A DNA stretch of 45,075 bases, the filler included, from Catajapyx aquilonaris (lineage: Eukaryota), in the NCBI GenBank assembly GCA_000934665.2. It is 2 parts of 2 records of this genome, joined end to end, with 100 filler letters (N's around TTAATTAATTAA, not from the genome) between each part and the next. Parts side by side here need not be neighbours in the genome. Positions count along the whole stretch, not along the records: positions 22,585 to 45,075 come from JYFJ02005889.1; 1 more part is not named here. One strand, given 5' to 3'. Below, in pieces: positions 1 through 45,075 of this stretch (positions are counted from its first letter, which is position 1; each line of letters opens with the position of its first letter). The translations under genes were made by a program, and so were the position numbers. The notes beneath the pieces are model-generated. The model did no database searches and had not been told where the DNA came from. It was given only the letters and a program-made list of their open reading frames with translations.

Positions 1-660
1 TCGAGTGTGGTTACGGAGCTGGCACTCAGCGCGGCGCTGCCAGATCGTCGCGTTCTTCGTGCGAGTTGTTATTGTTCATGGAGGGGGGTATTTTCGATCC
101 CAAAGTTTGGCCAAACCAAGACTGCCACACTCGTGCCCTTTCACACACTTACGGTAATTCGGCGTAAAAACCTCGCGATGGTCTCGAATCTCACAGGTAT
201 CGACATGGAAAGGAGTGATTACGGGTCAAAATAAAAAACTGTACCTGGCCGCGGCGGCCGCAAATATCGCCCCAGGATAAAAATAAGCGCACCATCTCAA
301 AGTGCAACTCTTTCTCGTCCAGATACTCCAGTTTCATGCCGATACCTCCATATTTGCGACCGTGACAGCGAGAGGAAGAAGTGTCAAACTCACGGACCGC
401 TCCGCGACGGGCTCTCCGCAACAATGGATCGCATAGCCTAGAGCGTGCTCTTAATGGGTTTTACTTTTATGCCAGCAATGTGGACCATGTTTTTATAACA
501 AGTTAATCCTCGATTTGTTAAAAATATGTATAATGGAATGCAACATAGTGCCTGGAAAGTTTAGTTATGATTATGTTGAGTCCTAATCTTTGCTGCCAGG
601 AGTTTGTCATAATCTCATACTACTACCAAAATCTATGTTGATCCTGACTTGCTTTTGCAG

Positions 661-3600
661 AAATTAGTACTGGTGAGGCGATTACAGTCAAGCCTAGCAA
701 GATCTTGTCTGGCCATGAAGCAGACAAAACCAACAAGCTGTTGCAGGCTATAGGAACAGCTCTAGAGAACAAGGTATAGTTGCAGTACCCCACGTTTTGT
801 TGAAATTCTTGTAAGCGCTCTTCAATTGTAGGTTAACAGTGATGATGCGGTAGCCGAAGTACTTAGCAAAGGTGATGCTCCACCCAAGAAATCTGTGGAC
901 TCTCGACGGAAAAAGGGAATTGAGGTAATGTATTGTTGGACTTTTTAATTACTTGGTGCTGCAATCTTGGAGTGTGTATAGCCTTTAACCCTCCGACAGG
1001 GACATGGGCACTTTTTCTGACCAAGGCCACTAATTTTGCTTTAACATTGAAAATGTAGCACATTTGAGATTAACCGTTGAGGACATCTTTGGTTGATTCC
1101 TTCTGCGACTAATGGTGTTTAGTTTAAATTTTTTGAGCAGATAGCATGACAAGAAAAAAATAAAATATGCACCGATGCGCTAGATGGGGCCAAAAGGGCC
1201 AAGACTGCATTCCAAGAGTGACTCACAGTCGGCTTACCAAGGGGAACCTGAGCTTATCGGTAGTGGTTCTTGAAAACATGGAAATCCCAGCTATGGTGAA
1301 ATGAAGCCAACTTCTGGCAACTTCAGAAATTAGGCAAACAACCCCTGAATCCTCGAACTGATAACTGGGTCTCGAAAGAAACTGGTCCAGCATCGATGCT
1401 GCTGGCACATTAAGGCCCCCAACTACGCTTCAGTGCATAAATTATTTTCTTCTGGTGGTATTATTTGCTCGAAAAATGTAAACTAAGCGCCATTTATTGT
1501 AGAAGGAATCAATGCATGATTGTCTCAAAAATATAGCCCAAATTTGCTATATATCCCATGTTATAACTGAAAATATGACCTGGTGACAAAAAGTGCCCAT
1601 GTCACCAGAGGAGGAACTTTTTGTATGTCACTGTCGGAGGGTTAAAAAATCGTAAAGATTTCATTTCTCCAGGTGACATCGATTTTTTTTTCTGGAGATT
1701 GCACACTAAAGCATATCAGAGGTGATTTTTGTTACTTCACACATTCTATGTGAACAAAACCTTTGTATTCATGTCCTTAACAAGGGAAGGGTACCGTTTC
1801 TGATAAGACACAGACATACCTTTTGACGTGAATACGTCTTTAAAATCGGGTCCGCATAGAGGGGGGCATGCAGGCAAACTCGAGCATTACAGAAAAGCGT
1901 TATAGTATATTATATCCGAGTCTACTATATCCGAAGTGGCTAAATTCGGATCCGCATAGGGGGCATGGAGGCAAACTCGAGGGTTACAGAAAAGCGTTAT
2001 AGTATATTATATCCGAGTCTACTATATCCGAAGTGGCTAAATTCGGATCCGCATAGGGGGCATGGAGGCAAACTCGAGGGTTACAGTCGGGTCCCCTGTC
2101 AGGGCCTGACTGTAACGCTTTTCTGTAGTCTGGACACATGCATGTGTCCAGACTTTAGGGTCACCATGCACCATTTGAGAATTTTGGGGGACGTAAGTGT
2201 TTAATTTAAAAAATTAATTTTAAATCATCGATGGTTCCCCGGGGCGGCATGGTGGTCTAGCGGTTACGCCGCTGGCCAGCCAAGCAGGAGGCCGGGGTTC
2301 AAATCCCGTCCCCGGCACCTCTGCTTGGCCGGATCTTTTTCCGCTTTTCTCCTGACATGCCGGAGTCAAATTGCACTCCCTTCTCTGCTCGGGGCCAGGA
2401 GAAAAGGCCTGGTGTAGAGAATCACATAAGTATTGTCATGTTGGTAGCTGGTGTGGGACTTAACTGAACCTTAAAGATAGTGCTGGATATTTAATGGAGG
2501 TGGTTAAATTACTGACAGCACAATTCTATACCTAGGGTAAACCACAAGGGAAACCTGGCCAAGGTGTCAAGGCTTCCCCAACTCAAAAGAACAAGACTGG
2601 ATCTCAGAGCAACAAATCTCCAGGCCAAAACTCCAAGACCTCTCCTTCTCATAACACAGACTCATCACCAGGGAAAAGGGGGAATAACAACAAAGCAACA
2701 CCTCCTAAGGACAAGGTTGAAGTCAGGTTGGTTATTGTGATATATTGTTGTATTATTTTGCACTGTTAGTGTTGCCTTGCAGGGCAAATTTGCGAAGTGC
2801 ATCAAAGGAGGACCTAGCAATTAAAAAGTCAGCTAGTCAGAAGAGTGGTTCAGGGCAGAAAACTATGCCTATGAAACCACCACCAACAGTTCAAATACAG
2901 GATGAAGATGGCCATAACCAAAGCAACAATGCTGAGGAGGAAAATGAGGACAGGGATTCTGACAATAGTGTTGGCTTTGGCTCAGAAATTAAGTCCGAAA
3001 TAAATTTAGGAGAGGATGAACCTGAGGTAAGGTTTCAAGAATTACTTGAGGGAGATGGAACTGATGCATTTGCACTTCAGGATACCTTGTTGTGTAAACT
3101 ATGTTCTAATCGGGGCACTTGTTTTGCAGCTGCCACCCATAGTTTTGAAATCAGCAACTCGTCGACCAAATACCCCTCGTCCTAAGGGAAATAATTCAGG
3201 TAAATATATCTTTGCAACATTAGCATTTACATCTTTAGGCCTATTTTAATTATGGCCTACATGTGGTCACTACTCTACTTGTGATGCAAACTAGTATGCA
3301 TTAAAGAGAAAAAACTGCTGCATCTGTTGTTAGTTAATTTAGTCCCAAAGTTCCTGTGATATGAGCCACCCTAAGGTCCATCAAAGTATAAATTCCACAT
3401 AAGACCTCTGAAAAATTGACTCATTCTCAGTTTATGTATAGTGGCCAACAAGGTTTGCTGTAGATTTGTATGCAGCATCCTCTGTAACACTGAGCAATGG
3501 CTCTTTTTTAAAACCACAGAAGGACACCCCCTTGTGCTTCATTTGTTTCCGCGGGGAAAAATCAGGCCGATAACTTTTTGCATTTTTCACTGGTGGTTAT

Positions 3601-6600
3601 CGCGTTTTTCTCCTGAGCCCTCCAATTGATAAAAAATTTACAAGCCCTCCTTTTTATTTACCTGTGGAAATTGTGTATTCCTGTCTAAATGAAAGGCTTA
3701 TTTTACAGAAGAAGGTGAAGAGGAAGGTGGAAATGACCCACTTCCAGCTACCAACCAAACGTCAACAGTTGCTCCTAGTTCTGGTTCTCCCTACCCACCT
3801 AATAGTGCTTCTGAACCTCGTGACATCACAGCGGAATTGTATGAGAAAGCTGAGAAGGCTGGGTGTGTGTCGCGAGATGTTTTTTAGATTGCATGTTACA
3901 GGGACATGATTGCATATATCGTTTCAGAAATCCTTACAATGTGATGCCATTACAAACCGTAAGGCCACCTAGTGCCAGGCCTGCTGCGCCCCGAATTCGG
4001 AAGGAAATCCCTGTTGAGGCAGAGAGGTAATATTTCAGGGTCATAAATAACTGACGCAGTTTTGATGGAACATTACCGGACTCCTCAGTAGTGCAATCAC
4101 TCATACTAATATAAGGGTCATTCAAATGAAAACAAGCCAAGGTCATTGTAAACTGCCAAATGACCATGCAGGGTTCTGCATAAATATTGTCCTATTTTTC
4201 TTGGTCCACTCACGAATGTCTTGATTTCTTGCCTCAACACTGCTCTTCCTTATGCCTCATTAGCATATAAGTTGTGTGATTAAAACATGATTCAGTCTCT
4301 ACTAATTCGTATTTGTAATATCGACATACAGGTGATTTTTGTGCTAGGTGGTGTTGGACAAGTGTGACTTGGCAATTAACCCCTTGGGGCCCCACCTATA
4401 CCGCCATCGCCTAGATTTTCATTTCTGTTATACTTACATGTACTGTGAAGATTTTAAAAAAACATATTTTACCAATAATAACAGCTATGCTTGCACGTTC
4501 AGGGAAAACAACGTGTGTCTTGGAAACTATTTTCCTTGTCTAGAAGTCCCTAAATTAATTTTTAAAAGTAATAGCTTGAGGGGAGGTGTAGATGGCCGTG
4601 ATGGTAACGTCACGGCTGGCTGAGTGAAAGGCACCAGGTTCGATCCCCGCCTGGGGAACTTTCCTTTCACCTGCGTCAGGAGGGTCTCTGACCTGCACCA
4701 AGGAGGTGTCTGGCAACCTAACCTCCTGGGGAACAGCACATGACCCCTTTACCGACATTGCACTTGCACCAATGTTCCCTCCCCAACAATCCTTATCCCT
4801 ACCCGACATCCTGGACTCCTTGCACCGGTGAATGAAGTTAATATAGGAAAATGGAGTGAAATGGTGGTATTCCACCCCCCTAAAAAGGCTCAGCCTTATG
4901 ACGGGGTAACGTAAAAAAATAAAGAAAAAAAAAGTAATAACTTGAAATTTAAGTACTACTGGCCAACCGTTAGGCCATCACCTACTGTAGATTTTCCCTT
5001 ACATGTACTCGGAAGATAAGGACAGCATATTTTACAAAATATTAACAGCTATGCTTACATGTTCATTGAAAATACTATGAATGTGTTTGGAACAATTTTC
5101 CTCCTCTAGAAGTTCCTAAATTAATTTCCAAAAAGATTGCTGCAAAAAAAAACAAGAAATTCGAGAACTGCTAGTCAACTGTTAGGCTGATTTAATTATG
5201 AAATAAGTTAAAATACAGTAAAACTTCTATAAGTCAAATCTCCATGGGACCGGGGAAAAACTTCGAGTTATAGAAGATTTGAGTTAGAGAATTTTGGCTT
5301 TTTTTAAGCACAGAACTCTATAAGGAAGCCTACCTTTATATCCAGTGAAGAAAGGTGTTCAATACTTAAAAATTACTGTCACTATCACACTTACAATGTT
5401 CCTCGTTGTATTGTTGTAAAAAAATCTCCGTTATGGACATTTGCCTACTCTTAGATTCAAGGATTCAATTGTCACAATCGAGTCAAACACTTCTTTCGGT
5501 ATACGTCTGGTAGGCGGAGATCAGGAAATTTAGCCTTTCTGTACATGTACTCTCGACCCTTCGGCTGGGAAATGAGAAAATTTTCTGTACTCTCCAACAT
5601 GAACTTCGACTTAGGGAGACTGAAAATGCATTGATATCCCACCGTAAGGCCCTGCCTGCACTTCGAGTTATGGAGAACTTCGGGTTATAGAAATAAGAGT
5701 TAAGGAACTTTATTTCCTACTATTTTACATTGTGACCAAACAAGCTCATAATTTTCTTCGAGTTATAGAGAACTTCGACTTAGGGAAGTTCAACTTATAG
5801 AAGTTTTACTGTATACGGAATATTAACCTTGAGAACCTTGCCAGACGAAGTTGCTGAAATCGTCGTACTTCGCGAGAAATAAATGAATTTGGGAGATTTC
5901 CGAAGTAACAGGAGAGCCCCAGATAAGAAATAATTTATTTCTCGTAAAGTACGACAATTTCAGCAAATTCGTCTGGCGCTATTCTCAATATTGTTATTCC
6001 GTGTATTTTAACGTATTTCATAATTAAATCAACCAAGTAGTTGGCCAGAAGTACTCGAATTTCGAGTTTTACAGCGATAATTTTGGAAATTAATTTAGGG
6101 ACTTCTAGATGAGGTGAATTGTTCCAGACAAATTCATAGTGTTTTCCCTGATCGGGTAAGTATAGCTGTTATTTTGGGTAAAATATCTTGTCCGTATCTT
6201 CAGAGTACTCGTAAGTGGAAAACTAGGTGATGACGGGTATAACTGGGGCCCAAGGGGTTAAGAATTCCTGTTAAGATGTAAGACCAGCCCCCTGCAACTG
6301 CCTATCTAGTCATATGGGTAAGGCCGTGCTCTTAGCGAGTCCCCTATCCCCGGATATGGAGCACTGTACCAAATCACATTCGGGTAGCTGATGAGGTGGA
6401 TCTGCAAACTAGCGCTGAATGGGAACTGACAATTTAGGTAGGTTTAGAACGGTTCAGGAGTCATCCGCCTGAATGCGATTTGCTACAGTGCTCCACATCT
6501 GGGGATAGAGGACTAGCTAAGCACACGTGAAAAGAGAGGGAGTGTGTAAGACAGTGACAGGTGTGTGCTCAAGCAAGAACTTACGTACAATGACTTCTTC

Positions 6601-9493
6601 GATATGAACTTTTTTTCAAGCTATTGTGCCATTTGAAAACTTTTTTTTCAGCAATGTGAACAAATTCCATGTCAATAGTTTGTATCATATTGTTTTGGTT
6701 TTTTAAATCTCTCTAATGTGATTACTACTTTGCAGACAAGAAACAGTGGAGGCTCCAGTCATTTTGTATGATGGTAAAGGAGTCGATGAAGAAGATGATG
6801 AAGAAGAAGAGTACGTAGTGCAAGAAGCTCCCTTGATATCAGTGGAGTCACAAAATAAAACTGTGAGTTGGAATTTGGCAACTTATTGTAGCTCAATAAA
6901 TAACCTTTGATTTATATTGGTGATAGTCATTCAGCACTGAAGAACTTGACATATCAAGTGGAAAGCATGGCCATTTAGTAGAACAGATCTTGGAGACCAA
7001 GAGGCAAATTGAAGGGAACGGACAGGGTGAAGGCAGTAAGGTGACAATTGTAAGTGTGAAGTGTGTCCTGTTCTTTATGGTCATGTAAGCCACTTTTTTG
7101 TAGGTATTCTTGAAACTAGGATTTGATTTAAAGTGTGTAAGCAATCTTAAACTTTGTCTTGAGAAAATATTACCATATTACTGGCCAGTAACCTTTAATT
7201 AAGTATAGGACGTGTAAAAAATGAATGTGGATAGATTTGGCCCAGGAAAAGTAGATTTTTTCACTTTTAATTGTTTAATTATTTCTTCTTCAAAATATCT
7301 CTCCCCCTTCCCCTTGTCCCACATGTTTCCTCTGACTGAGTAAATGTGCCTATACCAGGTGGAAAACTGTATTTAATGTGGGGAATGTTTCAGTAGGATT
7401 TCATTCGTGTCTGACAAGTCTACTTACGAATCTGACAAAATCTCGTGCAGTTTTTTTCCTGGCATGACTATACGATACGTACTCATGTGAGGTGACCATA
7501 GTGCCTATAGGGTAGCATGGTTGACGTATGCGTTGAATTGAAGGACGTGTAAGAAAAAGGGCGTGAGATATCGATATGAATGGTGGAATTTCCATGGAAA
7601 CTTGAAAAATATTCCATGTTTTCCGATTATCCAGGCACACCCATGCATTCATTAGCATGTATATTTGGGAGTGCAGTGTATATGGCCATACTACAGCAAT
7701 GTGACATTGCTCCTTCTGGTTTCTTTTTGTGGAGTTAAAGTAAAAAATTGGTGTTTCATTACAAATCTTTGACATAAGACACATTACTGAGAACATGTAG
7801 TGCTGCATTCAAATATAACTGCACTGTTCGGTTTCAATTCCTATGGAGGACCAAATGCCTCCCCTTGGGTGGCCCATGAATATGTGACTGACAGGGTCAG
7901 CCTTGTTTTGGAGTCTCTGGTGAGGCTCCTGGAATTTTCCCAGACATATGGCACAGATAAGGTGTTCCAAGTATGTGGTTTGCTTTAGTTATAGGAATGA
8001 TCTCTCAAAGCTGTTATTTCTTTGTAGCTTGTTGTGCCCAATCTAGGTGCCGTATTATTATAGCAACTGCTATGCTCAACCACCTAGGAGTAATGGGGCA
8101 CTGGATCATGGCACAACAAGCTACACAAAAATAACTGCATTGGGCGATATTAGCAATAACTAAAAACAACCCTCATCCTTGGAACAACTTGTATTCAGAC
8201 AGAGGGAACCACCAAGTTCATTGTTGGTATGAGTTTAAAAGAACTGGAAAGGGAAAGAATAAAATAAATGCCAAAGGTGATTATTGTTCCATTTAGCTTG
8301 TTGAAACAAATGCATTTTCACCCATATTCAAAGAATTGTTTATCAACTGTGACCCAAACTGCCGTAGTCTTGTAGAGCTTCCTGAGATGCAGACCTTCAG
8401 CTCAGTTGCATCAAGAGCTAATGGTTGCATCTTCTTGCACATCAAAAACAACATGCCAGAAGTTGTGGTTTTTGCTCCCTTCCCCCCCAAAATACAGTAA
8501 AACATTTAAAAGGGGCCCATCTTTAAGGGGTTAACTGATGTCACATTGTTCAGCATGAAGCAAAGTACTGACGGCAGTACCTTATGGGAATAACTTAGGA
8601 ATAACACCCTCATCAAGACATCGAGTTGTCATATCATGCATTTGATAATTTACCATGCACCTGGTGGGACATGACAACTCTGACTTCTTTATGAGGGCTG
8701 TAATTCCCCCTTAGGTGTCATGTTTGGGTTAGGGTATGTGGTGAGATAAGATGGTGGACTGCCAAATGCTATTGATTTGAGTATATAGCCATTACACTTT
8801 ATTATGTCGTGCCCACCCATTTACATTATGTAGCCAAATATGAGTGTTGAATATTGAATGGATGTCCCAGTATTTTTTATGAGGATATACTCTACATTCT
8901 ACAAGGTGTGTTGATATTGACATGGTGAATATTATTGACCCATGCCCTGTTTTTTTGTCACTTCTAAACTTTTGTCATGAATGCACAAGTTTTGCAGTAG
9001 CATTAATAATAGCTTGGCATTTAGGAATGGGAAGAAGGTGCAGCGGATCGTGGTCGTCGGCAAGACATGGAAGCTGTCAAGAAAGACATGGATCGCCTTC
9101 GAGACAATATTCAGTCACTCACTAGGAATGCCCACCCTCTTGGAAAATTGATGGATTTCCTTCAGGAGGATGTAGACACAATGCAGAAAGAACTACAATC
9201 ATGGCGTGAGGGAAATCGGGAGTACCATCAGTTGATACTGCAGCAGCAAAGGTTATTTTCCAAGTCTTCTTGGTTGGATGCATACATGCTATAGCAATAA
9301 TGACATGACTGTATTTTTTTCTTGCAGGCTCACTCATGAAACAATTGATCCATTATTGGTCATGCTGTCGGAATTGGAGCAGGCAATTGAAGGAGAGCTG
9401 GAAGGCATCAAAGTGTCCAAAGTGAATATAATCAAGAACGAACAGAGAATTATTAACATGATGACAAATGGCAAATTGCGTAAGGTTAAGTGA
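661..9493 (+). CDS. TRAF3IP1: Intraflagellar transport protein 54 / TRAF3-interacting protein 1 (MIP-T3), 5'-partial, 11 exons in window
   Basis: Phase-consistent GT-AG exons: 661-773, 832-924, 2536-2726, 2783-3026, 3130-3199, 3709-3862, 3928-4026, 6736-6862, 6927-7049, 9025-9251, 9328-9493 (TGA). Motifs: end of the CH-like domain (TGEAITVKPSKILSGHEADKTNKLLQAIG), RPPSARPAAPR, an acidic tract, HGHLVEQILETK, and the C-terminal coiled coil LRDNIQSLTRNAHPLGKLMDFLQEDVDTMQKELQSW, all characteristic of IFT54. Confidence 0.92.
989..1641. mobile_element. Non-autonomous piggyBac-like element in a TRAF3IP1 intron
   Basis: TTAA on both flanks (985-988, 1642-1645). TIR CCCTCCGACAG(G/T)GACAT matches 16/17. 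A subterminal inverted copy of GACATGGGCACTTTTT lies near 1588-1603. Confidence 0.85.
1846..2127. repeat. About 2.5 tandem copies of a 97-bp unit associated with a TA-flanked MITE terminus
   Basis: AGAAAAGCGTTATAGTATATTATATCCGAG... recurs at 1891 and 1988. An inverted TAACGCTTTTCTGTA is at 2113-2127. Confidence 0.8.
2241..2440 (+). mobile_element. tRNA-derived SINE (3' end approximate)
   Basis: Pol III A box TGGTCTAGCGG (2253-2263) and B box GGTTCAAATCC (2296-2306), followed by non-tRNA body. Confidence 0.65.
4580..4929 (+). mobile_element. tRNA-derived SINE family A, copy 1 (nested)
   Basis: A box-like TGGCCGTGATGG, B box GGTTCGATCCCC, A-rich tail, ~16-bp TSD AAAAGTAATA(G/A)CTTGA. A highly similar copy is at 29474. 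Confidence 0.88.
5216..5811. mobile_element. Tc1/mariner-pogo(Tigger)-type MITE, copy 1 (nested)
   Basis: TA TSD, TIR CAGTAAAACTTCTATAAGT, internal TTCGAGTTATAG repeats. A second copy is at 44169-44594. Confidence 0.88.
6325..6527. repeat. ~200-bp imperfect palindrome (foldback MITE)
   Basis: CGTGCTCTTAGCGAGTCCCCTATCCCC...GGAGCACTGT pairs with ACAGTGCTCC...GGGGATAGAGGACTAGCTAAGCACACG. Confidence 0.75.
8598..8707. repeat. Degenerate inverted repeat / MITE relic
   Basis: GGAATAACACCCTCAT...GAGTTGTCAT versus ATGACAACTC...ATGAGGGCTGTAATTCC. Confidence 0.5.
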
Positions 9494-10760
9494 GACTTGA
9501 CCTGACACACTAGTTCAGATTGTTTTTTTTAGTTTAGTTTTCTGAGCTAGCCTTGCAATAATTATAAGGTTTAGTCATAGGATGAGCACTTAATACTTGA
9601 AAAAGTCTGCTGCATCTCTTCCAGGTCTATTCATGAAATCATCCACAACTGAATGTACATGTGCAATGCCTGCCCTCTCAGCTTATACCGGTATGGTTAT
9701 TGCATGTGTACATTCAATCTTGTCCTCCTTTTCAAGTTTGACACATTGTAATAAGCACTAAGTAATATAAGCAGATGCCCCAAGCATGCAGGTTTGTGGT
9801 CCTATGGATTCATTATGGGAGCTCCATAAGGAAGAGCGGGTGGGAAGTCATATGGGGATGGCCTGGAACCTGCTTTGGGGCAAGAAGCCTGACAATGGGG
9901 CAGGGACACTAGCACAAGGCAACCCTAAGTAGGCCAGGTAACATAGGGGATGAGGGTCTGATGTCAACATTCTTACAGGTTTATTACGGGAGCTCCTTTT
10001 TACCAGGTCAGGTGCTGGGCAGGGATGAGGATGAACTGGGACCTACCGTGGGACCTCTGTCAGAGTAGGCCAGGGCAAGTGATAAGGTGGTCCCATGTGC
10101 TGGCAGGGGTGGGTGGAGGCAGGAGCATGCCATGGGTAGCTTCGAGGAAGCCAGGGATGTAGTGATATGTGGAGTAGCTGGTCACAGGAATGGGCAGAGG
10201 CAGGGCCGACTCTGCGCAGTTGGCCTCAATGGTTGCAAGTTGTGTGCATTCCGTAGGGGATGTGCATGTGTAATAAGCAGGGGTTGGTGATGGGGAGGGA
10301 AGGGGACGGGAGTCAGCAGTGAGGCTGTGTTCATCCAGGGTGAACCTAGGGCAAAAGTAACCCTTCATTAGACATGATGGGGGTGCGTCCCAGGCATAAT
10401 GTACCCATAATACCGTCTGTTCAGCTGAAGGCCACTATAGGCTAGGCTGCTAACTCCTCTTCCTCCCCCACTAGTCCCTCACTTTTGGGGAGTGTACCAT
10501 TGCCACAACTTACAAGGGAACGGTCAGGGTCGAGAACCTCCGATTTGGTTGAAACTGGCTTGAGGGGTCATTAATGTGCTATAGACACAGTGGTGAAAGT
10601 GTTAGCTCGCACTGTCCAGCCGTTTCCGAGATATGAGCGACAGAAACATCCGAATGTTAGTGGTGGGGGTGATGAGAGTCTGAAGCAAAGAAACACTTTC
10701 CATTCACAAGGGTGTGTAAGAGAAGGGCATCTGGCAGTGGATGTGGTTCACTGCCCATTT

Positions 10761-10941
10761 CAGAATTGACTTTGGATATAAGAGCCTCGGCTATAAGCAA
10801 CTCTTGGTTATAGCAAACTCGAAAGGCTGGTCCCACCATACTTCCATATGTGGCCTGTGTATTTGGCTATAGGAAACCTGGGTTATGGCATACTGATTTC
10901 CACGGTCCCTTGTTGACGTCTCTTATATCTGGAGTCGATTG
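10761..10941. mobile_element. Degenerate TA-MITE; related copy in opposite orientation at ~42390-42531
   Basis: Imperfect TIR GACTTTGGATATAAGAG / CTCTTATATCTGGAGTCG. The shared core GAAAGGCTG..GTCCC.CCATACTTCCATA occurs as its reverse complement at ~42437-42467. Confidence 0.6.
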
Positions 10942-11381
10942 TACCTACTAGTCATCACAGTTCACACTGGTGTTAGCAATTCCATCCATGCAATGAGAAC
11001 AAGTCCCTTGATGTGACAGAATTTTCTGAAATGTAAGAACCTGCACATAAGTGTGTACACTAGAATAGAGCAGCACTACAGTATAGCTTTATATTTTTTG
11101 AAATTGTGTTTGAAACATTGTTGGGCCTTGAGGTTTGTGATATTCCATGCTGATAAAAAGTTTATTTTTTACTAGTCAATCCTAATTGTAGTAGTTATTC
11201 ATTATTATTGGATATTATCAGATATTATGTACAAGTGTGTTTCCTGTCTTTTAAACCTTCAGAAAGTTTAAGTGGCAGAATGTTATGAAACCATGGTAGT
11301 AACATACTGCACACCTGCCATTTTTCTGGGGTATAAGATGGGTAATTCTTCTGGCAGCACTGTCAGAGGCAGCCGGCAGGT

Positions 11382-12570
11382 CCCACACAACACAAATGTC
11401 CCTGGAACCGCCCACGGACGTCGCTTATTCATCCCAGATAATCGGGACGTCCGCAGTACGTCCTAGGGATGAAAGACTGTGACGTCCTAGGGATGCCCCC
11501 CACAAGGTATCCCAGGACCATCCCGCAAGTCCTGTTCTCGTCCCGCCGGACTATCAGAACGTCCAGAGGACATCTACAGCGAGGCTACGATATACCTGCC
11601 CATTCGAATGGGTGGGTGTATGTAGATGGCATATGTAATCAAAATAAGTTGTACACCCATTCGACATCACTGAGAATACGTAAACGTACCACCTAATAAT
11701 ACCACCTAATAATACCACCTAATAATACCACCTAATAATACCACCTAATAATAATAAGGGTGCTGCTGATTAAGAACTGCTTGTCATATCTGAGCAGCAA
11801 ATAGGATATATTGGTTCGTCATTCCTTGTAATTGTTGGATTCGCATCGCCTGCCCCCCTGCGACTCCTTCTCGTGCCCCCACGGGGGAGTAGTGACTGGC
11901 CATTCTTGTTAGAATGCGCACGTCGGGAGAAGGGGGGAAGAACACATATCATTAAATAAGCGCAGTTTCCTTTCACGAGTGATGCCGAGTGGTCGTGTGC
12001 AGTGGACGCATGTGCCGAGCTTATAATATAGACGTTAGTAGTACTGCGCCGTCATCTCTTTTGTGGACCGCTATTATATTGTGACTGCCAGCAGCGCAGA
12101 GCACTATATTATTATATTGCACGCAATATCACTGCTCTAGCTGCTGCTGCTTGGTTGTCATCGTCCTGTATGCACTTATTAAGACGCACTAACTCTGCTA
12201 GTTGCCATCCTGCGTGCAGTTCATGAGGACCTATATGTACTTCCCCATTATTCACTATAATAACCGCCACGGTGAGGGATTTTTGTTTCTGGTGGCCCAT
12301 TCGGGGCAGTGGCAAATCAATAATGCACATGTCATCCCGCGGAAGTTCACGGGACTTACACAGGATGTCACAATCTTGTCCCTTCGTGATCCGGGGGATG
12401 TCCTTTGGGCCATCCCAGGGACTTTTCAGGGACGTCGAAACTTTTCCAGTTCGTGATCCCTGGACCGTCCCAGGGACCTCTACACCCGGGTTTTGGACGA
12501 CCCTTGGACGTCCCTTTATCCCAATGTGTCATCCCTGGGACGTCCTAGGTACGTCCTTGTGTTGTGTGGG
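11382..12570. mobile_element. Non-autonomous CMC/EnSpm-like DNA transposon
   Basis: Perfect 14-bp TIR CCCACACAACACAA, 2-bp GT on both flanks, and many subterminal GGACGTCC-like palindromic repeats at both ends. Confidence 0.75.
11687..11752 (+). repeat. Minisatellite (TACCACCTAATAA) x5 inside the CMC-like element
   Basis: Five direct 13-bp copies read directly. Confidence 0.95.
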
Positions 12571-13340
12571 GTAGGCCTATGTGTAGCATACTGGTCCAGC
12601 AGTGGGACTACAGGTGTCTCAGTGGTCATGGGAAGTACTCTTGAATAAAACATGCACCCCAAACAGTTATTGCCTCCCTCTTTCTTTCACCTGCCTACCA
12701 TATCCTCTATTCTCTGTCACCCACCCTTGCGGTGGTTGGACCAGAACAGGTCGGGTGGAGGTCCATTTTGGAATGCCTTTCGTCTCCTGCTACTATGATG
12801 TCAACCTAAAATGAACTAGTACGTAGATGAGCCATCAGAATTTTAGCATGACCTATTGGTTATGTACTCATGTCCATTGGATGGTTGACTGAGTCATTGT
12901 CTTAATTTGAAGGAAACTTGTATATTGGGGTGATCCCACTTCCATCCATAGGAAGATTCATGACTGGTACGTTATTCATACTGCTGTATGTAACAACATA
13001 ATTATATGATTGTTCTAACAAAAACCTTGCATTTCTCTTTATTGTCACATTGAGAAAATTTTAGAAAATCTATTAATGATAATATACAACCGTAGGCTTT
13101 GTATTATTATTATTCAATACCTGCACTGTTGATGGATTTTAATTGTGGAGGAAATGGGAAAAACCCGCAACAACCCACATGAACAGACAGAACCAACTTA
13201 AACTTGTTCTATGTGAGCAAGAGCTGACGTGAGTAAATCTTTTCTCAAATCCCAGGATTGAAAACAATACCACAGAGGTGGAAGGCAATGGTGCTAACCA
13301 CTATGCTACCATGCTGCTTGTAGAAGATCCAATCTCGTAT

Positions 13341-13585
13341 CATCGGCAATAAGGAGAAAGGGCAAATAGGCCCTTTTTCATAAAATTGTGAAAATGCGTA
13401 TTTTAAGGTGAAATCACCCACAGCAGGTTTTGGTGACAGGACAAATCTGTACTGGAACAGTGCGCCTGTACAAGAAAGTGGTGGTACAGTGATACTGTGA
13501 TTTGTGAGGACTATTTTTCAACCTATTTTTACCTCTCTTATCAAATCTAAAATTGTCTATTTGCCCTTTCTCCTTATTGCTGACG
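13341..13585. mobile_element. MITE with ~29-bp TIR, possibly Sola1-like
   Basis: CATCGGCAATAAGGAGAAAGGGCAAATAG ... CTATTTGCCCTTTCTCCTTATTGCTGACG, with 4-bp flanks GTAT/ATAT. Confidence 0.7.
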
Positions 13586-14204
13586 ATATACAGTATAACT
13601 TCCATAGAATGTGAACACTTGCTTTCTTGCAATGGAAGCTAAAACAGAGATTTTTAAATAGAGTTTTAACCAATGGGAAAATGTTTTTGCTTAGACCTTA
13701 CAGAGTATCAGACATGTACAGTACTATCAAAGAAAATTTCAACATAACATTTTTTGGCACTATATATACACTCATCAGCACTTAACCAAGGGCTAGAGTA
13801 CTGACAGTCATATTGCACTTAGATCCTATTGGCTGAAGCTTTTTTAAACCATACCAATACATATCATTGTGTACAGTACCACTGTTTGAATGACAAGATA
13901 TGACTGATATTATTTTGAAATCGAGATGGTAGGAGTTTTGCAGTAAATTTTTGCCATATTTCTCAGTGTGAGTCTTCTTCCTGTATTTTTTAATCCAGTG
14001 CACCTGTTCACTGTCAAAATGAACAAGGTGCAATTATTTGAAGATAGTGCCCAATGACTCCACACAATATCAAGTTTGTCCATTAGATTATTGTTGCAGG
14101 GCTGGAGAATCTCCATCCATACTTTCCGGGCAATCCCTGCCTCCTTGGCTCCTTCACCATCAAGAGTAGAATTGGTGGTTCAGTTCAGTTATATACTGGG
14201 CCAG

Positions 14205-14340
14205 CCAAGGGGGTAATCACTTCGGTACTCCGGTGTACACCTGCGAGTGGTACTCCCTGGTACTCCTCAGGTACCTCACTCTTTATTATACTCCTTGGTA
14301 CTCCAGTGTACACTTTTCAGTCGAGTGATTACCCCCTTGG
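14205..14340. repeat. Small inverted-repeat element with GTACTCC subrepeats
   Basis: CCAAGGGGGTAATCACT ... AGTGATTACCCCCTTGG. Confidence 0.7.
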
Positions 14341-15153
14341 GGCCGGCAATAGTCACAGAAAAAAAGTTCAATGCCTCTACCATTACAACCGGGTGTAATA
14401 TAACATTAATAGCATTGCCACCAATTCTTAGAAAGTTGACTGGCAAACAGTCATTAAAACCATTCTCAGCTAGCTAATGCATAGTATGTTCCAGCCATCC
14501 ACATTCTTCTCGTTGGTTCTGAATGAAATGGAAGCTTGGTGTGCAAATGTAATTTATTATCTAGTAATAGTAGTAATAAAATACTTCTGGTTATCAATTA
14601 TTTACAACATGATGTCAGATGCAGTGAACCTGGCCCAATCATGCTGCCTGCATTGTAGAGTAATTTGTAGGCAGTGTGAAGGCATGGCACACTGGCATGG
14701 TATGGAACAGGCTGCACCACGGTTGAGGAGTGTTTGTAAAGGGCTGCACTTGGTCTTACAGTTAGATAGGCATGAACAATAAAAGAAATTGAAACAGATG
14801 AGTGAGTCGTGGTCTGGAGGACAATTTTATTACAGGCACTTGACACAACCACTTGCACTCAACAGCTTGGAAGCACATGTCATTTTCTGAAACACTGTCT
14901 TTCAAAAAGAGAGAAGGCCTAGCAAGGGATGGCATGGAAGCAGACGAAGCCTACACTTATACTATGATTTTTGAAATTTGAAATGACATCACCATTATTG
15001 TCATTGTTATGGTGACTTGCTTATAAAAGAGCCACAATGTCAATGTCATTCCAACCTTTAATAAAAATCAGAGTATAGCTATATTTGCACAACAGGAATG
15101 GGAAGAGACATAAGCAGCAAAGCGAGGAAATATGAGCTGTGGCTGATGAGGAC

Positions 15154-15235
15154 TGCCTCGACCGGGATTCGAACCCGGGTCCTTCCCTTCCTGCAGTGGA
15201 AGAGAAGCGCTCTGGGCCATCTGAGCTATCGAGGA
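15154..15235 (-). other. tRNA-like cloverleaf (pseudo-tRNA or SINE head) in the 3' UTR of the ion channel gene
   Basis: Minus strand reads TCCTCGA-TA-GCTCAGATGGCCCAGAGC-G-CTTCTCTTCC-ACTGCA-GGAAGGGAAG-GAC-CCGGGTTCGAATCCCGG-TCGAGGC-A. Acceptor, D and T arms pair; the anticodon arm is non-canonical. Confidence 0.7.
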
Positions 15236-15248
15236 CCATAAGCCCTCT

Positions 15249-18200
15249 TTACAACCACACCATGCTCCAGTACAAGATGTTGAAGAGCACAAAACCGGCG
15301 GGAAAGAGCACTCGGCTACGACGGTCGATCCATGCAGCGATCTCTTGAGGCGTCATTGTGAAGAAGCTCTTGTTGGGAGGCAACTGCTGTTGCCCTCCAT
15401 CCACACTGTCAGAAGAACCTGCTGATTGACAACCAGGCACTGCCAAGCTGACCACCGTTTCTCCCTCCAGGTCACTGCAGCTTGCTACTGACAGTCGGCA
15501 ATTGGATACAGACAGAGCTGAATCTAGGGATGTTACTGTCAGCTGCTGCGACGATGGTGAGGAAGTCTGTGGGTTTAAACAGAAATGAAGGTATTGTGTA
15601 CAGGGGGGGGGGGGGGGATTCTGCACAAATACAGTCAGAATCTACTGCATCAAAGCTTCTCTCATCTGATCATAATTTTGCATTATGCCAGTTTTCACCT
15701 TGGTGTCCCAGACTACTACTGCCTTACCTGCCGATAAATTTTAATGATTTCAGGAATCAATAATAGTTTTGATCTACCTGATCAAAACTGCATGACAAAG
15801 AGTGAAGGTCTCCGTTGGATGCTGTTTTTTCCGAGCTGTAGGTTTTTCGTGACATCTTGGGTGTCAGCGTGGATTTGAGAATATACTTGCTGTTCACTTT
15901 CTTTAGTTGGACATTTTTTCTGTCAAGAGGAATCAGTATTGGAAATGGAATTGGGGTGAAGAGCTACACTGAATCTTGTATAAACAGCATACCTTCGTCG
16001 CCAGATGGAATTGACAAATGCAAATTCCACCAAGGAGCCGAAGATGAAGGCAGCACATACGATGAACCAAATTTCCACGGCCTTAATGTATGACACCTTT
16101 GGCAGAGATGAACCGGTGTTGCGAGTCAGGGTGATGAAGGTCAGCATGGTACTGGTACCTGTGGATGACTGAGAAGGTCACTCCTTTTATTGGTTTTACT
16201 CAGATGATTCAACTCACCTAGTGTTGTCCGGCCGGGTACTGCATTTGGATCCAACCAAAATGACACCCAGGACATCACTACCAGCAAGATGCTAGGCACA
16301 TAGTAGTCCATTATGTAATGTCCTACTTCTCGCTCAAAGTCAAAATGGATGAGAAGTGCGCTGAATTTTCCCTCTGGAACATATTTTAAATCCATTAAAC
16401 ACATGTTTGTTGACTCTTGAGGAGTGTAATTACATACGAGTGTTATAATATCTTGAAATCTCTTGTTGACCATTAATATTAATTTAGGTTTTATATTTAT
16501 ATGGCCACATTATACTGTTTGCAACACCAGAGTGGCAGAGTGATTACTCTTTGTAAATACTCGGATTTACCGGTGCTGGTATCTGAGCAAGCAAGATTCA
16601 ATGAAAGCAAGAAACAACTTATTAGTTATGTATATAGAAGCCATAAATATGAATGTATGAGTATGAGTGTTCGCATTTCTATGCATTGTTCACGTGGGAT
16701 GCACGTGTTTTTTTGTAATCTGATTGCTCCTCTCGTGAGAATTAAAATAATTCACTACCATAATGACACATGTAATATTCTTTTGTACATGCGGGGGTCT
16801 TCACCCACTTTGCCTTGACATGTTTTACCTTGTCGTCGAAGTTCGTTGTAATCGATGCCAAAATTTGGAGCCGACTTGGGGTATGTGTTGATACTTGCAT
16901 TGGTGGAAGTCCGTATCAGCTTGTATTCGGGAAGGTTGACCTGACTGTTGACCTGCACCGGATTTTCTACTGTCCATTCTAGCAGTAGGTCAGAGACGCT
17001 ATACATCCCTATCCAGAGAGAATAAAAAAGGTTCGCATAATTATTTTTAAATTGATTGCACGCCGTTGCAATCACATGTTGTGCTGTGCTGGATGCACAT
17101 GCTAAAGTTATTTACCCAAGTACAAACAGATACGAGTTACGATAAATTAATATAATTATGCACATAATCACACAGTTGTACACATTGACTATCAGTGATA
17201 TAAACAAAGTTCTGGAGATCAGTCACGTTATATCTGACTAATAAAAAGTACCGTATTTTTTCATCCCAACACGAGTTCGAGCGAGAGCAATAACATACAA
17301 AAATAATGTGCCCAAAATAATTCATAAGTTATACCCTTAAAATACTGTGCACACAAATACTGGAGAGTGCAATTTGTAATATTACAAGATACCGTATGCT
17401 GTTTTTTAAACAATTTAATGCATAATAAGTTACTAAATATTCAAGTGCTAAGTTCATCGTATCAGTACTGGCGCATGTCTGCTTGAACTGCACAATGTTT
17501 GTGGACTGGTGCATTGTCGAGCAGATGCCAACTTTTCTAGACACTTCTCCTGGATCACTGACCAGAGAAATGTGTCAGCATGCACACTTCCCGTGACTGG
17601 GGTGCGGTGTGGCACAAATTCCACTAGCAAGACACTATGTTCGTCACAGAAAATAGTTGTCATGACCTTCCCTGCCAAGGCCTACGAACCTTCTTTGGGG
17701 GGAGGTCAGCCTTATTTATTGTAATTATCGTAACTTATTAACCACCTCTCGTACCAGCTCTTATCCATTTGCAGTACACACGTACAGGACGTATACAGTG
17801 GCAGGGCAATTATTATATTAATATAATTATCAAGGTATGCATGAAAATATGTTGCAAAGGAGTCAAAATACTCTTATGTTTAAGTGTTACATTCGCTGTC
17901 AAAATTATGTGTGACAATGATAAACATTGAATTAGCGGAATAAAAATTATTAGCCTACAGGCCTACTGTATGTGACATCATTTTGAACTGTCCATTTGGA
18001 CAACTTGAACCTATCAACATATGATTACAAGTACAACAAATGGCATTGACGCCCCCCTCTCCCGTCTCCCGCCCCCTTACTTTTGTCAATTCTTTCTTGG
18101 TAAGTCGAGATTTCGGAGGATTTTTGTCCTTCGACCAACCAAGGACTCGAAATCCCGAAAAGTCTACAAATGAGAAGTAAAAATGCCGGCAATCATCGCG

Positions 18201-20223
18201 AAATATTCTATAGTTTTACTTTTAACAAAGAGATGGGTGAGCGTGATAAACTGATTATTTTACTTACGCAAAACCTTTTAATTCCCCCTTCTCCTACCCT
18301 CACTACTTGTGTAACTTACTCTCTACTACCATGGCGTCAGATTACTTTACGTTTCATCTGGTTCTTTTGTTTCAACCCGCGTATAGTTGGTGAAGGTCTT
18401 TTCCCTCACGGTCCCATCCTCACCCCTGTATCAGATAATTATATCTGTCATCATGTCGCAATTTTTTTTAAAGCATGCCCTATCCTCCTGAGACCCCTGG
18501 TACAGTATACTGTACCTTTGTTTTTTCCAGCACCTTCTGACTAACTCAAACGCGTAAAAAAACAAAAACAAAGGTGATTGAAAGGTGTACTAGGGGTCTC
18601 AGGAGGCTATAGGCCTACCTTGAATATTGGGCACTTTAGATATAGGCTAGGCTAGATCAGCAAACATTTTTGAACACCCGGAATATATTACGTTGAATTT
18701 CTGATAGTCAGCAGTACGGTTTTACAAAATCATATTACGTAAGTGTATCACACACTACTAAAACAGCAACACGTGCAAACTTCCTACAATATGGACATCA
18801 AGTCCATAACAAATGCTGACCATTCAAGTCTACATACAGAAAACCGGGGCACTTCTTTGCGCCTCTCAGAACACACTTTGGCTGTGCCTAATTTCATTAT
18901 TGGGTTCGACAAGGTGTCATAAGACATGTTTACATGTGTCAAACTCCGAATGTAACGAGTGACGTGTGCCTGGCACGCGAGAGCACGTCATACGTGTCAC
19001 CTTCATGAAGTGTGTGTGTCACTAGACCCACTGCAAAATGTCATGACCGTGAATATGGCCACATCGAAAAGATTTCAAAGCAAAACTCAGCAAAAATCAC
19101 TATGAGCTGTTAATAATTTTGTAACTAGTATAGGCTATGTAGCAACTAGTAGACACCTCTGCACACTATTGCTCAACTGTTTGGTCGTGTTCAAAACTAC
19201 TTGAAAATTCTGTGGAAATACGTAATGACTCAGTCAAGTCAAGCGGGTTGCGCAATGCCGCAAAACACCTGGAGTTGTCAAGCACCACAAAACTTAGGCA
19301 CGTCTTTCACACTTCCAAATGAGCAATGGTATGCGGAACCCCAAAGCAGATGGACGCAATACAGATATGCCTACTTTGCTATTGTCATGTCACGTGAACA
19401 GTCTACGAAATACGTACAGAAGAAGAAAAAAAATGATGACTTACAGCTTTCCATGATGAGTGTACACCGCTGCTTGTCGAACGGAAATTTCTGCAAGCTC
19501 ATGGCGCAGAAAATTCTCAACTTGACACTGTCAGGACAAACATGGCGGGTCATTAGGTCAAATGCAACACGGTTTCTCTTGAAACGTACCGGTAATTGTA
19601 CTGCACCGTTCCATTAGGCTGGATTGCCACAAAGACATTCTCCTCCATCACCCTCTCTCTTTCGTTGACAAAATAGACCGATGGCACCCACACCTTCTTC
19701 CTCAACCATTCTTCGCCTTCCAACTGCCCCGTACTGTTGGTGAGCCAATCGAACCTCAACCTAGGGTCGTGCCAACTATGCCGCACCAATATCTGCGCCG
19801 TAAACTCCTGCAAGTTCAATTGTTAACTACGACCCAAATGTCCTGTTTAATAATCGTACCAAATTCTGCGCATCAATAGATCCAATGAAATAAACATAAG
19901 CGTTGGTGACCACGGTGACAGGCTTGCCCGAATCCGCATCAGGCCTGACCCTGATGTCGTAGCGTCCATTGGCGGTGATGTTGTCGAAGATCTGGGGTTC
20001 CACGGCCTGACCCCTACGGACCTTATTAGGAGTGGCAGGAACCAACACAACCGAATTTTTGGAGGGCGGGGTACAGGTGGGAGAAGCTATGCCTCTCCCA
20101 CCCCTACCACCCAACCCCATATTATGACAAATGACATGTGACCCACCTGATGGAGACGACGACGATCAGGAGTAAGAGCAGGTGGAATGGTCCAGGCGTG
20201 TTTGGACAGTGCAAGCCTGCCAT
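15249..20223 (-). CDS. Cys-loop ligand-gated chloride channel subunit, pHCl-2/hodor-like (CG11340/CG6927/CG7589 group), ~497 aa, 9 exons
   Basis: Exons (minus): 20223-20147, 20013-19860, 19807-19590, 19527-19445, 17008-16829, 16373-16218, 16158-15993, 15919-15778, 15566-15249; 1494 nt in frame. Features: signal peptide, [24 protein letters not shown], Cys loop [16 protein letters not shown]1 [19 protein letters not shown]2 [42 protein letters not shown]4 [19 protein letters not shown]. Confidence 0.92.
17454..17690 (-). pseudogene. Degenerate mariner transposase fragment in a channel intron
   Basis: [28 protein letters not shown] resembles the mariner core SAGKVMxTVFWDxxGVLLVxF. Confidence 0.7.
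18484..18606. mobile_element. Short MITE, piggyBac-like termini
   Basis: CCTCCTGAGACCCCTGGTACA ... TGTACTAGGGGTCTCAGGAGG. Confidence 0.65.
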
Positions 20224-22045
20224 GTCTGCTCCTAACGACTGCTCCCACTGCTGCTGACGCTGCTGGATTTCCTACTCACTCGTCACTCTTGCCCCACTCT
20301 TGCCCTTTATTGCGGAGATATTATATCTAAGCTGTTGGGATATAAAGAAGGCCTGCGAAGGTGTGTCACGACAGCCTGCATCATTTACAACCATTATAAT
20401 AGCAGATCTGCGAGGTGTAAGGAGCTGGCTTTTGGCAGGGAGTTAATATTAGCGAATTTGATAGAGTTAGTGCAATGCGGATTAGGGAGGAAATGGGGTT
20501 GGATAGAAGTGGAGGAACTAAGAATGGTGGATGGTTCCGATATGGATTGAGTGGAGTAACCTAACCTTGTAGGATGCTGGCCAACATTGGTTGCCGTCAA
20601 TGTCTGCGTCTGTGGATGAGGCCAGATAGCCTCTGTTTGCTGACTTGCGCAGGTATTTGCCCGTACTTCGTATTTTTTATACTGTTACATTTTTGCGGCG
20701 AGTGCATCAAGGCGATTCAGGAAGACCTTGTGGTACCCCACTCAGTGTCGCCATAGCCGTCACATTGTCGGACACTCTGTCGTCATCAGGTGTCCTCACT
20801 AATGTGATATGTATAACAATAAAATCTACTTTGCATAGCTCACCCATTATCATCCAAACATCGCATTTACGTCACTGCTTAACCGTATAAAAATGTGGCA
20901 TTGACTAGAAACGAAACCTGCATTGACGAAACCACCATAATGAACAAGCAATTATCTACCTCTTGACACAATGGTACACACTACTCACCCCTGCTGTCAT
21001 CTGTTGTTATTCATCTTTTATCAGCCCGGAGAACCCGTTGTATAGTGACATACATTCCATCAACAGCTGATCGACATGTCGGTCATATTTGCTGATGCTG
21101 TCATGACACTTCCATGGGGAGTAAATGAACTTGCTTCGTCTCCTTTTTTGCGATCTAGAAGATGCATCAAGGTGTAGATCCCATAACCACCTGTAGCAGT
21201 TTTTTTTTCTGTAACCCAACTGGTGTGTTGTCATTTTTATATCCGGAGCAAGGCCATCATAGAAGGGTAATGAACGCATAGCACGCGTTACATGTGCGGT
21301 AATGGGTGTTGACGACGAGGAGAAAATAATATACCACAGATGGAAACATAATTATGCTGAAAAAAAACGAGGCAATATGTATTGTTTTGCAGAGCAGTAA
21401 CTGTCAGCAAAAGTGTTACTTTTTATTACAGTGTTTCGGTACATTCAATACTGCCCAGGCTCCAGAAAGGAATGAAAATAATGCCGACATTGCCTTCATG
21501 AAGGCCAAAGCTGACATATTCACTTATATGTCACCCCAGGAATCTTCATCCGCATGCAATGATCACAATGTAGTTAGTTATCACTCTTTGATTGTGGCCC
21601 AGAATGACAACACCATTTTAGCCCAGACATGCAGGGTACGCGTGTGAAAGCACTTTAAGGCATACCGGTACCTCTACAAAGTGCTATATGATATATAACA
21701 ATGTCTTGCTCAGGGTTAAGCATCACTCTCATGGCGTCAACTCAGGAAATCTCCACCCGCCTATACTAAGTGTCATATCTTAAGGCACTTAAGACCCAAC
21801 AATATATCGTGGGGCAATACGATCGGCCTTAAGCGATGATAAAGGCAATAAAGATACTCTAGATTATGTAGTCATCCTCAAGAATGGCTGATATGATGGG
21901 TGACTGCAAAACAGGCTATTGCTGCAATGATCCGCGTCATATTAAACTTTTGTTGTATCTTACTGAACATGTATAGTGAGTTATTGGTACGAGAAATTCA
22001 ATCAGCTTTCTTCCCTCGTATTTAGTGTTAGTTATTTTAAGTGTA

Positions 22046-22123
<78 letters not shown>
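22046..22123 (+). repeat. (AAT)26 microsatellite
   Basis: Read directly. Confidence 0.98.
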
Positions 22124-22124
<1 letters not shown>

Positions 22125-22435
22125 GAAAAAATTGGTACAAGCTACAGTATGTATTAGTTGAAATCGATTTCATCATATTATTGCAGAACTGTGATGACTC
22201 AAGTAATGAAAAACATTGCTGGAAGTAACACCGTATTTACCATTTTATAAGCATAACAATCTCTATTCAAATGATAGTTAGGTTGGTACTGGACGGGTAA
22301 TAAAGTTTTACCGCTGCTCTAAGCAAATTGCTCCAACCGTATATAATGTTCAGTTGAGAGAGGCCCGAGATTTCAGGGCCAGTAGGCTATTATTATTACA
22401 GTAAGCATGCCCCCATTAGCATTAGTTACAGCCAC

Positions 22436-22440
<5 letters not shown>

Positions 22441-22484
<44 letters not shown>
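22441..22484 (+). repeat. (TA)n microsatellite at contig end
   Basis: Read directly; abuts the N gap. Confidence 0.98.
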
Positions 22485-22584
22485 NNNNNNNNNNNNNNNN
22501 NNNNNNNNNNNNNNNNNNNNNNNNNNNNTTAATTAATTAANNNNNNNNNNNNNNNNNNNNNNNNNNNNNNNNNNNNNNNNNNNN
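22485..22584. other. Artificial 100-bp assembly gap/linker (N44-TTAATTAATTAA-N44)
   Basis: Symmetric Ns around a spacer with stops in all six frames, exactly 100 bp. Confidence 0.95.
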
Positions 22585-22920
22585 TGCCTATGTGGTAAGT
22601 GGTTGCCGTTCGAATCAGCGGGAGGAGAAAGGGGGCAACACCAAAGCCTAACTGGTTGGGCTACGTATACCGGCAAGGACGTACCGCAGGGGTTTACGAA
22701 GCCTGCGTGAATTATAAATGCATTAACTTACCAAAATCAAGATAGTTTCAGTTTAGTTAGTGTAAGTGGTTGAAGGGTACAGGAGGACTGATGACACGAA
22801 GATCGAATGGAATTCATACGAACATGATAGAGTTATCGTATCTAAGACAAATTCAATAATATTTGATGCTTGGCAACAACACAGTCATAATCAAAGAGTT
22901 CTGCTATTATATAATATAAT

Positions 22921-23154
22921 ACCTAGAGGAGGTATTCCCTATCCTTTTCCATTAGACAGGCTGAGGCAGCCGCCATCTTGTTGGAGGTCATATTGTTGTT
23001 CTAACAGTTGTCTAGCAACTGGGACAACAACCAATAATGACAACTGGGCGACAATTAGTTCAATAATGTCAGGCGTCCGCCATCTTGTTGGAGGTCATAT
23101 TGTTGCCTGCATTGTTGCCTGCCTCACATTTCAGGCCGAGTACCTCCTCTAGGT
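22921..23154. mobile_element. MITE-like element with 14-bp TIR and an internal direct repeat
   Basis: ACCTAGAGGAGGTA / TACCTCCTCTAGGT; CCGCCATCTTGTTGGAGGTCATATTGTTG occurs twice inside. Confidence 0.65.
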
Positions 23155-23580
23155 GTATATATAATATAGCAGAACTCTTTGGTCATAATCGAGTCACTCA
23201 ACTGTTGACCTAAGGAGGATACCGTGGAAACTGAATGAATGAAATGTTTATTTAATAATAATGTAATGAAAATAAGGTAAAGCATATATTTATTTAAGCA
23301 GTTAGCGTACGTAATTTCGCATAAAGTGTAGAGATGATATTTACTCAAAATAATATTCTAAATAATGTGTGACTATTGTCACACATGGATTCCAGTTGCA
23401 CGCATTGCTGCTCATAATGAATTATTCACTTATAATTTTATTTCGGGGTTCTGTTACGTCCTTGGGTTTTTTGTGTAGGGGATCGGGCACTGCAGCACGT
23501 CGGGCCGGATACGTGTTCAAAATATGAAGGCTGTACTTGCAACGGGTTTTGAGATATGCTTGACAGAAAAACGTCCTCTG

Positions 23581-23636
<56 letters not shown>
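23581..23636 (+). repeat. (AAC)18 microsatellite
   Basis: Read directly. Confidence 0.98.
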
Positions 23637-23905
23637 GGAAAATTTTCATTGTTGTTTTTGCACGAGGATCTTACTTATAGGGACTATCGTCCCTACAATG
23701 TGGTCGCTAATGTAATCCCATGGAGTATGAAAATGTATTATTTTTGGAACTTTAAGACGTCATAACTTTTGCAAATATGGACGTCAGCACGAAATATTTC
23801 ATTTTTGGGCATCATATATTGTCCTGTATTAGCACGTCCAATTTCATCAAGATCCGACATTATCACCTCGTGACCTTCCCTTGTGAGACTTGGGTAGTAA
23901 CCTGA

Positions 23906-24018
23906 GGCTGGATTCATCAAAATGTTCTTAAGTCAAATTTTCGTAGTAGGCCTAACGTTAGTTCGGAACTATAACGTTACTACGAAAATTTGACTTACGA
24001 CATTTGATGAATCCAGCC
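23906..24018. mobile_element. Palindromic PIF/Harbinger-like MITE
   Basis: GGCTGGATTCATCAAA ... TTTGATGAATCCAGCC; the arms pair almost to the centre. Confidence 0.8.
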
Positions 24019-25067
24019 CTTGGTTACGCTGAGAAGACTAGTACCAGTAACTTGTTGCGTTTTTAGGAAGTTGGCTGTAGAATAATTAAAATAATTACAT
24101 TAATAGTGAGTTACTTAACCAGTCACTACAGTTGCAACAGCTGTAGCGAAATTTACGAGTTACTCTTTCAAGAAAGGGTTACGTAATTGTTGTTTGTTTC
24201 ACTATCCCTTCGTGACAGTAATTATGAAAAGCACGGGGTTTTTAATCAGGTTAATTCAAACTTAATACACTTTTAATATAAGAAAATGTAACTTAGCTCA
24301 TTTGCTTGCTTAGCCCTTGTAACTACATTATAGTCACTAATTACTTTCTTTGTCACTCAGTTACTGTAACTCTAACGAGTTATTTTTAAAAACATTATTC
24401 TGCGCGTTTAAAAACCTAGCACTCGTCAGTTTGAAACTCCAATAAGTTGAAAGGAAAAAGGCAAATCATTGCAGAATGTCACACCACGATAAGTGCCCAT
24501 GGTGATGCAACATGCACAGAAATTTATATGGCGACTTTTCACATTGTTTTTAAAAATTGGGAGTAAGCTTATTGTCATTTCTGAGCTTGTCCCAATAAGG
24601 AAGCAATTACGCTTCACCGGGTTTATACAGTATCTATATGTGGATACTTCTTGTTAAGACTGTCGCGACTATATAAGTCGACTACTCGCAGATAATTATG
24701 AGAATAGACCTATAAGAGGCGACGTAAGATATATAAAAAGCTAGATTTATATCCTATTTGTATATTCCAGTACAGGTTTTTCTGCCATAAGTCTTCCAGA
24801 TACACTCCATGCAATATTTCTTTTATGTCGATTTTCCTTCGTGAGCCATTTTAACTTTGGAACAGATTCGATTAATAAATATATTTTACTAAAATAGACC
24901 AGACGGAAACGTAGAAAGCTTGCAATATGCTGAACACATTCAATTCTTGTCATGGCCTTGCTCTGGCGTTTATTATTTTATGGTATGTTAGATTAGAAAG
25001 ATTACCAAGTTAAAAATGTGGAGTATTAGATAACAAAAACAAAACAAAAATAACCAAGTACAAAATA

Positions 25068-25330
25068 CAGTGAGCCCACATTATTCTCAGTTTCAGTAAT
25101 CAGCAGTTTGAAAATATTAAATTAAATCCATCACGTATTTATGAACGTATTTACTATCCTATGTTATTTTTAAATGATTTTGTTGATGTCTAAACGTGTA
25201 CAGGGTGATACACAATGCTTTTCGACTAATATGGCAATTTCGTAGCACTAAATTGCTAAATTTGAACAGATATTCTGTATTATTAGCAGGGGCTTGTAAC
25301 CAATTACCCGCGGATAACGGGGGCTCACTG
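25068..25330. mobile_element. TA-flanked Tc1/pogo-type MITE
   Basis: TA|CAGTGAGCCC ... GGGCTCACTG|TA. Confidence 0.65.
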
Positions 25331-26229
25331 TAGTGCACTTATTTGTAATTTTTATGTCACACGTGACGTGAATCAATTTGGAGTAGTTATACACATTTGC
25401 ATGCCTAGGCAACCTCATATTCAGCATTTTCCTTCACAGCTCGTGATATATGATGGGGCTAAATGTTACAAAAAAATAGGGGACAAGTTGTTACAGAGTA
25501 ACAGCTCATCCCCGCTAGAAAGTTTTATTGAATTGGATCGTTCGACATTAGGTACAAAAATTTTAATGGTATAATTAGGGAAGTAAAGTTAATCACTTCA
25601 TTTTCTCTGTATATTAACAATGCTGTGTTAATTAGATCGAAGTGGAAAAAATTCCGAGTAAGGTCCAAGCGGGTCCAAGGTTCCACCTAATAAACAGTAT
25701 TTTTTCCCCCCAAAAAGCGACGTTTAAAAAACAGACGATGTAAAAATTAGAAAATTAAAATTATAACAACTAGCTCCACCCTCCCCCAATCGTGTGGCGG
25801 GCAGTGTGGGATAATTAGTTACTAAACCAAATGGGCGATGGCCCAAAAAAGTTTGGGAACCACTGGACATATTAGCATTCCCTATATGTATATTTTTTGG
25901 TATTGGCGGCGCTGACGTTACCTGACAACTAACATTTATAGGGACTGCTAATATGTCCACCACTGAACAAGTCTAAAATGTGGTGTGAAGAATGTTAAGA
26001 GACTAAGACGTGCCATTCATATTCGGTAATATTGTCGTCTACGTCACTTACGGTCGGGTTTTCGACAATAATTTATTACCCCTACATTTTTGCCTTATAT
26101 TGGGTCAACGAGTGCCCTAGCGAGAAACTTACCTGGGGTTCAGACTCACCCGTGATAATCTGGCATGAGTACAATATTTTGGTTTCGCTCTTATCAACTG
26201 ACAGTAGTTATATCCTTTTTCATTATTAT

Positions 26230-26860
26230 CTATTCTTGTGAAACCGGTATACGTAAAAGTTGCTTCTCACGAAGCTTACAAAAAAAACTACACTGAAACT
26301 TAAGACGTGCATGCAGAGATGACGTTATCACTGGCTACTTTTTGCTACATTATTTTTTGTCATTCAAGGTTAGTCACTGCATATTATACCTACTGCACAG
26401 TATGCATGCTGTAAAAGTAGCGACCTTGAGTAAGGTACTGCAGAAATGGTTGTACTTGCACTTGACCGTTGGATTCCTTCCGGAAACAATAAAAATTATT
26501 GCGATAAATGTTACGCGTCTTAACAATGCTGCGATAAATACATTTTGATATTCTGATGCGACAAGTGCATAGTATTATTCGACATACTTGATCAAATTTT
26601 TTCCTAACCAAATCGACAAAAAATGTCATTCTCCGTGTACTACTGTACGGTTTCATAAGTGCTGCGTAACTCATAAGTTAGTTCACATCCGTATCGGTAA
26701 ACGTATTTAGCGGACCATAATAATTGGCTCCTGTCGTCGAACATTCCATTTTGGCAGTGAGTTACACACATCATTGAAAAGCCTACAGGTAACGGGATTT
26801 TCAACGGTATGATAGATTCCAGGGGCGAGTTACCGATCTGATGTGAACTAACTTATGAAA
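26230..26860 (+). repeat. Dispersed repeat, copy 1 (copy 2 at ~42540-43075); includes an inverted repeat at 26671-26859
   Basis: Shared colinear blocks TATTCTTGTGAAAC.GGTAT, AGTAGCGACCTTGAGTAA, TTCGACATACTTGA and TTCCATTTTGGCAGTGAGTT.CACACATCATT. Confidence 0.75.
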
Positions 26861-28698
26861 CATGGTATTTTGTGATGAATTAACATTCACACTTTGGAGA
26901 GATGCCTTTCAATATACTGAATCCTGCGTGATTAATAAAAATTATAAAATTAATAAAAATAATGTTTGTCTGTGACAGTCACATGGGATGTTTTGCTGTT
27001 GTAAATAAACAATGAAGTCATTGGTCATATACATTAACACCTTAAATGAAACTCAGGTCGTATATTAACATTTGTAATAGACTGAAGCATGCAGAATGTC
27101 AGTATAATGTTCCAATCGCCATAAAATCCCACGACAGTTATTGTCCATTCAGTCACCACAATTATAAAGATATACTGTATGAGCTTTCGTCATAATATAG
27201 TGAGTTGTGTCGGAACATATTTGCATTCTGAGTCTGCTGAGCATGATGAGGTTTTGTGGTCAATTTTTTTGCAAAGTAATTACCTCGATGAGCGTGCAAA
27301 TGAATAAAAAAATATATTTATGAGACAACTTGTAGAGACCTTGAGGCTTGTAGCAAGAAGTTTTGGCATGCAATCTACTCTGGGATTGTGAGAGATGTCA
27401 GTATAGAGAGGCACAACAAGCGTTTCCAGCGCGAGTATACGTAACAGCCCCTTCACACCGAGTTATTGTTAGATACTCTGATGATGAGGACCCCCCCCCC
27501 CCAAAAAAAAAAATGCAAACTAGATTTACAAAATTAATTCACTGATTATAGTAATGGTGCTGATTTGCACATTGCGAATGGTCACTGCAGGTGATAGACT
27601 GATACGCGCCATAATTTTCATTCAAATATAACGAATAATATTTAACATAGTTTTGCCGGATATTCAGTATGCTAGAACAGACATGAAATAAAATTGAAAC
27701 ACTTAAAGTTAATTGATATGTTCACCAATATTTAGCAAGCACAATATTATGAGAAACTTAGTGTAAGAAAGTCAAGAAATGACATGCGAATTGGAATCGT
27801 GCCATGCCTGAGAGGATTGCATAAATGGTCTATTAGTGGCTAGTAACTACATGATGAACTTCAGACATGTTACTATTTTTTCTATCAGAAATATTCCCTA
27901 CCATTCAGCATTTTAAAATCTTTTTTAAATGCATTTCTTGTGTTCATTCAATTGTAACAATATTACAATGTTACAGGAAGGAATTTTAAATTACAAAACC
28001 TAATCAGGATGTTATAGCTGTTAGCAAATTTCCTCCCACTGGACCATACCTTACATACGAGTATGTCATGAGCGAGCCCATTTTCTGAGCAGAATACCGT
28101 ACTTTAATAATTTAAACTTGGCGGCATTACATTTTTTTTGACAGGCACCATTTTTTGCTCTTCGTGTAACTTACACTAGTTTTAATCAAAGGGGAGGGGG
28201 ATCGAATACGTATATCCATTTTAAGAGCAAAATCTTGAATACTATTTTGACATGCTGCCATTCAAACTTGTCAATGGAACATGTAGCAACGACTGTATGC
28301 AGCCTGTCAAAAATCAGCAAGTGTTCACTTACCATGTCAGTACAGGAAACCCCTTCATAATACACTGGTAGCTACGTATGTAGTTAGATGGCCTTTTCAC
28401 TCGCCTTCTCCGCATGTGAAATACAATGTCTTGAAACGTAAAAACAACTACACCTTTCTCACCAATCCTCGCATGAAAATACATTTACGTCCTGGATGTG
28501 ACTATCGTAAGCAATCTTTTCATTGGCCGCAGGGAAAAGAAGAGGTGGAAGTGTCTGTTGCGTTATACATGGATTATTCAACGATATGTGACACAGTAAT
28601 AGTTACATAAAATGGTATTCGACCATAACATCATTAGAGGTGCAGCTCACATTTTCTGCATGACGTATTAGGCTATTAGCCTATAGTATACTGGTTAA

Positions 28699-28897
28699 GG
28701 GGAAGTGCACATATTACGTCATCATCGAAGGGAGGGGGGGGGGGGGGTTGCTACCTGATGACCAAAGATGAATGGGATGAATAAACCAACCAAAAACCGG
28801 GGGCAGGGGAGGGGTTGCCAAATGATGACGAAGTATGACGAGGGGGTGGGGGTTCAAAAATGTCAAAAATGTGATGACGTAATATGTGTGCGGCCCC
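28699..28897. mobile_element. PIF/Harbinger-type MITE
   Basis: TAA TSD; TIR GGGG....GCACATATTACGTCATCA / TGATGACGTAATATGTGTGCGGCCCC. Confidence 0.82.
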
Positions 28898-29473
28898 TAA
28901 GCGCATGGCGTTTAAGAATTCTACTATAGTTTTTATTCCTGAACTATAGCCATATGTGTATAAGTTCACCATCACGGATGTTTCTTGAGGTGCAGTTGAT
29001 ACGCAACAAAATGCACACCATTACAATAATACACAGTATCATCAATGTCATCTGCTGTGTATATAGATGCACCCAAGGTCAAGTTTAAAGGAAAAATGGA
29101 AAATCCATGTTCATGGTTGTCCAAAGATATCTGCTATATATACTGCTAGATGCATAACTCGCTATCCCTTTCCATACAAGCCGAGTGAAGCCAAATCACG
29201 CCCAAAGTAAAGATGGCGTCATCGTTACTTTGGGCGGGGCAGCAGAAGCGACCATAGGGGCGGCCCCTGTGCAGATGGGCCGGACCGTCTAGTTTCCAGG
29301 GGCGCGGGGTATCCCTTGAAGATGCCCAACTACGTACAGGCCACAACGGCAAATCGATCCAAGTCGCCCAAAGCCGCCATTTTTGCTTTGGGCGACTGGC
29401 ACAAACCCCTAGCACAAACTGGCTTCACTTTTTCTTAGCAGTTATGTATATAGAAGTTATAATATAGCAGATA

Positions 29474-29832
29474 GGGGAGGTGTGGTGGCCGTGATGGTAA
29501 CGTCACGGCTTGCTGTGTGAAAGGCCCCAGGTTCGATCCCCGCCTGGGGAACTTTCCTTTCACCTGCGTCGGGAGGGTCTCTGACCTGCACCAAGGAGGT
29601 GTCTGGCAACCTAACCTCCTGGGGAACAGCACATGACCCGTTTTCAGACGTGCACCTTGCACCCATGTTCCCTCCCCAAAAATCCCCTATCCCTTCCCCA
29701 TGTCCTTTCATCCTTGCACCGGAGTGAAGAAGAAAAAATAGAAAATTGAAGAAAATGGTGGTATCCTACCCCCCTATAAGGACCCATGGCCCTAGCACGG
29801 GGTAACGTAAAAATAAATTAATAATAATAATA
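29474..29832 (+). mobile_element. tRNA-derived SINE family A, copy 2
   Basis: Highly similar to 4580-4929, with an (AAT)n tail and a 15-bp TSD ATAATATAGCAGATA (29459-29473 / 29833-29847). Confidence 0.9.
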
Positions 29833-30808
29833 ATAATATAGCAGATATCTTTGTGGTTGTCAGTAGCCTACTGTAGTCTTGTTTGGAAAATGAATGTATT
29901 TTAAGATAAGAAGGGGGGATAAATAGGGCATGGTAATACATAAAAGTGTGTTGGTGGAATAACAGGGTACTAAAATGTGAGAATTGCACCGGAGAAAAAG
30001 CCTCAACGAGAAAGTTATCGTGACACTTACCTGTAGCTTAGTCGCTCCATTAAGGACAAATTCCCCTATACTGAACGCGTTTCCGTTATATGCGACAAAA
30101 AGACACTGAACATAAACTTCTGGAACCAGAGAAATTCTCCATAATGTCTAAGACTCCCTTATATTCAGGGACTCTTGTGGAGAGGTGACACTCATCTGCC
30201 CTTGGAGATGTTTTGTATTTTTCCCATCGCATTTGGGCCACTCTATATACTTGAAGTTAAAACCACGGCGCAGATATCAAGTAACTTGGACAAAAGATGG
30301 CAAAAAAACCCAGATATATATAGTTGGGATTGTCTTCTCCAAATGCAAATATTAACAAATGCAACACTGGTGTAGTACCTATAGTTGACAGTGCACTGAT
30401 GATAAAAATGTTTCCACTGATTACTGATTAAGTCAGGGCAGCAGCTGGAAACGTATGAAACGCGGATGATTGTACACTTTAACAGTGTACGCAATGACTA
30501 ATTTTCGTTATTTCCATGTGAACCAAAAATGTAATTTCAGTTAATGAGCGTCATATACCTTGTAATTTATTCATCTATTGATAACAAAGATACTAGCTAA
30601 CCGGAATCTATACACATGCATTAGTTAAAAGATTGAATCTATGCCATAAATAATTTCAGATTCGTTATCTAATGTATATCCACAGGAAGTGACCTTTTAT
30701 GCCACTCAAGTTCACACAACTTATATACTTGTAGATAGTTATGCAATGCTTTTTTCTACACTGCCGGCCTATAAATTACCGGTATATGTCTTGTTTCTCG
30801 CGCCTCAG

Positions 30809-30840
<32 letters not shown>

Positions 30841-32060
30841 CTTAGCCTGATCCAAGAAGTCCTCATTAACTGAATAAGCAGAAGGATATGATTGTTATGT
30901 AACAAATGAGTTGAAAACAATATAATTCACAGCAAGTGCATGGGACTGTTTATTGTGTAATGTGAAGGACGCGAGATACTTATCTGATACCGGTTATACG
31001 TCTGCTTCCTTCCCATTTTGCGTTGCCTGAAAGACAATGTGAGTAATGCTGCATGTGTGCGAAAATAGTAGGCTACATGAATGATATAATTATAGCAAGT
31101 AATATGTAATCCATAAATCCTTATCCACACATAATATGGTGGCTTGTGCAGAGACACATATTATTCTTTCTGCTGTTTTGATTCTCTTATAACTATAGAG
31201 GAATATTTCACTTATATCCACGTCATGTGATGTAAGGAGTATGGTGCATCATGATAGCCTACCAGTTAGGCACCTCTTTCCATAACTGCTTTTCTGAGGC
31301 TGGCTGCCAAACTATAGAGTGCGTCAGAAAGTTATGCACCAATTGAAATACGGTAGGCTACCCAATTTAGTTATCAATGTTGGCAGTGATCTGCTTGTTT
31401 AAAGCAGTTACTTTGTAATAGTTATTTCAGCGATTATTAAATTTATAGTACCGTATTACTAGTTGGTAATATTGCTTGGCGCCATCATTTGCAATTCTGC
31501 AGAGGGTCTAGAACGGAAATTCAGTAATTGCAATTCATAACATGGATAGATTATTATTCAATTTGGCCTACTATTATAATCAACCTTAAGGGCGAATATA
31601 CCATTTTTCAGAAAAAAAGCGAAAATGCATATCTTAAGCACTAAGGTGTCACCCACCGCATATTTTGGTGAAGCGGCAGATATGTATAATTAGGAGTTTA
31701 TTAGGATGATGGCGGCAGCCATTTTGAATCCCGAAGGCGATCCAAAGCATGGGTCCAAAGCAGCCTGGACAGCAAGGAAAAAGAGGGGGAGGACCAAAAC
31801 AGCTGGGGAGGACTGCTCTATGGGATGGCTGAAGACCATGATGGTCCAGATGATGCAGAAGATGGAGGGGTTGTCGGAGGACTTTCGAAGGATTGATAAG
31901 AGGCTGTCCAGGGAGCTGGCCCAGGTGCAGAAACGGTGGAGACCATGGAGGATCTCTGGGGAAGGAGGACGGAGGAGTTGGAGAAGGAGGTAGGTAAGAG
32001 GAAGAGAAGAAGGAGAGAGAGGTGGTCTGGAGAAAGTTGGTGGAGAACAGGGGAAGAAGA

Positions 32061-32363
32061 ACCGAAGCAGTTTGGTGGAGTGGCTGTAGGGTCCGACTGC
32101 TAATTGGGAGGTCCTAGGTTCGAGCCCCGGGGCCGGCAACTCTAACCGTGGTTTTCTGTGGTTTCCCACGGTCCCTCCAGAAGAATTCCGGAGTTGTTCC
32201 CTAAATTAATAGGCCACAGCCGCCTCCTTCCTTCCCTATCCTATCCCAAAAAGCAAAGTAAAAATGTACGCAAGAGTTCCAGACAAAACAAAAATCCCCC
32301 CTAAAGAGCCGAAAAAGGCTGATAACGGGGTAAGATATTTAATTTAAATTTAAATTTAAATTT
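32061..32363 (+). mobile_element. tRNA-derived SINE family B, copy 1
   Basis: B box GGTTCGAGCCCC, (TTTAAA)n tail, 14-bp TSD AACAGGGGAAGAAG. The homologue is at 41279-41563 (-). Confidence 0.88.
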
Positions 32364-33039
32364 AACAGGGGAAGAAGGGACAATTTGGTGGTCTCTGGAA
32401 TACCAGAGGAGGTAGGGGAGGACTAAGAAGACCATCCATACATGCTATAATATCTGCCCACTACACAGTTCCTACTCAATATGTGATATATTTGAACAAA
32501 TATGTCAATCATTGTGTTGGCGTGTTACATTCCAGCTATCCCCAGCTATTTTAGTAGTGAGGTGTATGAGGTGATAGAGTGGCTACCAGTAAGAGGCAGA
32601 ACTCTGTGACGACTACTTGAGTCCAGCAGTGCTGTGTTCATCATGATTGTGGTTAATGAGGAGAGAAAATAAATCCTTCTTCGCTGCTCTTGCTGATTTT
32701 TTAATCCTTTGGTGTCGTCTTCTGTGGTTCTGGGAGAAATCAGATAATTAGAAAGATAATCTAGAAAACTTTAATAACACAGGCTTTTTACAGTAGGCTA
32801 CATAATTATGTTTTTTTTTTCATTCTACGTAGTTACAAGAGTTTCAGACACACTTACAATGAACATTGCAAAAGTGCATATGGGTATAGTGTTGGTCATA
32901 AATCGAGGCATATTGCTAGTGACATTTTCCGAAGCGGCAGAAGAAGGAATCAAAGATGAGCATACTATACAAGCCGGGTGAGCAAGATTCCTTCTTCTGC
33001 CGCTTCGGAAAATGTCGCTGGCAGTATGCCTCGATTTAT

Positions 33040-33330
33040 GGCCAACACTGTACTATACAAGGATACAGGATATTTTATGTAAGGCATGCACATGCAGACT
33101 TATGTTTCTGGAAAATAAGCCATAATGGAAGGCCATGACATTGATAGATTTCCGTGGCCTCCCATCAGACATGACCTGAACCTCACTGAAACGGGTTGGA
33201 ACAAAATGAAGCAGCGACTCAGGCTCAGGCACATTCGTCCATGCACTGTGCAGTCATTAACACAGAAACTTCGTAAAGTCTGAGACAGCTTCACACCGGA
33301 CCAATGCACAACTTTCTATACGACGGGATT
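33040..33330 (+). pseudogene. Tc1-family transposase remnant
   Basis: Translates to FPWPPIRHDLNLTETGWNKMKQRLR, resembling the Tc1 WPPxSPDLNPIENxW motif. Confidence 0.65.
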
Positions 33331-33912
33331 CTCGCCTCCTCTACACTGAGGTTAGGTTATGATTGCACCTATGAGGATTTCACGCTCTACTGGCAATGTT
33401 TTTTGTGATTATTTTGGAACCAAAACTATACTCATTTCACCCAAGCGAATCCATTTGACGCAGCCATGTGTGCTGTGAAGAGTGAACGGATACATCTGTC
33501 CATTGTCGTGCATTTTAAACCCAAATTCTTGGATGCTATGTATGACAGAGGGACCGTTTCAGTGCAATCATAAGGGCTATAGATACCCCTCTACAAGCAG
33601 AAAAACTTCGGAACACACTAATTATTGTGACCATTTATTTTCCTTTTCCTACTTTCCATATGTCGACTGCGACTGGTCGCGTTATCAAGTTGAGGAATAA
33701 TTATGTTATTCTGCGTTTGGGTAAGTATACTTACAATCAACATCACTATACAGTCGGATTATGACATTGTAACATGCTTAGTAAGAGCAACAATGGTAAT
33801 AGCATTTGACAAATCACCGTGTTCAAATGGGTTATCTCGGAGTTGTATCGTTTCCTATACCACTAATCAAAATCCATCAGCAAACTATTATTACTCGTGA
33901 CAAAAAATAAAA

Positions 33913-33918
33913 TTTATT
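33913..33918 (-). terminator. Candidate polyadenylation signal for dsx
   Basis: AATAAA on the minus strand ~125 nt after the terminal-exon stop codon. Confidence 0.4.
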
Positions 33919-34041
33919 TTGAGTTGAAAGAACTGAAACTTTCAGTTCTTTCAACTCATGTAGTGAAAGGAGGAGTGTTTTCGAACTTCCGAGGCTGCGA
34001 CACCTCCACTTACTATAGCAGTGTATCACATTACGGTGAGG

Positions 34042-37000
34042 TTACTCAGGCGGCAAAGTCCTCCCGCAGTTTTGAGACTGGATTGGGCTGAAGAAGTAGG
34101 GTGGCGTCAGAGGCGCCACAAAATTCTGGAACACTTCGGGACGCGAATACTTCATGAGAAACAGAGGCAGAGGATCAGGACGCTGCTGGTGAGCTGGAGA
34201 GGCGCCAGTCGAGGATGTGGGTCTAGGTGGCTGCTGATTGTCCACCACTGCAAGTTGCTGCTGGCGGTAATAGGCAGCGCACTGGTGGTAATAGTAGTTG
34301 AAGTACTCAGGTGAGAAGGGTGCTCGGACAGTGGTGTCGTGAATTGCCAAAGAGCGAAGTTCAGATTCGGCTGCAATATTATTGAAGTGGTTATCTGGGG
34401 AAGTCGGCAAATATAAATGAACATTCAACCTCTATAGTAGATCATCTACCTGAGTCAGTGGTTCAGCATGTTCGACAAAATTATTTTGGATGAATGGCTC
34501 TGGGTTCAAATAAACTGACAAGAGACATACAGCGGCTGATAATGACGGATCCTGATGAAACTGAACATGCTAACACAGGACAATATAATATTTGCAAAAA
34601 AAGTTACGACGTGTTAAAGAGACAAAAGTGGTACATTTCCATACACAATGGGATTAAGTTAGCGACCACATAATTATTATAATGATATTGAAGTGTGTAA
34701 TCAGTTTTATTGTATCAAATACACATTATTTAACTGTCGTATCATTTATTTACACATAGTATGCAGTTCACATTTTAATGAATGGTTGATACAGAAACAA
34801 ATACCGGTACTGAAATGTGCAAAACAAAAGAAACTGATCTCATGACATTCCGGTATCATGAGTGTCAACCTCACCGATTAGGTCTACTTTACTTCTTTAC
34901 TTGTAAAGTACATCAGTGACACTATTGTTTCCATAATGGATTAATGGAACATATTGGCACAGAGATAATAGTGTTTCATTCGTATTCAACTTAGCATTTA
35001 CCCACTTTCAGTTTTCTGCGCCAATGTTCTGTGAAATGATAAAATATACATTTTACTCTAGTGGATACTTTCCAGAATCAAATGCACCATTCACCAGACC
35101 AATATAGTTCTGTTTTGACAACTTAGCGAGTGACAAGTATGCTACATGTGATGAGATGAGCTTCTTTTGTTGTGCCCATTGCAATATTTGTTTCTGTATC
35201 AACCATGCATTAAAAAGTGAATTTCACATGTGTAAATAAATATTGTCGTGCGGGTTAGCATGTTCACTTACTCGTACATAGCTGTTCTGTATTGAAATTT
35301 GCAAATAAACGATTGATTTATTGATTGAACAGAGCAAGTGTGTGCCTCAACCTTGAGGTGCAAAACTTGCGATTATGAAGCTGAGATCAGTGACAGATGG
35401 GAAAATCACCCCCGCTCCAGTATACAGTGCCTTCCCAGGCGTGGAAACTGAAGCCGGGTAATCGAAAGCAGCAATTTTCCCACCAATGCAATGGGCCAAA
35501 AAAATTGTTTTTATAACCGAGGTGAGGTGAAATGAAAAGTGAGTCTGTTATATCATGAGTAAAAATACACAGGGCGGGACCAACCTTTCAAGTTTGTTAT
35601 AACCGAGAGTCTGTTACAGCCGAGGCTGTTATATCCGAAATCAACTGAATGACCCAAAATAGAAAGGGCATAAGTCCACCATTTGGCCAAAATGACTTTT
35701 TCGAGGAAGCAAGATTAAGTATGGAGCGCATAATATCCAGTATGAGAGGAAGCAAAAGCCCCCACCCATATGCTATATTTAAGCATGTCAGATTTGCCTG
35801 GACTTACACCATTTCCATGCTGAAATTTCTGGTTAGGAATGAAAAGGCAATTAGTCCATCGTGACGTCTACCTGTCAGAGGGCACAGCTTTCTACCTTGT
35901 GACAGGTGTTTCACAGTCATTGAAAAAATGAAACGCAAGAGGGAGAAGGTGGAGGTATACCACAAGGTTGGTATGGCATGGTTCGGGATAAATACGATGT
36001 CACCATCATGACAGGGGAACATTTCAAGGATTACAAGGGGCACTTGCAGAGCTTCTTCAAAAGGACTGTCACATACAATGACAATAGGTTCAGTATTTCA
36101 AAGTACAAGCAACATACCTATAGTAGTTCTCATGAGTTTGAGGTAAAGACTTCGGGAGCCATGAATTGTGAACCATCGTATTTCTGCAAAACTTGCAAAC
36201 CAAAGGTAAAAGAAATAGCTTTTCCAAGGGAGGCGCTATATGGGGAGGCATTACCCAGCATAAAGCCCTTGAAACTCACAGATGTTTTGAAACTCTGTAA
36301 GTATTTAACAAGTGGCGCACAGTCTCTCTATACGTAAGTCACTAACTAAGGACAACACAGGGGGAGAGGAATCTGAGGGCGACAGTGACTGAGGGCACAA
36401 TGTTGCTGCCTTGGTGGGAAATGATACTAATATCCCCTCTCAAAACCAAGGACGTATGGGAGATATGTGTCATTAATCGGTAAATACCGACATGTATTCA
36501 GAAAAATGTTGAAGTAGACTGTGTATATCAATGAGTGCATTATTTTGTGTTACTTATGTCGTCATGTGGCAGAACGGCACAGATTTCCTCATCCTCCCAT
36601 CATTCAGAATGAAAAGGATGTAAGGTCCAGTCGCTTTAAATCACTCGCACGCATCTGTAATGTTTTCCACCGACCTGTGGTCAACATGATGCCAAAGGAG
36701 ACTGAGATCAACATTTCCGCGAGTCCGACCACCTTGAAGAATTTACAACGCCGCATTTCAGTTTTTTTTTGCCTCTCCTGTAAAATTAGGTCTCATGGAC
36801 TTATGCCCTTTCCATTTTGGGTCATTCAACTGTAGTATAAGGACTGATACACAAAGTCATCCATAACCACTTTTATGACTCCTGCAGCGTGTGGAGAAAT
36901 GCAAATTTTGAAAATAAATTTTAATTTTTCTCCTTCAGAAACTGGACCACTTATTGCTATGCATTTTTAGCTTCCTATACTGTACTGTACGAGGGTCGTC

Positions 37001-40000
37001 CAATAAGTTCTGAGCCTGATGTTGAAAGACACGTTTGATGGTCAAAATTTTATTAAGACTTTTCGACGTAGTCACCTTGAACCAGGATGCATTTGTCCCA
37101 CCGGTGCTCCAGCCTCTGTATTCCGTGTAAAACAAAATCTTCCTCGACCCCACCCATCCACTCATACATTGCACTTATCACCTCATTGTCACTGGAGAAG
37201 TGCGTCCCACGGAGGTTTCAGGAGAATAATGAAGGAGCCAGGTCTCATCTTGTGTTACGTAACGAGCCAAAAAGTGTCCCGGTCCCTCCGATACTCCTCC
37301 AATGGTGCCTGTGAATGTGTCACACGGATCCGCTTCTGATCAGGCGTCAAGTCGCGGGTTACCCATCTGGGCGACTGCTTGTGCATCCCCAATATGTCCG
37401 TTAGGATTGAATTCACAGTACCTCGCGAGATGGCCATCGCCGTGGCTATCTCCCTGAGGTGAGTCGGCCGTCTGCCATGACCATGTCATGGATGCGGTTG
37501 ACGTTCTCCGCAGTGGTTGCCGTTGCTGGGCGGCCCGAGCGGGGGTCATCTTCCAAACTCTCCCGACCCATCTTGAAATCCCGTGCCCATCTTTTGACAG
37601 TGGCATATGAAGGAGCTTCGTCAAACAGTATTTCCCTCATGTCCTCGTGAATCTTCTTAGGGGTCATCCCCTTTTTCTGAAAGTATTTGATCACCGCTCG
37701 CAGCTCGATTTTGTCAATGTCGGAGACTAATCCGCACTTTCACGCCTGCCATTGCCAGTATCTCCTGATAGAATGATGCAATCGGGGTGAAGTTTGGGGG
37801 TTGTTGCTCTAATGAGTGTCACTACCTTCAGGTGGAAGGACATCATTATCAGCCCACGCCATCTACCTTAGGCTCAGAACTTATTGGACGACCCTCGTAC
37901 GTATGTATACTCAGTTGTTACATTGCCCATCAAATGGGGAGGTCTCACTGCAAATAACATCATAGAACAGTGTTCGGCCACTTTCGATGCTGATCATACC
38001 TTCTTTAATCCGAGCAGAGGCCAGCTTTATATCATAATTAGCATCCTTTAAGATGACCAGTGTGAGGGCCAGGGCATCTGTCGGGGCGTTAAACATGCTT
38101 CGGAGAGCTAGGAGCGCCGCTTTCATGTTTTCTAATTTGGCTGTAATGAAGTATGAAAACAAATTATCCATCAGAATGTTCCAGCAATTAAGCGTGGTAC
38201 TGTACTGTACCCAGGGAGTGCACAACAGGCACACTTTCTTTCAGATGAATTTCCTTCTTGTCCTTGAAAATTTACAAAATGTAATTGCCAAACTTAATCT
38301 TGGAAATTTCGACTCCATTACGGAGATTATAATTATATTGCGTAGTTTGAGTGTTTGGTGGGTGGCATAACAGGCAGGATATTATTCATTTGTATGAAGA
38401 AAGCAAAATGAGCACGTGATTATTAATGGAATCAAAATCGCCAAAATCAATATAGCGTAATTTATTTTTGAAATTGCAAGTAACACATTGGGTTCCTATA
38501 GCCTCTGCACCGATCTGTTTGGGCAGTAGTGACGTCAGAGGGCAATACGATGCCGTATAATAATTATTATGATCTTAGATCGATCATAACACAAAAACTA
38601 AGATGTATTTCTTCAAACAAAAAACACCAAAATTCATTTTAAAATAACGAGGATTATTTTACATGGGTTTTCAAAATCTAGGTTAGGACCCCATTGCGAG
38701 CGAAAGTGCGTTCATTTTTCATGACCCTGAGTGTGTAGAGGCACTTGATGTAATAGAGTAGGCTTATTCCAACTTGATATCTTAGACCAGTGGTTCCCAC
38801 ACTTTTTGTCCGATGGAGCCCATTTCTTAGAAAAATTTGACAGCGGAGCCCCTAACATCTCCTGAGGTAATTGCAAATAAATTGATCACCTAGTCATACT
38901 TTTTTGTGTTACCTCCTGAGCCATTGGAACAGGTTTCTCGAAGAACTCTCTCAGACATCATAGGTGCTCGTGAATGTCACCCAGCAACACCACTTCTGGT
39001 GCATCCGATGATGTTCTTCTTGTATTTCTTTCATAAGTGGAAAACACCGCCACCCCTCAACATATTCGGCCCAGAACCGTAGTTTTCTTCTACATGAGCG
39101 CATTCTGTCGCTTCAGCATCAAAATTTTTTATTCTCCTGGCAAAAATATCTGATAAATACGAGCGTTTGCAGAGCCATCCTTCATTAGCCAAAAAGTTTC
39201 CCAAATGAAAGTTGTGATCCATTTGAAATGATCATGCTTCATTCTGTAACTGCATCACACAATCATGCAAATGCGTGTAAATGCTTTCTTCGAGACAGCC
39301 ACCTCATCACTTCTGTGTGAAGAAGCAAAGAACGGTCATTGAGCAAAAGAACCGAGAATTTCGTGGAATTCTCACTTTAAAATGGTCAGATCGCGAAATG
39401 CTCATTTTCAAACCATCCATTTCGCGAAATGCTCTTTTTAAGCGGCCAGAACGCTTTTCTTGACTACACAAAAATGTCAGGACGCGAAATTAGTGTCGTG
39501 GCTGGTTCAAAAAAAGCCCATAACGCGATGTGGCAGTTTCCTGCTTCCTACTACGGACTACGCCAAGTAGATGCTGAAATTAAATCACACTATTGTTGTT
39601 ATCTACATGGCGTAGTGGGAAACAAGAAACTGCCACAGCACGTTATGGGCTTTTTCTAAACCAGCCACGACACTTTCACGTCCTGGCATTTTTATGTAGT
39701 TCAGAAAAGCGCTCTGGTCTTTTTAACATGAGTAGGCCTATTTCTGGGTCTGCTCGTTTGAAAACGAGAATTCCGCGAAATGCTCGTTTTCTTCGCTCAA
39801 TGGCCATTTTCGGGGTTTGAGCCTAACACATTACATTGATCCAGTTGTACCATGAAATGCCACCAGCAATGAAAAATTCGTCCGATAATAGGCGCTGTTG
39901 TGTTCAAGGCCAGCGGGTGGACAAGTGAACTATAGCTACTATGTATATTGCAAAAGTGTCATGTTATTCTCAAGCTTCCGCGGAGCCCTTTGCGGAGCTT

Positions 40001-41118
40001 CGCGGAGCCCCAAGGACAGTTTGGGAACCACTGCCTCAAGTTTCAACCATGCTTTAAGTCAAATACGAGTATGTTGAAATGTACTGTAGTAGGCCTACCT
40101 GAAGTAATATAATGCACAATATATTATGTGATCAGGTGAAAGGATTCATTTAAAAAAGACTTGCCTTAACTTGTGTTCTGAACACCGGGTAATAATTACC
40201 ATAATTGTTAGATGCAAAATGTGTTGGAGAGACACTTCCTGGACTGCTGAGTAGGTTGCCTTGCATTGCATGAAGAGGGAGAGGGGGGGGGGGAATCTTA
40301 CGCCGAAGTTCATCTGGTACTGGTAGAGGAGAAGGAAGTGGTGGTAGGGTCAAGGGCGAAGTCAAAGGTACGGTGTCAGCTGAGGAAGAAGTGGAGGACG
40401 GAGATAGTCGAGGGACTGCTGACAATGCTGGTGATGCAGTTAGCTGAATCGGCTCCACTGATGTAGATGTGGACAAAATAGATGTGGGGGTAGCTGGTAG
40501 GGAAACGGACTGAAGATCCGTAGGATGGGACATAGGGTTGATGGGCAGAATGGCATGATTAGATACCTCCTCCACCGACAGTTCTCCATTTTCGCAACCA
40601 TATGTCACACGAACCTCATCTTGCGCCTGAAATCACAGAGATAACAGCGTTGAAATACGTGCTGATACACAGACTACCATTTCAACTTGGCAGCCGATGT
40701 TAGGGTACATGTCTACAATCTCATCATGAACTTATGAAGTGACAAGTGAGCAATGAGCCATATCATATACCTGAGCTCGTCGCATGGCCACCTGCAGCGC
40801 CATGACCCTCTGCCTCTCGGCTGTCAAGCGGCATTTATTGCACATGCAGTCTCGGTACCTGCAGTACCGCTTGTGCCCTTTGATAGGAATGAACATCTTG
40901 TGATTGCTGCAGCGGGCACATTTTGGAGTGCGGCTATTGTTGCGAATAGGCCCTTCTGATTCATTTTCCATTTCGTCCCTGGGAGAGTTCTGTTGGCTCC
41001 TGCTGTCGTTACTCTGACACTGGGGTAGCTGACGATGCAGTTGTTGTTCCTGTTCGTGAGGTGAAGTTGCTGGTACCCTAATGGCTGTTTGGTTGGTTTC
41101 TTTTTCGACGCCTGTCAT
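34042..41118 (-). CDS. dsx: doublesex (DM-domain transcription factor), male-type isoform ~414 aa
   Basis: Exons (minus): 41118-40771 (DM domain [11 protein letters not shown]...[37 protein letters not shown]), 40626-40200 (AQDE plus Pro/Ser linker), 38140-38000 (OD2: [22 protein letters not shown]), 34370-34042 ([12 protein letters not shown]..., Tyr/Pro-rich tail). 1245 nt in frame. The acceptor of the DM exon is at 41246, so a further 5' UTR exon lies upstream. Confidence 0.9.
34481..34560 (-). CDS. dsx: Candidate female-type alternative dsx exon (coding part; donor at 34450)
   Basis: Phase-1 acceptors at 34560 or 34551 give (VSS)[33 protein letters not shown] donor at 34450 leaves a 79-nt intron to the male-type exon. 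Confidence 0.5.
34945..35240 (+). pseudogene. Tc4/Tc5-like transposase C-terminal remnant
   Basis: [22 protein letters not shown]...F..P and a Cys/His tail [14 protein letters not shown]...HMCK*, recalling the Tc5 C-terminal domain. Confidence 0.6.
35647..36827 (+). mobile_element. Internally deleted Sola1-like DNA transposon with transposase C-terminal half
   Basis: 32-bp TIR GAATGACCCAAAAT(A/G)GAAAGGGCATAAGTCCA and 4-bp TSD AACT. Frameshifted coding remnant [18 protein letters not shown] followed by ORF 35978-36337 ([20 protein letters not shown]). Confidence 0.8.
36990..37897 (-). mobile_element. Mariner element (irritans-like), internally deleted and frameshifted
   Basis: TA TSD and perfect 28-bp TIR CGAGGGTCGTCCAATAAGTTCTGAGCCT. 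Encodes RAVIKYF...[16 protein letters not shown] and a C-terminal GDYVEK, but the catalytic middle is missing. Confidence 0.93.
38788..40033 (-). mobile_element. hAT (Charlie/Buster-like) element relic in a dsx intron
   Basis: TIR CAGTGGTTCCCA / TGGGAACCACTG, GCGGAGCCC subterminal repeats, and a remnant [12 protein letters not shown] resembling Buster WLxxLAYLxDIF. The 8-bp TSD is not preserved. Confidence 0.75.
39330..39812. repeat. ~480-bp foldback palindrome nested in the hAT relic
   Basis: Arms such as AGTGTCGTGGCTGGTT..AAAAGCCCATAACG pair with CGTTATGGGCTTTTT..AACCAGCCACGACACT; centre ~39585. Confidence 0.8.
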
Positions 41119-41278
41119 ATCTGCCACTAGTTGTTGGAGTCATAAGATATTTTTATCACTTCATGTACGGTAACCTTTGTGCGTGATTTTAAAAATTCTG
41201 CGTGCTCCTGTAGACCACAGCGTTTCGTCACTCTTCGATGTTCAATCTGAAAAAAATTCAGAATTGTACGTAATAAAT

Positions 41279-41563
41279 TATTAAATTAATAATAATAAAT
41301 AATTCATACCCCGTTATCAGCCATCGGCTCTTTAGGGGGGAAGTTTGTTTTACCTGGAACTCTTTGCTTTCATTTTACTGTGCTCTTTGGGATAGGATAG
41401 GGACGGAAGGAATCGGCTGTGGCCTATTAATTACGGAAACAACTCCGGAATTTTCCTGGAAGGACCGTGGGAAGCCACAGAGTTGCCGGCCCCGGGATTC
41501 GAACCCAGGACCTCTCGATTAACAGTCGGACGCCTTATCCACTATTATGCCAACCTGCTTCGG
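41279..41563 (-). mobile_element. tRNA-derived SINE family B, copy 2
   Basis: B box GGTTCGAATCCC, tRNA-Asn-like CGACTGTTAATCG, 14-bp TSD TGTACGTAATAAAT (41265-41278 / 41564-41577). Confidence 0.88.
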
Positions 41564-42019
41564 TGTACGTAATAAATGTGTGAATCTCCCTCCAGAAGGT
41601 GACGACACCATAAGAGGGTCGTCCGGAAAGTAACTTCAGTTTTTTATTATAAGTAAATAACAATGCATCCCTAGAATGTTTATCACTAACAGCGAGAGTT
41701 GGTTGCAGATGGTGACTGATGATGCTCATGGATTGGGGGAATGACGGTGGATGATGATGTCAGCGTTGAAATTGTATTACATGTTGCAGTTATTGGATGA
41801 AATTGTTACATTTTGCAGTTATTTGTATAGTGTAATATTATGAATAAATGGGGAAAGGAGGGGCTGTAGGGCCAAATTGGCTAGCCATCCTGGAATTTCC
41901 ATTATTATTGTATACACATCTGAAAGCATCAATATATTGTCTACTTTTTCAGCATAGTTTCCAGTCAAATTGAAGCATTTGTCATAGAGTTACATAAGAT
42001 TTTATATGCCTATGTCATA

Positions 42020-42245
42020 GGGGATGACAGGAGGGGATGTGCAAGTGCAGTGCAATGCTGTACGAGGTCATTTTGTGAACTCCCCCGGGTGGATTTGTCT
42101 GTAGGATATTCCACCCAGAAACGAAGCCAGAGACGACGCGACGCACGATGCACGAGATGAAGGGGGTGTCCCCGGGCTGGATTGATCCCGGGACCTTAAC
42201 ATCCGTAGGCGCACACGTTACCGCGGCGCCACTCCGTCTCCCCCC
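42020..42245 (-). mobile_element. Degenerate tRNA-SINE related to family A
   Basis: GGGGAGACGGAGTGGCGCCGCGGTAACG head and CATTGCA..GCACTTGCAC body, similar to family A. Confidence 0.55.
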
Positions 42246-43353
42246 ATGACTTTATATAGGGACAAGTTTCTCTGGAAACCGGAGACACCGAGCGGTGTAT
42301 GCGGGAAAGCTTTAAGATCGGGAGCGTTATATCGAGGTTTTACTGTATAATTATATTTTTATAAGATACTTCATGGGGGGGGGGGGGGATATCCTATAAC
42401 AGAGGTTTCCTATATCCAAATGCACAGGCCATAAAATATGGAAGTATGGCGGGACCATCAGCCTTTCAAGTTGCCTGTAACCGAGGGATGCTTAGCAGAG
42501 GCTCTGATATCCGGTGTGACGGTGTCGACTGTTTTGTATTTATTCTTGTGAAACGGGTATTGTAATACTTGCTTCTCACGTAAAAAAAACTGCACTGGAT
42601 CTTCATCAATTACGTAATCACTGCCATCTTTTTGCTACATGCATTTTTGTAAACGAAGGTCAGACAGTGGAGACAGCGTGCGCAATACATGCTTGCTAAA
42701 ATAGTAGCGACCTTGAGTAACGCAAGGAAATCGTATTTGCACTTGAACAAAGTTAGATTGTGTCCGGAAGCAATGAAGATTATTGCGCTACTGTGTATGT
42801 TATCTGTGATACTGTGGTACTGTGATACTGTAAATACATTTTGGTATTTTGAAGCCACATTGAAGTAGTATAAAATATTGTTCGACATACTTGACCTAAT
42901 ATTTTTCGAACCGAATTAACAAAATATCAAGGTAATAGCACACTCTGTATGGCGTGTTTCGTAAGTTAGCTCACATCTTTATATAGGTAAAAATTTCGCA
43001 TAGGCCCTACCATAAATTCAATTCGCTCCTATTGCCTAACCTTCCATTTTGGCAGTGAGTTCCACACATCATTCATTCGTTCGTTCGTTCATTACATCAC
43101 GGCATGAATCCGGTAATGGGGTAGCCAGCGATAACCAATGGATAGCCTAGTGGACACTATCTTCCCCTTTCTTGCCACCTCACCCACCCAATTTCCCGCC
43201 ACATTCAAAACCAGACAGTGAATCCTGCCCACACTATCTCTCTCATGAAGATTCAATTTTTGTTTTAATTATTTTCCATCGTGTTTTTCAGCCAACTCCT
43301 ATGTGTAATATACCCTAGTGAGGAGTGCGATGAACACAAATATGGTGCTCTAA

Positions 43354-43853
43354 AGGTGCATTCACATATCCGCGATTGCGACTGCGACCAAGACCCCGTG
43401 CCCGAGCGACGTCGCGGGCATGGTGTCGCAATTTCCGAAACAAATTTGCAACCGGCCATCTGATGTGGTCAGAGGCCAACCCCATGGACGTTTGTAATTG
43501 TAAAATAATTTAACTTTTTAATTAATGGAGTCATATCAAAGATGGCGGTTCAATGACCCAACCGGACCCAACTGCAGAGCCCAAGCCGGCCCATGCAAGG
43601 CCTGGCATACTACATGAGTTCTATTGGCCAAAATGGCCTACACGTGACCTACACGTGACTTTTGTCGCCAGCGACCGTGTGTCTGCCGTCGCAGGTATCT
43701 GGATCTAGCAGATCCTGGCGACGGGCACCATAACGGTCGCTGGACGGGAACTCCGTGGGAGCACCGCGTCGTGGATACGTGAACGCTCCGGCGACAGCGA
43801 CGGGGCACCGAATCGGTCGCTGGGCACGAGATCGCGGATATGTGAATGCACCT
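43354..43853. mobile_element. PIF/Harbinger-type non-autonomous element (GC-rich, 500 bp)
   Basis: TAA TSD and perfect 23-bp TIR AGGTGCATTCACATATCCGCGAT. Confidence 0.88.
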
Positions 43854-44168
43854 TAATAGTGTGGCATGAGTAGAGGCCCAACATACAGACTGGGTGGCGT
43901 GTTGGTGTGGTGGCTGGCTAACATCACAACCTTCCATCTCTGAGGTACTGCTTTGCAGGGTCGGCAATCCCGTGGGGGACGCTTATGGTATCGTCCCCCA
44001 CAAATATTTTCAAAATTATGCGAATTTATTGAGTTTCTTCATAAAACTATGCTTCTGTGAATCTGGAATTGAATAAGCACAATAGCGACATTGTGATATG
44101 TGATGTAAAAAAACTATGGAAGGCAGGAAATTGAGTTTTGTCAATATATTATGTTAATGTATTTCTAT

Positions 44169-44594
44169 TAGTAAAACTTCTATAAGTCGAATCTCCATGG
44201 GACAGGAAAAACAACTTCGAGTTATAGAAGATTCGAGTTAGAGAAGTTAGGATTTTTTAAAGCACAGAACTCTATAAGGAAGCCTACCTTCATATCCAGA
44301 GACGGAAGGTGTTCAAAACTTAAAAATAACTGTCACTATCACACTTACAATGTTCCTCGTTGTTTTGGTAAGGTATTTAAAAAAACTCCGTTATGGACAT
44401 TTGCCTACTCTTAGATTCAAGGATTCAATTGTCACAATCGAGTCAAACACTTTTCCCATCGTAAGGCCCTGCCTGCACTTCGAGTTATAGAAATTCGAGT
44501 TAGGGAAGTTTATTTCCTATTCTTTTACATTGTGACCAACCAAGCTCATCATTTTCTTCGACTTAGGGAAGTTCGACTTATAGAAGTTTTACTG
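44169..44594. mobile_element. Tc1/pogo-type MITE, copy 2 (internal deletion relative to 5216-5811)
   Basis: Same TIR AGTAAAACTTCTATAAGT and colinear internal sequence. Confidence 0.85.
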
Positions 44595-45075
44595 ATGTCA
44601 ATTAGCCTCCTGCTTGCAGGTCGGTCGGTCGGTTTCCCCATTCCAGGAAGAAGGGCCAGGGTCCCTCTGTTGGGGAGGGGGGGAGGAAGGAGGGGTCGCT
44701 CTTGTGAAAGAAAAACCTATTTTTTATTATTTGGGTGCCAATTGAAGATTTGTGCAGTCATAAAATAGCCGACAAATCTGTTATATCCGGATTCAACTGT
44801 ACTTGTACTGTACATTGGCACTGAAATATGAAGGGACCGACCTTTCTACAGTACTTGCTTATATCCGATGTGCTTACTACAGAGGTCTCAAACATGCGGC
44901 CCCACGGTCCTATCTTATGTTGTTGATCAAATGTTACCAACATGTTTGGCAATTTGACGATGGACAATGAACAAATATCTTTACTTCATGTCTTTATTTA
45001 TGGCTCTGCAGTCTGCCATGGGTTCAGTGGGGAAGTCTGGGAAAATCATTTCTTCTGAAAGTGTCAGGTGTAGTG

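Follow-up and report, generated by a model that had tools for sequence, protein, structure and literature searches.

A probable doublesex orthologue of a basal hexapod, with a male-type start of the terminal exon and candidate alternative ends after the OD2 exon

The window analysed here, the whole 45-kb stretch of DNA, carries on its minus strand a doublesex-type gene of four exons, all bounded by GT-AG splice sites as read from the sequence. An earlier note on this DNA had proposed DM, linker, OD2 and terminal exons of a doublesex (dsx) gene; all four are present at the positions listed below with canonical splice sites, and both the DM and the OD2 domains that define this gene type were found.

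41119..41246, minus strand: DM exon, putative 5' UTR portion, preceded by the acceptor TTTTTTTCAG (41256-41247)
40771..41118, minus strand: E1, coding part of the DM (OD1) exon, 116 codons, ATG at 41118-41116
40200..40626, minus strand: E2, linker exon rich in Ser/Pro, 427 nt, from phase 0 to phase 1
38000..38140, minus strand: E3, exon of OD2 (Dsx dimerisation), 141 nt, in phase 1 at both ends
34042..34370, minus strand: E4, male-type terminal exon, split Ala codon, 108 codons and TAA
33913..33918, minus strand: AATAAA poly(A) signal, 124 nt past the stop of the terminal exon

The joined coding sequence comprises 1245 nt (414 aa) and contains no internal stop; that the four exons are joined into one mRNA is what we infer from the sequence. 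E1 ends in phase 0 at the donor CAG/GTATAT (40771), E2 lies between the acceptor TTTCAG/GCG and the donor ATG/GTAATT, and E3, which follows E2 after 2.06 kb on the minus strand with phases that agree, lies between TTACAG/CC and AAG/GTATGA. The E2 donor at 40200 is in frame with OD2; an alternative GT at 40170 would lead to a phase 0 end. The acceptor of E4 (TTGCAG/CC at 34370) has a weak pyrimidine tract and falls short of a lenient acceptor filter; 24 nt upstream, a stronger AG in the same frame is an alternative acceptor (34394) that would add 8 residues. No Pfam family matched the linker exon. An in-frame TGA (41142-41140) precedes the dsx ATG, and the dsx exons are richer in GC than the DNA around them. 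A SINE-like repeat copy (41276-41543) abuts the putative 5' UTR.

The identity of the gene rests mainly on the OD2 domain. A profile built from OD2 domains of 9 other Dsx proteins and run against 2019 six-frame ORFs ranked the E3 ORF first (E 6e-8; runner-up, E 0.39). The Pfam DSX_dimer match is borderline: the exon alone scores 23.0 bits, 0.9 bit under the cut-off of 23.9, and 24.1 bits with the read-through downstream of it. Among 177,635 PDB sequences, the best matches were the Drosophila Dsx structures 1zv1, 2jz0 and 2jz1 (E 0.0043 for 1zv1 and 2jz0), and the same three headed a Foldseek search of 350,542 chains with a predicted OD2 model, with all E values above 0.001. The predicted fold superimposes on 1zv1_A at an rmsd of 1.5 A (TM 0.83). 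A Dsx alignment went into the modelling, and of the five models obtained a single one attained a pLDDT of 77.6, the others lying between 52.8 and 60.5. The OD2 region is predicted to form a UBA-like dimerisation domain. Drosophila melanogaster Doublesex has the same two domains (1lpv; 1zv1/2jz0/2jz1) and the same ...E-G junction ending the shared OD2. The exon here ends in ...ARIKE plus the G of a split codon, that is, in phase 1 after the glutamate at which published dsx isoforms diverge, just as the earlier note had it.

The DM domain is well above the Pfam threshold (PF00751, 74.7 bits, E 5.2e-21, cut-off 27; PDB matches to DMRT1 4yj0, E 1.4e-20, and Dsx 1lpv, E 5.3e-18). All eight zinc ligands are kept, in a CCHC and an HCCC module followed by the recognition helix, with the spacing C-x2-C-x2-H-x8-H-x3-C-x4-C-x-C-x2-C. 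Between its two His ligands the domain has an unusual loop, and a near-invariant Arg is replaced by Ser, a position occupied by Arg or Lys in 131 of 131 other domains and by Ser in none. In a DM tree of 110 rows and 56 columns, built without 11 proteins in which DM matched twice, one split (support 95/96) groups the gene with all 15 OD2-bearing rows and separates it from all 13 DMA-bearing ones; none of the 115 ORFs of at least 75 aa in the window contains a DMA domain (PF03474). Because an AU test on the 56-column alignment did not reject a tree with the gene among DMA-bearing DMRTs (p 0.395), the DM domain alone does not settle orthology.

The DM domain is nearest to dipluran and collembolan Dsx, so that the hemimetabolous host which the earlier note implies is probably mistaken. 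Among 120 database matches, DM identity was highest, at 77% of 56 columns, for Dsx from the springtail Allacma fusca (P0012 = Afus_Dsx, PMC9290531). In the Catajapyx aquilonaris Dsx (Caqu_Dsx), from the available part of the PMC9290531 supplement and compared over the DM block only, 49 of 56 positions are identical by hand count; five of the seven substitutions lie in the loop behind the first His, and another is Arg to Ser before Asn-His. Within that part of the supplement, Caqu_Dsx is the sole sequence that shares both CRYRDCMC and a 10-residue motif with the gene. We consider the locus, with a probability of about three in four, to be the dsx orthologue of a basal and probably entognathan hexapod, encoding a DNA-binding DM zinc module, a disordered linker and OD2.

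The terminal exon opens with Ala-x-x-(Asp/Glu)-(aliphatic)-Arg straight after the OD2 glutamate, the pattern by which we recognise a male-type tail. When 54,384 six-frame 10-mers were compared with five long Dsx tails, its first ten residues ranked first with a score of 23.4, the runner-up having 15.0 (mean -8.6, sd 5.1). The reference tails come from five other species, including two sawflies, an odonate-like protein and the springtail, and the rank held with P0034 and P0012 as the only references. In Allacma fusca Dsx, OD2 is directly followed by a long tail with the same A-x-x-E-(V/L)-R start; the linker and the remaining tail of this automatic gene model cannot be aligned with the gene. 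The protein pair P0034/P0086 indicates that, in another species, the tail exon starts exactly at that alanine. We label long tails male after Drosophila, in which the long Dsx tail is the male form, and after Thermobia. In Thermobia, the long isoform is the male-biased one (PMC9290531).

This match supports the male-type reading of 34370-34042 proposed in the earlier note as far as the first ten residues are concerned, whereas at full length the tail, 109 Tyr/Pro/Gln-rich residues counting the split Ala, has no detectable homologue. There were no relatives at E <= 1 among 106 word-sharing candidates and no matches at E <= 0.001 among 1.84 billion representatives; in BLASTP, the lowest E value was 11 with P0037 and 3.0 with P0031, and a profile of three whole tail starts recovered the terminal exon at E 15 only. 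The exon has a GC content of 55%; when shuffled, it remains open in 540 of 20,000 cases.

The 3.63-kb intron 3, between the OD2 and terminal exons, contains three mapped elements bounded by terminal inverted repeats (TIRs), which cover about 2.56 kb.

36987..37900, no strand assigned: mariner-like element, internally deleted, with 39-nt TIRs, 92% complementary
35646..36828, no strand assigned: second TIR-bounded element, with 33-nt inverted repeats, 97% complementary
34762..35226, no strand assigned: MITE-like inverted-repeat element, with arms of 42 nt (90% complementary) and 55 nt (76%)

The mariner-like element includes the HTH_48 domain of Mos1 transposase (Pfam, 37449-37739, minus strand, E 1.5e-7), and the second element has AGTT on both flanks.

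Downstream of the OD2 donor, 427 AG sites can be read in phase 1, and 53 of them pass the lenient acceptor filter. Since every such AG gives some frame, the presence of at least two phase-compatible downstream exons, previously offered as a mark of the splicing layout, carries no weight; homology supports 34370-34042 only. No female-type exon was identifiable downstream of this donor, where the search yielded two weak candidates for a short end.

37911..37999, minus strand: candidate (a), read-through of the OD2 donor, Gly and 28 residues, TGA at 37913-37911
36826..36881, minus strand: candidate (b), small exon with acceptor GCTGCAG/G, Gly and 17 residues, TGA at 36828-36826

Compared with known female tails, the read-through end ranked 2592 (Holometabolan motif) and 3756 of 54,384, and the small exon 14173 (Holometabolan motif) and 492 of 54,384, none of these being significant. 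The structural model carries helix 3 into the read-through at low confidence only, and the mariner-like element begins 10 nt past the read-through stop. The small exon sits in a 158-nt non-repeat gap between two TIR elements; its use as the short end is speculative. The female motif of Holometabola (Aparaglossata), G-x-x-(V/I)-(V/I)-N-E-Y-S-R-x-H-N-L, was not found with a profile of five tails, for which the best hit (E 1.8) lies on the plus strand, opposite to dsx; unlike in Drosophila Doublesex, no VVNEYSRxHNL-type female exon was found here. The 15-residue tail of the Thermobia female-type protein P0011 likewise has no counterpart. Also unlike in Drosophila, elements of the Tra/Tra2 type are not enriched: with the 13-nt dsxRE consensus, 10 matches with up to two mismatches were seen in the whole 45-kb stretch against 9.98 expected, the sole one in intron 3 on the dsx strand being at 35319-35331.

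In water fleas and mites dsx is a male-expressed gene, and in insects it is a sex-specifically spliced switch; the locus may bear on when, at the base of the hexapods, the one became the other. Demonstrations of sex-specific dsx splicing reach down as far as the firebrat (PMC9290531). Thermobia domestica dsx likewise combines DM and OD2 over several coding exons, and its isoforms differ after the OD2 Glu, the long one being male-biased and the short one female-biased (PMC9290531). From a springtail and a bristletail, unsexed reads that part directly behind this Glu have been reported (PMC4538375). At the present locus, the exons with their phases, the two domains and a homologous start of the tail are established. 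By analogy with Thermobia and winged insects, they could belong to a switch of the same kind. The last shared exon would end one base into the codon after the conserved OD2 glutamate; splicing from 38000 to 34370 would add the long male-type tail of 109 residues to give the 414-aa protein; a second, short end would arise from the same donor, either by read-through (334 aa) or through the exon at 36881 (323 aa); and the choice between the ends would differ by sex. We tentatively propose, and rate as rather unlikely, that the complete insect splice switch is already present in this entognathan (dipluran-like) dsx, with read-through rather than a Tra-dependent exon as its short, Gly-initiated end. 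If so, the dsx splice switch would have arisen before the split between Entognatha and true insects, and the female end may have begun as an unspliced by-product. The locus is a useful resource and not a surprise, since its domains, its junction and its male-type tail start each belong to a kind already known. It supplies exact junctions (38000 to 34370, 34394 or 36881) and the segment whose retention would give the read-through (37999-37911). In the literature searched, parts of which were available, we found no exon map or sexed isoform data for dipluran or springtail dsx.

It is also possible, if somewhat unlikely, that the gene is dsx without sex-specific splicing, making the long form alone or the same forms in both sexes, so that any sex difference would be one of transcript abundance, as is the case in Daphnia, termites and the louse. 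Isoforms of Pediculus are non-sex-specific (PMC6721801), and dsx transcription in termites is male-specific (PMC8346542). The lack of a recognisable female-type exon, the unenriched Tra/Tra2-like elements and an intron 3 made up mostly of transposon sequence all fit this alternative. So does the survey by Price et al. (PMC4538375, consulted in part), in which dipluran reads were searched and alternative reads, unsexed and diverging right after the OD2 Glu, are given for springtail and bristletail only. Against it stand two landmarks of the switch that are conserved here: the OD2 exon ends in phase 1 behind the Glu, and the tail has a male-type start. The missing female tail is weak evidence, since outside Holometabola such tails are short and lack conservation (PMC9290531 supplement).

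The reading as a dsx orthologue has a further, improbable alternative, namely a paralogous gene, be it dsx-like (Insect Dsx Clade 2, known from Zygentoma, Ephemeroptera and Phasmatodea and likewise a hexapod Dsx-group DM gene) or a second entognathan dsx copy. DM trees place the gene beside P0012 and P0034 and exclude it from the canonical insect Dsx clade (support 98/97), to which Thermobia belongs; the AU test is not decisive; and some basal hexapods have two transcribed dsx copies, as reported by Price et al. (PMC4538375). The 45-kb window, shorter than most reported dsx-prospero distances, yielded no prospero domain either; prospero lies within 17 to 245 kb of insect dsx (Wexler 2019; Miyazaki 2021). 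Other features argue against a paralogue. The recognition helix has the commonest dsx form and differs from the dsx-like signature LV(K/R)ERQR(V/I)VA(L/M)HLY (PMC9290531 supplement, in part), which is carried by none of the 120 database matches; CRYRDCMC and the 10-residue motif point to Catajapyx Dsx; and both OD2 and the male-type tail start are present. The signature residues thus speak against a dsx-like placement, which the earlier note had named as a possible refutation. For comparison, Thermobia dsx-like is reported to have three exons and no sex-specific isoform (PMC9290531).

That the locus is a decaying or functionally relaxed dsx copy, intact in appearance only, is very improbable: the Ser in place of the conserved Arg/Lys, the odd DM loop, the three transposons in intron 3 and the absence of a protein with this tail from the collections searched would fit decay, but the 1245-nt frame is open over four exons with canonical splice sites, eight of eight zinc ligands are retained, exon GC exceeds that of the surrounding DNA and a poly(A) signal follows the stop.

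The minus strand of 34042-41246 carries four coding exons, all bounded by canonical GT-AG splice sites, and we read them as a doublesex (dsx) gene with a male-type terminal exon, at a probability of roughly three in four. The features of the locus are as follows.

41118 to 40771, minus strand: coding part of the DM exon, from the ATG (41118) to the donor CAG/GTATAT, phase 0
40626-40200, minus strand: linker exon, TTTCAG/GCG ... ATG/GTAATT, ending in phase 1
38140-38000, minus strand: OD2 exon, TTACAG/CC ... AAG/GTATGA, 141 nt, phase 1 to phase 1, ending in ...ARIKE plus one G
34370-34042, minus strand: tail exon, TTGCAG/CC, with a split Ala codon, 108 codons and TAA
33918-33913, minus strand: AATAAA, 124 nt beyond the stop of the tail exon

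An in-frame TGA is located 8 codons upstream of the ATG. Joined in silico, the four exons form a 1245-nt frame of 414 codons free of internal stops, so the exon coordinates and phases proposed in the earlier note are correct. The predicted product would be a DM-domain transcription factor dimerising via OD2, the Dsx dimerisation domain. Splicing of the OD2 donor to 34370 would yield a male-type protein of 414 aa; alternatively, the transcript would end in a short Gly-initiated tail. By analogy with relatives, the exons would be joined in one mRNA, a short form would exist as well, and the choice between the two would be sex-biased.

The DM domain was identified with a Pfam score of 74.7 bits (cut-off 27), retains all 8 zinc ligands, and matches DMRT1 (4yj0) and Drosophila Dsx (1lpv) in the PDB. 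The codon at 40886-40888 (minus strand), between the second Cys and Asn-His, is AGC and encodes Ser, at a position occupied in the 131 other DM domains by Arg (129) or Lys (2) and never by Ser; the string CSNH is likewise absent from the approximately 200 DM sequences in the supplement of Chikami et al. 2022 (PMC9290531). The Ser may have arisen in this lineage, be polymorphic, or stem from an assembly error.

The OD2 domain is a borderline case in Pfam: DSX_dimer, with a cut-off of 23.9 bits, scores 23.0 on the exon alone and 24.1 when the read-through is included. A profile built from the OD2 domains of nine other Dsx proteins retrieved the ORF of this exon first among the 2019 six-frame ORFs, with an E value of 6e-8 (0.39 for the runner-up). 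The best PDB matches of the exon, among 177,635 distinct sequences, are to the C-terminal domain of Drosophila Dsx (1zv1 and 2jz0, E 0.0043; 2jz1, E 0.0061). No match at E <= 10 was obtained in the longer-protein database because 46 residues are too few at that database size. An AlphaFold2 model of the exon with the read-through contains three helices (pLDDT 77.6 for the best model and 52.8 to 60.5 for the other four). The Foldseek search of 350,542 chains placed the Dsx entries 1zv1, 2jz0 and 2jz1 on top, followed by UBA domains; the model superimposes on 1zv1_A with a TM score of 0.83 and an rmsd of 1.5 A, all Foldseek E values being above 0.001, and since it was made from a Dsx alignment, the agreement in fold does not count as evidence separate from that in sequence. 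The window contains only one DM and one OD2 domain.

The known long tails were obtained by cutting the matches of the DM-exon protein search at the point where their similarity to OD2 stops. In five of these proteins, the long tail following OD2 opens with Ala-x-x-(Asp/Glu)-(aliphatic)-Arg: P0031 and P0082 from two sawflies, P0012 from the springtail Allacma fusca, P0037, which has the same DM block as the dragonfly Ladona fulva, and P0034. The male tail of Drosophila has a similar opening. The five known 10-mers were compared, using BLOSUM62, to every stop-free 10-mer in the six-frame translation of the window, and the one at 34371, [10 protein letters not shown], ranked first among 54,384 with a score of 23.4 (next best, 15.0; mean, -8.6; sd, 5.1). 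It retained this rank when only the two most distant tails were used, and the match falls exactly on an AG acceptor of the phase that is needed. A single species has both P0034, which includes the OD2 part, and P0086, which lacks it; in these two forms, the tail piece begins at the same alanine as the tail exon. The GC content of this exon is 55%, compared to about 41% in the surrounding region, and its frame stays open in 540 of 20,000 shuffles. In Thermobia, the male-biased isoform is the long one (PMC9290531). Together with the rank of the tail start and the fit of acceptor and phase, this supports the proposal of the earlier note that 34370-34042 is a male-type terminal exon.

The sequence comparisons indicate that detectable homology of the tail is confined to its first ten residues. 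With the entire 108-residue tail, none of the 106 word-sharing candidates matched at E <= 1, a full HMMER search of 1.84 billion representatives yielded no matches at E <= 0.001, and BLASTP against two long-tail Dsx proteins found no relative; profiles built on three complete tail starts, 30 and 45 columns long, brought up the exon only at E 15. The best candidate in the ESM Atlas, 'Period (Fragment)', scored 0.79, under the trust level of the tool, and was rejected. Separately, the peptide AQDEVRV... at the start of the linker exon (40626, minus strand) scores 13.2 against the male-tail start, seventh of 54,384. The 'AQDE' stretch following the DM domain resembles the tail start following OD2; this likeness probably reflects chance or a shared helix-forming character.

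A second, in-frame acceptor, at 34394, 24 nt upstream of 34370, is the stronger of the two and has the better pyrimidine tract; its use would add 8 residues, for a protein of 422 aa. Homology favours 34370 over 34394 as the likely acceptor of the tail exon. The OD2 exon is symmetric, and its skipping would keep the frame and produce a protein of 367 aa that lacks OD2, paralleling P0086; a parallel is also described for the louse (PMC6721801).

Assignment to the Dmrt group that carries the DMA domain was addressed with phylogenies of the DM domain. In a quick tree of 132 rows, the window falls within a 66-row group that includes all 17 OD2-bearing rows (SH-aLRT 87). In a more careful tree of 110 rows, from which 11 proteins with two DM matches were left out, it is placed beside all 15 OD2-bearing rows and apart from all 13 DMA-bearing rows (split support 95/96), and a further split (98/97) leaves the window, P0012 and P0034 outside the canonical insect Dsx clade. 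An AU test in which the window was held with the DMA group gave a p value of 0.395, that is, no rejection with 56 columns, so the DM domain alone decides nothing, and the case for orthology is carried mainly by OD2 and the tail start. No DMA domain was detected among the 115 ORFs of 75 aa or more in the window.

None of the best 120 of the 1169 matches of the DM exon was a near-identical protein of the host species, and none was a dsx-like (Insect Dsx Clade 2) sequence. Membership in the dsx-like clade finds no support in the recognition helix of its DM domains, which, in the PMC9290531 supplement, is of the form LV(K/R)ERQR..VA.HLY, unlike the helix encoded in the window, [12 protein letters not shown], as judged by eye. 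Within that supplement, the Dsx of Catajapyx aquilonaris (Diplura) is the sole sequence with either CRYRDCMC or [10 protein letters not shown], and MALQVA is restricted to Catajapyx Dsx and Allacma Dsx. The DM domain of the window is identical to that of Catajapyx Dsx at 49 of 56 positions, counted by hand, and 77% identical to that of Allacma. The animal that carries this locus is thus most likely an entognathan hexapod rather than a hemimetabolous insect.

Intron 3 (37999-34371, 3629 nt) includes three elements bounded by TIRs and two possible Gly-initiated short ends, (a) and (b).

37999-37911, minus strand: candidate end (a), read-through of the donor, adding 29 residues, 334 aa
36987-37900: deleted mariner with 39-nt TIRs and an HTH_48 match
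36881-36826, minus strand: candidate end (b), a small exon adding 18 residues, 323 aa
35646-36828: 1.18-kb TIR element with 33-nt TIRs (97%)
34762-35226: MITE-like element

The mariner starts 10 nt past the stop of candidate (a). The TGA of candidate (b) is older than the adjacent insertion because AGTT is found on both flanks of the element. About 1.07 kb of the intron lies outside the three elements, and part of this remainder may itself come from repeats: the 26 nt at 35392-35417 show 81% complementarity to the mariner interior. The earlier note had counted at least two phase-compatible downstream exons, a property that carries little meaning, given that a phase-1 reading from any of the 427 AGs between 37990 and 30001 yields some frame; 53 of the 427 pass a lenient acceptor filter. 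Candidates (a) and (b) show no likeness to holometabolan female tails (ranks 2592 and 14173 of 54,384) or to the Thermobia female tail (ranks 3756 and 492 of 54,384), and a profile search of the window did not find the holometabolan female motif (best E 1.8, on the opposite strand). Failure to find a female-type tail is weak evidence, since the non-holometabolan female tails given in the PMC9290531 supplement are short and mutually dissimilar. Drosophila-type Tra/Tra2 13-mers are not enriched (10 observed, 9.98 expected).

A dsx with DM and OD2 is reported from all hexapod orders, including Diplura, and in a springtail and a bristletail the reads diverge directly past the OD2 Glu (PMC4538375). 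Sex-specific dsx splicing is described in the firebrat (PMC9290531) and cockroach (PMC6721801) and was lost in termites (PMC8346542). For this locus, sex-specific splicing is about an even bet. The literature covered, which excludes most subscription journals, yielded no exon map or sexed isoforms for dipluran or springtail dsx. The locus makes the question of whether the dsx splice switch predates true insects directly testable in the host animal.

Two copies of a SINE-like repeat of approximately 270 nt (32079-32363 and 41276-41543), in opposite orientations and with 83 to 85% complementarity, bracket the gene; one lies against the presumed DM-exon acceptor, and the repeat translations contain a tRNA-like 'GFEPRTS' stretch. 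Intron 2 harbours, at 39492-39674, what is probably a small MITE: an inverted repeat whose 64-nt arms, separated by 55 nt, are 89% complementary. The other features of the window are as follows.

15000-20200, minus strand: neighbouring gene of a Cys-loop ligand-gated ion channel
19830-20165, 19556-19822, 19374-19613, 16144-16509 and 15926-16177, minus strand: its Neur_chan_LBD and Neur_chan_memb exons
15154-15235, minus strand: tRNA-Gly(TCC), 82 nt, adjoining the last exon of the ion-channel gene; the sole find of Rfam and ARAGORN, far from the dsx locus
9025-9490, plus strand: two exons of a MIP-T3 (TRAF3IP1/IFT54-type) gene, with Pfam MIP-T3_C scores of 78.7 and 30.6 bits
1862-2055, plus strand: tandem duplication of a 97-nt unit with 97% identity
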